UHGV virus genome: UHGV-0318018
Source of the DNA: a virus
DNA length: 11,661 bases
Reading direction: 5' to 3' (one strand)
Shown here: positions 1 through 11,661 of the stretch, piece after piece
Layout of the letters: every line of letters begins with the position of its first letter
Numbering within the stretch: the first letter of the stretch is position 1
Made by a program: the position numbers and the translations under genes
The notes under the pieces: generated by a model
Told to the model about the DNA's origin: nothing
What the model saw: the letters and a program-made list of their open reading frames with translations, nothing else
The model's database searches: none

Positions 1-23
1 TTGTTGCTGATAATGGCGAACAT

Positions 24-692
24 ATGGACTTCATTGCCGCAAATCAATGCCGGAGTCAGCCGGATGACGCAAAGCGGATAGAGTGTTATGACAAAGCTGT
101 AACTCCAACACGCACCAAAACATTAGAAAAGTTTGAAAGCAGGGATCAATGCAGGGATGAGGCGTGGGAGAAAAAAAGGCTGTCTTGCTATGATCGTTTT
201 TTTTCTCCAACATTTACTAATGCCAAGGTTGACAATGTACATAAAGACAGTAGGGATGTTGGGGACTGGAAAGTTGATATAAAAACATCTCCAATCGATG
301 ACTCTAAAAATGTTGTTATCTTTGTGAATGGTAATGATTCTTTTAGGTCCCCGTTTGGAGACAACATAACTCCAACTCTTTATATTGCGTGTAGGGAAAA
401 TAAAACAGAGCTGTTTATAGATTGGGATGTATACTTGGGGCTGAGTGAAACTACGATGATTCATCGAATAGATAAACAAAAAGCCATAAACAGAAAGTGG
501 TCTATTTCAACAAATACAAAGGCCGTCTTTTATGATGGTAATGTGATTGATTTTATAAGAAAGTTACAAAGTGGTAATCAGTTATTTGCTCAGATAACCC
601 CATATAGTGAAAGTCCGGTGAGCACAACCTTTAATCTCAAAGGTCTTTCTGAAGTTATTAAACCATTACAAGAATCATGTAACTGGAAATAG
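24..692 (+). CDS. Hypothetical protein in an AT-rich accessory gene; possibly 5'-truncated by the window edge
   Basis: 222-codon ORF, stop TAG at 690-692. The frame is open from position 3, so the true start may lie upstream. Composition is visibly more AT-rich than the phage tail genes. Contains a duplicated motif C-x9-R-[IL]-x-C-Y-D (CRSQPDDAKRIECYD and CRDEAWEKKRLSCYD). No family recognised by eye. Confidence 0.5.
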   Translation: MDFIAANQCRSQPDDAKRIECYDKAVTPTRTKTLEKFESRDQCRDEAWEKKRLSCYDRFFSPTFTNAKVDNVHKDSRDVGDWKVDIKTSPIDDSKNVVIFVNGNDSFRSPFGDNITPTLYIACRENKTELFIDWDVYLGLSETTMIHRIDKQKAINRKWSISTNTKAVFYDGNVIDFIRKLQSGNQLFAQITPYSESPVSTTFNLKGLSEVIKPLQESCNWK

Positions 693-719
693 CTATTGGT
701 GTTGTTTTCCGAATAATAA

Positions 720-752
720 CCCCGCGATTGTATATAGCGGGGTTATTATTTT
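720..752. terminator. Bidirectional rho-independent terminator between convergent genes
   Basis: Stem CCCCGC (720-725) pairs with GCGGGG (737-742) around an 11-nt loop, followed by TTATTATTTT (743-752) on + and a T-rich run on the - strand. Sits between the stop of the 24-692 ORF and the stop of the 770-1066 ORF. Confidence 0.5.
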
Positions 753-769
753 GGCCTGATTGTCAGGTA

Positions 770-1066
770 TCAGCCATATTTGCGGGCGAAATCTTCATCT
801 GAGGTGCATAGATAGATAAAAAATTCAATAAAAGCCACGATTGCCGGGATAAATGTCCAGCAAAAAATAAGGTAAAGAAATCCCTGCCCCACTTTACCTA
901 AATAAAATTTGTGTGCACCAAGACCACCTAAAAAGAAAGCCAGTAGTGCGGCTGTCATTCTGCTTTTTGAACTTGCTGTTCTTTGAGGTGCTCCACAATT
1001 GGGGCAGGATGTGGCATCTTTATGTATTTCCTTGCCGCATCCGCGGCAAAATACCATTTCACTCAT
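770..1066 (-). CDS. Small membrane protein with N-terminal zinc-ribbon (CxxC...CxxC) and TM2-like hydrophobic C-terminal domain
   Basis: 98-codon ORF. N-terminus CRGCG...CPNCG is a C4 zinc ribbon, followed by two hydrophobic segments (LLAFFLGGLGAHKFYLG and LYLIFCWTFIPAIVAFIEFFIYL). SD-like AAGGA sits 7 nt upstream of the ATG at 1066. Confidence 0.6.
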   Translation of the reverse strand: MSEMVFCRGCGKEIHKDATSCPNCGAPQRTASSKSRMTAALLAFFLGGLGAHKFYLGKVGQGFLYLIFCWTFIPAIVAFIEFFIYLCTSDEDFARKYG

Positions 1067-1170
1067 AAAGAGTTCCTTTCAAATTTAAACAAGCGTTAAG
1101 CCCACCACTCTTACTGGCGGGCCTCAATTTAAATTTGGGTGCCACTTCGACCTTACCCTGGCAACCGATT

Positions 1171-1192
1171 GACGGGGGATTGCTCCCCCGTC
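1171..1192. other. Perfect 9-bp stem hairpin (GACGGGGGA-TTGC-TCCCCCGTC) in the hok 3' flank
   Basis: Read directly from the sequence. Followed on + by GCGGTTTCC. Could be a transcript 3' structure of the hok mRNA or a terminator; function not established. Confidence 0.3.
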
Positions 1193-1201
1193 GCGGTTTC
1201 C

Positions 1202-1342
1202 TTACTGCTTACACTGTAAGAACGCCGCAAACTCCGCTCCCCAGAAGCTCATCCGTATTTCGCACAGCGAACCGTGCAGCATCCAGATGATGAGGATTGC
1301 CGTCACGCAGAACGTGATGGCCGTAAGCGATTTTTGCGACAT
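1202..1342 (-). CDS. hok: Hok/Gef-family type I toxin (small membrane-depolarising peptide)
   Basis: Hand translation of the - strand gives ATG(1342-1340) MSQKSLTAITFCVTAILIIWMLHGSLCEIRMSFWGAEFAAFLQCKQ stop TAA(1204-1202), 46 aa. It has an N-terminal TM helix followed by the SLCEIR motif and an E-x-AAF C-terminal region typical of Hok/HokA-E peptides. AAGGAG SD lies 8 nt upstream. It is absent from the ORF track because it is under 60 aa. Confidence 0.6.
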   Translation of the reverse strand: MSQKSLTAITFCVTAILIIWMLHGSLCEIRMSFWGAEFAAFLQCKQ

Positions 1343-1472
1343 AGCACTTGCTCCTTTTCCGGAGAGGCGCTAACCTTTCACTTGTCAAGGTAATGCGGTT
1401 AGGGCCTCGGTTAAACAGAAATGTTTTCCGGGGCCTTTCCACATCTGGCCTTCGGGTATTCCCTCCGACCAT
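1209..1472 (-). CDS. mok-like overlapping reading frame (modulation of killing) covering the hok gene in another frame
   Basis: 87-codon ORF that starts 130 nt upstream of the hok ATG and ends 7 nt before the hok stop, in a different frame. This geometry matches the mok/hok arrangement of plasmid R1. The sequence itself is not conserved enough to confirm. Confidence 0.3.
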   Translation of the reverse strand: MVGGNTRRPDVERPRKTFLFNRGPNRITLTSERLAPLRKRSKCYVAKIAYGHHVLRDGNPHHLDAARFAVRNTDELLGSGVCGVLTV

Positions 1473-1532
1473 CAGCCGAAAGGCACCCGCGCGTAATCTA
1501 TCGCTTTTTTGTTACTCCGGCAATTCTGTTAG

Positions 1533-1793
1533 TTAATTCTGAGATAAAGGCAAACTCATCTGATTGTTTCCCCTGTGTGAAGCTGGCAGCTCATGCCACG
1601 GGATACCTTCTGAAGAGTGAACGCCGGAGGCGTGTTTTGATGTGAATTTATGGAAAGCTTCCAGTGTTGAGAAGCATACGCCGCATTCCAGGTTGTTACA
1701 CTGGTAATACTTTTGCCGCACGGTGTTTGAATCATTTTCCGGACGACTGGTGCGGATACGGGCAGATGCGCCACAAAGCGGACAACGGAACAT
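1533..1793 (-). CDS. ogr: Ogr/Delta-family zinc-finger late transcription activator
   Basis: 86 aa beginning MFRCPLCG...YYQCNNLECGVCF, with the four Cys of the Ogr zinc finger at positions 4, 7, 32 and 37. Strong SD AAGGGAGG sits 5 nt upstream of the ATG at 1793. Lies immediately downstream of gpD as in P2. Confidence 0.85.
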   Translation of the reverse strand: MFRCPLCGASARIRTSRPENDSNTVRQKYYQCNNLECGVCFSTLEAFHKFTSKHASGVHSSEGIPWHELPASHRGNNQMSLPLSQN

Positions 1794-1835
1794 AGCGACC
1801 TCCCTTAACGTGGTGCTGCTGCTATTCTAAGTTGC

Positions 1836-2945
1836 TCACTCTGTTTCTGCTATCCATTCCGGGATTTTTGCCTCAAGCTCAAGCTGCGTGGTAAAGCCGC
1901 TGTTATCGATGGTGTGCTCGGCTTTTGCAATAATCCAGTCCTGATTATCAATCTCGCTTTTAAATCCTGTTACCGTGCCATGCATTTCGGGGTAGAGTTC
2001 TGCACGACCACGTGCCAGCGTGATGGAGAATGATGCGGCTCCGCGTTGTAGCTGCTGCCACTTTGCCGCCGCTGCGCGTCTTGCTGCCTGCTCGTTCTGA
2101 TAAGTCTTGCGTAACACAAACACATTGCCTTCCGCGCCTTCCATATAATCACCTTCACGGCTGCTGCTTTTCTCCTTTTTGGGTTTTGGCGGTTTGCGGC
2201 GTTTCACGCTGACTTTTTTCTTTTTCCCGTAATTAAGATCAAGCCAGTAAGCGCGTACCCCCGTATACGCCTCGCGGTCAGCAATGCGGAACTGATGGCG
2301 ATCGCCGCTACTGCGTGTGATGGCGAACGATGGCAACGGCTGGCCCTGTGCGTTCACGCCACCGCCGGGCATGATGAATAACAGATTACCGCTTTTTACC
2401 GTGGTGATTGCGCCCAGCATTTCCGCCATGCGCGTAAGGAAGGACATGTCACTTTCTTCGGTCTGGTCGGCGTGGTCGATTTCGATATCCATCAGCATTT
2501 CGCTGATTTGCGGTTTCAGACCGTACCGATGAGCGATGGCGGATACCACACGCTCAACGGTCACATCATGCCAGGACACCTCACGTTTAACGTTAAATTC
2601 ATCCCGAAAATCTGCGCTTCTGGCTGAAACAGTCAGCCTGTCCGGCGGTCCTTCGTGAGCGATTTCATCAACAATGTAAGTGCCTTTTTCTGTCAGCGGT
2701 TCTCCTTTCCAGCCAATGAGAACCGTCAGGCGCGCGCCCCGTGGCGGTAGCTGCAACTGACCATCTGCATCATCCAGCGTGATGGTGAGCTGGTCTGCTT
2801 CAAATCCCCGGTTGTCGGTCAGTGACAGGCTCATCAGGCGCTCTGCCACGCCTGACAGCGTTTTACCCTCCGCGAGAATATCAAAATCCGGCATTTTCAC
2901 GGGGTCTGTGCTCTGACTGAGCAATTGCATGGTGGTGTCGGTCAT
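1836..2945 (-). CDS. P2 gpD-like tail protein (late control gene D family)
   Basis: Long ORF 1836-2966. The preferred start is the ATG at 2945 (MTDTTMQLL...), preceded by GGGAGGG at 5-nt spacing. Size (about 369 aa) and position next to ogr match P2 gpD. Contains an unusual Lys/Arg-rich patch GKKKKVSVKRRKPPKPKKEK. Confidence 0.85.
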   Translation of the reverse strand: MTDTTMQLLSQSTDPVKMPDFDILAEGKTLSGVAERLMSLSLTDNRGFEADQLTITLDDADGQLQLPPRGARLTVLIGWKGEPLTEKGTYIVDEIAHEGPPDRLTVSARSADFRDEFNVKREVSWHDVTVERVVSAIAHRYGLKPQISEMLMDIEIDHADQTEESDMSFLTRMAEMLGAITTVKSGNLLFIMPGGGVNAQGQPLPSFAITRSSGDRHQFRIADREAYTGVRAYWLDLNYGKKKKVSVKRRKPPKPKKEKSSSREGDYMEGAEGNVFVLRKTYQNEQAARRAAAAKWQQLQRGAASFSITLARGRAELYPEMHGTVTGFKSEIDNQDWIIAKAEHTIDNSGFTTQLELEAKIPEWIAETE

Positions 2946-3101
2946 CTTTCCCTCCCTGTGCGGCATGGTCGCATGTGCGTGCGGAGGGGGTTACTGCTTT
3001 TTGTTGTCGCCGTGGCGGGAGAACGGCGCAGGGGTGAGATTACGCGCGTGGTGGGTGATGATTGTTGCCGAATCATTTAACGGATACAAGGGGCTGAAGC
3101 T
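2946..3101. promoter_or_regulatory. Divergent intergenic region expected to carry promoters for D-ogr (leftward) and the FI-U operon (rightward)
   Basis: 156-bp gap between divergent start codons, each with a good SD. No exact Ogr box (TGT-N12-ACA) was found by eye, so promoter positions are not assigned. Confidence 0.35.
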
Positions 3102-4286
3102 ATGAGTGAAACTCGTTTTCATGGTGCCCGTGTCACGGAAAGTACCGACCTGGTAACAGCGGTTAATGATGTTGATTCCAGCGTTATCGGTATCGTGGCA
3201 ACGGCGGATGATGCGGATGCGGAGCTGTTCCCGCTGAACAAGCCCACACTGCTGACCCGCGTCAATGACGTGCTGGGAAAATGCGGTACTACGGGGACGC
3301 TTTATCGTGCGCTTAAGGCTATCGCAGACCAGGTGAGCACAAAGGTGATCGTCGTTCGCGTGGCTGAACACAAAAAAGAAGGCGGTAAGACGCAGGATCA
3401 ACTGGTTATCGGTGGTTCTGAGGATGACGGCAGCTATACGGGGATGTATGCGCTGCTTGTTGCAGAGCAGGATGAAAGCATCGGATACCGTCCGCGCATT
3501 CTGGCTGCGCCGGAGCTGGACACGGAGGCGGTGACAAAATCTCTGTGCGTGATTGCAGGTAAACTGCGCGCGTTTGTGTATGCCTCATGTCATGGCTGTG
3601 ACACGATGGCCGAGGCAATTACCTACCGCCAGAAATTCAACGAACGTGAGGTGATGCTCTTATGGCCGGACTTTATCGCCTACAACCCGAAAAGTGGCAA
3701 AAACGAAACGTTCCCCGCGCCTGCCTATGCGTGCGGCCTTCGTGCGTACATTGACCATGAGCAGGGCTGGCACAAATCGCTGTCCAACGTTCCGGTTAAA
3801 AATGTGCTGGGGATGTCCAGGCATGTGTTCTGGTCGTTGCAGGCCGAAGACAGTGATGCCAACAGCCTCAACAACAAAGAAATCACGACCATTATTCGTC
3901 GCAACGGGTTCCGCTTCTGGGGCAACCGCACACCGGAAACGAACGCCTACATCTTTGAGGTGTATACCCGAACCGCACAGGTGCTGGCTGATTCAATTGC
4001 GGAAGCGCAGTTTGAAACCATCGACAGTCCACTGACGCCTGCGAATGTGAAGGATGTTATCAGTGCCATCAGGGCAAAACTGGATTCACTGGTTACTGCC
4101 GGGAAACTGATTGGGGCGTCGTGCTGGTATGACGTGGTGGATAACGGCACCACGAATTTACGTCAGGGGCGCGTGCGTATTCGCTACAAATATACGCCTG
4201 TTCCCCCGCTGGAAGACATGGAGCTTTACCAGTCGTTTACTGATGAATTCTTTGGTCCCGCATTTGCGGTGCTGGGAGGTGCCTGA
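3102..4286 (+). CDS. Contractile tail sheath protein (P2 gpFI family)
   Basis: 394 aa. Conserved sheath blocks visible, e.g. DADAE.FPLNKP, KLRAF.Y, WPDF.A, EQGWHK.LSNV, IRR.GFRFWGNRT, NYTRTAQV, YTPVPPLE. AAGGGG SD upstream of the ATG. Confidence 0.9.
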   Translation: MSETRFHGARVTESTDLVTAVNDVDSSVIGIVATADDADAELFPLNKPTLLTRVNDVLGKCGTTGTLYRALKAIADQVSTKVIVVRVAEHKKEGGKTQDQLVIGGSEDDGSYTGMYALLVAEQDESIGYRPRILAAPELDTEAVTKSLCVIAGKLRAFVYASCHGCDTMAEAITYRQKFNEREVMLLWPDFIAYNPKSGKNETFPAPAYACGLRAYIDHEQGWHKSLSNVPVKNVLGMSRHVFWSLQAEDSDANSLNNKEITTIIRRNGFRFWGNRTPETNAYIFEVYTRTAQVLADSIAEAQFETIDSPLTPANVKDVISAIRAKLDSLVTAGKLIGASCWYDVVDNGTTNLRQGRVRIRYKYTPVPPLEDMELYQSFTDEFFGPAFAVLGGA

Positions 4287-4798
4287 TGGCTGTACCAAAA
4301 CATCTTCGCTTTTTTACGCTGTTTGTGGATGGTGAAAACGAAGTGGGTAAGGTGACGTCCGTCACTCTACCTAAGCTGACGCGCAAAACCGACAGCTACC
4401 GGGGTGGTGGCATGATGGGTGCGGTAAGTATTGATCTCGGTCTGGACGACTCCGCGCTTGATGCGAGCTTTGTCATGGGGGGCGCAGTTCGTGAGCTGTT
4501 CCTTAAGTATGGCGGCACGATTGACGGCACGCTGCTGCGTTTTGCGGGTGAATACTACACCGATGCAGAAAGCGACCTGTATGAAGTCGAAATGCGCGGA
4601 CGTGTGACGGAAATTGATATGGGGGAAGCCAAACAGGGCGAAGCCACATCACACAATTACGCCATTAAAAACACCTACTACAAGCTGAGTGTTAACGATC
4701 GCCCGTTGTGGGAGATTGACCTGCTGAACTTCATTTACCGGAAGGACGGCAAGGACATTGTGCCCGATCGCATCCGTTCCGCGCTCGGGCTTGGCTGA
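4286..4798 (+). CDS. Tail tube protein (P2 gpFII family)
   Basis: 170 aa. The start overlaps the FI stop by 1 nt (TGATG), with GGGAGG SD. Motifs VTLPKLTRK..YRG.GM and LRFAG.Y are typical of FII tube proteins. Confidence 0.9.
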   Translation: MAVPKHLRFFTLFVDGENEVGKVTSVTLPKLTRKTDSYRGGGMMGAVSIDLGLDDSALDASFVMGGAVRELFLKYGGTIDGTLLRFAGEYYTDAESDLYEVEMRGRVTEIDMGEAKQGEATSHNYAIKNTYYKLSVNDRPLWEIDLLNFIYRKDGKDIVPDRIRSALGLG

Positions 4799-4852
4799 TA
4801 AGTAATATGCAGGCGGCGCAGTGCGTCGCCTCTGACTGAAAGGAGTTTCCTG

Positions 4853-5218
4853 ATGAAAGAGACGAAAAACATCGATACCGAAAACACGGTAGTTACTGAC
4901 ACTGTGAAAGAAACCAGTGAGCGTGGCGTAAAACTTACCCAACCAATTGAGCGAGGCGGCGAAAAAATCACGTATGTGGAGATCACCGGGGCTATTGAGC
5001 AGGCTGGATCTCTGCGAGATTTGTCGCTGTCTGATGTGCTGAATCTGAAAGCGGAATCCATGTTTACGCTGCTGTCACGCGTGACATCACCGCGACTGGA
5101 TGAAGTGACGATCAAAAAAATGGCATCCCGTGACTTTATTCAGTTATGTGTGGTTGCCGTAAATTTTTTGAGCGGTGCGGACTCTGGCGGGAAGAACGAA
5201 CAGGCGACGGAAGCCTGA
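4853..5218 (+). CDS. Tail assembly chaperone gpE (zero-frame product)
   Basis: 121-codon ORF with AAAGGAG SD 7 nt upstream. It sits between the tube and tape measure genes and carries a slippery TTTTTTG near its 3' end, as in P2 E. Confidence 0.7.
   Translation: MKETKNIDTENTVVTDTVKETSERGVKLTQPIERGGEKITYVEITGAIEQAGSLRDLSLSDVLNLKAESMFTLLSRVTSPRLDEVTIKKMASRDFIQLCVVAVNFLSGADSGGKNEQATEA
5164..5170 (+). other. Programmed -1 ribosomal frameshift slippery heptamer TTTTTTG (E to E')
   Basis: T TTT TTG in the E frame (codons NFL). The -1 frame continues open to the TGA at 5380-5382. The same heptamer mediates the E/E' frameshift in P2. Confidence 0.6.
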
Positions 5219-5382
5219 TCACGGTTGTGTGCTTTGAGCACATAGAAGACTTTGTGGCGGATATTGCCGCCATTTTTAACTGGTCGCCCGCCGAAATCTT
5301 CATGATGACGCCCGGCGAAGTGGTTAGCTGGCGTGAGCGGGCGGCACTTCGCAGCGGGAATGCAGACAATGAAGACTCTTGA
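5170..5382 (+). CDS. E' extension; the fusion product E+E' is made by a -1 frameshift at 5164-5170
   Basis: The -1 frame is open from the slippery site to 5382 (ERCGLWREE...FVADIAAIFNWSPAEIF...LRSGNADNEDS). This is the G/GT-like chaperone arrangement upstream of the tape measure gene. Confidence 0.6.
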   Translation, partial: ERCGLWREERTGDGSLITVVCFEHIEDFVADIAAIFNWSPAEIFMMTPGEVVSWRERAALRSGNADNEDS

Positions 5383-8176
5383 TATCCGGGTCGCTTTCAG
5401 CGCCGTTGACAGGCTGACCCGGCCTGCCGAAAACGCCCGCCGCCTGATGGGGCAGTTTGGTGACTCCATCCAGCGAACGCAGGGGGCGATCAAAAATCTC
5501 GAGCGTCAGGCGCGATCATTTGAGCGCGCCCGCGACGCTGTCAGTAAAGCGGATGCGGGTATCGTGAAAGCACGACGCCAGCTTAACGCCCTTAATCAGT
5601 TACAACGCACGGGTACAGTGCTCAGCGAAAAACAACAAAAGCTGATGCAGCAGTTAAGCACCCGGCTTGAACGCCTGAATGAATCGCGCACACGGGAAAT
5701 TCAAAAAATGCGGGAGCTTGGCGGAGAGCTGAAACGCCACGGCATTTCCCTGACAGGCAGCGATAACACCATCCAGCAGGCCATCAGACGCACCGAACAG
5801 TACAACAACCAGCTTGAACGCGAACGGCAGGCGCTTGCACGTGTAACGCGGGCGCGTGAGCGGTATTCGCGCGCGCAGGAAACAGCGGGAAAACTGAAAA
5901 CAGGTGGTGCGCTGGCAACTGGTGCGGCAGCGGCGGGCGGCTATGCTGCCGGGCGTTTTTTGCAGCCTGCGATCGGGTTCGGCAAAGAGATGTCCCGCGT
6001 TCAGGCACTGACGCGAATCGACAAAAACAGCCCGCAGTTTAAGGCGCTGCGTGAGCAGGCGTTAAAACTTGGCTCTGAAACACAGTTTACTGCGAGTGAT
6101 GCCGCCAGTGGACAGAGCTTTCTGGCAATGGCTGGTTTTACTCCGCAGGCCATTCAGGCTGCACTTCCCGGCGTGCTGAGCATGGCAACGGCTGGCGGTA
6201 TGGATCTCGGCGAGACGGCGGATATTGGCTCAAATATCCTGACGCAGTTCGGCCTTTCTGCTGACCAGATGGACCGGGTCGGTGACACGCTCACCGCAGC
6301 GTTTACCCGTACCAACACTGACCTTCGCGCACTTGGCGAAACCATGAAATATGCAGGTCCGGTGGCGGGCAAGCTGGGAATATCGCTGGAGCAGGCCGCA
6401 GCGATGGCGGGCGTACTGGCGAATATGGGTATCAGGGGAAGTGATGCCGGGACGGCAATGCGTGCCAGCCTGGCTCGTCTGGCATCACCGCCAAAGGCGG
6501 CGGCAGAAGCTCTGAAAGAGCTGGGCGTGTCCGTCTCTGATGCGAATGGCAAAATGCGCCCGATGGAAGATCTGCTGGCTGACCTTTATAAAGCCACCCG
6601 CAAATACGGGGAAGTTGACCGGGTATCGTTCTTTAAGGACATTGCCGGGGGAGAGGCTTTCACATCGTTTATGGCACTCGTTGATGCGGCGGGTGACGGT
6701 TCCTTACCCAAACTGAGAAAAGAACTTGAGGGCGCACGCGGTGAGGCTGAACGCACGGCAAAGGTGATGGCCGACAACCTTGATGGCGACCTGAAAAATC
6801 TGGACAGCGCATGGGAAGGTCTGCGTATTCGCATTGCAGATCTGATTGACGGTCCGCTGCGTTCTGTCACGCAGTGGCTCACGCGGGTGGTCTCAAAGGT
6901 GACGGCGCTGGCGCAGGCCCATCCGGCACTGACGCGCCAGCTACTGATAGCAGGCGGTGCGCTGCTGGCAATGACTGCAACGGTCGGCTCGTTGTCGCTG
7001 GTTATTGGGGTGCTTTACGGGAAGCTGGCCACCCTGCGTCTTGGTTTCGACATTCTTACCCGGTCAATGAATGTCGTCAGGGTGTTGCCTGCGCTGTGGG
7101 GAATGGTGACGGGTTCCGTTTCTTTACTGGGAGGCGCCATCGGGGCGTTGTTCAGTCCGGTTGGTCTTATCGTGGCTGCGCTTGCCGGAGCTGCCGTTCT
7201 TATCTGGAAATACTGGGATCCCATCAGGGCATTTTTTGCCGGGGTGTTCAGCGGGATTATGGAAAGGCTGACCCCGTTGCGCGAAACCTTTGAACGGTTT
7301 GGTCCTGTTTTTGACGCAATCGGAAGCGGGATCAGCCAGGTGTTTAACTGGTTTAAATCGCTGCTGTCACCGATGGAATCCAGCAAGGAAACGCTGGATA
7401 AATGTACCAGTGCTGGCGAGATATTCGGTAACGTTCTTGGTGGCGCGTTACAACTTGTTCTGACGCCTGCAAAAATGCTGCTGGATACGCTGGCGTGGAT
7501 ACTTGAAAAACTTGGCGTCCTTCCGGATGAAGCGGAAAGGGCGCGCAAGAAAATCGAAGACGCACAGCGTGCGGCCATTCTTCAGGACAAGGTTGCCTTG
7601 CTTCAGGGGGACCTGGCGAAAATCAATCCGCCGAAGCCTGTGGAAAATGGCAATGGCACCGGAGGTGATAAACCCAAAGACAACAAACCGCTCACAGACA
7701 GCAATACCGGGACGCTACGCAGACTCAGCAAAATTGCTGATAACACAGGTAAGCTGGTTGATGAGACGAAAAAACGCATTGGCCCCGGCGATATTGTCTT
7801 TAAGAACCTGCCCCGCGCACTTGCTGTTCGTGGGGAGTGGCAGGAGCGGAAGATTGCGCAGGTCAGTAAGTCTGCCCCCGCAATGAATATCACACCCGTG
7901 GTTCCGGCTCCGCTGCCTCCGGCGCTGGTCCCTGTTGTTGCGACCAGCTCCCGCCCGGTGGCAGAGGCCATACGATCGCCAGTGGCATCAGTTCCTGCAA
8001 CTTCCCGTAACCGGGAACCTGTTGCCTCCGGATTTGGCGGTGAAATTCATGTTCATCTGCATAACGTTGTTACGCAGAATCCCCGCGAACTGGCGAAACT
8101 GGTCGGTGAAATGGTCAGGGCAGAAATGGAACGGCGCGCCCGTGCCGGGCGTGGCAGTTTTTACGATAAAGATTGA
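5369..8176 (+). CDS. Tail tape measure protein (P2 gpT family)
   Basis: Long ORF open from the GTG at 5333; in-frame ATGs at 5360 and 5369. 5369 is preferred because GGGAA lies 8 nt upstream. Shows a coiled-coil-rich N-terminus, a TMP core (DLRALGETMKYAGPVAGKLGISLEQAAAMAGVLANMGIRGSDAGTAMRASLARL) and Gly/Ala-rich hydrophobic segments. Confidence 0.85.
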   Translation: MKTLDIRVAFSAVDRLTRPAENARRLMGQFGDSIQRTQGAIKNLERQARSFERARDAVSKADAGIVKARRQLNALNQLQRTGTVLSEKQQKLMQQLSTRLERLNESRTREIQKMRELGGELKRHGISLTGSDNTIQQAIRRTEQYNNQLERERQALARVTRARERYSRAQETAGKLKTGGALATGAAAAGGYAAGRFLQPAIGFGKEMSRVQALTRIDKNSPQFKALREQALKLGSETQFTASDAASGQSFLAMAGFTPQAIQAALPGVLSMATAGGMDLGETADIGSNILTQFGLSADQMDRVGDTLTAAFTRTNTDLRALGETMKYAGPVAGKLGISLEQAAAMAGVLANMGIRGSDAGTAMRASLARLASPPKAAAEALKELGVSVSDANGKMRPMEDLLADLYKATRKYGEVDRVSFFKDIAGGEAFTSFMALVDAAGDGSLPKLRKELEGARGEAERTAKVMADNLDGDLKNLDSAWEGLRIRIADLIDGPLRSVTQWLTRVVSKVTALAQAHPALTRQLLIAGGALLAMTATVGSLSLVIGVLYGKLATLRLGFDILTRSMNVVRVLPALWGMVTGSVSLLGGAIGALFSPVGLIVAALAGAAVLIWKYWDPIRAFFAGVFSGIMERLTPLRETFERFGPVFDAIGSGISQVFNWFKSLLSPMESSKETLDKCTSAGEIFGNVLGGALQLVLTPAKMLLDTLAWILEKLGVLPDEAERARKKIEDAQRAAILQDKVALLQGDLAKINPPKPVENGNGTGGDKPKDNKPLTDSNTGTLRRLSKIADNTGKLVDETKKRIGPGDIVFKNLPRALAVRGEWQERKIAQVSKSAPAMNITPVVPAPLPPALVPVVATSSRPVAEAIRSPVASVPATSRNREPVASGFGGEIHVHLHNVVTQNPRELAKLVGEMVRAEMERRARAGRGSFYDKD

Positions 8177-8188
8177 GGAGTCATGGCC

Positions 8189-8677
8189 ATGATGATGATC
8201 TACGGCATGTTTGTTTTTGAGCTGCGCACGCTGCCGCATCAGCAGTTACAGCAAAACAAAAGCTGGCGGCATGTGAAAAATGAACGCGTTAACCGTTCAG
8301 CAAGCTGGCAGTATATCGGTGCAGGTGATGATCGCATCGTGCTTTCTGGTGTGCTTTATCCTGAAATTACAGGTGGCGAAGTGTCGCTGTCGCTGCTGAC
8401 CACGCAGGCGTATACAGGACACCCCTGGCCTCTGATTGATGGCGTCGGGCAGATTTACGGCATGTATGTCCTGACCGACACGAATACGACCCGTTCCGAG
8501 TTTGATTGCTACGGCAAGGCGAAAAAGATAGAGTTTTCACTGACACTTGAACGCTGTGATGAAGATTTGCGGGAGCGACTACAATCCTCATCGTTCAGCG
8601 ATATGCTGTCCGGCCTCAAAGATAAGGTGACGTCATCCCTTAACAGCGCGGCCAGCTCCGTTAAAGGGCTGTTTTGA
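8189..8677 (+). CDS. Tail protein gpU (P2 U family)
   Basis: ORF from 8183 (MAMMMIYGMFVFELRTLPHQQLQQNKSWRH...). The ATG at 8189 is favoured because GAGGAG at 8175-8180 then has 8-nt spacing. Motifs LQQ..SWRH and LSG.LYPE.TGG are shared with P2 gpU. Confidence 0.85.
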   Translation: MMMIYGMFVFELRTLPHQQLQQNKSWRHVKNERVNRSASWQYIGAGDDRIVLSGVLYPEITGGEVSLSLLTTQAYTGHPWPLIDGVGQIYGMYVLTDTNTTRSEFDCYGKAKKIEFSLTLERCDEDLRERLQSSSFSDMLSGLKDKVTSSLNSAASSVKGLF

Positions 8678-8684
8678 TTAACGC

Positions 8685-8714
8685 AAAACCGCTAATGGTC
8701 AGATTAGCGGTTTT
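8685..8714. terminator. Bidirectional terminator hairpin between U and the invertase gene
   Basis: AAAACCGCTAAT (8685-8696) pairs with ATTAGCGGTTTT (8703-8714) around a 6-nt loop, with T-runs on both strands. The invertase stop codon lies within the right arm. Confidence 0.5.
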
Positions 8715-9303
8715 CATTTTCCTGAGTCTGCCTGGTTGTTTCTTCAGCCTGTATATCGCCTACAGGGTGATAACGATAAATCGTCGATATGCCGATGTCG
8801 TAAATGATCGCCAGTTGTTTCCTGTCATGACCGTTTTTAATCAGCCTCGCTATTTGCTCGTGTTGTTCTTTTGTCAACTTCGGGCGACGTCCGCCAATGC
8901 GTCCTTGTGCGCGTGCTGCTGCCAGCCCGGCCAGTGTACGCTCTACAATTAATTCACGTTCCATTTCGGCTAAAGCCCCCATGACGTGAAAAAAGAAACG
9001 CCCCATGGGTGTTGATGTGTCAATGCTGTCCGTCAGACTACGGAAATTAACACCTTTTTCCCGCAATTCCTCAATAAGCGTGATCAGGTGTTTCATACTT
9101 CTGCCCAGTCTGTCCAGCTTCCAGACAACCAGCGTATCTCCTTCTGATAGCGTTCTGAGCAGTTTTTTCAATCCCGGTCTGGCTGATTTCGTTCCGCTGA
9201 TTTTATCTTCAAAAATCAGTTCACATCCTGCGCAGTTCAGTGCATTGCGTTGTAAATCCGTGTTTTGGTCATTTGTTGACACACGAATATAGCCAATTTG
9301 CAT
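8704..9303 (-). CDS. Serine DNA invertase, Pin/Gin/Cin/Hin family
   Basis: The true start is the ATG at 9303 (MQIGYIRVSTNDQNTDLQRNAL...), with AAAGAGGA SD. Resolvase catalytic N-terminus with active-site Ser in GYIRVSTNDQ, plus the motifs LVVWKLDRLGRS, GRFFFHVMGALAEMERELIVERTLAGLAAARAQGRIGGRRP and a C-terminal HTH. The longer ORF-track start at 9432 is an upstream artefact. Confidence 0.9.
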   Translation of the reverse strand: MQIGYIRVSTNDQNTDLQRNALNCAGCELIFEDKISGTKSARPGLKKLLRTLSEGDTLVVWKLDRLGRSMKHLITLIEELREKGVNFRSLTDSIDTSTPMGRFFFHVMGALAEMERELIVERTLAGLAAARAQGRIGGRRPKLTKEQHEQIARLIKNGHDRKQLAIIYDIGISTIYRYHPVGDIQAEETTRQTQENENR

Positions 9304-9357
9304 AAAAAACATCCTCTTTGTTTCGTGAAAAATACATAGTTGGTATAGGTAGGGATA

Positions 9358-9383
9358 AAGACGAAAACGTTGGTTTAGGAGAA
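9358..9383. promoter_or_regulatory. Candidate 26-bp invertase crossover site (cix/gix-like), overlapping the invertase promoter region
   Basis: AAGACGAAAACG-TT-GGTTTAGGAGAA. The right half, read on the other strand, is TTCTCCTAAACC, resembling Hin-family half-sites (TT.TC..AAACC). The left half is degenerate. It lies 55-80 bp upstream of the invertase ATG, where gixR/cixL-type sites sit. Not verified. Confidence 0.25.
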
Positions 9384-9521
9384 GGCTCGGCGCTACCCGT
9401 TGGTGTGCCTGTTCCGTGGCCCACCGCCACACCGCCAGCAGGCTGGTTAAAGTGCGACGGGCGCGCCTTTACAAAAGAACAATATCCTGTTCTGGCCAGA
9501 GTCTACCCGACCCTCCGTCTT
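9366..9521 (+). pseudogene. Tail-fibre collar fragment (NVGLGEGSALPVGVPVPWPTATPPAGWLKCDGRAFTKEQYPVLARVYPTLRL), truncated at a recombination junction
   Basis: Conserved tail-fibre collar motif G.P.PWP..PAGWL.C.G..F....YP.LA..YP. Homology ends abruptly at 9521/9522, where inverted repeat IR-A begins. There is no start codon and no N-terminal shaft. Confidence 0.45.
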
Positions 9522-9631
9522 ATATCAGCACGGCACCTGAAATCAGCTGGCCGGAAGCGCCACTGGCACTTGCCAGCTGAACGGTATCACGCCGCCCTCA
9601 CGATATAGTTAAACGCGATATTGCGGGGGCG
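9522..9631. repeat. IR-A left arm (110 bp), inverted copy of 10103-10212
   Basis: Reverse complement of 10103-10212 with 4 mismatches by hand alignment. Contains the fibre 3' end (RPRNIAFNYIVRAA stop) on the - strand and a Tfa 3' end on the + strand. Confidence 0.85.
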
Positions 9632-10148
9632 GGTTATGTTAAAGAATGCTCCGTTTAATTCGGCTTTTGCGCGACTGTTTGTTCCACCCAGAATTGCGTA
9701 CCACTTGCCTGTTGGTGTGCCTGTTCCGTGGCCCACCGCCACACCGCCAGCAGGCTGGTTACAGTGCAACGGAGCTACGTTCACCAAAGGACAATATCCT
9801 GTTCTGGCCAGAGTCTACCCGACCCTCCGTCTTCCCGATTTGCGCGGTGAGTTTATCCGTGGATGGGACGGTGGTCGCAAGGTTGATACCGGGCGTGCGC
9901 TACTTTCATTTCAGGAAGGGACTATCGTATCCGGTTTTGATGATAATGATACCGGAGATATCAGTTCGCTCGGCTCTACACAATATGGATTTGGTGACGC
10001 TTTAACCTCTAATCAACTGGGGGTCATAAATGACAAAAAGTGGATATTTGATGCATCCTCTAAAGGTGCACAAAGATATGACTGGTGGGCTTATGTATCA
10101 GCTCGCCCCCGCAATATCGCATTTAACTATATCGTGAGGGCGGCGTGA
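9621..10148 (+). CDS. Tail-fibre C-terminal cassette 1 (collar plus receptor-binding tip), lacking the N-terminal shaft
   Basis: Open frame containing LPVGVPVPWPTATPPAGWLQCNGATFTKGQYPVLARVYPTLRLPDLRGEFIRGWDGGRKVDTGRA..., ending RPRNIAFNYIVRAA. Collar motifs match Mu S / P1 S / P2 H-type fibres. Only a TTG or an internal ATG (9636) is available as a start, so it is probably silent unless fused to a constant region. Confidence 0.55.
   Translation: MRGRVMLKNAPFNSAFARLFVPPRIAYHLPVGVPVPWPTATPPAGWLQCNGATFTKGQYPVLARVYPTLRLPDLRGEFIRGWDGGRKVDTGRALLSFQEGTIVSGFDDNDTGDISSLGSTQYGFGDALTSNQLGVINDKKWIFDASSKGAQRYDWWAYVSARPRNIAFNYIVRAA
9756..9870. repeat. IR-B left arm (115 bp, collar-coding), inverted copy of 11098-11212
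   Basis: Reverse complement of 11098-11212 with 2 mismatches. Encodes WLQCNGATFTK.QYPVLARVYPTLRLPDLRGEFIRGWD in both cassettes. Confidence 0.85.
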
Positions 10149-10212
10149 TACCGTTCAGCCGGCAAGCGCCAGTGGCGCTTCCGGCCAGCTGATTTCAGGT
10201 GCCTTGCTGATA
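10103..10212. repeat. IR-A right arm (110 bp)
   Basis: See IR-A left arm. Spans the convergent 3' ends of cassette 1 (+) and the tail-fibre assembly gene (-). Confidence 0.85.
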
Positions 10213-10769
10213 TTCAGTGCGTTCAGCTCGTCGATATAATCCAGCACGGCGTTCAGTTTTGCCGTTTCTTCTGGTGTCAGACTGCGACCAGCACGCAGTT
10301 TGAGGTTGATAAGATCGACGGACGCCATCGCCTGTTTCACCCGTTGCTGGCGTTGCTGTCTGGCAACCTCCAGTTCTGCGGCTCGCTGCCGTTCAGTATC
10401 GGTTACCCACGCCTCACCGTTCCAGGTATCCCATGGCGTGGCTGGCTGTTTTGTGGTGGTGTCCGCCGGGTAATCACCCGGTTGGGTAATCAGAACGGGG
10501 TTACCGTTCTCCGTGCTGTATACCGTCTCGCCGCGGTGATCAGGCACATGCTCCCACCCGTTCAGCGTGGCAGTCCGGCAAACCACGTAACCCGAAATTG
10601 CCTCCGGCGGTGCATCGGCGCACGAATGTGCCGGAGTACCCACCCCAAGGGCGAGATACTCCACAGAGGATGAGGTGTATTCCCGGGTTTCCTCGTCATA
10701 GTGATATACAGTGATATCGCCCGCTACAGTGGCGATACCGTTTTCATCCAGAACTGCAGTGTTACTCAT
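10155..10769 (-). CDS. Tail fibre assembly protein (Tfa / P2 gpG / Mu U-like chaperone)
   Basis: 204 aa. The ATG at 10769-10767 overlaps the stop of cassette 2 (TAATG), with GAGGG SD. The C-terminal half (TDTERQRAAELEVARQQRQ...PEISWPEAP) has the acidic/coiled-coil and WPE features typical of Tfa chaperones. Confidence 0.8.
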   Translation of the reverse strand: MSNTAVLDENGIATVAGDITVYHYDEETREYTSSSVEYLALGVGTPAHSCADAPPEAISGYVVCRTATLNGWEHVPDHRGETVYSTENGNPVLITQPGDYPADTTTKQPATPWDTWNGEAWVTDTERQRAAELEVARQQRQQRVKQAMASVDLINLKLRAGRSLTPEETAKLNAVLDYIDELNALNISKAPEISWPEAPLALAG

Positions 10770-11220
10770 TAAACTGCCCTCACAATGTAATTAAGTGCAA
10801 TGCTACGGGGTCTGACAGTGATACCCTTCGCATACCCGCTTCTGATAGAGGTCAGAATAGTAGCCTGCATACCATTGTCTGACATTGCCATGACAGGATC
10901 GCTGAATGTTGTCCCGTCCGGCATTTTAAAGCTGCCCTCACGAAGGTCTGTAATGGAATCTTCATTGTTGAATCCCATGCCGACTATCCCCGAGGTTCCC
11001 GTAGTGTCCTGGTTATAATAATCCAGCATTGCTGTTCTTAACAGCGTTGCCCCTTGTGCGGACAGCAACTTACGTCCTGTATCAACTTTGCGCCCGTCGT
11101 CCCATCCACGGATAAACTCACCGCGTAAATCGGGAAGACGGAGGGTCGGGTAGACTCTGGCCAGAACAGGATATTGTTCTTTGGTGAACGTAGCTCCGTT
11201 GCACTGTAACCATGCAACAT
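10769..11220 (-). CDS. Tail-fibre C-terminal cassette 2 (collar plus distinct tip), start-less, translationally coupled to the downstream Tfa
   Basis: Hand translation of the - strand gives one continuous frame: WLQCNGATFTKEQYPVLARVYPTLRLPDLRGEFIRGWDDGRKVDTGRKLLSAQGATLLRTAMLDYYNQD...ITVRPRSIALNYIVRAV stop. It is open back to an in-frame stop at 11245-11243. The ORF-track TTG start at 11068 is internal, and there is no ATG. Confidence 0.55.
11098..11212. repeat. IR-B right arm (115 bp)
   Basis: See IR-B left arm. Confidence 0.85.
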
Positions 11221-11486
11221 TTATTCGTACAGCTTTGCAGGATTATTACGGTTACGATCTGAATACTAATGTCAAAGTAGGTATCGCTTTTGCTACTGCT
11301 GATTCTGTTATAACCGTTGGAAACCCAGCTAATCCTAAAGCAGGAAATAATAGCGATTATGTTCCTGCATCAGCAGATAACTCTATAACGGGTATTCAAA
11401 GGACAGCGGAGGATAATTTTACCGGGGCATGGATATCAATGCGCCCCCGCAATGTTGCGTTTAATTACATCGTAAGGGCCGCATAA
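11211..11486 (+). CDS. Tail-fibre tip cassette 3 (collar-less), start-less
   Basis: Frame reads HATFIRTALQDYYGYDLNTNVKVGIAFATADSVITVGNPANPKAGNNSDYVPASADNSITGIQRTAEDNFTGAWISMRPRNVAFNYIVRAA stop. It aligns with the post-collar part of cassette 2 (ATLLRTAMLDYYNQD...) and shares the C-terminal RPRN.AFNYIVRAA end. There is no in-frame ATG; the ORF-track N-terminus MVNVAPLHCN is the antisense of the collar. Confidence 0.45.
   Translation, partial: HATFIRTALQDYYGYDLNTNVKVGIAFATADSVITVGNPANPKAGNNSDYVPASADNSITGIQRTAEDNFTGAWISMRPRNVAFNYIVRAA
11251..11368. repeat. IR-C left arm (118 bp, perfect), inverted copy of 11544-11661
   Basis: Exact reverse-complement identity over 118 bp, verified base by base. 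The inner end carries a 29-bp near-palindrome GCAGGAAATAATAGCGATTATGTTCCTGC (11340-11368). Confidence 0.9.
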
Positions 11487-11573
11487 AAACGTTGGTTTGG
11501 GGGAAGGCTCTGCATTGCCTGTTGGTGTGCCTGTTCCGTGGCCGCAGGAACATAATCGCTATTATTTCCTGCT
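11476..11573 (+). pseudogene. Truncated collar-start fragment (GPHKNVGLGEGSALPVGVPVPWP) fused at 11543/11544 to inverted cassette sequence
   Basis: Third direct copy of the CTGTTGGTGTGCCTGTTCCGTGGCC collar start. Homology to the other copies ends at 11543, and the frame then runs through the antisense of cassette 3 to a TAG. Confidence 0.4.
11480..11505. promoter_or_regulatory. Second candidate cix/gix-like site, directly after the cassette 3 stop codon
   Basis: CGCATAAAAACG-TT-GGTTTGGGGGAA. The half-site read on the other strand is TTCCCCCAAACC. Same orientation as the 9358-9383 candidate, and followed by the same collar-start sequence. Confidence 0.2.
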
Positions 11574-11661
11574 TTAGGATTAGCTGGGTTTCCAACGGTT
11601 ATAACAGAATCAGCAGTAGCAAAAGCGATACCTACTTTGACATTAGTATTCAGATCGTAAC
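11544..11661. repeat. IR-C right arm (at least 118 bp; truncated by the window end)
   Basis: Exact reverse complement of 11251-11368. On the - strand it encodes the same tip segment (...DLNTNVKVGIAFATADSVITVGNPANPKAGNNSDYVPA), entering from beyond the window. Confidence 0.9.

Follow-up and report, generated by a model that had tools for sequence, protein, structure and literature searches.

Introduction

[quoted passage not shown] The TM2 domain occurs from bacteria to humans and has no known bacterial function. Phages and prophages also encode periplasmic or inner-membrane proteins which block the entry of superinfecting phages, among them P1 Sim, T4 Imm and Sp, and proteins of the lambda RexAB/SieB type. 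Here we describe the left end of an 11,661-nucleotide stretch of viral DNA (UHGV-0318018, referred to below as the window), where a VasI-family gene converges on a gene for a zinc-ribbon/TM2 protein. Both gene families are already known, without established function, and the locus is not a new kind of system. A search of the literature on TagO/VasI, PF11319, TM2 with prophage, and IalB yielded no mechanism.

Results

An AT-rich accessory region at a P2-like prophage end

The features of the region are collected in Table 1. Bases 1-1066 have a GC content of 39.1% (37.7% in the VasI portion and 42.1% in the TM2 gene) as compared to 53.3% for bases 1533-11661, and GC3 is 33-35% in the left-end genes against 58-60% in gpD, sheath and tape measure. 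An earlier note, made from the sequence of the window alone, had described the left kilobase as more AT-rich than the phage tail genes and had taken it for accessory DNA at the prophage end. The first statement agrees with these values, and the second was supported, the prophage being P2-like (P88/Xuanwuvirus-type) and the end that of ogr. The VasI/TM2 region is contiguous with ogr, gpD, sheath, tube, gpE, tape measure and gpU, which places it in the accessory region of a P2-like phage (Peduoviridae), and the window stops short of the host junction. The gene order VasI-TM2-hok-ogr-D-sheath, beside ytfP, is common to loci L003-L006.

Table 1. Positions of the features at the left end of the window
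Feature	Position	Strand	Remarks
VasI/TagO-family ORF	3..692	+	stop 690-692; 5' end cut by window edge; PF11319 match
CYD module 1, C-x8-R-I-x-C-Y-D (CRSQPDDAKRIECYD)	48..92	+	conserved family-wide in alignment A1
CYD module 2, C-x8-R-L-x-C-Y-D (CRDEAWEKKRLSCYD)	150..194	+	aligns to start of Pfam and TIGR profiles
Predicted IalB-like beta-sandwich domain	240..689	+	subfamily motifs GxW, SPIDDSKNV, ITPYSESPV, C-terminal C-N-W-K
Inverted repeat, 17-nt arms, 5-nt loop	712..750		between convergent genes; likely bidirectional terminator
TM2 mosaic module, 372 bp	765..1136		delimited by homology breakpoints
Zinc-ribbon + TM2-domain ('NINE') membrane protein, 98 aa	770..1066	-	PF05154 match
TM2 domain	~818-970	-	PF05154
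Zinc ribbon	~986-1057	-	residues 4-27, four Cys
hok/sok type I toxin-antitoxin module	1137..1532	-	context
Hok ORF	1202-1342	-	within hok/sok module
sok-like RNA	1329-1488		within hok/sok module
ogr	1533-1793	-	anchors region at P2-like prophage end
gpD	1836-2966	-	anchors region at P2-like prophage end

If both genes were core chromosomal genes, the prophage boundary would lie between them and ogr, and the note had named this as the finding that would overturn its reading. In the closest E. coli relative (L004), however, the ytfP flank stops 146 nt before the VasI start codon, and the gene is present in 0/5,426 complete E. coli genomes. VasI homologues lie inside the phage records P88_4B11, 500465-2, PhiR44_2 and Klebsiella 3LV2017 (27 phage records were matched by tblastn), which, together with the end of the ytfP flank in 5,426/5,426 genomes, rules out core chromosomal genes. 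In all likelihood, bases 1-1136 make up the accessory DNA at the very end of a P2-like (P88/Xuanwuvirus-type) prophage, beyond gpD-ogr-hok/sok, and consist of two independent AT-rich morons split by a bidirectional terminator.

The first gene encodes a phage-type VasI/TagO family member

The frame of the first ORF is open from base 3, and its first ATG, at 24, opens a product of 222 aa. This ATG is internal, since the N-terminus of the relatives extends ~20 codons left of the window; the full-length relatives have 249-250 aa, are 85-94% identical and start with MRRVFLFTLTCVTTLMSFAVVA followed by DKGE, residue 1 of the window being their residue 21. These ~20 N-terminal codons (~60 nt) are the signal peptide in the relatives, and the window itself carries no signal peptide. 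The suggestion that the gene continues upstream was thus right as judged by the full-length relatives, and the signal peptide, for which a check had been proposed, is present in them. The predicted signal peptide ends with codons 1-2 (V-A) of the window ORF, which puts the start of the predicted mature protein at base 9. We rejected a lipoprotein, as there is no lipobox and the Cys at residue 11 of P0001 comes after T-L-T and is absent in relatives.

The duplicated Cys motif that had been reported is indeed present in two copies, though its spacing is C-x8-R-[IL]-x-C-Y-D and not x9. A shuffled protein matches this motif even once in only 1/200,000 shuffles, and the two 30-residue modules align with a score of 69, compared to 19.5 +/- 4.1 for shuffles. 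Relatives carry one, two or three copies, and the Cys pairs, nearly invariant across alignment A1, are all gone together in P0079. An Rfam match to Plastid-psbA-3 at 164-215 (E 0.029) was dismissed as chance.

The protein had at first been described as not recognised, but PF11319 (VasI) gives 66 bits against a Pfam cut-off of 26.5, in a match that spans the entire profile (positions 1-184 of 184) at residues 49-228, which assigns it to this family. The C-x8-R-L-x-C-Y-D module, the central Cys and the C-terminal C-x-W characteristic of PF11319 are found in the window, and the export signal only in the full-length relatives. As judged from profile and motif matches, gene 1 encodes a phage-type VasI/TagO member with a Sec signal peptide and two tandem Cys-pair modules, followed by a predicted beta-sandwich of the IalB-like type, in which a further Cys pair is conserved. 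This combination points to a soluble, probably disulfide-bonded periplasmic protein. A PDB sequence search with VasI returned noise only (E ~0.15), a BFVD fold search returned uncharacterised phage proteins only, and there was no informative neighbour beyond IalB in PDB/BFVD. The PHROGs families matched (1848, 10292 and 6586) are all annotated 'unknown function'.

The TM2 gene lies on a separate mosaic module

The convergent neighbour had been taken for a small zinc-ribbon plus two-helix membrane protein. PF05154 scores 68.6 bits against a cut-off of 27.9, which places the protein in the TM2 family (1,567 homologues were found). The window TM2 contains GGLGAHKFYLG, of which the H-K-F-Y-L-G core is invariant in alignment A3. 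The four Cys of the zinc ribbon, C7-x2-C10 plus C21-x2-C24, are present and invariant, and Zn_Ribbon_1 (PF13240 type) scores 24.1 bits, just under its GA of 25. Gene 2 is thus predicted to encode a small protein of the inner membrane, in which a zinc ribbon on the cytoplasmic side is joined to a TM2 helical hairpin.

Homology breakpoints divide the left end into VasI (up to 764), TM2 (765-1136) and hok/sok (from 1137). The match of E. coli prophages that have a Com/Mom-like neighbour begins at 765 and that of P88-type phages at 1137, while in the Salmonella and Enterobacter relatives the VasI-hok junction measures ~105 nt instead of 462 nt. TM2 is missing in four of the nine loci of the window's clade (L007 and L158-L160). 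Insertion of the 372-bp module between VasI and hok is confined to the Escherichia sublineage. The TM2 protein had been called the partner of the first gene's product; as its module is also found elsewhere without VasI, this description was not supported, and VasI and TM2 are separate mosaic modules and not an obligate pair.

The hairpin between the two genes folds as RNA with -23.8 kcal/mol on the plus strand and -21.8 kcal/mol on the minus strand (z -4.3 and -5.7), and the equivalent hairpin in L004 was flagged as terminator on both strands, in line with its being a likely bidirectional terminator. Promoter scans, which included VasI in L003 and L004, gave no convincing sigma-70 candidate ahead of either VasI or TM2. 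A search for the dyad of P2 late promoters, TGT-N12-ACA, gave no discrimination, as the D/FI intergenic control also lacked it.

VasI is a long-term resident of the phage lineage

We found 79 homologues of the window VasI. The reading of this gene as recently acquired cargo had to be given up, because its identity moves in step with gpD and sheath and a VasI-family gene is the last one in ~80 of the 88 P2-like loci examined. Within the window's clade, VasI, gpD and sheath are 78, 78 and 82% identical to Salmonella and 62, 60 and 54% identical to Enterobacter, respectively. VasI identity thus tracks tail-gene identity, which marks the gene as a long-term resident. Its dN/dS is 0.11-0.34, with no positive selection seen. 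As read from these comparisons, VasI is a long-term, vertically inherited resident under purifying selection.

VasI follows ogr, (hok) and a gene for a 110-aa zinc-ribbon two-helix membrane protein (ZnR-2TM), in that order, in 72 P2-like loci, and the inverted form occurs in nine. The ZnR-2TM gene lies 4-5 nt upstream of VasI, or overlaps it, in 72 of the 74 co-directional P2-like loci, and this coupling holds over sheath identities of 54-98%. In the window's clade VasI is inverted and the usual partner gene is lost. We considered a two-component envelope system, made of periplasmic VasI and a small zinc-ribbon two-helix inner-membrane protein, in which TM2 would replace the usual partner in the window. 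Besides the close coupling, this is favoured by the homology of the zinc ribbons of the usual partner and the TM2 protein (hhalign 94.7%) and by TM2 proteins adjoining VasI in two unrelated settings, lambdoid L085 (cI->VasI->TM2) and Izhakiella L106. We nevertheless regard it as rather doubtful. VasI occurs without TM2 within the window's own clade; the same TM2 gene (97-100% identity) accompanies Com/Mom-like genes with no VasI, a 71%-identical one stands alone after ogr, and one with 77% identity belongs to the chromosome in Yersinia. In addition, VasI and TM2 are convergent, with a terminator between them and distinct recombination breakpoints. No homology could be detected between TM2 and the usual partner in their membrane parts, and each protein would expose only a short periplasmic loop. 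Homology over the whole protein was rejected, as the alignment is limited to the 26-residue zinc ribbon.

Outside the P2-like loci, VasI immediately follows a repressor gene of the cI/S24 or XRE type in the same orientation (L079, L085, L074-76 and L083), a position which suggests expression in the lysogen. The gene is kept in the decayed prophage remnants L106 and L107. The family is widespread in phages of environmental and plant-associated bacteria, such as Pantoea, Pectobacterium and marine taxa.

Discussion

On the whole we lean towards an explanation which combines the identity of VasI and TM2 as prophage morons with an envelope/exclusion role. The functional part by itself, that both proteins act on the envelope of the lysogen, most likely in exclusion, is a tentative proposal drawn by analogy. 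The VasI-like and TM2 proteins would be made from the prophage and change the lysogen envelope; the periplasmic VasI-like beta-sandwich would attach either to a component of the envelope or to the tip of a contractile injection machine arriving from outside, be it a myophage tail, a tailocin or a T6SS spike, and this binding would lead to exclusion in the manner of P1 Sim or T4 Sp/Imm, while TM2 would act separately, in the inner membrane. That VasI is conserved along with the tail genes would fit a part in the lytic cycle of the phage itself just as well. More speculative, and in our estimate unlikely, is the broader proposal that phage-type VasI, alone or with small zinc-ribbon two-helix membrane proteins, is a widespread uncharacterised prophage envelope module which blocks contractile injection machines (superinfecting myophages, tailocins and T6SS spikes); its setting is terminal in most P2-like prophages of the Enterobacterales sampled and repressor-linked in other phages.

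Alternatively, one or both genes may serve in anti-phage defence of the abortive-infection type, for example with the zinc-ribbon/TM2 protein as a membrane-disrupting effector, possibly together with Hok. Small zinc-ribbon proteins with transmembrane segments are common as defence effectors, and the adjoining variable slot holds toxins, Hok in the window and a RES toxin in L157. The prophage end had been proposed as a hotspot for anti-phage and other accessory genes, and a 2024 preprint does name the tail-protein-to-CI interval as third P2 variability hotspot, but the well-studied P2 defence hotspots are gpA-gpQ and the tail-gene slot and lie elsewhere. None of the proteins compared to PADLOC-DB 2.0, namely three VasI variants, both TM2 proteins, the ZnR-2TM partner and Hok, had a match with E up to 0.1. 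Moreover, the TM2 family is a stable chromosomal gene beside ihfA in Yersinia, and VasI is predicted to be periplasmic and has no enzymatic signature. We consider such a defence role improbable.

Whatever its role, a diverged VasI is a conserved terminal gene in a large share of P2-like prophages, including those of 240/5,426 complete E. coli genomes, and offers a simple, genetically tractable E. coli setting to ask what the fold does. If the exclusion or anti-injection reading were true, prophage-encoded immunity would gain a periplasmic layer, and phage tails and the T6SS would be linked in function as well as in structure. A block of contractile machines would further suggest that VasI/TagO of the T6SS handles the spike or periplasmic passage in that system. 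If the exclusion reading is false, the region is an ordinary pair of morons.

Comparison with known systems

T6SS VasI/TagO (TIGR03360; vasI of E. coli EDL933 between tssH and tssA, V. cholerae VCA0118) belongs to the same Pfam family, PF11319, as the window protein, and the two are similar in size and share an N-terminal export signal, C-x8-RL-x-CYD, a central Cys and a C-terminal PL-x3-C-x-W. These common features would suit a true TagO/VasI serving a host T6SS, as the RefSeq name has it. With TIGR03360, however, the window protein scores 59.4 bits, P0001 55.5 and the other phage-type relatives 44-76, as compared to 257.4 for EDL933 vasI and an equivalog cut-off of 124.2. EDL933 vasI is 21% identical to the window protein, has one CYD motif instead of two modules, and lacks the SPIDDS and TPYxExPV motifs. 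T6SS VasI is encoded in a T6SS cluster (tssH/vasH to tssA/tssM), as in L161, whereas the window gene sits at a prophage end, with TM2, hok, ogr, gpD and tail genes as neighbours, and its relatives sit inside phage genomes. No T6SS gene was found in the window or in the ~150 related loci clustered, and no T6SS gene family is shared among ~70 clustered loci. The equivalog score and the genomic context largely rule out a true T6SS TagO, and we give this reading hardly any weight.

IalB (Bartonella invasion-associated locus B; PDB 3dtd, PF06776) is 15% identical to the window VasI and lacks CYD modules, and the Pfam IalB score of the window protein, 18.3, is below the cut-off of 22.1. A role like that of IalB in host interaction or virulence, that is, lysogenic conversion aimed at eukaryotic hosts and not at phages or bacteria, appears very unlikely to us. 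One machine-learning study counts PF11319 among Pfam markers for severe salmonellosis but lists it beside several T6SS families (T6SS_Vgr, T6SS_VasJ and T6SS_FHA_C), and PF11319 may therefore simply mark T6SS loci. The mechanism of IalB is itself obscure, proteins with an IalB domain also take part in the growth of the envelope in Rhizobiales, and the spread of VasI over phages of environmental and plant-associated bacteria likewise speaks against virulence.

The zinc-ribbon/TM2 'NINE' proteins (PF05154), such as that encoded between ihfA and btuC in Yersinia, are 71-100% identical to the window protein, with 98 aa, the same architecture and an invariant G-x-H-K-F-Y-L-G; the Yersinia gene is chromosomal, while that of the window lies on a phage module. 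The exclusion genes (P1 Sim, T4 Imm/Sp, lambda RexAB/SieB-type) are repressor-adjacent, like VasI in L079 and L085, and are analogues by function only: no sequence similarity to exclusion proteins was detected, and neither P1 nor T4 is among the phage records matched by tblastn. The gp36+gp37 cassette of P88-like phages (Xuanwuvirus P88_4B11; 'zinc ribbon domain protein' + 'TagO'), which is present in the same 240 E. coli genomes, encodes a VasI of the same subfamily with ~50% identity to the window protein and lies, like the window genes, AT-rich and terminal beyond ogr/hok at the prophage end. Its VasI has three CYD modules (297 aa), points outward and is translationally coupled to the 110-aa ZnR-2TM gene, whereas the window VasI has two modules, is inverted and stands without that partner.

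Family and architecture of gene 1

The left kilobase had been described in the earlier note as an AT-rich segment, in which a protein that was not recognised is convergent with a zinc-ribbon/TM2 membrane protein. The composition was borne out, GC being 39.1% at 1-1066 vs 53.3% at 1533-11661 and GC3 33-35% in the left-end genes vs 58-60% in gpD, sheath and tape measure, and the convergent membrane protein likewise matched its Pfam profile well above the cut-off (see the table). The inverted repeat between the two genes (-23.8 and -21.8 kcal/mol; z -4.3 and -5.7) is likely a bidirectional terminator. Gene 1 is, however, recognisable: Pfam PF11319 'VasI' matched it over the full profile with 66 bits (cut-off 26.5), and the 'unknown protein' is instead a phage-type member of the VasI/TagO family.

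Coordinates of the features discussed (window unless a locus is named)
Feature	Position	Strand	Remarks
Gene 1 frame	open from 3, stop 690-692	+	first ATG at 24 (222 aa)
CYD module, copy 1	48-92	+	C-x8-R-[IL]-x-C-Y-D
CYD module, copy 2	150-194	+	C-x8-R-[IL]-x-C-Y-D
Inverted repeat	712-750		17-bp arms, between gene 1 and TM2; stable fold, both strands
Zinc-ribbon + TM2 protein	770-1066	-	98 aa, four-Cys zinc ribbon; PF05154 68.6 bits, cut-off 27.9
hok/sok-type type I toxin-antitoxin module	1137-1532	-	complete
GC-rich hairpin	1170-1193		within hok/sok module
Hok ORF	1202-1342	-	PF01848 29.9 bits; PHROG 251 'MokW-like host killing'
sok-like RNA	1329-1488	-	Rfam RF01794, 49.4 bits, under gathering score 59
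Hin/Gin-type DNA invertase	8704-9432	-	
Tail-fibre 'Collar' ORF	9621-10148	+	
Tail-fibre assembly gene	10155-10769	-	
VasI, cpxP-fieF interval	L106 6714-8015		no phage tail genes nearby
VasI, cpxP-fieF interval	L107 6926-7555		no phage tail genes nearby

Searching 5.8 billion proteins brought up 79 relatives. In an alignment of 23 of them the layout is shared: a signal peptide leads into one to three CYD modules (proteins of ~200-218, 247-250 and 294-298 aa for one, two and three modules, respectively), followed by a linker and a conserved domain with the invariant motifs G-x-W, S-P-I-D-D-S and T-P-Y-x-E-x-P-V plus a further Cys pair (C150/C246 in the relative P0001). In P0079, a divergent member of the alignment, all cysteines are gone together, which fits their forming disulfide pairs. 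The duplicated Cys motif noticed earlier is real in both copies, but with a spacing of x8 rather than x9; when the protein was shuffled 200,000 times a match to it arose only once, and the two 30-residue modules aligned to each other with a score of 69, vs 19.5 +/- 4.1 for shuffles. The closest relatives (94% and 85% identity, 249-250 aa) have the N-terminus MRRVFLFTLTCVTTLMSFAVVA followed by DKGE, and their residue 21 aligned with residue 1 of the window's protein. Thus about 60 nt coding for a predicted Sec-type signal peptide, present in the relatives, are missing from the window, which makes the ATG at 24 an internal one, as expected from the suggestion that gene 1 may continue upstream. 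A lipobox is absent.

VasI at the ends of P2-like prophages

Inward from TM2 the order is hok/sok, ogr, gpD, sheath, tube, gpE, tape measure, gpU, invertase and tail-fibre segment, and the window is a P88/Xuanwuvirus-type peduovirus. The invertase and tail-fibre genes (8704-10769) resemble an invertible host-range switch. The nearest contigs are L003 (96% nucleotide identity) and L004-L006 from E. coli, which keep the VasI-TM2-hok-ogr-D order adjoining tamB-ytfP; L004-L006 carry an alpha/beta-hydrolase between ogr and gpD (L004 12204-12962). Each of the 5,426 complete E. coli genomes matched the ytfP flank only as far as 28 nt past the ytfP stop, which leaves 146 nt to the start codon of VasI; the gene is present in none of them. 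VasI homologues (~50% identity) do lie inside sequenced phage genomes, including P88_4B11 (gp37), 500465-2, PhiR44_2, Citrobacter Shae_phiSM and Klebsiella 3LV2017. These two observations rule out that we are dealing with core chromosomal genes.

About 65 of the 80 IMG/VR proviruses encoding a VasI relative were P2-like, and in these VasI is the last gene, after gpD-ogr-(hok). When orientation and partner were counted over ~150 loci, VasI was co-directional with ogr in 74 P2-like loci, 72 of which have just before it (4-5 nt gap or overlap) a gene for a 110-aa protein with a zinc ribbon and two TM helices (ZnR-2TM; PHROG 6586; RefSeq 'zinc ribbon domain-containing protein'), while two are without it; the pairing spans sheath identities of 54-98%. 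Examples are L002 81-1311, L096-98 5664-6657 and L157 2984-4214, besides ~70 other loci. We found no description of this cassette at P2-like prophage ends in the literature searched; it is the most useful by-product of the analysis and a tractable way into VasI function. In L157 (E. coli FHI_NMBU_03) the variable cargo is a RES-family NAD+ phosphorylase toxin, encoded between hok and the cassette (1646-2473). Salmonella L108 (6355-9976) has two ogr copies ~1.7 kb apart, the first followed by ZnR-2TM + VasI and the second by a ZnR-TM2 gene, resembling tandem or recombined P2-like prophage ends. The three-module form occurs in 240 of the 5,426 E. coli genomes.

In the window's clade of nine loci VasI is inverted, pointing inward, and has two CYD modules; the 110-aa partner is present in none. 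Here VasI identity follows that of the structural genes (window vs Salmonella: VasI 78%, gpD 78%, sheath 82%; vs Enterobacter: 62%, 60% and 54%), with dN/dS of 0.11-0.34. The VasI gene, though AT-rich, is a long-term vertically inherited resident and not a recent arrival; the proposal of accessory cargo at the prophage end was right in outline. The variable slot proper, which in L157 houses the RES toxin, is between hok and the terminal VasI cassette. As for P2 prophage ends being defence hotspots, the well-characterised ones are gpA-gpQ and the tail-gene slot, but one preprint adds as a third variable locus the interval from a tail protein to CI, within which this end falls.

The TM2 gene

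E. coli prophages with Com/Mom-like genes in place of VasI showed 97% identity to the window from base 765 onward, P88-type phages matched it only from 1137, and the Salmonella and Enterobacter members of the clade join VasI straight to hok (~105 nt vs 462 nt in the window). These breakpoints mark TM2 as a separate module of 372 bp (765-1136), found in five of the nine clade loci only, and mostly not the partner of VasI that it had been taken for. In another P2-like prophage of E. coli a gene with 71% identity follows ogr on its own, a 77%-identical one is chromosomal in Yersinia between ihfA and btuC, and the protein has 1,567 homologues across Enterobacterales. That VasI and TM2 are obligate partners is unlikely. 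In favour of a partnership, TM2 and the usual 110-aa partner have homologous zinc ribbons (hhalign 94.7%, 26 columns), though not homologous membrane parts, and a TM2 protein adjoins VasI in both the lambdoid L085 (cI, VasI, TM2) and Izhakiella L106, two settings with no relation to each other; against it, TM2 occurs without VasI in the Com/Mom-like prophages and is missing from four clade loci.

VasI outside P2-like phages

In L079, L085, L074-76 and L083 VasI comes immediately after a repressor gene of the cI/S24 or XRE type and shares its strand; it lies upstream of the integrase in L074-76, and among tail genes in L080 and L099. In the provirus L085 (5145-6971) a cI-like S24 repressor, VasI (212 aa) and a TM2-domain protein (106 aa, without zinc ribbon) follow on one strand, which is where exclusion genes expressed in lysogens classically lie. 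In the Orbus prophage L099 (5510-6633) the tape-measure gene is followed by tandem genes for two secreted IalB/VasI-like paralogues, of which the first (160 aa) has no CYD module. In L074 (4817-5875) and L083 (2566-4231) AGRD[FY]NEN at the C-terminus of an XRE-type HTH protein recurs at the N-terminus of the adjoining membrane protein, both flanking VasI. Lone copies between cpxP and fieF in Izhakiella (L106, accompanied by a ZnR-TM2 gene as well as a partner fragment) and Phytobacter (L107, VasI alone), where phage genes were not found nearby, look like domesticated prophage-end remnants.

Possible function and comparison with known systems

PADLOC gave no match to VasI or TM2, the PHROG families matched lack functional annotation, and scans of upstream DNA identified no promoter for either gene. 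The P2 late-promoter dyad TGT-N12-ACA is missing even from the D/FI intergenic region used as a control. In a 2026 review TagO/VasI is entered as 'Unknown', the literature treats IalB-domain proteins as envelope proteins with no mechanism assigned, and it gives no bacterial function for the TM2 domain. Both genes are new members of families already known.

On TIGR03360, the NCBI equivalog model for T6SS vasI (cut-off 124.2 bits), the window protein scored 59 bits and other phage-type relatives 44-76, all below the cut-off, whereas vasI of E. coli EDL933, between tssH and tssA, scored 257; gene 1 is not the T6SS equivalog. The EDL933 protein shares 21% identity with P0001, along with one CYD module, the central Cys and a C-terminal C-x-W, but is without the SPIDDS and TPYxExPV motifs, and no recurring T6SS gene family was found among ~70 related loci clustered. 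Score, motifs and neighbourhood together place gene 1 in a distinct phage-type subfamily of PF11319, and the name 'TagO' in many records overstates what is known.

Taken together, the predicted export signal, disulfide modules and binding-type beta-sandwich, the repressor-adjacent positions, the retention in prophage remnants and the purifying selection suggest a periplasmic protein that is expressed in the lysogen and acts on the envelope. Alternatively, VasI may serve the phage's own lytic cycle. If made in the lysogen and exported to the periplasm, VasI would act on the envelope and might exclude phage arriving at the cell, or contractile injection devices of other kinds, which we tentatively consider the likeliest mechanism, by analogy with the exclusion proteins Sim of P1 and Sp and Imm of T4.

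Follow-up and report, generated by a model that had tools for sequence, protein, structure and literature searches.

A probable hok/sok-type type I toxin–antitoxin module between ogr and the end of a P88-like prophage

Results and discussion

The hok gene and its product

The window analysed in this study is the whole stretch of 11,661 nucleotides from the UHGV virus genome UHGV-0318018. On its minus strand, a hok toxin gene (1202..1342, −) encodes a peptide of 46 aa, which reads MSQKSLTAITFCVTAILIIWMLHGSLCEIRMSFWGAEFAAFLQCKQ and corresponds to sequence 72_1621 of Hok cluster 72. This gene's Shine–Dalgarno (SD) motif, AAGGAG (1351..1356, −), can be read directly, with 8 nt from GGAG to the ATG; local pairing of the SD with CUCC at 1361..1364 is possible, and this local hairpin is present in the MFE fold. 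An earlier note on this DNA had described a 46-aa ORF with an SD on the minus strand, and both are present at these positions. It had also assigned the peptide to the Hok/Gef toxins, and the profile search agreed: residues 7–44 matched Pfam PF01848 (HOK_GEF) with 29.9 bits (E 4e-7), above the gathering score of 22 bits, and PHROG 251 was matched with 80.6 bits (E 1e-22). In length the peptide is close to the ~50 aa of Hok, with a hydrophobic helix near its N-terminus, and all residues conserved in more than 80% of Hok peptides were found, here as M1, C12-V-T14, L26-C27-E28 and E37; the corresponding positions in the logo of the published Hok catalogue are M1, C16, T18, L30, C31, E32 and E41 (bioRxiv 10.1101/2025.08.07.668861).

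The scores against the narrower NCBIfam models were below their cut-offs for the 46-aa peptide, both for the HokA equivalog NF007290 (34 bits, E 2e-8, vs a cut-off of 89) and for the Hok-family subfamily NF007279 (21.6 bits vs 73). HokA of E. coli K-12 was the top-scoring of these models, but the score is far under the equivalog cut-off, and the peptide is therefore not a HokA orthologue. It is a member of Hok/Gef outside the named K-12 and R1 subgroups. Across relatives, the hok frame has a dN/dS of 0.10–0.37 (pN<pS), whereas the two frames that overlap it show pN≥pS in most comparisons. Since the Pfam gathering score was passed and the frame is conserved with pN<pS, the 46-aa ORF goes beyond a chance open frame.

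Prophage context

The ogr gene (1533..1793, −; Pfam Ogr_Delta, 52.4 bits) lies directly upstream of hok, and a gpD-like tail gene (1836..2966, −) is also found upstream on the same strand. The position of hok directly downstream of ogr, which the earlier note had reported, is confirmed. Its description of the locus as accessory cargo at the end of a P2-like late region holds as well, for hok follows ogr in a prophage of the P2 family (P88-like). In 74 of the 80 IMG/VR contigs with an identical Hok, ogr and hok share a strand, with ogr ~193 nt upstream. The order gpD–ogr–hok is kept at the end of a P2-type prophage of Salmonella, although the Hok encoded there has only 61% identity. Some Salmonella contigs (L019 1501..2987; L020 1501..2643) carry three tandem cluster-72 hok loci, ~500–700 bp apart, in each of which the predicted Sok-target stretch differs.

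Identity to P88-like phages (Xuanwuvirus, Peduoviridae) is 94–97% over the part of the window that runs from 1137 to about 9300. The P88 homology stops at 1137, exactly after the fbi-like element described below; the module from promoter to fbi-like element thus behaves as a unit of its own within cargo that varies. Beyond 1137, the window has another hairpin than P88, followed by a gene for a TM2-domain/zinc-ribbon protein (770..1066, −), as in E. coli CDE6306; because the P88 homology has ended by then, this gene belongs to another cargo set. Its product (98 aa, with an N-terminal zinc ribbon) matches Pfam TM2 with 68.6 bits and PHROG 10292 (function unassigned). In CDE6306, the same TM2 cargo set continues with com and a frameshifted DNA methyltransferase gene. 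A 222-aa ORF (24..692, +) is convergent to the hok and TM2 genes, and its sole match was PHROG 1848 (function unassigned). PADLOC gave zero defence-system matches for Hok, the TM2 protein and the 222-aa ORF.

The stretch 1524..1535 (−), between the ogr stop codon (1533..1535) and the −35 element of the predicted hok promoter (1518..1523), contains no terminator, so that transcription of ogr may continue into the hok leader. As this promoter starts 10 nt past the ogr stop codon, such read-through could tie the supply of toxin mRNA to the late-gene switch. In the transcriptome of BTP5, a P2-like prophage of Salmonella, ogr was expressed under all conditions tested (PMC7067206).

The hok mRNA

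The predicted hok promoter (−) has the −35 element TTGCCG (1518..1523) and the −10 element TAGATT (1495..1500), separated by a 17-nt spacer. Homology between divergent loci starts at the −10 element, and the position of the promoter is kept in the copies of Stx phages as TTGCCC-17-TAAATT/TAGATT. A generic promoter/terminator scan made no call for the hok promoter, the Sok promoter, the mRNA terminator or the Sok terminator, and hence these elements were placed by homology only; both promoters are poor matches to the consensus, and both the Sok tail and the terminator of hok mRNA are U-poor in the window allele.

The full-length hok mRNA is predicted to span 1098..1488 (−), about 390–400 nt with GGGUGCC at its 5' end and a terminator-like hairpin (1098..1124) at the other. 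Positions in the mRNA are given below such that nt N is window position 1489−N. The 5' end was set at 1488, where position 1 of the Rfam model RF01794 falls, the R1-type 5' end being the start of that model. The 3' end is uncertain, given that the U-tract of the hairpin at 1098..1124 is poor and that the terminator scan did not report this hairpin. In a permissive search of 900 nt, RF01794 matched over its full length (1–157) at 1329..1488 (−) with 49.4 bits (E 7e-10), under its gathering score of 59, and a scan of the whole window at the gathering threshold gave no match. As a control, the locus of an R1-type plasmid (L022 232..403, +) was matched with 87 bits; this match is on the sense strand and extends from the 5' end of the mRNA as far as the hok AUG. 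It should be noted that RF01794, although named 'sok antitoxin', models the hok leader, and a match marks the hok strand rather than the antisense RNA.

Pairing and covariation in the hok mRNA

In the MFE fold of 1085..1488, nt 1–15 pair with nt 337–352, and the fold ends in the hairpin 1098..1124 (z = −7.3). To this fold we added a consensus structure of 14 loci from E. coli, E. albertii, Salmonella, Citrobacter and Klebsiella, in which 97.3% of the cells were paired vs 36–42% with partners slid, and 11 pairs showed compensatory changes; these represent few independent events, because most of them trace to the single split that parts the E. coli-type clade from the Salmonella-type clade.

Three elements correspond to the switch known from R1. 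The tac-like element at the 5' end (1478..1488, −; nt 1–11) pairs with the fbi-like 3' element GGUCGAAGUGGCACCC (1137..1152, −) in both the MFE fold and the consensus, and the ucb-like element GAAAGGCCCC (1430..1439, −; nt 50–59) is an alternative partner of the same 5' end. All 11 pairs of the tac/fbi fold-back helix are formed in the 14 loci (100% paired); seven of them are invariant or changed on one side only, and the remaining four are all compensatory. The tac/ucb helix is paired in 95.7% of the cells vs 27–68% when slid, with two compensatory pairs, again essentially from the one clade split. Columns 10 and 11 of tac changed in a compensatory manner with both the fbi-like and the ucb-like partner; this is the "coupled covariation" of hok-family loci that PMC9841398 summarises. 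In the MFE fold of the 3'-truncated mRNA, tac/ucb was not formed, and the 5' end folded on itself in a manner that resembles the metastable hairpin of R1.

The leader further contains a hairpin, GAGGCCCUAAC…GGUUAGCGCCUC (1364..1408, −; nt 81–125). The 5' tail of Sok is predicted to target the loop of this hairpin, which also holds the place homologous to the SD and start of R1 mok. Its helix (helix 5 of the consensus) is 97.4% paired and essentially invariant, hence without covariation support. A stem-loop in the 3'-UTR, GACGGGGGAGCAAUCCCCCGUC (1171..1192, −; helix 12), has compensatory changes in four of its nine pairs and is, by analogy, likely the protective 3' end of the processed (active) hok mRNA; its R1 counterpart protects the truncated hok mRNA (PMC9841398). 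The complement of this stem-loop was flagged as terminator-like on the plus strand by the generic scan.

The antisense unit

A predicted Sok promoter lies within the hok locus on the opposite strand (1348..1376, +), with the −35 element TTGCTC (1348..1353), 17 nt, and the −10 element TAACCT (1371..1376). The site is the positional homologue of the R1-type promoter (TTGCGC-17-TATCCT in R1 vs TTGCTC-17-TAACCT in the window), and its −10 element reads TAACCT or TATCCT in 13 of the 13 loci compared. The antisense RNA predicted from it is about 55–65 nt in length (1384..1440, +) and would consist of a 5' tail (1384..1400), a hairpin (1401..1437) and then UCC. The hairpin, GCCUCG…CGGGGC in both R1 and the window, has a GC-rich stem of 10 bp that is kept in 12 loci, three sequences of which carry one compensatory pair (G-C→A-U); the fold of the predicted Sok-like RNA has z = −4.7.

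Among 35 distinct alleles that encode an identical Hok, variation peaks at nt 91–110 and in hairpin loops, and not in paired elements. The peak at nt 91–110 is the predicted target of the variable 17-nt tail of Sok (1384..1400). For example, the tail/target stretch reads GUCAAGGUAAUGCGG in the window and GCUAAGGUUAGACGG in P88_4B11. Such variation is as expected if recognition specificity diversifies against cross-talk between co-resident loci.

The 87-codon frame and mok

The earlier note had also drawn attention to an 87-codon frame that fully overlaps hok and starts 130 nt upstream, which it compared with the mok-over-hok geometry of plasmid R1. The frame is present (1209..1472, −), but the comparison does not hold: in six R1-type loci, the mok ATG is located 57–58 nt before the hok ATG, 7–8 nt after GAGG (ACGAGGC). 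The ATG at 1472 is nt 17 of the mRNA, within the 5' pairing element, and has no SD. In the IMG/VR contigs with identical Hok, the frame is open from this ATG in 49 of 80 and interrupted in 31; in 20 of the latter it is not open again until nt 104 or 131, and no in-frame ATG, GTG or TTG is then left upstream of hok. Interruptions of the frame occur in P88_4B11 (96% identical), L007 and the Stx-phage copies as well, most divergent relatives have it closed, and its ATG is absent in the Salmonella group. The 87-aa product had no protein-family match in Pfam, NCBIfam or PHROG. Thus, the frame is an allele-specific open frame and neither a conserved gene nor a mok equivalent.

At the site homologous to the start of R1 mok, the window reads AUUA (nt 95–98), and the relatives have no conserved start codon; this site is the most variable stretch of the locus among alleles with identical Hok. 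As a positive control, six out of six R1-type plasmid loci (81–100% identity) keep the mok ATG. In the hok locus of an IncFII plasmid (L022 344..559), the spacing is 1 nt shorter, which places the mok ATG in frame with hok; the predicted product is a Hok of 71 aa with an extended N-terminus, in place of a Mok frame of its own. Other leader ORFs of the window locus (AUG at nt 45, GUG at nt 108 and the frame KVSASP…) were examined as substitutes for mok, and none was conserved or had a start across relatives.

A canonical three-gene hok/mok/sok locus, in which the frame from ATG 1472 or a shorter in-frame version of it (from AUU 1392..1394 or UUG 1386..1388) serves as mok and is needed to open the hok SD, appears unlikely. 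Such an organization would make use of several features of the window: its frame is open from mRNA nt 2 through the hok start, AUU and UUG stand in frame where, by homology, the mok ATG of R1 is expected, 10 and 16 nt past the conserved GAGG and inside the Sok-complementary stretch, the open allele is the commonest one, and translational coupling would be useful where the local CUCC can sequester the hok SD. Against this, the ATG at 1472 has no SD and is buried in the 5'-terminal pairing element, stop codons close the frame in more than a third of the contigs with identical Hok (31/80) and in most divergent relatives, and the homologous start site is the most variable stretch whereas R1-type loci keep its ATG. 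In addition, the frame has pN≥pS in most comparisons and belongs to no matched family.

The abundant Hok cluster 72 as a whole is apparently without a recognisable mok, with the rest of the R1 RNA switch kept; the translation of Hok may be coupled to leader translation of a non-canonical kind or may do without such coupling. One combined proposal, which we rate as possible but less likely than not, is that this cluster works without a mok leader ORF, that the stretch holding the start of R1 mok may have turned into a hypervariable antisense-recognition loop, that translation of Hok would depend directly on the opening of the local CUCC/GGAG hairpin after 3' processing, and that Sok would act via duplex-triggered decay or refolding rather than by blocking mok. 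The possibility of mok-less regulation and the tight linkage of ogr and hok in P88-like phages are modest leads for the field of type I toxin–antitoxin systems.

Prior annotation and occurrence

The earlier note had presented the gene as one that standard ORF calling misses. This is not the case, as PGAP, the RefSeq phage records and the GenBank record of P88 all annotate the ORF. For every ORF-covering E. coli match listed, the PGAP label was 'Hok/Gef family protein', the identical peptide in RefSeq is WP_000078916.1 ("Hok/Gef family protein"), and the 141-nt ORF is labelled 'MokW-like host killing' in RefSeq phage records. The original GenBank record of phage P88 carries the note 'hok/gef family protein' at ORF AIZ95160.1, which encodes the identical peptide; hok is unmentioned in the papers on phages P88 and ΦSM. 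Of 5426 complete E. coli genomes, 1545 contain the locus, and at least 80 phage contigs (IMG/VR) have the identical, intact Hok ORF. Thus, the hok locus is an ordinary and already known element.

The peptide is also part of a recent catalogue. In their preprint (2025–26), Escalera-Maurer et al. catalogued 32,532 hok loci and reported that hok is enriched in prophages (bioRxiv 10.1101/2025.08.07.668861). The identical peptide is listed in Table S2 of that study as 72_1621, in a high-abundance cluster, and was cloned for arabinose-induction assays; 45 homologues were assayed, and the only non-toxic ones named in the text are 19_179, 60_1482 and 69_1540 (bioRxiv 10.1101/2025.08.07.668861). The toxicity of the identical peptide is therefore already published by others. 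The discovery value of the locus is small, as the gene is annotated by pipelines, the peptide is catalogued and the prophage enrichment of hok is known; the use of the present check is that a routine element is kept from being reported as hidden cargo. On the other hand, the catalogue left out mok, Sok and the mRNA structure of the clusters, with the remark that the prediction of Mok is 'not trivial' (bioRxiv 10.1101/2025.08.07.668861), and our results on RNA anatomy and ogr linkage add to it in this respect.

A scan of genome contigs yielded seven loci, three of them probably on contaminant contigs, and the diversity of the locus was accordingly drawn from Hok-encoding contigs and IMG/VR. Contigs L005, L006 and L009 include cluster-72 hok at 98% identity under the labels Planococcaceae MAG and Vagococcus sp. 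and a Xanthomonas pisi contig at 72%, and they probably reflect enterobacterial contamination of the assemblies.

Comparison with R1 and proposed mechanism

Compared with hok/mok/sok of R1 (Hok cluster 47), the window locus shares a Hok/Gef peptide with the SLCEIR core, a leader that is probably homologous over its whole length up to the hok AUG (RF01794), the tac/fbi fold-back with its ucb-like alternative partner, the likely protective 3' stem-loop and the position of the predicted antisense promoter. It differs from R1 in the length of Hok (46 vs 52 aa), in NCBIfam Hok-family scores far under the cut-offs, in an RF01794 score under gathering (49.4 vs 59), in the lack of a conserved ATG at the R1 mok start, and in being prophage-borne whereas R1 is plasmid-borne. 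From Hok cluster 72 there is no difference at the peptide level, as 72_1621, WP_000078916.1 and AIZ95160.1 are identical to the window peptide.

The earlier note had proposed a type I toxin module, and the architecture of the hok mRNA and a Sok-like antisense unit can indeed be seen in the sequence. We consider it very probable (roughly 90%) that ogr and the prophage end here flank a hok/sok-type type I toxin–antitoxin module, which belongs to Hok cluster 72 and is a moron of a P88-like (Xuanwuvirus, Peduoviridae) prophage. Family membership, covarying RNA pairings, a conserved promoter-like antisense element and hairpin and the linkage to ogr were all observed. For the transcript ends, the processing and the action of Sok, we infer the following steps by homology with R1. 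The weak promoter just past the ogr stop codon would give a stable mRNA of ~400 nt, whose tac-like 5' end is locked to the fbi-like 3' element, such that the full-length mRNA would be translationally silent. Once the 3' end had slowly been trimmed to the stem-loop at 1171..1192, the 5' end would be released and could pair with the ucb-like box, and this tac/ucb pairing would open the leader hairpin and allow Hok to be translated. A short and unstable antisense RNA (plus strand, about 1384..1440) would pair with the leader, and in cells that keep the locus such pairing would lead to decay of the activated hok mRNA. Hok itself would be a 46-aa inner-membrane peptide that depolarises the membrane. 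Since a mok-type leader ORF is not conserved in this locus, the R1 mechanism lacks one of its links here, or has it in another form.

An inactive, decaying hok remnant that hitch-hikes on the prophage without working regulation or toxicity in situ, a state likened to that of several chromosomal hok loci of E. coli K-12, would account for the weak promoter matches, the polymorphic leader and a U-poor 3' terminator unlike that of P88, but it is highly improbable in view of an intact ORF that is identical in at least 80 phage contigs and present in 1545 E. coli genomes, purifying selection on this ORF (dN/dS 0.10–0.37), compensatory changes that maintain the RNA pairings, the toxicity of peptide 72_1621 on induction (bioRxiv 10.1101/2025.08.07.668861), and leader variation that sits in loops and in the antisense-recognition stretch instead of the paired elements.

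With regard to the biological role of the type I module, which we infer as well, the locus could stabilise the prophage, help lysis on induction (as hokW–sokW) or exclude other phages, and we regard the three roles as equally possible. Among experimental models of what a hok on a phage does, the best is hokW–sokW of the Stx2 prophage Sp5, a working type I toxin–antitoxin system whose toxin is upregulated when the prophage is induced and which raises phage release twofold (Takada et al. 2021; PMC8621323). Like the window locus, it is a prophage-borne hok/sok; unlike the window Hok, HokW is a different paralogue of 51 aa (MKQQKAM…) in the HokD-like cluster 35, and its host phage is lambdoid, not P2-type.

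Stx-converting phages carry in addition a separate cluster-72 hok copy just downstream of lom (L002 2170..2310; L003 1670..1810). We considered whether this copy was the published hokW and rejected this, because the primer sequences in PMC8621323 identify hokW as the HokD-like paralogue. The cluster-72 copy of the Stx phages is a true relative of the window locus, with ~80% nucleotide identity.

Follow-up and report, generated by a model that had tools for sequence, protein, structure and literature searches.

In phage P2 the genes D and ogr follow the tail genes FI, FII, E, E', T and U on the same strand, and V W J I H G, which precede them in the P2 record, have the same direction too. The end of U is overlapped by D, and the F operon has its start site upstream of FI. 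The DNA analyzed here, the window, is a stretch of 11,661 nucleotides of the virus genome UHGV-0318018. It carries the same genes with D and ogr on the strand opposite to FI–U. Since the P2 record is co-directional throughout, as the initial annotation had said, the order in the window does differ from that of P2. The locus thus raises the question whether this gene order reflects an event in this particular genome, a distinct lineage or an error of assembly, and also from where D could be transcribed.

Genes and signals in the window

The open reading frame listing and the Pfam scans place the sheath-to-U block with FI, FII, E/E', T and U on the plus strand (3102–8677) and ogr and D on the minus strand, so that the gene calls and coordinates of the initial annotation proved right. 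All tail-module proteins except E exceeded the curated Pfam cut-offs. The features are as follows.

24–692, plus strand: VasI-like ORF (ORF listing and Pfam)
770–1066, minus strand: TM2/zinc-ribbon ORF (ORF listing and Pfam)
1202–1342, minus strand: hok-like ORF, 46 aa
1533–1793, minus strand: ogr, Ogr/Delta zinc-finger late-gene activator, 86 aa (Pfam PF04606, E = 5e-14; 42% identity to P2 Ogr)
1836–2945, minus strand: gene D, tail/baseplate hub, 369 aa (Pfam PF05954, Phage_GPD; 49% identity to P2 gpD)
2946–3101, no strand: D/FI divergent control region, predicted, 156 bp (44 distinct homologous spacers aligned)
3102–4286, plus strand: FI, tail sheath (Pfam PF04984, PF22671, PF17482; 45% identity to P2 FI)
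4286–4798, plus strand: FII, tail tube (Pfam PF04985, E = 1e-46; 42% identity to P2 FII)
4853–5218, plus strand: E (32% identity to P2 E; without Pfam match)
4853–5382, plus strand: E+E' by −1 frameshift (slippery T TTT TTG at 5164–5170; −1 frame ORF 5146–5382)
5333–8176, plus strand: T, tape measure (Pfam PF10145, E = 3e-59; 33% identity to P2 T)
8183–8677, plus strand: U, tail protein GpU (Pfam PF06995, E = 5e-38; 46% identity to P2 U)
8685–8714, no strand: hairpin, putative terminator, 12-bp stem with T-run (−15.6 kcal/mol, z = −3.4)
8704–9303, minus strand: serine DNA invertase of the Hin/Gin/Cin/Pin type, 199 aa (Pfam Resolvase, E = 3e-51, and HTH_7)
9363–9383, minus strand: invertase crossover site TTCTCCTAAACCAACGTTTTC, where the invertible fibre cassettes begin (no match expected by chance)
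9363 onward, no strand: alternative tail-fibre C-terminal cassettes and tail-fibre assembly gene

Three of the open reading frames extend beyond the probable gene starts. That of D reaches an upstream ATG at 2966; the start conserved in 44 relatives is ATG 2945, which is preceded by GGGAGG, and with this start the spacer is 2946–3101, as had been given before. The T frame begins with GTG 5333, the likely start being ATG 5360 or 5369, and the frame of the invertase extends to 9432 with its start at 9303, in agreement with the P88 annotation.

The window holds a complete P2-like contractile tail module (FI, FII, E/E' with the −1 frameshift, T, U and D). As the slippery heptamer of E/E' is in place and the −1 frame is open up to 5382, the FI–U block is, judged from its sequence, an intact P2-type tail module. 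With the F operon of P2 and 186 the window shares the genes, their internal order, the E/E' frameshift heptamer and the Ogr-type activator, with proteins that are 32–49% identical. The canonical arrangement, a single F operon in which FI FII E T U D ogr all run in the same direction, is however not found, and its absence is what defines the clade described below. Relative to P2 and 186 the FI–U block is flipped, as the initial annotation had proposed. The F operon no longer ends with D, and translational coupling between U and D is absent; D instead makes up a separate leftward unit with ogr, and U is followed by a terminator and an invertase gene. ogr follows D immediately and in the same direction, as it always does in the relatives, and the 42-bp gap between them is free of a hairpin. 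The reported succession of U, terminator and invertase holds as well. The hairpin at 8685–8714, located between the convergent U and invertase genes, has an A-run before and a T-run after it, and the terminator may therefore act in both directions. Neither the Rfam search at gathering thresholds nor the tRNA scan gave a match in the window; thus the hok-like locus is without a curated RNA match, and the tRNA scan revealed no attachment site marked by a tRNA.

The invertase possesses both the N-terminal resolvase catalytic domain and the C-terminal HTH_7 domain. A Resolvase and HTH_7 invertase beside alternative fibre C-terminal cassettes, together with 21-bp crossover sites of the AAACC..GGTTT type, resembles the tail-fibre or flagellin switches of the Hin/Gin/Cin/Pin family. 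A second copy of the crossover site is present at 11485–11505 in the same orientation as the copy at 9363–9383. These two are the only crossover sites in the window, both of them in the fibre cassettes, and the expected partner would be located in the H gene beyond the end of the window. The window itself ends in a foldback: within the invertible fibre region a perfect 118-nt inverted repeat (11251–11368 and 11544–11661) runs to the last base.

Relation to phage P88 and occurrence of the gene order

Positions 1137–9297 of the window match Escherichia phage P88 in a single collinear alignment with 95.5% nucleotide identity, a value that covers the shared 8.2 kb only, the window being about a quarter of a phage genome. 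The genus level of the ICTV corresponds to about 70% or more nucleotide identity over the genome. Collinear matches of 94–97% were also obtained with Citrobacter phage PhiSM, P884B11, 500465-2, 520873, PhiR44_2 and Chuche. P88 is the type phage of Xuanwuvirus, an ICTV genus of the Peduoviridae, and its RefSeq record (NC_026014) lists the invertase, followed on the other strand by U T E' E FII FI, and after these D. P88, PhiSM, P884B11, 500465-2, 520873 and PhiR44_2 have the same order as the window, namely invertase, U, T, E, FII, FI, divergent D and ogr, and hok, and the window thus displays the gene order of Xuanwuvirus. It differs from P88 at its two ends: left of 1137 there are the TM2/zinc-ribbon and VasI-like ORFs where P88 has gp53 and the int side, and the fibre cassettes right of 9303 are different. 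Positions 1–761 have no counterpart in any of the complete E. coli genomes. Both P88 and PhiSM are plaque-forming phages which are inducible or spontaneously released (PMC5285337, PMC6456863), so that the flipped gene order is functional.

The arrangement is not confined to these phages. Searching 5426 complete E. coli genomes with an 801-bp probe for the D/FI junction we find it at full length in 1355 genomes with 95–99% identity; the junction between U and the invertase is present at full length in 620 of the same genomes. Reading related loci by tblastn with the proteins of the window and of P2 gave U, T, E, FII and FI in one direction and D and ogr in the other for 123 out of 123 informative loci, in which D is at least 61% identical and among which the best 80 IMG/VR matches listed are included (80 of these 80 inverted). 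A scan with one genome per species yielded 47 loci, distributed over more than 20 genera; every informative locus was inverted. The genera include Salmonella, Citrobacter, Klebsiella, Raoultella, Enterobacter, Kosakonia, Kluyvera, Yokenella, Trabulsiella, Serratia, Rouxiella, Pantoea, Mixta, Erwinia, Izhakiella, Brenneria, Pectobacterium, Symbiopectobacterium and Edwardsiella; the hosts of the loci are Enterobacterales. Two ICTV genera have the flipped order, Xuanwuvirus and Reginaelenavirus. The Klebsiella phages of the latter (3LV2017 / Kp4871-3, with Kp4871-3 being inverted too) and prophages of Serratia, Pantoea, Erwinia, Brenneria, Kosakonia, Symbiopectobacterium, Edwardsiella and others share the flipped FI–U block and the spacer architecture with the window, their D being 61–80% identical. 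They differ in that mostly no invertase is detected beside U and in the lengths of the leaders; where the invertase is not detected, H, and G where it is detected, are convergent with U.

In P88 and more than 120 relatives V W J I H G, D, ogr and int all have the P2 orientation and FI–U alone is reversed. It is therefore correct to say that FI–U is inverted, and not that D–ogr is inverted. For the window itself the orientation with respect to the fibre side rests on these relatives, as the constant portion of H, the fibre gene, lies outside of it. The gene order which had been called non-canonical is hence the usual one in a well-described P2-like subgroup, and with the flipped order being standard in the large catalogued P88 group the arrangement is ordinary. 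Of the two possibilities raised initially, a large inversion event or a distinct lineage, the order does mark a distinct lineage, but it does not point to an unusual event in this particular genome, given that 123 loci are alike.

Polarity and origin of the inversion

Phages with a more distant D (at most 54% identical) keep the P2 order. This applies to P2, Felsduovirus RE2010, Gegavirus ST15-OXA48phi14.1, Arsenicumvirus M16-3, Tigrvirus phiE202 and Baylorvirus 1152AP; KP12 is canonical too, its sequence covering the T-U-D-ogr part only. We therefore conclude that the flipped order is derived and marks one clade. Loci with D of 54–61% identity were not seen, which corresponds to a gap in the phage collection, and the best 80 IMG/VR matches were all inverted. 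As far as the sequence comparison reaches, the inversion is old, fixed and lineage-defining. From the invertase remnant that RE2010 retains between G and FI, the left breakpoint can be placed between the fibre/invertase region and the FI promoter; on the right side the break falls between U and D.

We assign a probability of about 85% to the reading that the window holds the right-hand end of a P2-like prophage of the P88 type (Xuanwuvirus), in which FI–U was inverted in place in the ancestor of the clade and has been fixed since. In the common ancestor of this large enterobacterial clade of the Peduoviridae, FI-FII-E/E'-T-U would have been turned around in place along with the late promoter that precedes FI, with the breakpoints between the fibre/invertase region and this promoter and between U and D. 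After its fixation the inversion would have become the normal gene order of the clade, and this is simply what is seen today.

The different origins that could be envisaged for the block all encounter difficulties. A mis-join at 2946–3101 and/or 8678–8703, as considered initially, could have flipped the block during assembly, and the foldback of 118 nt at the window end is an oddity of the assembly type elsewhere in the sequence. Yet both junctions are located within single collinear alignments to independently sequenced phages and are found intact in 1355 (D/FI) and 620 (U/invertase) complete E. coli genomes, and so we regard the chance of such an artefact as practically nil. The serine invertase gene abutting one of the boundaries suggests that FI–U was inverted recently in this strain alone, or that this very enzyme inverts it reversibly, since enzymes of this type invert the DNA between crossover sites. 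Against this, the other orientation occurs in none of the 123 related loci (the best 80 IMG/VR matches listed included), and in most members of the clade no invertase was detected beside U. Moreover, both crossover sites of the window belong to the fibre cassettes, and a crossover site is absent from both block boundaries, where the best matches have at least 10 mismatches out of 21 positions. The search for recombination scars at the boundaries, which had been suggested as a check, turned up none: the best inverted match between 2900–3150 and 8620–8780 is 9 nt long, a length equalled in 12% of shuffled sequences. Likewise a repeat search over the whole window found no inverted repeat pair bracketing FI–U, all long repeats being situated in the fibre cassette region. 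A private or reversible inversion is accordingly very improbable. FI–U lacks flanking crossover sites and the Hin/Gin/Cin/Pin-type switch is unrelated to its inversion; the adjacent invertase would switch the tail-fibre cassettes only.

It is also conceivable that FI–U was acquired from another contractile-tail phage and inserted in reverse. P2-like phages are mosaic, and the proteins H (76%) and G (95%) of P88 are far more similar to P2 than the rest with about 45%, which points to a recent exchange of fibre genes. H and G, however, are the only outliers among the P88 proteins. Across head, baseplate, FI–U and D the proteins of P88 and the window are 30–54% identical to P2, reaching 61% in the baseplate, and FI–U (30–46%) stays within the range of D (49–50%), head (37–47%) and baseplate (44–61%). 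In addition, the identities of FI and D drop together within the clade, and the block has exactly the gene content and internal order known from P2, the E/E' frameshift included. A replacement of the module thus appears unlikely, although less so than the two preceding explanations, and an inversion in place in the clade ancestor is the reading that we prefer.

A predicted bidirectional promoter between D and FI

With FI–U inverted in place, D would need a promoter of its own, and the initial annotation had placed it in 2946–3101. An alignment of 44 distinct D/FI spacers identified three elements that are conserved amid diverged sequence, a central dyad and two flanking −10-like hexamers, and the spacer therefore does hold conserved promoter-like elements for D. 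The predicted elements are as follows.

2965–2970, minus strand: predicted −10 of the D promoter, GACCAT (A2 and T6 conserved; predicted start near 2958)
3005–3022, centre 3013.5, no strand: predicted Ogr-type activator site TGT-N12-AGA within the motif TTTGTTGTC...AGAAC (TTTGTTGTC and the A.A.C columns at least 80% conserved)
3057–3062, plus strand: predicted −10 of the FI promoter, GATGAT (GA..AT conserved; predicted start near 3069)

Late promoters activated by Ogr/Delta proteins contain a partial dyad TGT-N12-ACA with its centre about 55 bp upstream of the start site, and in P2, 186, P4 and PSP3 transcription from them needs Ogr and the alpha subunit of RNA polymerase. An Ogr/Delta zinc-finger activator is encoded in the window (PF04606, E = 5e-14). 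The half-sites in the window are TGT at 3005–3007 and AGA at 3020–3022. The left half-site TGT is invariant in the clade, whereas the right half varies, some relatives having ACA and many others, like the window, AGA; several relatives have a perfect GTTGTC-N10-GACAAC in their D/FI spacers. A similar element, CTTTTGTTGT-N11-AGAAC, is located in the middle of the divergent spacer between the terminase and scaffold genes of P88. A third late-promoter motif was sought upstream of R/S/V in P88 (18979–19115), and no TGT-N12-A.A site was found there.

The spacing of the three elements is strikingly constant. The distance from the dyad centre to T6 of the −10 hexamer is 48.5 bp in 42 of the 44 sequences on the FI side and in 41 of the 44 on the D side, and the spacing from −10 to −10 is 97 bp without any indel in more than 40 diverged lineages. 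The distance from the dyad centre to the start codon of FI, on the other hand, varies from 78.5 to 88.5 bp, and the leader lengths vary; the predicted leader of D is short with about 13 nt. The same geometry is known from the annotated pP/pO pair of P2, where one activator site of the form TGT-N12-xxA (GTTGT...CCA, centre 3071.5) is situated midway between two divergent promoters whose starts at 3016 and 3127 are each 55.5 bp away. In the window a start placed 7 nt beyond the −10 adds 7 to the 48.5 bp and likewise gives 55.5 bp from the centre to each of the predicted starts. The two pairs differ in the genes they serve: that of P2 drives packaging and head genes, and that of the window, the activity of which is predicted, would drive D and FI.

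It seems probable to us, albeit with considerable reservation, that the 156-bp spacer is a second bidirectional late promoter of the pP/pO type, in which a single Ogr site would serve both FI–U and D–ogr, and that the inversion was tolerated since it carried a dyad-symmetric site to D. The −10 hexamers, the start sites, the binding of Ogr and the promoter activity are predictions. The inversion would have brought the dyad-symmetric Ogr site of the FI promoter beside D, and D would be expressed from a second, leftward promoter using the same central site, in parallel to pP/pO of P2. As the short gap between D and ogr is free of a hairpin, late read-through into ogr is plausible. Such read-through from D would maintain the late positive feedback on ogr, which in P2 comes from the F operon.

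Alternatively, the spacer might contain no late promoter for D, which would then be transcribed from elsewhere, for example constitutively or early, with the spacer elements serving FI only. A scan with the sigma-70 consensus gave no match in the D/FI spacer, the total number of matches being at chance level, and this could be taken in favour of a promoter elsewhere; for activator-dependent promoters, however, the lack of a sigma-70 match is expected. Furthermore, the xAxxxT of the D side has kept its exact distance to the dyad in 41 of 44 diverged sequences, this spacing mirrors both the FI side and the mapped pP/pO pair of P2, and upstream of D on its strand there is only FI in antisense. 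We therefore consider a promoter outside the spacer rather unlikely and favour the shared central site.

Significance of the flipped order

The flipped order as such is already known from deposited, annotated and classified genomes and from a published genome map, that is, from deposited sequences, their annotation, taxonomy and a comparative map and not from a written description. The P88 paper shows the genome map against P2, and the inversion is absent from its text. Our search of the searchable literature found no paper describing the inversion or the D/FI promoter pair. The shared-site bidirectional promoter would thus be the only, and modestly, new point.

P88-type phages count among the most common P2-like prophages in E. 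coli and related enterobacteria, and about a quarter of the finished E. coli genomes contain the flipped order. For annotation pipelines D–ogr being divergent from FI is consequently neither an anomaly nor a sign of mis-assembly. The flipped FI–U block is a clean synapomorphy which separates the Xuanwuvirus/Reginaelenavirus clade from the P2-, 186- and Fels-2-type phages. Finally, the conserved spacer offers a test case for how one dyad-symmetric site may serve two divergent promoters and for how the rearrangement of an operon may be absorbed without new regulators.

Structure of the invertible tail-fibre region

The right part of the window (9318-11661) is a multi-cassette invertible tail-fibre region. 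It has three fibre C-terminal cassettes, whose last residues are RPRN(I/V)AFNYIVRAA or the variant RPRSIALNYIVRAV.

Features of the tail-fibre region (window coordinates)
9621-10148, plus strand, fibre C-terminal cassette
10155-10769, minus strand, tail-fibre assembly gene
10769-11068, minus strand, fibre C-terminal cassette
11181-11486, plus strand, fibre C-terminal cassette

A search of the window for repeats revealed a 110-nt inverted repeat with 96% identity between 9522-9631 and 10104-10213, which turns the first cassette (9318-9608) into a scrambled fusion of the N-terminal part of a fibre gene with the antisense of the end of the assembly gene. The same search returned a second inverted repeat of 118 nt with fully identical arms (11251-11368 and 11544-11661), whose second arm ends at the last base of the window and whose 175-nt loop holds the invertase crossover site 11485-11505. 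This repeat looks like a contig-end foldback arising from the assembly of a population mixed for fibre-segment inversions.

Left flank and hok-like locus

Position 1137 is the exact limit of similarity to all P88-type phages.

Features at the left end (window coordinates)
24-692, VasI-like ORF (PF11319)
770-1066, TM2/zinc-ribbon ORF
1202-1342, minus strand, hok-like toxin ORF of 46 aa with an SLCEIR motif

The stretch 762-1140, which carries the TM2/zinc-ribbon ORF, is present in 94 of the 5426 complete E. coli genomes searched. The stretch 1-761 with the VasI-like ORF was matched by none of these 5426 genomes, and its GC content is about 39% as compared to about 54% in the phage. On the phage side of the limit, between this position and ogr, lies the hok-like ORF; the surrounding stretch 1137-1510 shares about 80% identity with the hok/mok region found in Stx-converting phages, and in an Rfam search no family reached its gathering score.

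The D gene and its predicted promoter region

Just upstream of the predicted -10 hexamer of the D promoter there is a CA.GCGCGCG.G run (2972-2983), and the aligned column is conserved in the 44 relatives. P88 has a similar run, CCGCGCGCG, at 14183-14191, which occupies the corresponding position in the other divergent spacer of this phage, on the terminase side. Two genome records bearing a Firmicutes label, those of Vagococcus sp. WN89Y and of the Planococcaceae MAG UBA3378, also contain a D gene of the P88 type, with 98-99% identity to that of the window, most likely reflecting enterobacterial contamination of both assemblies.

Comparison with the P88 record

The RefSeq record of P88 (NC_026014) lacks a CDS for ogr and annotates the tube gene as "head closure". 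By tblastn, P88 34476-34733 encodes a 98% identical Ogr.

Fibre genes of P88 (P88 coordinates)
22562-24856, H, 76% identical to P2 H
24860-25387, G, 95% identical to P2 G

Since the remaining virion module of P88 is only 30-61% identical to P2, these values indicate that fibre genes have recently been exchanged between otherwise distant Peduoviridae.

Follow-up and report, generated by a model that had tools for sequence, protein, structure and literature searches.

The tail-fibre host-range switch of a P88-like Escherichia coli prophage, probably rendered as a patchwork at the end of a contig

In this study, we analysed the right-hand part (8704-11661) of a viral contig of 11,661 nucleotides (UHGV-0318018); the window here means this whole stretch at its full length. 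Judged by its sequence, the region belongs to a P88-like E. coli prophage (Xuanwuvirus, P2 family) and constitutes its tail-fibre host-range switch. The copy in the window departs from the arrangement of its relatives at four blunt joins, and it is probably a canonical switch locus that was rendered as a patchwork when mixed inversion isomers, or paralogous arrays, were assembled at the contig end. Switches of this type, their invertase and their three-site, four-isomer behaviour are already known. The locus is also common, as 1,612 of 5,426 complete E. coli genomes have matches to parts of it.

Components of the locus

A first-pass annotation had described a Gin/Pin-type invertase beside alternative tail-fibre C-terminal cassettes, with at least three cassettes, one Tfa chaperone, truncated collar pieces, three inverted-repeat pairs and three direct collar starts. 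All of these elements were found in the sequence. From left to right, the features are:

8704-9303, minus strand: intact Gin-family serine DNA invertase gene (199 aa, starts MQIGYIRVSTNDQ; Pfam Resolvase and HTH_7)
9358-9383, plus strand: crossover site s1, AAGACGAAAACG-TT-GGTTTAGGAGAA (12-2-12, hix/gix/cix-like)
9384-9521, plus strand: collar fragment 1, the first ~46 codons, ended by join J1 (Pfam Collar profile positions 1-34 only)
9522-9704, no single strand: 183-nt block between joins J1 and J2, holding the ends of a tfa gene (last 19 codons, 9522-9580, plus sense) and of an A2-type cassette (last 38 codons, 9587-9704, minus sense)
9705-10148, plus strand: cassette A1, with a full Pfam Collar domain and a body ending RPRNIAFNYIVRAA, without the first collar codons and the crossover site
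10155-10769, minus strand: tail-fibre assembly chaperone gene tfaB (204 aa; Pfam Caudo_TAP, E 8e-27)
10769-11212, minus strand: cassette B, a body and a collar without its first ~26 codons and the crossover site, ended by join J3 (Pfam Collar profile positions 15-57 only)
11213-11486, plus strand: collar-less body of cassette C, ending RPRNVAFNYIVRAA
11480-11505, plus strand: crossover site s2, CGCATAAAAACG-TT-GGTTTGGGGGAA, in the same orientation as s1
11506-11543, plus strand: collar start fragment of 13 codons, ended by join J4
11544-11661, minus strand: internal C-body fragment, a perfect inverted copy of 11251-11368 that stops at the window edge (L003 8511-8628)

Invertases of the Gin/Hin/Cin/Pin/Min group are small serine recombinases with an N-terminal catalytic domain (Ser in YxRVSTxxQ) and a C-terminal HTH. 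The window invertase has both domains (Resolvase, E 1.5e-51; HTH_7, E 1.4e-12) and matches the Gin structures 3UJ3 and 4M6F at E values of about 1e-90; residues 1-185 align with 4M6F at E 3e-91, most aligned residues over these 185 aa are identical, and the catalytic motif GYIRVSTNDQ (RVSTNDQ) is kept. The exact protein is present on at least 1000 contigs, and at the DNA level the gene matches the invertase gene of the prophage of EPEC E2348/69 with 100% identity. Gin-type systems carry a Fis-dependent recombinational enhancer within the 5' part of the invertase gene. A match to the Fis consensus, G[CT]GCAGGATGTGAAC, lies at +71 of the window gene and is conserved with Mu gin and P88, a conservation in which coding constraint and enhancer are inseparable; the strict pattern found no second Fis match 48 bp away in the gene.

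The cassettes have close counterparts in related prophages, which are referred to by locus numbers (L002 and so on). Cassette A1 is 98% identical to L002 6794-7237 and has no site upstream, cassette B is 98% identical to L003 7870-8313, and the protein of the cassette C body is 98% identical to the C-terminus of the L003 H protein. The exact tfaB allele of the window was found only in Logan SRR28073334 and ENA ERZ28659911. The 183-nt block is an inverted copy of a convergent junction between a cassette end and a tfa end, to which it is 100% identical, with sharp ends, in many E. coli genomes; the block is the reverse complement of L003 7132-7314, and both of its boundaries are blunt. An alignment of the cassettes to tips of the Mu S/S' type had been suggested earlier. 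A BLASTP search with the cassettes found no match to Mu S/S' or U/U' or to the cassettes of P88, and the comparison is thus not applicable to these collar-type tips. An Rfam search of the window likewise gave none. The collar starts occur in three direct copies (~9384, 9705 and 11506), and the inverted repeats are far beyond chance: 152 nt at 91% (9756-9907 and 11061-11212), 118 nt at 100% (11251-11368 and 11544-11661) and 110 nt at 96% (9522-9631 and 10104-10213).

Crossover sites and the canonical array

Gin-type crossover sites are 26 bp long and consist of two imperfect 12-bp half-sites around a 2-bp core. A pattern search of the window gave two matches against 0.04 expected, namely s1 and s2, which are 26-bp sites of the form ...AAAACG-TT-GGTTT... 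with two half-sites each and which recur at homologous places in relatives. The site s1 also stands beside the invertase, at the same position, in L002-L011. The 12-2-12 sites of the relatives lie beside the invertase, behind cassette C and in H, the last as ATTACC-TT-GGTTTGGGGGAA. Relatives with the same invertase have three or four sites (four in L009), compared with two in the window. Both window sites are in direct orientation, and the inverted partner, s3, sits in H beyond the right edge in every relative. An R64-type shufflon (Rci tyrosine recombinase, 19-bp sfx) was considered and rejected: the window encodes a serine resolvase/invertase and has hix/gix-like sites, and the likeness is a functional one only.

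The gene order U, invertase, cassettes, H, I, J, W, V is found in P88 and in the P88-like prophages L002, L003, L006-L009 and L011. In P88 and all related E. coli P88-like prophages examined, the constant part of the fibre gene H and then I, J, W and V are situated to the right, on the minus strand. By synteny, H would therefore lie beyond the right edge of the window on the minus strand, as the first-pass annotation had guessed for the constant fibre region. The prophage insertion adjoins ytfP/tamB in the sister contig L004 and ihfA in E2348/69.

Different inversion isomers of one cassette set, A2, B with tfaB, and C, are present among the relatives. The array reads s1 A2(+) / tfaB(-) B(-) s2 C(-) s3 H in L003, s1 C(+) s2 B(+) tfaB(+) / A2(-) s3 H in L011, and s1 B(+) tfaB(+) / A2(-) s2 C(-) s3 H in L010, L017, L019 and L020. 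In L009, a truncated collar is fused to the tfaB end with 3-nt microhomology, which is a real deletion scar. In the canonical switch, the Gin-family invertase recombines 26-bp sites at the LNYLGLGE/collar boundary of H and before each spare cassette. One site (s1) is beside the invertase, another (s2) follows a cassette and the third (s3) is in H, and two inversions among them give four isomers and three alternative tips. The fibre tip is composed of the collar domain and a short variable body ending RPRN(I/V)AFNYIVRA, one tip having its own Tfa chaperone. The earlier proposal of more than two states holds for the family, with three sites, three cassettes and isomers among genomes, but a more complex shuffling system in the window is not supported.

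Such a system would be a working multi-inversion switch beyond those known, with the collar copies and all three pairs of long inverted repeats serving as substrates and producing many isomers in the manner of p15B Min. It would account for the intact invertase and the many repeats in both orientations, and the family truly has more than two states. However, this explanation is already contradicted by the site map, and we give it hardly any weight. The two site matches of the window share one orientation, and the 110-nt and 118-nt inverted repeats and both arms of the 152-nt collar repeat are devoid of a crossover site. The first-pass annotation had taken the number of cassettes and the junction scars as a sign of more complex shuffling. 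Neither the scars nor the 110-nt and 118-nt repeats are evidence for it; the two repeats are by-products of the joins and not recombination substrates, and the joins are blunt and, among the sequences searched, unique to the window. In the canonical relatives each cassette starts at a crossover site, which is not the case in the window. Two of the three collar starts carry a site, both in the same orientation, and the complete cassettes A1, B and C adjoin no site; both sites run into collar stubs, which are followed by unrelated sequence and a stop. The joins split the three complete bodies from both sites, and the window copy, as written, would be unable to switch between cassettes. In relatives, a fragment oriented like the terminal one (11544-11661) is followed by collar C, site s3 and the constant H region; here, translation towards H yields ...DYVPA and then 25 nonsense residues and a stop. 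By synteny with the relatives (H and s3 being outside the window), the three fusions that s1, s2 or the present state could yield would all have a truncated or garbled C-terminus.

Four blunt joins and their origin

The joins lie within 2.1 kb, at 9521/9522 (J1), 9704/9705 (J2), 11212/11213 (J3) and 11543/11544 (J4). They have 0-nt microhomology when compared with the parental sequences, and they lie 22-150 nt from any crossover core. All four were absent from the 5,426 complete E. coli genomes and the 20 related loci that were searched. In the large collections, two of the four joins were tested in each: J1 and J4 were not found in IMG/VR, J1 and J2 not in the JGI metagenomes, and J3 and J4 not in the GTDB representatives. 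An exact look-up of 14 alternative ORFs spanning or beside the joins in a collection of 15 billion proteins gave no join-spanning ORF, and only an 83-aa form wholly inside body C matched. The near-identical prophage L004, with 1 base different in 9,521, diverges from the window exactly at 9521/9522 and carries on with an intact collar. An exact look-up of the tape-measure protein led only to L004 and L005, neither of which extends beyond 9521. The blocks 9522-9704, 11213-11543 (L010 6393-6723) and 11544-11661 are 100% identical to the array of a different prophage, L010. Canonical arrays all converge at one point only. The window has three points of convergence and two of divergence, a layout that neither site-specific inversion nor simple deletion can produce.

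Several origins of the joins were tried and rejected. Crossover by the invertase is opposed by the distance of the joins from the site cores and by the lack of a half-site and of a 2-bp overlap at them. As reciprocal inversion ends, J3 and J4 would need L003 8314/8667, but they show 8336/8511, and J1 and J2 are also unpaired. Deletions alone from a larger array cannot create the two divergent points. Fold-back priming at J4 is opposed by a turn without complementarity, Hi-C or 3C ligation by the lack of a common restriction site among the joins, and repeat-mediated de Bruijn mis-joins by the fact that abutting blocks share no sequence, although the collar-side breakpoints coincide with the ends of exact repeats.

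We favour, as the probable explanation, that mixed inversion isomers or two paralogous arrays were assembled into a patchwork at the contig end. The four joins would interleave pieces from different isomers or alleles of the canonical array, with the outcome that two direct sites are left, no complete body is attached to a site and the piece toward H is truncated. Pieces typical of different isomers do stand in this one contig. The last base of the window is also where the perfect 118-nt repeat ends; no other exact repeat is longer than 51 nt. Moreover, the breaks of independent assemblies that share this rare tfaB allele fall within the inverted collars. It counts against an assembly origin that no specific assembly step giving blunt local joins could be named. 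Since every k-mer used in de Bruijn assembly must occur in the reads, such an assembler is unable to create a blunt join of its own; therefore, the four joins existed in at least some sequenced molecules. Their presence in molecules is equally compatible with mis-assembly, with amplified chimeric molecules and with an array that was really rearranged.

Possibly, though with clearly less likelihood than an assembly origin, the sequence is correct and the array is genuinely scrambled and decayed through several illegitimate events (deletions, inverted duplications, or the copying of patches from another array of that genome), so that the invertase is intact and the switch is dead. We rank this explanation second. 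If the contig comes from a de Bruijn assembler, the junction k-mers must be in its reads, and the window contains no Ns or ambiguous bases. Natural scars also exist in relatives, such as the collar remnant fused to tfaB in L009 and a truncated A2 body with no collar after it in L016, and J1 alone is readable as a simple deletion in an isomer whose B and tfaB are plus-strand, as they are in the sister prophage L004. However, this explanation needs four blunt events of zero microhomology in 2.1 kb, none shared with the genomes and loci searched, next to 9.5 kb that are one base off an intact relative. Two of the joins make divergent cassette pairs, which is impossible by deletion, and the stop of a perfect repeat exactly at the contig end also speaks against it. 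In addition, the Logan contig with the same rare tfaB allele is unbroken through 10122-10203. The 183-nt block shares exact words of 36 and 38 nt with this stretch; at k=31, which we assume for the Logan assembly, a fork would be expected if the block were in that genome.

If all four joins were real on one molecule, they would point to an undescribed local process that scrambles multi-site arrays by copying inverted patches between paralogous arrays without homology, which we regard as unlikely. Unlikely, too, is one complex, locus-specific event, in which template switching among inverted collars, or off-target invertase cleavage at sequences unlike the site of the enzyme, copied short inverted patches from nearby or paralogous arrays. 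The pattern of a forward run, a short inverted block (183 nt or 331 nt) and a forward run resuming upstream would agree with such an event, and all blocks come from the same kind of array and not from random genomic DNA. Against it, no switch point shows microhomology and no join a half-site, the inverted 183-nt block is an allele different from the window's own copy, and thousands of arrays hold no second example.

Relation to described switches

The Mu G/Gin, P1 C/Cin and e14 P/Pin systems have an invertase of the same family, 26-bp dyad sites with a 2-bp core and a constant N-terminus with invertible C-termini. They are two-state systems, whereas the family of the window has three sites, three cassettes and a Tfa for one cassette only; its tips are short collar-domain tips, unrelated by BLASTP to those of Mu. 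The p15B Min system of Sandmeier, Iida and Arber reportedly has six mix sites and many isomers. One Gin-family invertase shuffles tail-fibre 3' ends there over more than two sites, as in the family of the window; its six sites differ from the canonical three (four in L009) with four isomers, and the extra repeats of the window are not sites. P88 (Xuanwuvirus, Peduoviridae) shares the order and orientation of the tail module, with D and ogr on one strand and FI-FII-E-T-U on the other, followed by invertase, cassettes and H, and its U and invertase are 81-83% identical in DNA to those of the window. However, its segment is Mu-like and two-state, with one visible gix-like site by the invertase (TTATCTAAAACCTCGGTTTACAGGAA) and two Tfa genes, and its cassettes differ from those of the window. 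The P2-like prophage of E2348/69 carries a three-repeat, four-variant invertible tail-fibre locus, and PCR confirmed that its four variants coexist (Goldberg et al., 2014, Genome Med 6:112, PMC4272514); our match of the locus to that paper relies on architecture and inversion sizes instead of coordinates from the paper. It has the order H, cassette, tfa, cassette, invertase, U, T, three 12-2-12 sites at the same places, and collar-type cassettes that are 39-55% identical in protein to those of the window, and its three-site logic recurs in the canonical relatives of the window. The window differs from it in having two visible sites, both direct, in its four blunt, non-canonical joins and in its cassette bodies, which are other alleles.

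As a discovery, the locus matters little, being common and of a described type. The lesson is a methodological one: contigs end at invertible multi-cassette loci, and a patchwork at such an end can mimic a more elaborate system. Repeat counts alone are unreliable; it is useful to ask if every cassette adjoins a crossover site and if the array converges at one point only. If the joins were real, the window would document a dead, scrambled switch beside an intact invertase. If an undescribed scrambling process were at work, with template switching among inverted collars and off-site invertase cleavage as candidates, it would provide a route for the decay of such switches or for new cassette junctions.

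Prophage setting, invertase and crossover sites

A P2-family prophage tail module makes up the window; among phage records, P88-like phages (genus Xuanwuvirus, Peduoviridae) come closest.

Genes, cassettes and sites in the window
1533-1793, minus: Ogr/Delta zinc-finger gene
1836-2966, minus: gpD
3102-4286, plus: sheath FI
4286-4798, plus: tube FII
4853-5218, plus: E
about 5369-8176, plus: tape measure T
8183-8677, plus: gpU
8704-9303, minus: Gin-family invertase, 199 aa (Pfam Resolvase and HTH_7)
9358-9383: crossover site s1, 12-2-12, AAGACGAAAACG-TT-GGTTTAGGAGAA, adjoining the invertase
9705-10148, plus: tail-fibre C-terminal cassette A1 (Pfam phage tail collar domain)
10155-10769, minus: Tfa chaperone gene tfaB (Caudo_TAP)
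10769-11212, minus: cassette B (Pfam phage tail collar domain)
11213-11486, plus: body of cassette C, without collar
11480-11505: second copy of the site, s2, behind cassette C, in the same orientation as s1

As in the window, U of P88-like phages is followed by an opposite-strand DNA invertase and then by tail-fibre pieces. Further right, P88 and those E. coli P88-like prophages that were examined carry, on the minus strand, H (the fibre gene with the constant part) followed by I, J, W and V. Therefore, the position guessed for the constant region in the first-pass annotation, on the minus strand to the right, fits every relative; the region lies outside the window and is placed by synteny. 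At the left end, genes for a VasI-like protein (type VI secretion family PF11319; 24-692, plus) and a TM2/zinc-ribbon protein (770-1066, minus) sit between host tamB-ytfP, seen in the sister contig L004, and the hok/ogr prophage end; they could be cargo of the phage or form an islet of their own.

The invertase keeps the RVSTNDQ catalytic motif and aligned over 185 residues to Gin (structures 3UJ3 and 4M6F; E about 1e-90), which, with its Resolvase and HTH_7 domains, bears out the proposed Pin/Gin type. Its exact sequence is present on at least 1000 contigs, thus the invertase is intact and common. The 12-2-12 site at s1 is of the hix, gix and cix type, and a pattern search of the window returned no crossover site beyond s1 and s2 (two found versus 0.04 expected by chance). 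In relatives, a third site, s3, is located in H (ATTACC-TT-GGTTTGGGGGAA) at the LNYLGLGE codons directly before the collar. A Fis-consensus-like 15-mer, GCGCAGGATGTGAAC, lies at 9233-9219 on the minus strand, +71 of the invertase gene; the Mu gin and P88 invertase genes conserve it at the equivalent position, and it may be part of the recombinational enhancer. The cassettes, Tfa gene, collar pieces and repeats listed previously were all found, and the bodies of A1, B and C share the C-terminal end RPRN(I/V)AFNYIVRA. The Tfa chaperone gene accompanies cassette B only.

Cassette arrays of related loci

Sites, collars, bodies, tfaB, invertase and constant H were mapped across 20 loci (numbered with the prefix L), among which an identical cassette set occurs in differing arrangements.

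Arrangements in related loci (a slash marks the convergence)
L003: s1 A2(+) / tfaB(-) B(-) s2 C(-) s3 H
L011: s1 C(+) s2 B(+) tfaB(+) / A2(-) s3 H; s1 x s3 flip of L003
L010, L017, L019, L020: s1 B(+) tfaB(+) / A2(-) s2 C(-) s3 H; s1 x s2 flip
L008: type with H fused to B
L006, L007, L012, L014, L018: two-cassette versions, both orientations seen

Canonical arrays invariably have a single convergence point, with the cassettes towards the invertase on the plus strand and those towards H on the minus strand, a layout that survives inversion between sites. In isomers with an H-A fusion, tfaB lies on the strand opposite H. This shared architecture supports the proposed kind of system, an invertase-driven tail-fibre tip switch, as does the PCR precedent reported for a P2-like prophage of EPEC E2348/69. 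The locus there has three inverted repeats, and two inversions, spanning about 2,200 and 1,800 bp, give four variants with three alternative C-termini, all four coexisting (Goldberg et al., 2014, PMC4272514). Tail-fibre genes are a recognised target class of programmed inversion (PMC9881135). We found the P88-like prophage of E2348/69 beside ihfA instead of tamB-ytfP, with its three sites where they would be expected, at spacings of 1,564 and 2,003 bp. The invertase gene there shows 100% DNA identity to that of the window, and the cassettes show 39-55% protein identity to those of the window.

L010 (NZ_CP029576.1 15743-19926) and L012-L020 belong to a second, different prophage-like element, with a 190-aa invertase of only 74% DNA identity and the gene order D-V-W-J-I-H. 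The A2, B+tfaB and C cassettes recur in this element with 98-100% identity, and several isomers and several chromosomal locations are represented. Cassettes have evidently been exchanged between unrelated elements. The two-cassette arrays L006 and L007 resemble three-cassette arrays minus cassette C. Compared with L002 (locus coordinates about 6375 and 8362-8815), their H-side site joins the H left half ATTACC to the right half GGTTTAGGAGAA that occupies s2 in L002, which fits a site-specific deletion across the direct repeats s2 and s3, or loss after an inversion swap. A natural scar is present in the complete genome L009 (NZ_OZ040015.1, locus coordinates 5231-5300), where the crossover site and about 45 nt of collar start are joined to the tfaB 3' end with a 3-nt CTG microhomology; this costs one cassette plus roughly 28 nt of tfaB, and a longer tfa ORF (666 nt) is annotated.

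Mosaic blocks and the origin of the joins

Right of 9521, the window is a mosaic of abutting blocks when compared with L002, L003 and L010.

Blocks and joins
8001-9521: colinear with relatives
9522-9704: reverse complement of an A2-type cassette-end/tfa-end junction, matching L010 and many further genomes at 100%
9705-11212: colinear again, 98% to L002, restarting 128 nt upstream in the collar, without a site
11213-11543: C body, s2 and collar start, inverted versus L003, 100% to L010
11544-11661: internal C-body piece in opposite orientation, 100% identity
Joins: J1 9521/2, J2 9704/5, J3 11212/3, J4 11543/4

Compared with the parental sequences, the four joins are blunt and free of microhomology, and they are 22-150 nt away from any site core. 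They are absent from the 20 related loci and are spanned by none of 5,426 complete E. coli genomes, many of which the inner blocks match perfectly. Two of the four joins were scanned in each of IMG/VR, the JGI metagenomes and the GTDB representative genomes, all with negative results. The draft contig L004 differs from window 1-9521 by one mismatch and leaves it exactly at J1, running on into an intact collar.

We consider mis-assembly or chimeric input the probable cause of this patchwork. A 118-nt perfect inverted repeat terminates at the last base of the window, all other exact repeats being at most 51 nt; such an end would arise if a de Bruijn contig path re-entered its own reverse complement at k = 119, which is among the MEGAHIT default k values. 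Only Logan SRR28073334 and the ENA metagenome ERZ28659911 (BioSample SAMN14445676) yielded the exact tfaB allele; in the latter, one scaffold is also identical to window 1-8420. Both assemblies have the A1-tfaB-B segment on a contig of its own, about 1.2-1.3 kb long, that breaks off inside the inverted collars. Moreover, the window combines pieces typical of different isomers and of two alleles (A1 and A2), and three of its blocks match the array of L010, a different prophage type, with full identity. No de Bruijn assembler can create a blunt join of its own, therefore some molecules or chimeric fragments must have carried J1-J4; this, and single deletion scars known in the P88-like family (e.g., L009), speak against a pure artefact. 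A real scrambled array is nevertheless rather unlikely given these contig-end signs and the mixture of isomers, alleles and prophage types. Origins of the joins other than these two are very improbable.

Consequence for switching

With three convergence and two divergence points, the window array cannot be reached by site inversion, nor by deletions alone. None of the complete cassettes A1, B and C is attached to a crossover site. H fused at s1 would give a collar stub, then ...LRLISARHLKSAGRKRHWHLPAERYHAALTI and a stop; fused at s2 it would give ...PVGVPVPWPQEHNRYYFLL and a stop (collar frame, read directly from the sequence); and the H-proximal C fragment continues ...DYVPA into 25 unrelated residues and a stop, with loss of the conserved C-terminus. 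As read here, the locus as written could not work as a switch, because its complete cassettes lack sites and all three reachable fusions end badly. The 110-nt and 118-nt inverted repeats are by-products of the joins and not recombination substrates. The first-pass annotation had seen in the scars and additional repeats a shuffling system more complex than the two-state Mu/P1 segments; with side-product repeats, complete cassettes without sites and only two sites, this does not hold. Its observation is confirmed; it was right about which type of system this is and where the constant region lies, and wrong on greater complexity. This kind of system, and even the invertase of the window, is already described.

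Follow-up and report, generated by a model that had tools for sequence, protein, structure and literature searches.

Two probable crossover sites of a Min-type multiple DNA-inversion system in the tail-fibre region of a P88-like E. coli prophage

Two 26-bp sequences, designated S1 and S2, in a viral DNA stretch of 11,661 nucleotides (the window, which denotes the whole stretch that was analysed) are very probably crossover sites of a Min-type multiple DNA-inversion system in a P88-like prophage. That this copy of S1 and S2 is active in inversion is presumed on grounds that lie outside the window itself.

The window corresponds to the tail module of an E. coli prophage of the P88-like type (Xuanwuvirus, P2 family). 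It contains the genes for gpD (1836-2966, minus strand) and, on the plus strand, for the sheath (3102-4286), the tube (4286-4798), the tape measure protein (5333-8176) and gpU (8183-8677). The gpU gene is convergent with an invertase gene, and fibre C-terminal cassettes and one chaperone gene follow on both strands from position 9358 onward. P88 and complete E. coli chromosomes share a gene order in which gpU is followed by the convergent invertase gene, the cassettes, the chaperone gene, and, on the opposite strand, the constant fibre gene. From this synteny with P88-like prophages, the constant fibre gene is therefore expected to lie to the right of position 11661. At the other end, the P88-like homology begins at about position 765, and an ORF of the VasI family is found to the left of it (24-692). 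In a near-identical isolate contig (L021; L numbers denote individual loci of the comparison), tamA, tamB, and a GGACT-family gene precede the VasI-family ORF, and other prophages of the family carry a VasI-family gene at the same end, which is, however, oppositely oriented and shows no nucleotide similarity.

The invertase gene and the two 26-bp sites

The invertase gene (8704-9303, minus strand) encodes a serine DNA invertase of the Din family with 199 amino acids, which is similar to Gin, Cin, Pin, and Min. The protein contains the Pfam domains Resolvase (1.5e-51) and HTH_7 (1.4e-12), and it matched the Gin structure 4m6f with an E-value of 3e-91 across residues 1-185. Its Ser9 is part of the conserved N-terminal motif YIRVSTNDQ (YVRVSTNDQ in Gin), and it thus has the N-terminal catalytic domain with a serine near position 9-10 and the C-terminal helix-turn-helix of Din-family recombinases. 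The similarity of the protein was measured against Gin only. An identical protein was found in 7224 blocks of public assemblies.

S1 is the invertase-proximal site (9358-9383, minus strand, TTCTCCTAAACC AA CGTTTTCGTCTT, core at 9370-9371), and S2 is an internal, stop-linked site (11480-11505, minus strand, TTCCCCCAAACC AA CGTTTTTATGCG, core at 11492-11493). Re-reading of the sequence confirmed both repeats at the positions given in the original prediction. There, they had been described as half-sites; in fact, S1 and S2 are both complete sites with the features of the Din family, namely a length of 26 bp, two imperfectly symmetric 12-bp half-sites (TTnnCnnAAACC), and a 2-bp core that the partner sites have in common. 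The inner half of S1 codes for the collar start GLGE, and its outer half is the side that faces the invertase promoter region. As predicted, S1 is located 55-80 nt upstream of the invertase ATG (at 9303, minus strand), which is similar to the spacing of gixR in phage Mu, 57-82 nt upstream of gin. The outer half of S2 contains the TAA stop codon (11484-11486) of the upstream cassette C, the "cassette 3" of the original prediction. The second copy had been said to follow this stop codon directly, but the stop codon is situated inside the site. Both S1 and S2 are followed by NVGLGEGSALPVGVPVPWP, the common collar start that had been noted at the outset, and at both sites the inner half and the next 40 nt are coding and are conserved at the protein level. 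Together with their collars, S1 and S2 form a 58-nt repeat with 88% identity.

Nine published sites of the hix, gix, cix, pix, and bix types (Table 3, PMC3241671) served to build a position weight matrix; the mix sites were kept out of it to avoid circularity. When the window was scored with this matrix, as had been suggested, S1 and S2 were the two best hits with 21.5 and 17.8 bits, respectively, and the next best place reached 8.3 bits. In shuffled windows the maximal score was 9.6 bits on average and 19.6 bits at the highest, and the S2 score was surpassed in 1 of 200 shuffles, so that S2 is only borderline when the matrix is considered without other evidence. Its identity is settled by the 58-nt repeat that it shares with S1 and the collar. 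In addition, a search of the window with the 20-mer TTCTCCTAAACCAACGTTTT, allowing up to three mismatches, retrieved S1 and S2 only, both on the minus strand, and yielded no match in 200 dinucleotide shuffles. The outer halves, too, agree with a known system: that of S1 differs by one mismatch from mixMI''L' of p15B (CGTTTTAGTCTT), and that of S2 differs by one mismatch from mixMr''N' (CGTTTTTATGCC). The matrix scores and these outer halves bear out the proposal that the repeats are cix/gix-like crossover sequences of the adjacent invertase.

A mismatch search and the matrix revealed no third site, no inverted partner, and no quasi-site in the window in either orientation, and nothing exceeded the shuffle background. 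Hin and Gin act on supercoiled DNA and depend on a Fis-bound enhancer and on an inverted orientation of the sites; between direct sites they generate no deletions. The window contains two direct sites and not the two inverted sites flanking invertible DNA that are typical of the Din family; this is because the boundary of the window cuts the locus, not because the system fails.

A Fis-like 15-mer, GAAGATAAAATCAGC, is present at 9196-9210, corresponding to nt 94-108 of the invertase gene, and GAAGATAAATTAAGC occupies the same gene position in Mu gin. The enhancer of Din-family systems has two Fis sites with a spacing of about 48 bp in the 5' part of the invertase gene. A convincing second Fis site was not found at a distance of 48 bp to either side. 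By its sequence, the 15-mer is a candidate for one half of a recombinational enhancer, and the invertase presumably depends on Fis and an enhancer. A simple consensus scan around S1 retrieved no sigma-70-like promoter for the invertase gene. Between the convergent genes for gpU and the invertase, a perfect 12-nt inverted repeat was observed (AAAACCGCTAAT at 8685-8696 and ATTAGCGGTTTT at 8703-8714), which may be a bidirectional terminator.

Site classes and their recombination in related loci

For comparison, 19 related loci were scanned, which included a phage, complete chromosomes, and a P1-like plasmid, and ten of which encode the identical invertase protein. They contained 71 sites, and the core was AA in all 71. 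The sites comprised three inner-half variants and three classes of outer halves. The invertase-proximal outer half is CGTTTTCGT[C/T]TT or CGTTTATCTCTC. The stop-linked outer half is CGTTTT[C/T]ATGC[T/G/C], with minor variants that include CGTTTTCATACT and CGTTTCTATGCC, and it represents the TAA or TGA stop codon of the preceding cassette on the other strand. The outer half at the junction with the constant gene is GGTAATCAAGAA or GGTAATTGAGGA, and the form GGTAATCAAGAA is identical to mixQ''R' of p15B.

Both window sites have counterparts in these loci. The outer half of S1 is present in identical form beside the identical invertase protein in six of them (L011, L012, L014, L018, L019, and L020), and the 26-mer class of S2 occurs with the same flank in four (L003, L005, L010, and L025). 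The number of sites per locus varied from two to eight, and up to five direct sites were stacked beside the invertase gene. Because the relatives stack direct sites in this way, direct copies of S1 and of the S2 class are normal; in L010, S1 and a stop-linked site are in direct orientation at a distance of 514 bp. The original prediction had pointed out that direct copies cannot invert with each other, that an inverted partner would have to lie outside the window, and that it should be sought at the constant fibre region. This is supported by the relatives, as an inverted constant-gene site pairs with the invertase-proximal site in 18 of the 19 loci, and the only locus without such a pair has been truncated by an IS element.

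Two further features are characteristic of Min-type systems. The presence of more than two sites, with the internal ones overlapping the end of the previous cassette, is seen in S2 and the relatives. The fusion of a constant 5' part to a 3' cassette is seen in the relatives only, the constant segment being outside the window. In L003, the fibre reads in frame through the site (…KDVLNYL/GLGEGSALPVGVPVPWP…) into cassette C, and the complete cassette C thus forms the expressed fibre tip.

Several side observations were made in these loci. Among L011-L020, the same invertase protein is accompanied by two to eight sites and cassettes. L016 and L017 were considered as a case in which cassettes had been gained or lost through deletion between direct sites, and this idea was dropped, as their relationship is not simple: they have two mismatches in 6 kb, and their different cassette contents cannot be reduced to simple inversions or deletions. 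Insertions of the IS26 family have truncated the cassette array in L012 (8587-9291) and have split the invertase gene in L025 (4313-5017), the P1-like plasmid with the same cassettes. RefSeq annotates silent cassettes as pseudogenes ("phage tail protein, incomplete, missing N-terminus") in L003 (6870-7388), L004, L005, L009, and L025; these are intact silent 3' cassettes behind a crossover site.

Several lines of evidence show that these site classes recombine. Throughout the 19 loci, the genomes combine inner and outer halves differently, with the point of exchange exactly at the core. The near-clonal loci L014 and L020 have three mismatches in a 6-kb flank and differ by an inversion of 2561 bp with 99.84% identity (11106-13666 in reverse-complement coordinates), one end of which lies in a stop-linked site and the other in a constant-gene site. 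This pair is a natural example of a fibre switch, which holds for the site classes and not for the copy in the window. For prophage Phi2 of strain EC958, PacBio reads revealed both orientations at TCCTCAATTACC-TT-GGTTTAGGAGAA and GAGAGATAAACG-TT-GGTTTGGGGGAA (Forde 2014, PMC4134206), and these site sequences match sites in L002, L005, and L010. In a P2-like prophage of the EPEC strain E2348/69, a shufflon with three repeats was described, and four coexisting variants were detected by PCR (Goldberg 2014, PMC4272514). The suggestion that the window sites may be relics was not upheld: both the sites and the invertase gene are intact, and inversion at the same site classes distinguishes near-clonal relatives from each other.

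Integrity of the window to the right of position 9521

Mapping on the relatives divided the window into five blocks, which end at 9521, 9704, 11212, 11543, and 11661. The first block includes S1 and the collar start of a silent cassette (9384-9521, plus strand), which is cut off at 9521, where the frame enters unrelated sequence. The second (9522-9704, minus strand) contains the 3'-terminal 59 nt of a tail-fibre assembly gene (+) and the final 118 nt of a cassette (-), and this isolated piece is 100% identical to many E. coli prophages. The third block (9705-11212) begins with cassette body A (9705-10148, plus strand), a collar with a variable C-terminus that lacks the crossover site and the first 29 nt. 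It is followed by the gene for the tail-fibre assembly protein or chaperone (10155-10769, minus strand, 204 amino acids, Pfam Caudo_TAP), the exact protein of which was retrieved from just two short contigs (Logan SRR28073334 and ENA ERZ28659911), and by cassette body B (10769-11212, minus strand), which lacks the site and roughly 80 nt at the start of the collar. The fourth block (11213-11543) contains the variable C-terminal 91 codons of cassette C without site or collar (11213-11486, plus strand), S2, and a collar start that is cut off after 19 codons (11506-11543, plus strand). The fifth (11544-11661, minus strand) extends to the end of the window and is the perfect reverse complement of 11251-11368, a part of cassette C, so that the two form a perfect inverted duplication of 118 nt.

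The four junctions between the blocks (9521/9522, 9704/9705, 11212/11213, and 11543/11544; J1-J4) are blunt and have no microhomology, not even the 2-bp core, and each of them abuts the end of an exact repeat of 29-48 nt within the window. The cassette bodies A, B, and C lack a site and a part of the collar, and S1 and S2 have retained mere collar stubs. Site-specific exchange never parts the inner half-site from its cassette, and therefore the site-less cassette bodies did not arise by such an exchange. The isolate contig L021 has one mismatch over positions 1-9521; exactly at 9521 it parts from the window and runs on into an intact cassette. In one ENA metagenome (ERZ28659911), the regions 1-8420 and 9871-11097 are found on separate scaffolds, and a Logan contig (SRR28073334) spans 9841-11125. 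The junctions were absent from 5426 complete E. coli genomes, IMG/VR, the JGI metagenomes, the GTDB representative genomes, and the 25 fetched loci, and an exact look-up among 15 billion proteins did not retrieve the ORFs that span J1-J3. Over the blocks 9522-9704 and 11213-11543, the window agrees with another prophage type, DA33135, at 100% identity.

Taken together, this circumstantial evidence suggests that the part of the window beyond 9521 was most likely put together as a chimeric scaffold from short metagenome de Bruijn contigs, the source of which was most likely a population mixed for inversion isomers and perhaps also for prophages. Blunt joins without runs of N are unusual for scaffolders, which argues against a chimera. 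Two other origins of the junctions were rejected. Products of the invertase at secondary sites would be expected to share the core, yet the parents of J1-J4 do not have even these 2 bp in common. Simple path switches in a de Bruijn graph do not fit parents without overlap; block ends at the ends of exact repeats fit abutted contigs. Because the window is probably chimeric, the direct orientation of S1 and S2 and their spacing of 2122 bp are unreliable. The direct orientation that had been reported is thus correct for the window as it is written and need not apply to a real molecule, the S2 block being joined bluntly on both sides. S2 with its immediate flanks (11213-11543) is a natural unit. 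Both site-linked cassettes are truncated in the window; if the window were real, recombination at S1 or S2 would therefore yield a truncated fibre.

One alternative to a chimeric arrangement of the two sites would be that an inversion between S1 and the constant-region site of a three-site array had brought S1 and S2 into direct orientation, in which case the window would show a true isomer with only its interior misassembled. We regard this as possible, if somewhat less than probable. Such isomers are seen in complete genomes, as in L010 with its distance of 514 bp and in the similar stacks of L011-L020, and the collar at S1 is 99.4% identical to the collar that follows the stop-linked site in L003, as predicted for site-specific exchange. 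However, the spacing of 2122 bp compares with 439-544 bp for a single cassette, and the orientation of the S2 block, with its blunt joins on either side, is not anchored to S1. Furthermore, this block is 100% identical to the DA33135 prophage type and only 97% identical to the P88-like relatives, and it may stem from another prophage or strain in the sample.

It is unlikely that the locus is real as written, i.e., a decayed multi-cassette array in which S1 and S2 are intact but useless relics. The early ends of both site-linked reading frames, the lack of sites in all three cassette bodies, and the perfect 118-nt inverted duplication would be in accord with decay, and related arrays do decay, as exemplified by the IS26-truncated loci L012 and L025. 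However, four independent blunt joins as well as duplications would be needed within 2.1 kb, although the blocks are still 98-100% identical to intact relatives, and a contig with one mismatch in 9.5 kb has kept an intact cassette after S1. Also, all four junctions are located at ends of exact repeats, like contig ends, neither they nor the J1-J3 ORFs were found in any other assembly or protein set searched, and the pieces are separate scaffolds in the same metagenome.

A quite different view, to which we give very little credence, is that the head-to-tail direct stacks form an integron-like platform, at which whole cassettes are gained and lost when the invertase, on rare occasions, excises and integrates DNA between direct sites. 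If true, it would explain the range of two to eight sites with an identical invertase, and the blunt junctions of the window could have arisen in a real molecule by aberrant recombination instead of through errors of assembly.

Finally, a chance resemblance to invertase sites, kept only as coding sequence of the collar start, can be dismissed for practical purposes: the inner half and the 40 nt downstream are indeed coding and conserved as protein, and the S2 matrix score lies inside the extreme tail of the shuffles, but the non-coding or differently coding outer halves fit the published mix classes, 71 of 71 sites share the AA core, the halves reassort exactly at this core between genomes, a natural inversion ends at these cores, and inversion at the same sequences was observed experimentally (PMC4134206, PMC4272514).

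Proposed switch and comparison with known systems

With S1 and S2 regarded as Min-type crossover sites, the following mechanism can be proposed. By flipping DNA, the system would switch the receptor-binding C-terminus of the tail fibre of the P88-like prophage. Every silent cassette would begin with an inner half-site, which reads TTCNCCNAAACC on the opposite strand and codes for the GLGE of the collar. The outer half would be contributed by the promoter side of the invertase gene (S1), by the stop codon that closes the cassette before it (S2), or, at the partner site, by the terminal part of the constant fibre gene. The invertase would cleave the AA/TT core of two inverted sites and then exchange them, whereby the constant N-terminus of the fibre would be joined in frame (…NYL/GLGEGSALPVG…) to another cassette. 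Direct sites would not recombine with each other, and each of them may pair with the oppositely oriented site of the constant region; stacks of direct sites beside the invertase gene would be normal because each can find this inverted partner.

The Min system of p15B from E. coli 15T-, which has six mix sites, was reportedly described by Sandmeier et al. in 1990 (PNAS 87:1109) and by Iida et al. in 1990. Its mix sites are TTCCCCCAAACC AA CGTTTTAGTCTT adjacent to the invertase gene, …AA CGTTTTTATGCC/TG at the four internal positions, and …AA GGTAATCAAGAA in the constant gene (PMC3241671). The system described here has the same three site classes with nearly the same sequences: the invertase-proximal outer half is CGTTTTAGTCTT in p15B and CGTTTTCGTCTT in the window, the stop-linked internal outer half is CGTTTTTATGCC/TG in p15B and CGTTTTTATGCG in the window, and the constant-gene site GGTAATCAAGAA is identical in relatives with the same invertase. 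Both systems share the inner half TTCCCC[C/T]AAACC together with the AA core, and both have head-to-tail 3' cassettes of a fibre gene with a serine invertase of the Din family beside the array; the P1-like plasmid carries the same cassettes with about 94% nucleotide identity. However, the host of the present system is a chromosomal P88-like prophage of the P2 family, with the invertase gene convergent with gpU, and not a P1-related plasmid, and the number of sites varies from two to eight among the relatives.

The Gin/gix system of the Mu G segment and the Cin/cix system of the P1 C segment likewise have 26-bp sites with 12-bp half-sites and a 2-bp core, a terminal site about 55 nt upstream of the invertase start, and a switch of the fibre C-terminus and the chaperone that alters the host range. 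In contrast to the present system, they have only two sites and two alternative fibres, and their variable parts are unrelated to the collar-domain cassettes. Furthermore, the gix core is GA in place of AA, and the repeats of Mu are 34 bp long and identical. Collar-domain cassettes are shared with EC958 Phi2 (PMC4134206) and the E2348/69 shufflon (PMC4272514), which are versions with two and three sites; the S1 outer half CGTTTTCGTCTT is the P88-like variant, whereas Phi2 has the variant CGTTTATCTCTC. The R64 shufflon (Rci/sfx) resembles the present system in having a constant 5' part, alternative 3' cassettes, sites in both orientations, and inversion in preference to deletion. However, Rci is a tyrosine recombinase that acts on asymmetric sfx sites and targets pilV, and in sequence and mechanism it is unrelated to the serine invertase system.

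The system identified in the window is therefore an already known one, i.e., the multi-cassette (Min) form of the host-range switch of Mu, P1, e14, and p15B. E. coli prophages carry this fibre switch very commonly, and thousands of public assemblies contain the exact invertase. The 26-bp sites are useful for annotation in that they indicate where silent fibre cassettes start, and they explain why such cassettes have been called "partial tail fibre protein" pseudogenes. They also flag regions in which assemblies of short reads and of metagenomes are interrupted or turn out chimeric, the window probably being an example.

Follow-up and report, generated by a model that had tools for sequence, protein, structure and literature searches.

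In Mu (G segment, Gin), P1 (C segment, Cin) and e14 (P segment, Pin), a serine invertase adjoins the segment that it inverts, and inversion swaps the C-terminus of the tail fibre and thus the host range. The Min region of p15B, associated with the names of Sandmeier, Iida and Arber, reportedly combines a Din-family invertase with six sites and a larger set of cassettes that carry a repeated conserved module, and occurs as many isomers. In E. coli, the P2-like prophage of EPEC E2348/69 was described as carrying a "shufflon-like" tail-fibre locus with three repeats, four variants and three C-termini (Goldberg et al. 2014, PMC4272514). The inversions at this locus span about 1.8 and 2.2 kb (PMC4272514).

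In this study, we analysed a stretch of 11,661 nt from the virus genome UHGV-0318018, hereafter called the window, and in particular a pair of inverted repeats, IR-A, that lies in its tail-fibre region. We show that the window is the tail module and the invertible tail-fibre region of a P2-like E. coli prophage, and that IR-A consists of two copies of the back-to-back 3′ ends of a fibre cassette and of a tail fibre assembly gene (tfa) within a described E. coli prophage inversion switch. As far as the sequence allows us to judge, the most likely origin of the pair, with a probability slightly better than even, is an assembly chimera of mixed inversion states or of two related loci.

The tail-fibre locus and its layout in related prophages

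The window carries ogr and D on the minus strand and the sheath, tube, E, tape measure and U genes on the plus strand. After U come the gene of a 199-aa serine invertase, on the minus strand, then tail-fibre C-terminal cassettes that start with a Collar module, and one Caudo_TAP gene (Table 1). The tail genes, which occupy the 9.5 kb adjoining the cassette region, are intact. The exact invertase protein is widespread among Enterobacteriaceae, and clustering at 90% groups it with proteins that bear the names e14 DNA-invertase and E2348/69 predicted invertase.

The order of these genes differs from that of P2. The sheath-to-U block (1533-8677) is flanked by D/ogr and by the fibre and baseplate genes, both of which read in the opposite direction, and the invertase and cassettes sit after U in the window as well as in the relatives L001-L003. 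As L001-L003 have conserved this order, it belongs to the family and does not result from a rearrangement of the window. Between a TM2-domain gene and ogr, there is an ORF of 46 aa (1202-1342, minus strand) for which a weak match to the Hok/Gef toxin family (PF01848) was obtained in the identical region of the contig L004. An Rfam scan revealed no Sok-like RNA near this ORF, and tRNA and Rfam scans of the whole window revealed no RNA genes.

In such a locus, the Pin/Hin-type invertase recombines 26-bp sites placed just upstream of the repeated collar module. The constant part of the fibre, encoded on the minus strand past the right end of the window, is thereby joined to a C-terminal cassette, for which there are three alternatives, A, B and C. 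Cassettes A and B flank the single tfa, and A, tfa and B flip together as one block.

The relatives found among complete E. coli genomes display the normal layout of this switch. The invertase is followed by s1, collar A and cassette A, all pointing rightwards, and then by tfa, cassette B with its collar, s2, cassette C with its collar, s3 and the constant fibre gene, all pointing leftwards; the window stops before it reaches the fibre gene and the baseplate genes on the right. This three-site layout, with one A/tfa/B block and one C unit, was found in L001, L003 and L010-L012. Three sites are present in each three-cassette locus, and two in L002, which has two cassettes. In L003, two overlapping inversions of ~1.6 and 2.1 kb are possible. 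Among the relatives, comparison of the isomer L010 with L011 and L012 showed that the inversions end at the 26-bp sites, and that natural isomers swap the collar-side half of each site at the AA core and keep the flank-side half where it is.

In the window, a pattern search identified two 26-bp sites of the Hin/Gin/Cin/Pin type, of the form TTCYCCYAAACC-AA-CGTTTT..., against 0.01 expected by chance. These are the only canonical sites of the window, s1 and s2, and they are direct repeats of each other; in the relatives, the inverted partner site lies within the constant fibre part, a region past the right end of the window. Cassettes of each of the three types are present together with one complete tfa, but in a broken arrangement with two sites only. 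Cassettes A1 (9705-10148) and B (10769-11212) lack the sites that precede them in every relative, s1 opens into a frameshifted stub, and s2 opens into a stop after 30 codons. As written, the window offers no cassette that could be fused in frame with the fibre gene.

The preliminary description of this locus proposed that cassette-plus-chaperone units had been duplicated and partly deleted because the first cassette has no co-directional chaperone. This proposal is not supported by the relatives. In each of the related loci that we examined, tfa converges with cassette A and runs in the direction of cassette B, and there is a single tfa end per locus in all seven relatives that cover the junction (L001-L003 and L010-L013). 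As one shared tfa is the normal architecture, the missing chaperone describes the family and not a deletion in the window. In L011 (3445-5958) and L012 (3445-6258), where an A-type cassette is fused to the fibre gene, the single tfa points toward the fibre gene and does not lie downstream of this gene. The three cassettes share a C-terminal motif, RPR(N/S)(I/V)A(F/L)NYIVRA(A/V). Given this common motif, one Tfa may serve all three of them.

Table 1. Features of the invertase and cassette region, with positions in the window.
Feature	Position	Strand	Evidence
Serine DNA invertase, Pin/Hin/Gin/Cin type, 199 aa	8704..9303	-	Pfam Resolvase PF00239 1.5e-51, HTH_7 PF02796 1.4e-12
Crossover site s1, TTCTCCTAAACC-AA-CGTTTTCGTCTT	9358..9383	-	adjoins invertase; same position in all relatives
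Tail-collar module, truncated at collar position 158 (counted from 9364)	9384..9521	+	Pfam Collar, profile positions 1-34 of 57 only; window = L004 up to 9521
IR-A left arm	9522..9631	.	repeat search
tfa fragment, last 19 codons + stop (...LALAS), tfa half of left arm	9522..9580	+	ORF 9416..9580; 100% identical to tfa end of strain DA33135
"A3-type" fibre cassette fragment, last ~38 codons + stop; fibre half of left arm 9587-9631	9587..9704	-	ORF 9587..9787; 100% to L010 8033-8150, 98.9% to L003
Cassette A1, collar from position 30 + distal domain, no crossover site ahead	9705..10148	+	Pfam Collar; 98% identical to L001/L002 6794 onward
IR-A right arm, convergent 3′ ends of cassette A1 and tfa	10104..10213	.	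within independent contigs L006 and L007, 100% identical to window; junction also in relatives
tfa, tail fibre assembly protein, 204 aa, sole complete copy in window	10155..10769	-	Pfam Caudo_TAP 8.2e-27; exact protein on contigs L006 and L007
Cassette B, collar cut at position 81, without its crossover site	10769..11212	-	translation; Pfam Collar profile positions 15-57; homology to relatives ends at 11212
Cassette C distal module without collar; last codons + stop (to 11486) inside s2	11213..11479	+	ORF 11181..11486
Crossover site s2, TTCCCCCAAACC-AA-CGTTTTTATGCG	11480..11505	-	orientation same as s1
Collar start (positions 21-58), then blunt break	11506..11543	+	last 29 nt = first 29 nt of 9705-9733
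Cassette C interior, opposite orientation	11544..11661	-	perfect inverted copy of 11251-11368; 100% to L003 8511-8628 and L010 7431-7548

The two arms of IR-A and the four joins

The repeat search returned two arms of 110 nt that are 96% complementary, with four mismatches, and 472 nt apart, in agreement with the 110 bp and ~96% obtained earlier by hand. The limits of the pair had been placed at 9522 and 10212; the left one is exact and the right one is one base off, at 10213. The similarity of the arms is homology and not chance, since the window contains two copies of a 32-nt core from the tfa end where 0 would be expected at random. The ORF ends confirm that each arm carries a fibre terminus on one strand and a Tfa terminus on the other. 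In the left arm, the plus-strand ORF 9416..9580 terminates in ...APEISWPEAPLALAS and the minus-strand ORF 9587..9787 in ...RPRNIAFNYIVRAA; in the right arm, the plus-strand ORF 9621..10148 terminates in ...NYIVRAA and tfa, on the minus strand, in ...PEISWPEAPLALAG, each followed by a stop.

A GC-rich hairpin, predicted in both alleles (10157-10190 and 9545-9578), lies within the last ~12 codons of tfa, directly past the stop of the convergent cassette. It has a 7-bp GC core stem and ~12-16 pairs in predicted folds, and 86-nt folds that include it range from -30 to -41 kcal/mol (z -2.4 to -3.8). A bidirectional terminator in the arms was considered and rejected: the GC hairpin is strong but there is no T tract, and a consensus scan made no call.

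The right arm is the native, conserved junction of cassette A and tfa, inside the block where collar A and cassette A converge with tfa, cassette B and collar B. The whole of 9705-11212, with A1, tfa and B, matches L001 at 98%, and the contigs L006 and L007 agree with its core (9841-11125) at 100%. Contigs of the sequencing runs SRR11412838 and SRR28073334 are 100% identical to parts of the window. The best protein hits to the ORF of cassette A1 all begin at the collar; the N-terminal extension across 9704/9705 lies outside every one of them.

The collar of cassette B (11085-11212) is a hybrid, with positions 81-118 of a type otherwise found on A cassettes and positions from 159 onward of the B type. 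This hybrid was initially considered as a fifth anomaly and was dropped, as it is 100% identical in several complete genomes and is thus a natural variant. Its identity across genomes also indicates a natural exchange of segments between collars, by way of 40 nt that nearly all of them share without change.

The left arm is part of a longer homologous patch of 183 nt (9522-9704) that corresponds, with 100% identity, to the reverse complement of positions 8033-8215 of DA33135. This allele is also 100% identical in at least 11 other complete genomes, i.e. at least 12 listed genomes with DA33135, and is 98.9% identical to L003. The Caudo_TAP reading frame is incomplete there, as only the last 19 codons of tfa are present and they are out of frame with the collar fragment. 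The preliminary description was right on this out-of-frame join at 9521/9522 (9318 mod 3 = 0 for the collar frame, 9416 mod 3 = 2 for that of the tfa fragment), and its view of the left region as a chimeric remnant also stands: the region is non-coding, with a collar fragment and the end of tfa converging with the last codons of a cassette.

The patch is an inverted cassette/tfa junction allele of a second, related prophage type, set between two collar copies. Because other genomes carry this allele as an intact junction at 100% identity, the arms differ by 4% as two prophage alleles do, and not through divergence since a duplication. The orientation of the patch, with tfa rightwards and A leftwards, is that of the A/tfa/B block relative to the invertase in the flipped isomers L011 and L012. 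The left arm itself is absent from all relatives.

The patch is bounded by two of four joins that make the region after the invertase a mosaic in comparison with its relatives. These joins, at 9521/9522, 9704/9705, 11212/11213 and 11543/11544, lie within 2.1 kb. From position 1 to 9521, the window has a single mismatch with the draft genome contig L004 (99.99% identity). Past this point, L004 continues into a normal collar and cassette B, of which 135 of 136 bases match the reverse complement of window 10999-11134, and it stops 136 nt beyond 9521; neither 9521/9522 nor 9704/9705 is present in it. All four joins are of an inverted "fold-back" kind, each skipping 175-392 nt. At none of them is a single base common to both parental sequences, and the collar repeat is found on one side of every join (at its positions 158, 30, 81 and 58).

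The right end of the window is affected in the same region. The piece 11213-11543, made of the distal part of cassette C, s2 and the start of a collar, recurs with 100% identity in many E. coli genomes and invariably as one 331-nt piece; it matches DA33135 at 100% and has the orientation opposite to that of L003. Its last 29 nt (11515-11543) match 9705-9733 exactly. In DA33135, cassette C, s2, collar A and cassette A follow each other in the same direction, a natural adjacency which suggests that the pieces 11213-11543 and 9705 onward are in the wrong order in the window. Beyond 11543, the sequence, again 100% identical to DA33135, turns back on itself: 11251-11368 and 11544-11661 form an inverted repeat of 118 nt with 100% identity and a 175-nt spacer, in which lie the terminal part of cassette C, s2 and the initial 58 nt of a collar. 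The right arm of this repeat reaches the last base of the window, and the perfect repeat looks like a contig-end fold-back.

All four joins are absent from 5,426 complete E. coli genomes. Exact-pattern scans of contig collections were also negative for all four joins in viral contigs and for the first three in genome and/or metagenome contigs (9521/9522 in viral, genome and metagenome contigs; 9704/9705 in viral and metagenome contigs), but these negatives are weak on their own and the window's own record may be masked in such collections. The ORF that crosses 9704/9705 is absent among 5.8 billion proteins. Exact look-ups of four of the ORFs that cross the first three joins, alternative start codons included, returned no record anywhere, and a query spanning the first two joins found no match among plasmids. 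Finally, contigs that encode identical tape-measure and sheath proteins all end at or before the collar.

Three mechanisms for the joins were tried and rejected. The first is action of the invertase at secondary sites, as no base is shared at any join and no half-site is left there. Crossover by a serine recombinase requires a common 2-bp core and, with no shared base at the joins, a serine invertase cannot have made them. The second is template switching at microhomology, for which only 6-bp inverted motifs were found, a few bases away from two of the joins, and none at the joins. The third is the end-to-end gluing of de Bruijn unitigs, where the sole exact overlap is the 29-nt match of 11515-11543 with 9705-9733 described above. 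The remaining piece ends have no consistent placement at repeat or SNP boundaries.

Origin of IR-A

From the anatomy of the region, the identity of its alleles and the absence of its joins elsewhere, we infer that IR-A is probably artefactual. We favour an assembly chimera because the anomalies alternate between two prophage alleles, are private to the window, destroy coding and end in a perfect fold-back, and because they start where short-read assemblies of the same phage break. The joins around the patch, together with the two further downstream, point to a chimeric contig at least as strongly as to evolution. A culture or a metagenome would hold all four isomers, often together with two related loci, a mixture that would confuse assemblers. 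The 183-nt piece, the similar joins and the fold-back would then come from the assembly of a sample with several inversion states and two loci.

Several points weigh against this reading. First, assemblers based on de Bruijn graphs cannot make joins without shared k-mers, and an artefact of short reads would thus require chimeric molecules or a long-read or consensus assembler. Second, silent prophage cassettes are under no selection in a lysogen, so real damage could accumulate. Finally, the hybrid collar of cassette B, which had seemed to add one more anomaly, proved to be natural.

According to the main alternative, the sequence is correct and the locus was scrambled in vivo, recently and in this lineage alone, with IR-A as a non-functional by-product. 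We consider this possible but unlikely. The scrambling could have followed from one complex template-switching event or from a few illegitimate recombinations that copied inverted pieces from a second resident prophage. It is consistent with the source of the inserted pieces, which all come from homologous cassette regions and not from random genome sites, with the collar repeat at each join, as expected of a repeat-rich and inversion-prone region, with the frequency of several such loci in E. coli genomes (median of 2-4 places per genome), and with the lack of selection on silent cassettes in a lysogen. However, it needs four blunt joins without shared bases in 2.1 kb. To our knowledge, E. 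coli has no efficient pathway for blunt end joining, and template switching normally leaves microhomology. Moreover, the flanks are 99.99-100% identical to relatives that do not have these joins, none of the 5,426 complete genomes contains them, and the perfect fold-back at the very end of the window resembles a contig-end artefact.

A more specific version, that the correct sequence records a single in vivo event with multiple template switches, in which inverted patches were copied from the cassettes of a second resident prophage, seems to us improbable on the sequence at hand. If it were true, the event would have produced new inverted repeats, IR-A among them, at which homologous recombination could flip cassettes with no need for the invertase. 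Inversion loci with several cassettes would in this way have a means of gaining or reshuffling modules.

The preliminary description had considered IR-A as a scar of earlier rearrangements. In its explicit form, two cassette-plus-chaperone units were present, one was mostly deleted and the left arm has diverged by 4% since then. This model, a subset of the real-scrambling alternative, has little probability. The left piece is oriented as in the flipped isomers L011 and L012, and two deletions could in principle shrink a second block to a stub. Against this, no relative has two blocks, the seven loci have one tfa end each and the single shared tfa is the norm of the family. The stub is not decayed, since at least 12 of the complete genomes listed carry a living allele that matches it at 100%, and the closest relative, with one mismatch in 9,521 nt, does not have it. 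In addition, the two further joins and the right-hand fold-back are left unexplained. With the patch intact elsewhere and missing from the closest relative, the idea of an old scar was not sustained.

The remaining alternative, that IR-A is a working switch whose arms invert 9632-10103, i.e. cassette A1, through the invertase or homologous recombination, is close to refuted: inverted repeats of 110 bp at 96% identity are long enough for occasional RecA-dependent inversion, but neither arm contains a crossover-like site (with up to three, then up to four mismatches allowed), A1 has no site or constant region to join and its flipping makes no new reading frame, the left arm is missing in all relatives, and natural isomers break at the 26-bp sites only. 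As there is no crossover site in either arm, 9632-10103 is not a designed invertible unit, and a functional role for IR-A is very unlikely.

The extra repeat adds no function and matters little for biology. Its value is rather methodological, since invertible, repeat-rich phage loci are where different inversion states and related prophages get mixed within one contig. Repeats or "remnants" observed in a single assembly at such loci should therefore not be taken as evolutionary history without read support.

Comparison with known inversion systems

Among known systems, the locus of E2348/69 shares with the window the host species, the type of prophage and an invertase of the same 90% protein cluster, and the relatives of the window show the same plan of three homologous sites, two overlapping inversions and three C-termini for one fibre gene. 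The window differs from it in having only two sites, in the same orientation, and cassettes without sites or collars. The inverted 183-nt fragment and the terminal fold-back are absent from the described system and from every relative.

With Mu, P1 and e14, the window has in common 26-bp sites with an AAACC half-site and a 2-bp core, at the boundary between the constant and variable parts of the fibre. Mu and P1 have two sites and, behind each of their two cassettes, a separate assembly gene (S-U and S′-U′), whereas the family of the window has one shared tfa, co-directional with B and convergent with A, and no chaperone of its own for each cassette. The Min region of p15B, as it is described, is similar in having one invertase, more than two sites and several fibre cassettes. 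The Rci shufflons of R64 and other IncI plasmids resemble the locus in that multiple inversion chooses among the C-termini of an adhesin-like protein. They differ in using a tyrosine recombinase, 19-bp sfx sites and a pilus tip gene, whereas the enzyme of the window family is a serine resolvase/invertase.

Altogether, IR-A brings nothing new in kind, as an artefact or a dead fragment, and the system that underlies it is already known: a Gin/Cin/Pin/Min-like switch, in the three-site variant published for a P2-like prophage.

What the first reader, a model, noticed from the sequence alone, without database searches (positions are those of the whole stretch)
10155..11220. Cassette 2 and its Tfa chaperone form an intact, translationally coupled but start-less module
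The cassette 2 stop and the Tfa start overlap (TAATG). The fibre frame is continuous for about 150 codons with an intact collar and the C-terminal NYIVRAV end. It has no ATG and no shaft, so it looks like a ready-to-use silent cassette awaiting fusion by inversion.
Basis: partly seen in the sequence, partly recalled or inferred. Interest (0 to 1): 0.35.

Follow-up and report, generated by a model that had tools for sequence, protein, structure and literature searches.

The report
Spare phage tail-fibre tip, stranded
This is a spare receptor-binding tip for a prophage tail fibre plus its folding helper, part of a well-known DNA-flipping host-range switch that is common in E. coli, but in this sequence the copy has lost the flip site it would need to be used.

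Summary
On the minus strand, a 204-aa tail fibre assembly gene (Tfa, 10155-10769) starts one base inside the stop codon of a start-less fibre C-terminal cassette (TAATG). The cassette frame is open for 157 codons, 147 of them homologous. It ends in NYIVRAV and has no shaft.

Two details are wrong. The collar domain is N-terminally clipped (Pfam positions 15-57 of 57). In-frame ATGs exist inside the cassette.

The module belongs to a Gin/Cin/Pin/Min-type multi-cassette inversion switch of a P2-like (P88-like) E. coli prophage. The same block occurs in 593 of 5,426 complete E. coli genomes. The cassette is fused to the constant fibre shaft in 239 of them and silent in others. A three-site version was PCR-validated in EPEC in 2014.

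This copy is not "ready to use". It lacks its crossover site and about 24 head codons, and ends at a blunt junction (11212/11213). That is one of four blunt junctions found in no other sequence searched. The two surviving sites are direct repeats. A near-identical prophage (1 mismatch in 9.5 kb) continues canonically across the first junction. Real decay and mis-assembly cannot be told apart here.

This is a known kind of system and of low interest.

The parts
10155..10769 (-). Tail fibre assembly protein (Tfa), 204 aa, intact
   Evidence: ORF. Pfam PF02413 positions 1-130 of 131, E 8e-27. phrog_105, E 2e-87. 99.0-99.5% DNA identity to Tfa genes of relatives. The exact protein is found on two independent short contigs.
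10769..11212 (-). Cassette 2: start-less fibre C-terminal cassette (147 codons plus stop TAA at 10771-10769), made of a clipped collar head and a variable receptor-binding body ending NYIVRAV
   Evidence: Translation. Collar PF07484 positions 15-57 of 57. phrog_523 'tail collar fiber protein' positions 503-638 of 673. Colinear with residues 441-587 of the AF10 fibre.
10767..10781 (-). Coupling signal: GAGGG Shine-Dalgarno-like motif inside the VRAV codons, 7-nt spacer, and TAATG stop/start overlap
   Evidence: Sequence. The 1-nt overlap is conserved in relatives.
11212..11213 (.). Junction J3: blunt, homology-free. Cassette 2 is cut at WLQCNG and abuts the start of cassette 3's body head-to-head. 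The crossover site and 24 head codons are missing here.
   Evidence: blastn map. Parental alignment shows 0 nt of microhomology. Absent from 5,426 complete E. coli genomes and from genome, metagenome and viral contig collections.
11213..11242 (-). Ten further open codons (SCKAVRINVA) that are not fibre sequence; they are the antisense of the first codons of cassette 3
9705..10148 (+). Cassette 1, convergent partner in the same former invertible segment. It has a full collar but is also clipped of its site (28 nt missing).
   Evidence: Window 9705-11212 is colinear with L002 6794-8301, L004 and L003 at 98.1%. Collar positions 1-57 of 57. No GLGEGSA motif upstream.
8704..9303 (-). Serine DNA invertase (Gin/Cin/Pin/Min/Hin family), 199 aa
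   Evidence: Resolvase plus HTH_7 domains. Matches Mu Gin structures 3UJ3 and 4M6F at E 1e-90 over residues 1-185. phrog_125.
9358..9383 (+). Canonical 26-bp crossover site 1 (...aaacg TT GGTTTAGGAGAA, core TT at 9370-9371). It leads into a head that is cut at 9521/9522 (J1).
11480..11505 (+). Canonical crossover site 2 (core TT at 11492-11493), in the same orientation as site 1. It leads into a head that is cut at 11543/11544 (J4).

Best explanation
What it is. The region is one half of the invertible host-range switch of a P2-like (P88/Peduovirinae-type) E. coli prophage. It holds an alternative C-terminal receptor-binding cassette of the tail fibre gene and, coupled to it, the only tail fibre assembly chaperone (Tfa) of the array.

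How the canonical system works. The fibre gene has a constant N-terminal shaft outside the switch. Every cassette begins with a 26-bp crossover site (aaacg-TT-GGTTTRGGRGAA, which encodes GLGEG). Next comes a roughly 70-codon conserved collar 'head', then a variable body ending in RPRxIAxNYIVRA(A/V). A Gin-like serine invertase next to the array exchanges DNA between inverted sites. This brings a different cassette in frame behind the shaft. When cassette 2 is the one fused, ribosomes that terminate at its TAA can restart at the overlapping ATG of Tfa, which also has its own GAGG.

Shown and inferred. The cassette and Tfa anatomy, the invertase, the sites, and the existence of both silent and fused states in other genomes are shown here. 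Translational coupling, chaperone specificity and the host-range effect are inferred from Mu, P1 and P2 biology.

This copy. In this sequence the module's coding body is intact, but the cassette lacks its site and the first 24 or so head codons. The former invertible segment (9705-11212) has lost both of its sites, and the two remaining sites are direct repeats. As sequenced, the invertase cannot fuse this cassette to a shaft. It is a stranded copy, produced either by real blunt-ended rearrangement or by mis-assembly of a repeat-rich, heterogeneous region.
For: - Domain identities.
- Colinearity of 9705-11212 with the canonical segment of relatives at 98%. The block is present in one piece in 593 of 5,426 complete E. 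coli genomes.
- Silent state: L001 and L002, annotated as a pseudogene 'missing N-terminus' followed by Tfa.
- Fused state: L004, and 239 genomes in total. Partial fibres P0005 and P0011 show the same fusion.
- Relatives carry between 1 and 7 cassettes or collar-bearing ORFs and never more than one Tfa. The Tfa always overlaps one specific cassette.
- Site anatomy. 67 of 68 cassettes in relatives keep the site motif, against 0 of 2 in the window.
- All four junctions are blunt and found nowhere else.
- A near-identical prophage, L021 (1 mismatch in 9,521 nt), continues canonically across J1 into a site-bearing cassette 2.
- Published PCR proof of a three-repeat, four-variant, three-C-terminus switch in a P2-like prophage of EPEC (PMC4272514).
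Against: - No read-level or expression data exist for this locus.
- The right flank, where the constant shaft is presumed to lie, is outside the window, so the present expression state cannot be seen.
- Cassette 2 still has about 150 nt of head that is 87-91% identical to other heads. Homologous recombination, as opposed to invertase action, could therefore still reconnect it.
- If J1-J4 are assembly artefacts, the 'stranded' part of the statement applies to the sequence and not to the organism.
Confidence: 0.85

Rival explanations
1. One reading: a fully functional silent cassette plus Tfa, waiting to be fused to the constant fibre exon by a single site-specific inversion in this very locus.
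For: - The cassette body and Tfa are intact and 96-99% identical to copies that are expressed elsewhere.
- An intact invertase is adjacent.
- The near-identical prophage L021 has a site-bearing cassette 2.
- If J1-J4 are mis-assembly, this reading is correct for the real genome.
Against: - As sequenced there is no crossover site within or next to cassette 2.
- Its collar head is clipped.
- The two sites in the window are direct repeats, and each leads into a truncated head.
Confidence: 0.3
2. Assembly chimera. The invertible region exists as several isomers, and/or a second related prophage or P1-like phage-plasmid is present in the sample. The assembler stitched pieces together, creating junctions J1-J4 and the terminal fold-back.
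For: - Four blunt junctions lie within 2.1 kb of inverted repeats, and none lies elsewhere in the 11.7-kb window.
- A 118-nt, 100% identical inverted repeat runs exactly to the end of the window.
- The junctions appear in no other genome or contig searched.
- L021 is canonical across J1.
- Short-read contigs of the same strain break inside the heads.
- The fragments flanking the central block match a different allele: 9364-9704 is 100% identical to the plasmid pAVS0973-B copy, and its Tfa tail differs by 4% from the intact Tfa.
Against: - De Bruijn assemblers need shared k-mers at joins, and these joins have no homology at all. An artefact would therefore have to come from chimeric long reads or from consensus polishing.
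- No reads are available to test this.
Confidence: 0.5
3. Genuine decay. The switch has been scrambled by illegitimate (non-conservative) deletions and inversions, leaving a prophage with no functional fibre and a fossil cassette-Tfa pair.
For: - Every site-proximal frame ends in junk. Site 1 leads to J1 and then a stop. Site 2 leads to J4 and then a stop. The minus-strand frame entering from the right end stops 25 codons after J4.
- Decayed switches occur in relatives: an IS insertion in L012 and L005, a truncated fibre in L003, and a frameshifted cassette in L004.
Against: - All other tail genes are intact.
- A relative with 1 mismatch in 9.5 kb lacks J1. Four independent blunt events would therefore have to be very recent.
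- The junction pairs are not reciprocal, so they are not invertase products.
Confidence: 0.35
4. The element is a tailocin (R-type bacteriocin) and not a phage, and the cassette switches killing spectrum.
For: The window holds only tail genes. Carotovoricin Er is a precedent for inversion-switched tailocin fibres (cited in PMC4272514).
Against: Relatives that carry the identical invertase have capsid, terminase, lysis and integrase genes around the same tail module. ogr and a hok-like gene mark a P2-type prophage end.
Confidence: 0.05

Closest known systems
Three-repeat tail-fibre 'shufflon' of a P2-like prophage in EPEC E2348/69 (Goldberg et al. 2014, PMC4272514)
   Same: A P2-like prophage with an adjacent invertase, three partially homologous repeats, four isomers and three alternative C-termini for one fibre protein. 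The inversions are about 1.8 and 2.2 kb. Relative L001 has sites 1.6 and 2.1 kb apart.
   Different: I did not verify that it is the same prophage. The window has only two sites, in direct orientation, and the cassette in question has none.
Phage Mu G segment / Gin (S-U versus S'-U')
   Same: The invertase is a close Gin homologue (E 1e-90 to 3UJ3). The crossover sites lie inside the fibre gene. Variable C-terminal parts are followed by a Tfa (U).
   Different: Mu has two cassettes, each with its own Tfa. This family has up to seven cassettes sharing one Tfa.
Plasmid p15B Min multiple-inversion cluster (Sandmeier et al. 1990, cited in PMC5903667) and the phage P1 C segment / Cin
   Same: A cluster of overlapping invertible segments that carry 3' fibre gene parts. 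Relative L008 has six sites. P1-like plasmid pAVS0973-B carries the same cassettes and Tfa.
   Different: Here the host element is a chromosomal P2-like prophage. Direct sequence comparison with p15B was not possible, because the paper and record are not held.
e14 Pin P segment (stfE/tfaE) of E. coli K-12
   Same: A cryptic-prophage invertase that fuses a start-less fibre 3' part to a constant ORF (PMC4272514).
   Different: e14 has a two-state switch. Its cassettes and context belong to a lambdoid remnant.

Membership tests
Gin/Cin/Pin/Min-type invertible tail-fibre switch | Small serine invertase (resolvase catalytic domain plus C-terminal HTH) adjacent to the segment | tested here: met
   PF00239 plus PF02796. 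Mu Gin structures match at E 1e-90.
Gin/Cin/Pin/Min-type invertible tail-fibre switch | The cassette is bounded at its 5' end by a 26-bp crossover site with a 2-bp core, inverted relative to the site at the constant gene part | tested here: not met
   The window has only two sites (cores at 9370-9371 and 11492-11493). Both are on the + strand and neither is at cassette 2. The feature is met in relatives: 67 of 68 cassettes.
Gin/Cin/Pin/Min-type invertible tail-fibre switch | A constant N-terminal fibre part to which cassettes are fused in frame | tested here: inconclusive
   No shaft is present in the window. It is present on the far side of the array in all relatives, so it presumably lies beyond position 11661.
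Gin/Cin/Pin/Min-type invertible tail-fibre switch | Both orientations (silent and fused) are observed | tested here: met
   For the cassette type: it is silent in L001 and L002 and fused in L004 and 239 genomes. For this locus itself this was not testable.
Gin/Cin/Pin/Min-type invertible tail-fibre switch | Fis-dependent recombinational enhancer | not tested
   No scan was done. In Hin, Gin and Cin the enhancer lies in the 5' part of the invertase gene (my own knowledge).
Tail fibre assembly protein (Caudo_TAP, P2 G / Mu U / lambda Tfa) | Full-length match to the family profile, encoded immediately downstream of the fibre tip | tested here: met
   PF02413 positions 1-130 of 131. phrog_105. 1-nt overlap with the cassette stop.
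Phage tail collar domain (PF07484) | Complete domain | tested here: not met
   Only profile positions 15-57 of 57 match in cassette 2, against 1-57 in cassette 1.
Multiple-inversion cluster (p15B Min-like shufflon) | Three or more crossover sites in both orientations, giving more than two isomers | tested here: not met
   The window has two sites with the same orientation. Relatives have 3 to 6 or more sites.

The most novel reading that the evidence does not exclude
Junctions J1-J4 may be real. In that case this is a multi-cassette fibre switch caught just after being scrambled by several blunt, non-reciprocal, non-homologous rearrangements confined to the invertible region. They could come from mis-repaired invertase-induced breaks or from exchange with a second resident prophage or phage-plasmid. 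The result would leave cassettes and the only Tfa stranded without sites, which would point to a specific failure and decay route for shufflon-type switches.

A related open point concerns the single Tfa that serves up to seven alternative tips. In many isomers it lies antisense to the fibre gene. This implies either an independent promoter or that most tips do not need it.
Probability: 0.3. Interest if true: 0.35.

Novelty: already known. Interest (0 to 1): 0.13.

Why it matters
Invertible fibre cassettes set the host range of temperate phages and of phage-derived particles. Knowing which cassette-Tfa pairs exist is useful for engineering phages and tailocins.

This particular pair is already present and annotated in hundreds of E. 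coli genomes, so the finding adds no new biology.

The practical lesson is about annotation and assembly. Such regions are routinely broken or scrambled in assemblies. A cassette should be called 'usable' only if its crossover site and full head are present.

Tried and rejected
- Source contig and junctions. I searched for the source contig and for any other carrier of the four junctions. The searches were junction-spanning megablast against 5,426 complete E. coli genomes, exact junction patterns in genome, metagenome and viral contig collections, and exact look-ups of five junction-spanning ORFs. All were negative.
- Invertase products. I tested whether the junction pairs could be reciprocal products of conservative recombination at quasi-sites. 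The breakpoints are not reciprocal: undoing a J3/J4 inversion leaves a 22-nt deletion and a 156-nt duplication. They also show no half-site or core. This idea was rejected.
- De Bruijn mis-join. I considered joins at shared k-mers and rejected this because all four joins have 0 nt of homology.
- Silent-module promoter. A sigma-70 scan found 1 site against 2.7 expected by chance, so there is no support.
- RNA families. Rfam finds none in the window.
- Selection. A dN/dS-type comparison was uninformative because there are too few differences.
- The p15B Min paper is not held.

Full report
**What is in the window.**
- The ORF map and relatives show a P2-like (P88/Xuanwuvirus-type) prophage tail module. 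From left to right it contains:
  - a VasI-like ORF, a TM2 protein and a hok-like toxin;
  - ogr and gpD, on the minus strand;
  - sheath, tube, gpE, tape measure and gpU, on the plus strand;
  - a 199-aa serine invertase (8704-9303, minus strand);
  - an array of tail-fibre C-terminal cassettes from about 9360 to the end of the window.
- The invertase has Resolvase and HTH_7 domains. It matches the Mu Gin crystal structures at E 1e-90.

**Check of the observation.**
- On the minus strand the sequence reads ...ATT GTG AGG GCA GTT TAA TG AGT AAC....
- The cassette stop TAA (10771-10769) and the Tfa ATG (10769-10767) share one base. A GAGGG motif lies 7 nt upstream of the ATG.
- Tfa (10155-10769, 204 aa) is a complete Caudo_TAP protein.
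- The cassette frame is open for 157 codons (11242->10772). Only the last 147 (from WLQCNG at 11212) are fibre sequence. They align without gaps to residues 441-587 of the 588-aa fibre of E. coli AF10.
- The C-terminus is NYIVRAV, and there is no shaft sequence upstream.
- Two details are wrong. The Pfam Collar domain is N-terminally truncated (profile positions 15-57 of 57), whereas cassette 1 has 1-57. In-frame ATG codons also exist inside the cassette.

**What the module is, judged from relatives.**
- Window 9705-11212 holds cassette 1 on the plus strand, and Tfa and cassette 2 on the minus strand. It is colinear at 98% with the invertible segment of other E. coli prophages.
- The block is present in one piece in 593 of 5,426 complete E. 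coli genomes.
- In canonical relatives every cassette starts with a crossover site, aaacg-TT-GGTTTRGGRGAA. This site encodes GLGEG and has the Hin/Gin/Cin/Pin architecture as I recall it. A conserved collar head follows, then a variable body ending RPRxIAxNYIVRA(A/V).
- The constant shaft ends ...IKDVLNYLGLGEG at such a site.
- Relatives examined carry between one and seven cassettes or collar-bearing ORFs beside the fibre gene, and never more than one Tfa. The Tfa start always overlaps the stop of one particular cassette by one base.
- The cassette 2 type is silent in E. coli TUM13770 and BEC1-S17. RefSeq calls it a pseudogene 'missing N-terminus'.
- It is fused to the shaft in AF10. The contiguous shaft-site-head-cassette 2 join is found in 239 of 5,426 complete genomes. 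Partial fibres P0005 (147 sequences) and P0011 show it too.
- Goldberg et al. (PMC4272514) showed by sequencing and PCR that a P2-like prophage of EPEC with three repeats exists as four coexisting isomers, giving three alternative C-termini.
- The kind of system is therefore established.

**Why this copy is not 'ready to use'.**
- The window holds only two canonical sites (cores at 9370-9371 and 11492-11493). Both are in the same orientation.
- Cassette 2 has no site. Its head stops at 11212, and the next base starts the body of cassette 3 on the other strand.
- Cassette 1 has also lost its site: 28 nt are missing at 9705.
- In 18 relatives, 67 of 68 collar cassettes keep the site-encoded motif in frame, and the one exception is a frameshift. 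In the window, neither of the two complete cassettes does.
- A blastn map and parental alignments define four junctions: 9521/9522, 9704/9705, 11212/11213 and 11543/11544. All are blunt, with no microhomology.
- The junctions are not reciprocal. Conservative invertase action therefore does not explain them, and neither do k-mer mis-joins.
- Each site-proximal head runs into one of these junctions and then into junk and a stop. So does the frame entering from the right end of the window.
- As sequenced, no single site-specific inversion would yield a complete fibre.

**Real or artefact?**
- None of the junctions occurs in 5,426 complete E. coli genomes, in the genome, metagenome or viral contig collections, or as a recorded gene product.
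- A draft genome contig (GCA_003298255.1, locus L021) matches window 1-9521 with one mismatch. It then continues canonically across the first junction into a complete, site-bearing cassette 2.
- Short-read contigs identical to window 1-8420, 9841-11125 and 9871-11097 exist in other samples. Those covering the cassette block end inside the repeated heads.
- The window ends in a 118-nt perfect fold-back.
- The fragment at 9364-9704 is 100% identical to the copy on a P1-like plasmid. Its Tfa tail differs by 4% from the intact Tfa. This suggests that sequence from a second element is present.
- These facts lean towards a chimeric assembly. Blunt joins are not what de Bruijn assemblers make, however, and decayed switches do occur in relatives.
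- I leave this unresolved, at roughly even odds.

**Mechanism and confidence.**
- Shown: the identity of the invertase, the cassette and Tfa; the site anatomy; the conserved 1-nt overlap; and the silent and fused states in other genomes.
- Inferred from Mu, P1 and P2 biology: the invertase swaps cassettes at the TT core, translation of Tfa is coupled to that of cassette 2, Tfa folds the tip, and the tip sets the receptor.
- The system works like the Mu G, P1 C and p15B Min switches, and it belongs to that family at the level of the array in relatives.
- The specific copy fails the defining test of having its own crossover site.

**Verdict.** This is an ordinary, already annotated cassette-Tfa pair of a known switch. 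The copy is clipped and site-less in this sequence. Interest is low.

Noticed in passing
window 9521/9522, 9704/9705, 11212/11213, 11543/11544: There are four blunt junctions with no microhomology in the cassette array. They are not reciprocal and they occur in no other sequence searched. Relative to plasmid copy L005, the first is a 921-bp deletion that removes most of a second cassette 2 and its Tfa.
   Followed up: yes
window 11251-11368 versus 11544-11661: A 118-nt, 100% identical inverted repeat (cassette 3 body) runs exactly to the end of the window. This fold-back is typical of a contig-end artefact. If real, it truncates the fibre frame that enters from the right.
   Followed up: partly
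window 9522-9631: This is a remnant of a second Tfa C-terminus (ISTAPEISWPEAPLALAS*) with a convergent cassette tail. It is 96% identical to 10104-10213. It matches the canonical allele, whereas the intact Tfa ends ISKAPEISWPEAPLALAG.
   Followed up: partly
L008 14600-18040; L014, L016, L017, L020: Close relatives carry five to seven tandem cassettes in both orientations (six sites in L008) but only one Tfa. In many isomers the Tfa is antisense to the fibre gene. How Tfa is expressed then, or whether most tips need it at all, is unclear.
   Followed up: partly
L007 (E. coli ST131 strain 4/0) 1-8508: Two P2-like baseplate and fibre modules face each other across the cassette-Tfa block. This suggests a large chromosomal inversion between two prophages through their fibre switch regions.
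   Followed up: no
window 1202-1342 (-): A 46-aa Hok/Gef-type toxin ORF (phrog_251 MokW-like, E 1e-22) lies at the prophage end. No Sok-type RNA reached the Rfam threshold.
   Followed up: partly
window 24-692 (+): This 222-aa ORF has a VasI-like domain (PF11319 in the 249-aa homologue of L021; phrog_1848). The first 764 nt are absent from the best-matching complete E. coli prophages. In L021 they lie next to tamA-tamB.
   Followed up: partly
window 11061-11212 and 9756-9907: Cassette 2 carries a 'WLQCNGATF' head variant. In canonical relatives that variant belongs to the invertase-proximal cassette, while canonical cassette 2 has 'WLKCDGRAF'. Heads therefore appear to be shuffled between cassettes by recombination.
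   Followed up: no

What the first reader, a model, noticed from the sequence alone, without database searches (positions are those of the whole stretch)
11251..11661. Perfect inverted repeat of at least 118 bp flanking a 175-bp spacer, with a 29-bp palindrome at the inner edge of each arm
11251-11368 and 11544-11661 are exact reverse complements, against 2-4 mismatches in the other IR pairs. This implies very recent or ongoing exchange. The spacer (11369-11543) carries the 3' end of the tip cassette, its stop codon and a collar start. Flipping the spacer would move the proper ...RPRNVAFNYIVRAA terminus from the + strand copy to the - strand copy that enters from beyond the window. Identity ends exactly at a near-palindrome, GCAGGAAATAATAGCGATTATGTTCCTGC, which is a plausible crossover site even though it does not match the classic hix/gix consensus.
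Basis: seen in the sequence. Interest (0 to 1): 0.6.

Follow-up and report, generated by a model that had tools for sequence, protein, structure and literature searches.

The report
Inverted duplicate inside tail-fibre shufflon
The perfect inverted repeat is really in the sequence, but it is two copies of one tail-fibre tip cassette inside a well-known Gin/Min-type invertible tail-fibre region of a P2-like E. coli prophage, and its inner edge is a junction seen nowhere else, so it is most likely an assembly chimera or a dead-end rearrangement and not a new recombination site.

Summary
11251-11368 and 11544-11661 are exact reverse complements (118 nt, 175-nt spacer). The outer limit is set only by the window end.

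The interpretation mostly fails. The window is a P88/P2-like prophage tail module with a Gin-like serine invertase (73.5% identical to Mu Gin) and a multi-cassette invertible tail-fibre region.

The real crossover sites are 26-bp hix-like sites at 9358-9383 and 11480-11505. The second lies inside the spacer. Two complete E. coli genomes carrying the same prophage in opposite isomers exchange exactly at the site's TT core. The 29-mer near-palindrome matches hixL and gix at chance level (4-5 of 26) and is an ordinary hairpin.

The arms are an invariant internal stretch of one tip cassette, so perfect identity carries no timing information.

The inner right edge (11543|11544) is one of four blunt breakpoints within 2.3 kb, none with microhomology. 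None occurs in 5,426 complete E. coli genomes, and none was found in any other collection where it was searched. A relative with one mismatch over 9,521 nt reads straight through the first breakpoint. No cassette in the window is intact.

Most likely this is a mis-assembled heterogeneous region (about 0.55). Otherwise it is a genuine strain-specific scramble (about 0.33). Low interest.

The parts
8704..9303 (-). Gin/Hin-family serine DNA invertase, 199 aa, catalytic Ser9 in YIRVSTNDQ
   Evidence: Pfam Resolvase + HTH_7. PDB Gin chains 4M6F/3UJ3, E about 1e-91. 136 of 185 positions identical, 73.5%. Translation.
9358..9383 (+). 26-bp hix-like crossover site next to the invertase (AAGACGAAAACG TT GGTTTAGGAGAA)
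   Evidence: Pattern search: 2 matches in the window, 0 in 200 shuffles. 17 of 26 identical to hixL as recalled from memory. Same position as in relatives.
9364..9521 (+). Head (site + collar) of a cassette, cut off at breakpoint J1 (9521|9522)
   Evidence: L008 matches window 1-9521 with 1 mismatch, then continues with ordinary collar sequence. Blunt junction.
9522..9704 (.). 183-nt fragment between breakpoints J1 and J2. It holds the last 59 nt of a tail-fibre assembly gene (+) and the last 118 nt of a 'tip D' cassette (-).
   Evidence: 100% identical to L001 6823-6641. In complete E. coli genomes, matches stop exactly at both ends.
9705..10148 (+). Collar cassette A, lacking its crossover site because breakpoint J2 (9704|9705) removes it
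   Evidence: Pfam Collar. 98% identical to L003-L005 from 9705 on. Parent sequence shows the site just upstream of the break.
10155..10769 (-). Tail-fibre assembly protein, 204 aa
   Evidence: Pfam Caudo_TAP. The exact protein is found on short contigs L006 and L007.
10769..11212 (-). Cassette B', lacking its first ~80 nt and its site because breakpoint J3 (11212|11213) removes them
   Evidence: 98% identical to L001-L005 up to 11212. Blunt junction. Matches in complete genomes start or stop at 11213.
11213..11486 (+). Tip of cassette C on the plus strand, with no collar and no site ahead of it, ending ...RPRNVAFNYIVRAA*
   Evidence: 11213-11543 is 100% identical to L001 6001-6331 and to at least 20 complete genomes. 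Translation.
11251..11368 (+). Left arm of the perfect inverted repeat (interior of tip C)
11340..11368 (.). 29-nt near-palindrome, coding for ...KAGNNSDYVPA... in tip C. Its mirror copy is at 11544-11572.
   Evidence: Hairpin of -7.7 kcal/mol, about 19th best locus in the window. 4-5 of 26 matches to hixL and gix. Present unbroken in all other tip C copies.
11369..11543 (+). 175-nt spacer: 3' end of tip C, a crossover site, and the first 54 nt of a cassette head
11480..11505 (+). 26-bp hix-like crossover site inside the spacer (CGCATAAAAACG TT GGTTTGGGGGAA). It is in direct orientation relative to the site at 9358.
   Evidence: Crossover mapped to the TT core by comparing isomers L001 and L021.
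11543..11544 (.). Breakpoint J4: a collar head joined bluntly to the interior of tip C in the opposite orientation. This is the inner edge of the right arm.
   Evidence: No microhomology. Absent from complete E. coli genomes, GTDB representative genomes, IMG/VR, JGI metagenomes and all the related loci fetched by then (L001-L020).
11544..11661 (-). Right arm: interior of tip C on the minus strand, entering from beyond the window, as in the normal arrangement of relatives
   Evidence: 100% identical to L002 7511-7628 and to L001 6156-6039.

Best explanation
**What the locus is.** This is the invertible tail-fibre region of a P88/P2-like E. coli prophage. A Gin-like serine invertase swaps alternative C-terminal cassettes onto the constant part of the tail-fibre gene. 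Each cassette is 'crossover site - collar - tip - stop'. The constant part lies beyond the window on the minus strand.

**Where recombination happens.** It occurs at 26-bp hix-like sites, at their central TT. One such site sits inside the 175-nt spacer.

**What the repeat is.** The perfect inverted repeat is not part of that machinery. It is an internal stretch of one tip cassette ('tip C') present twice in opposite orientation. The right-hand copy is joined bluntly, at 11543|11544, to the head of another cassette.

**The wider scramble.** That join is one of four blunt breakpoints, unique in every search made, that scramble the 2.3-kb region and leave no cassette intact in the window.

**Shown:** the anatomy, the true sites, the position of the crossover, and that every search made for the junctions came back empty.

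**Inferred:** the scramble arose when a repeat-rich region, heterogeneous through inversion, was assembled. Sequence from a second resident prophage with identical cassette alleles was probably mixed in. On this reading the repeat is a fold-back or chimera and not a structure of the living genome. The 29-mer near-palindrome is an ordinary piece of coding sequence that happens to lie at the break.
For: **System identity**
- Pfam and PDB matches for the invertase.
- The tail module and invertible region have the same layout as complete E. coli genomes.
- Site grammar holds in 16 related loci.
- Reciprocal exchange at C/G[TT]GGTTT between isomers L001 and L021.

**Repeat anatomy**
- Left arm plus spacer is a contiguous 100% match to L001 6039-6331. 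The right arm is the reverse of L001 6039-6156.

**Junctions**
- J1-J4 have 0-bp microhomology.
- In 5,426 complete E. coli genomes, every match stops exactly at a breakpoint.
- No exact hits in GTDB representatives (J4 and J3), JGI metagenomes (J4 and J1) or IMG/VR (all four).
- ORFs crossing J1, J2 and J3 are absent from the gene index and from 15 billion proteins.

**Pointers to an artefact**
- L008 is identical to window 1-9521 except for 1 base, then continues as normal collar past J1.
- The L008 contig ends about 135 nt past the J1 position, inside the cassette region, and L009 stops earlier still, at window 8420. The other two contigs with this tape-measure allele were not displayed.
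- The pieces next to the junctions are 100% the alleles of a different, widespread prophage, while the window's own piece is 98% to complete genomes.
- Every cassette is broken, although all other tail genes are intact.
- The window has two sites in direct orientation 2,122 nt apart, against the strict grammar of relatives.
- In 16 related loci no inverted repeat is perfect, none lies inside a tip, and none has a gap under 1,147 nt.
Against: - The assembly method and the reads are unknown.
- A de Bruijn mis-join normally needs a shared k-mer at the join. None exists at J1-J4. An artefact would therefore need chimeric reads, an overlap/consensus assembler, gap closing, or amplification chimeras.
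- Four such errors inside one contig is itself unusual.
- J4 lies exactly at the edge of the best hairpin of tip C. I estimate the chance of that at about 1-4%. It could point to a physical event at a hairpin, either in the cell or during library preparation.
- Whether the window end is a contig end is not known.
Confidence: 0.55

Rival explanations
1. The scramble is genuine. In this strain the invertible region has suffered one complex event, or several illegitimate ones, involving deletion, inversion and partial inverted duplication, possibly after exchange with a second prophage. This has left a defective tail-fibre locus. The 118-156-bp perfect repeat then really exists. It could flip its 175-nt spacer occasionally by RecA-dependent homologous recombination, which would restore an intact minus-strand tip C.
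For: - Blunt junctions lacking shared k-mers are not what repeat-driven mis-assembly typically gives.
- Flipping the spacer recreates exactly the normal arrangement: the site on the minus strand followed by intact tip C. That arrangement is 100% identical to the reverse of L001 6039-6331 and 96.6% identical to L002 7336-7628.
- Prophage tail-fibre regions are known hotspots of rearrangement, and partial cassettes are annotated in relatives.
- J4 lies at a hairpin edge.
Against: - It needs four unique breakpoints in 2.3 kb of an otherwise intact prophage. A near-identical relative lacks the first of them.
- No other genome has any of the junctions.
- The 100% identity of the fragments to another prophage's alleles, against 98% for the resident piece, fits mixing of two loci better than long residence.
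- E. coli has no efficient end-joining pathway that would make 0-bp junctions (established knowledge).
Confidence: 0.33
2. The repeat is an active flip switch, and the 29-bp near-palindromes at the inner arm edges are non-canonical crossover sites for the neighbouring invertase.
For: Identity ends exactly at the near-palindrome. The flip would exchange a proper and an improper C-terminus. An invertase gene lies 2 kb away.
Against: - The palindrome has chance-level similarity to hix/gix sites (4-5 of 26). The true sites score 15-17 of 26 and are present, one of them in the spacer.
- Natural isomers exchange at the TT core of those sites.
- The palindrome is unbroken coding sequence in every other copy of tip C.
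- On the left arm, sequence continuity with tip C runs straight through the palindrome. Only one 'edge' is therefore a junction, and no reciprocal product exists.
- A pair of serine-invertase sites gives a short imperfect repeat. It does not give 118 nt of flanking identity.
Confidence: 0.03
3. The repeat is a regular feature of this phage family, a conserved second pair of inverted repeats inside cassettes that broadens the repertoire.
For: Cassettes on the two sides of the assembly gene do form inverted repeats in all relatives.
Against: In 16 related loci those repeats always begin at a crossover site and cover collar heads only. They are 82-97% identical and at least 1,147 nt apart. No locus has two copies of a tip. 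No complete genome contains the junction.
Confidence: 0.02

Closest known systems
Mu G segment / Gin, and P1 C segment / Cin (Hin-family serine invertase switches of tail-fibre genes)
   Same: - A small serine invertase 73.5% identical to Gin.
- 26-bp sites with a 2-bp core lying inside the tail-fibre reading frame at the constant/variable boundary.
- The invertible DNA carries alternative fibre C-termini plus a fibre assembly gene.
   Different: Mu and P1 have two sites and two alternatives. This family has 2-8 sites and tandem cassettes that share a single assembly gene. The perfect tip-internal repeat under review has no counterpart in Mu or P1.
Min multiple-inversion system of plasmid p15B (from my own knowledge: Sandmeier, Iida and Arber, early 1990s)
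   Same: One Hin-family invertase, several crossover sites, and many isomers that fuse different tail-fibre 3' cassettes to a constant 5' part.
   Different: Different replicon and different cassette families. I did not compare the sequences here.
P2-like prophage 'shufflon' of EPEC E2348/69 (Goldberg et al. 2014, PMC4272514)
   Same: A P2-like E. coli prophage with an invertase and three inverted repeats. It gives four coexisting variants and three alternative C-termini of one protein, shown by sequencing.
   Different: I did not align that locus to the window. That paper reports regular inversions at the repeats, not a tip-internal duplicate.
R64/IncI shufflon (Rci)
   Same: Works alike: multiple inversions shuffle C-terminal cassettes of one adhesin-type gene.
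   Different: Rci is a tyrosine recombinase with 19-bp sfx sites. Here the enzyme is a serine invertase with hix-like sites, so this locus is not a member of that family.

Membership tests
Hin/Gin/Cin/Pin/Min serine-invertase inversion systems | Small serine recombinase (~190-200 aa) with an N-terminal catalytic domain, a catalytic Ser near residue 9-10, and a C-terminal HTH | tested here: met
   Resolvase + HTH_7. Gin structures match at E about 1e-91 with 73.5% identity. Ser9 lies in YIRVSTNDQ.
Hin/Gin/Cin/Pin/Min serine-invertase inversion systems | 26-bp crossover sites (two imperfect 12-bp half-sites around a 2-bp core) in inverted orientation flanking the invertible DNA | tested here: inconclusive
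   Two sites are present in the window (0 expected by chance), with 15-17 of 26 positions matching hixL and gix as recalled from memory. Both are on the plus strand, so they are direct repeats. The inverted partner should lie beyond 11661. In 14 of the 16 related loci the sites lie in inverted orientation around the assembly gene; L012 and L019 show sites on one strand only.
Hin/Gin/Cin/Pin/Min serine-invertase inversion systems | Strand exchange at the central dinucleotide of the site | tested here: met
   Isomers L001 and L021 of one prophage show reciprocal exchange confined to C/G[TT]GGTTT. This was shown in relatives, not in the window's own strain.
Hin/Gin/Cin/Pin/Min serine-invertase inversion systems | Fis-dependent recombinational enhancer in the 5' part of the invertase gene | not tested
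   I held no reference enhancer sequence, and Fis dependence needs an experiment.
Multiple-inversion (Min-type, shufflon-like) tail-fibre systems | More than two crossover sites and several alternative cassettes served by one recombinase | tested here: met
   Relatives with the identical invertase carry 2-8 sites and up to 7 Collar cassettes. The window shows parts of at least five cassettes.
The 29-mer near-palindrome as an invertase crossover site | Sequence resemblance to the family's sites, position at a cassette boundary, and a reciprocal junction in other genomes | tested here: not met
   4-5 of 26 matches to hixL and gix. It lies inside the tip coding sequence. No other genome is broken there.
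Assembly fold-back or chimera | Junctions unsupported by reads from single molecules, with a regular structure in the real genome | not testable with these tools
   Reads and source assembly are unavailable. The indirect evidence is unique blunt junctions, a near-identical relative lacking J1, and broken site grammar.

The most novel reading that the evidence does not exclude
The perfect tip-internal inverted repeat is genuine and acts as a second, invertase-independent layer of switching. Homologous recombination between the arms, or hairpin-stimulated exchange at the 29-mer, would toggle which of two inverted tip C copies carries the functional C-terminus. That would turn the expressed tail fibre on or off, on top of the Gin-type cassette shuffling.
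Probability: 0.05. Interest if true: 0.45.

Novelty: already known. Interest (0 to 1): 0.13.

Why it matters
It matters little biologically. The underlying system, a Gin/Min-type multi-cassette inversion of a phage tail-fibre gene, is textbook and has already been described in P2-like E. coli prophages.

The practical lesson is methodological. In regions that are heterogeneous through inversion and carry several near-identical cassettes, a perfect inverted repeat touching the end of a sequence should be checked against relatives and reads before it is taken as biology. The real crossover sites should be sought at cassette boundaries.

If the scramble were genuine, it would be a small example of how such loci decay.

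Tried and rejected
1. **Finding the source or the sequence beyond 11661.**
   - Exact junction searches in GTDB representatives, JGI metagenomes and IMG/VR found nothing.
   - Gene-index look-ups with the assembly protein, sheath, tape measure and invertase gave only contigs that break at or before the region, or unrelated complete genomes.
2. **A de Bruijn repeat mis-join.** I looked for shared k-mers at the breakpoints. The only one is a 29-mer shared by the two truncated collar heads (9705-9733 and 11515-11543). This shows that 11213-11543 followed by 9734 onward would be a natural join, but it does not explain the blunt joins.
3. **Arm edges as allele-bubble edges.** The two prophage types are identical well beyond both arm edges, so I rejected this.
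4. **A single inversion, deletion or template-switch event.** No simple series reproduces the order of the pieces. Undoing an inversion of 11213-11543 still leaves a 22-nt deletion and a 156-nt duplication.
5. **Invertase action at pseudo-sites.** There is no half-site resemblance or 2-bp core identity at any junction.
6. **The palindrome as an exceptional structure.** It is only about the 19th best hairpin locus in the window.
7. **A homology search for the chimeric C-terminus.** I did not run it, because a protein with the 26 substituted residues would fall in the same 90% cluster as normal fibres and would be invisible.

Full report
**1. The observation.** The two stretches 11251-11368 and 11544-11661 are exact reverse complements, 118 nt each with 175 nt between them. 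The repeat runs to the last base of the window, and 11251 is simply the mirror of 11661, so its true outer limit is unknown. Because another breakpoint lies at 11212|11213, it can extend to at most 156 nt if the right arm continues as the same cassette. The 29-mer near-palindrome is at the inner edge of each arm as described. It is a modest hairpin (-7.7 kcal/mol, DNA parameters), and about 18 other loci in the window fold as well or better.

**2. Context.** The window is the tail module of a P2-like prophage in E. coli.
- The genes are gpD (-), sheath, tube, E/E', tape measure and gpU (+).
- A 199-aa serine invertase follows on the minus strand at 8704-9303. It has Resolvase + HTH_7 domains, Ser9, and 73.5% identity to Mu Gin over 185 residues.
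- After the invertase comes an array of tail-fibre C-terminal cassettes with Collar domains and one tail-fibre assembly gene.
- The adjacency of gpU and the invertase matches P88/Xuanwuvirus phages.
- In complete genomes with the same layout (for example L002), the constant part of the fibre gene H lies on the far side of the array on the minus strand, which here is beyond the window.
- Relatives with the identical invertase carry 2-7 Collar cassettes.

**3. The real recombination sites.** Each cassette begins with a conserved sequence, AAAACG TT GGTTTrGGrGAAGG. The window has exactly two copies, at 9364 and 11486. None is expected by chance. Written as 26-bp sites, they are 9358-9383 and 11480-11505. 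They match hixL and gix, as I recall those sequences from memory, at 15-17 of 26 positions. The 29-mer matches at 4-5 of 26, which is chance level.

Two complete genomes, L001 (NZ_CP029576) and L021 (NZ_CP012631), carry the same prophage with the whole cassette block in opposite orientation. The flanks are exchanged reciprocally, and the exchange is confined to C/G[TT]GGTTT. This is a natural record of strand exchange at the central dinucleotide.

So the crossover site relevant to this finding lies inside the 175-nt spacer. It overlaps the stop codon of tip C and the start of the next collar. It is not at the arm edges.

**4. What the arms are.** Left arm plus spacer (11251-11543) belongs to a contiguous 331-nt stretch (11213-11543) that is 100% identical to L001 6001-6331 and to at least 20 other complete genomes. 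That stretch is the 3' part of one tip cassette ('tip C'), a crossover site, and the head of the next cassette. The right arm is the same interior piece of tip C on the other strand, and that is the orientation tip C has in relatives such as L002.

The stretch is identical in both prophage types that carry tip C, well beyond both arm edges. Perfect identity between the arms therefore says nothing about recent exchange.

**5. The junction.** At 11543|11544 the collar head (...CCGTGGCC) is joined to the interior of tip C (GCAGGAAC...). Elsewhere the collar always continues CACCGCC.... There is no microhomology at the join. The junction is absent from:
- 5,426 complete E. coli genomes, where every match stops at 11543;
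- GTDB representative genomes;
- IMG/VR;
- JGI metagenomes;
- all the related loci fetched by then (L001-L020).

It is one of four such blunt breakpoints: 9521|9522, 9704|9705, 11212|11213 and 11543|11544. All are unique to this window in every search made for them. Not every junction was searched in every collection: GTDB was scanned for J3 and J4, JGI for J1 and J4, and IMG/VR for all four. ORFs that cross the first three are absent from a 15-billion-protein collection.

**6. Consequences for the locus.** As written, no cassette in the window is intact.
- The first has a site but is cut after 157 nt.
- A and B' have lost their sites.
- Plus-strand tip C has no collar.
- 'D' is present only as a head and a tail.

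The two sites are in direct orientation, 2,122 nt apart. In 14 of the 16 related loci the sites point towards the assembly gene from both sides; L012 and L019 show sites on one strand only. Site spacings in the related loci are 358-545 nt, or about 1,550-1,610 nt across the assembly gene. In those loci the inverted repeats always start at a site, cover collar heads, are 82-97% identical, and are at least 1,147 nt apart.

The minus-strand fibre copy entering the window would end in 26 unrelated residues. Flipping the spacer would restore the proper end and recreate the arrangement seen in L002.

**7. Artefact or genuine?** Several observations favour an artefact:
- L008 (GCA_003298255.1) matches window 1-9521 with a single mismatch, then continues as ordinary collar past the first breakpoint.
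- This tape-measure allele occurs on only four contigs in the gene index. The L008 contig runs about 135 nt past the J1 position and ends inside the cassette region, and L009 stops earlier, at window 8420. The other two contigs were not displayed.
- The fragments next to the breakpoints are 100% the alleles of a different, widespread prophage. The resident 1.5-kb piece (9705-11212) is 98% identical to complete genomes, and its core (9841-11125) is 100% identical to short metagenome contigs.
- All the other tail genes are intact.

Other observations count against an artefact:
- Blunt joins without a shared k-mer are not the usual repeat-driven mis-join.
- Four of them in one contig is odd.
- J4 sits exactly at a hairpin edge.
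- I do not know how the sequence was assembled.

**8. Comparison with what is known.** The system works like, and by the tests above belongs with, the Hin/Gin/Cin/Min family of serine-invertase switches. Specifically it is the multiple-inversion kind. Examples are Min of p15B (from my own knowledge) and the P2-like prophage 'shufflon' of EPEC E2348/69, which has three repeats, four variants and three C-termini (PMC4272514). Programmed inversions of phage tail-fibre genes are also a recognised class in a survey of representative bacterial genomes (PMC9881135). The Fis enhancer was not tested. The R64 shufflon is only a functional analogue, because it uses a tyrosine recombinase.

**9. Verdict.** The repeat is really in the sequence, but it is not a new recombination device. 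It lies inside an already known kind of system, and the palindrome is not the crossover site. The repeat is bounded by a junction that appears in no other sequence searched, so it is probably an artefact and at best a dead-end rearrangement. Interest is low.

Noticed in passing
L001 5760-7905 versus L021 3500-5645: Two complete E. coli genomes carry the same prophage with the whole C-D-Tfa-B cassette block in opposite orientation. The reciprocal exchange maps to C/G[TT]GGTTT of the 26-bp site. This is a natural record of Gin-type inversion.
   Followed up: yes
window 9521|9522, 9704|9705, 11212|11213: Three further blunt breakpoints have no microhomology and occur in no other sequence in any search made for them. 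They delimit a 183-nt and a 331-nt fragment that are 100% identical to another prophage's alleles. Their origin is unexplained.
   Followed up: partly
window 9705-9733 and 11515-11543: The two truncated collar heads share an identical 29-mer. As a result, 11213-11543 followed by 9734 onward would be a seamless, natural 'tip C - site - cassette' join, as if the pieces were placed in the wrong order.
   Followed up: partly
window 9636-10148 (+): An ATG in the antisense of the tip D fragment reads in frame across breakpoint J2 into cassette A, giving a 170-aa Collar protein. This exact product is absent from the 15-billion-protein collection.
   Followed up: partly
window 1836-9303; L002; L008: The gene order is ogr(-), D(-), then FI-FII-E-E'-T-U(+), then invertase(-), cassettes and H-I-J-W-V(-). 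The sheath-to-U block is therefore inverted relative to phage P2, as I recall the P2 order. The U-invertase adjacency matches P88/Xuanwuvirus records.
   Followed up: no
window 1-1800; L008 1-8700: The prophage abuts the host genes tamA-tamB-ytfP and a T6SS TagO/VasI gene. A hok/gef-like gene and a TM2/NINE gene lie between TagO/VasI and ogr. The first ~1.1 kb of the window matched almost no complete E. coli genome. The tape-measure allele is on only four contigs in the gene index, so the lineage is rare.
   Followed up: partly
window 10157-10185 and 8685-8713: Two of the strongest hairpins in the window lie between convergent genes: -14.5 kcal/mol between cassette A and the assembly gene (the strongest of all), and -10.1 kcal/mol between gpU and the invertase (fifth strongest). 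They are likely bidirectional terminators.
   Followed up: no
window 4853-5382: The overlapping gpE and E' reading frames lie upstream of the tape measure, the arrangement expected for the P2-type programmed frameshift.
   Followed up: no
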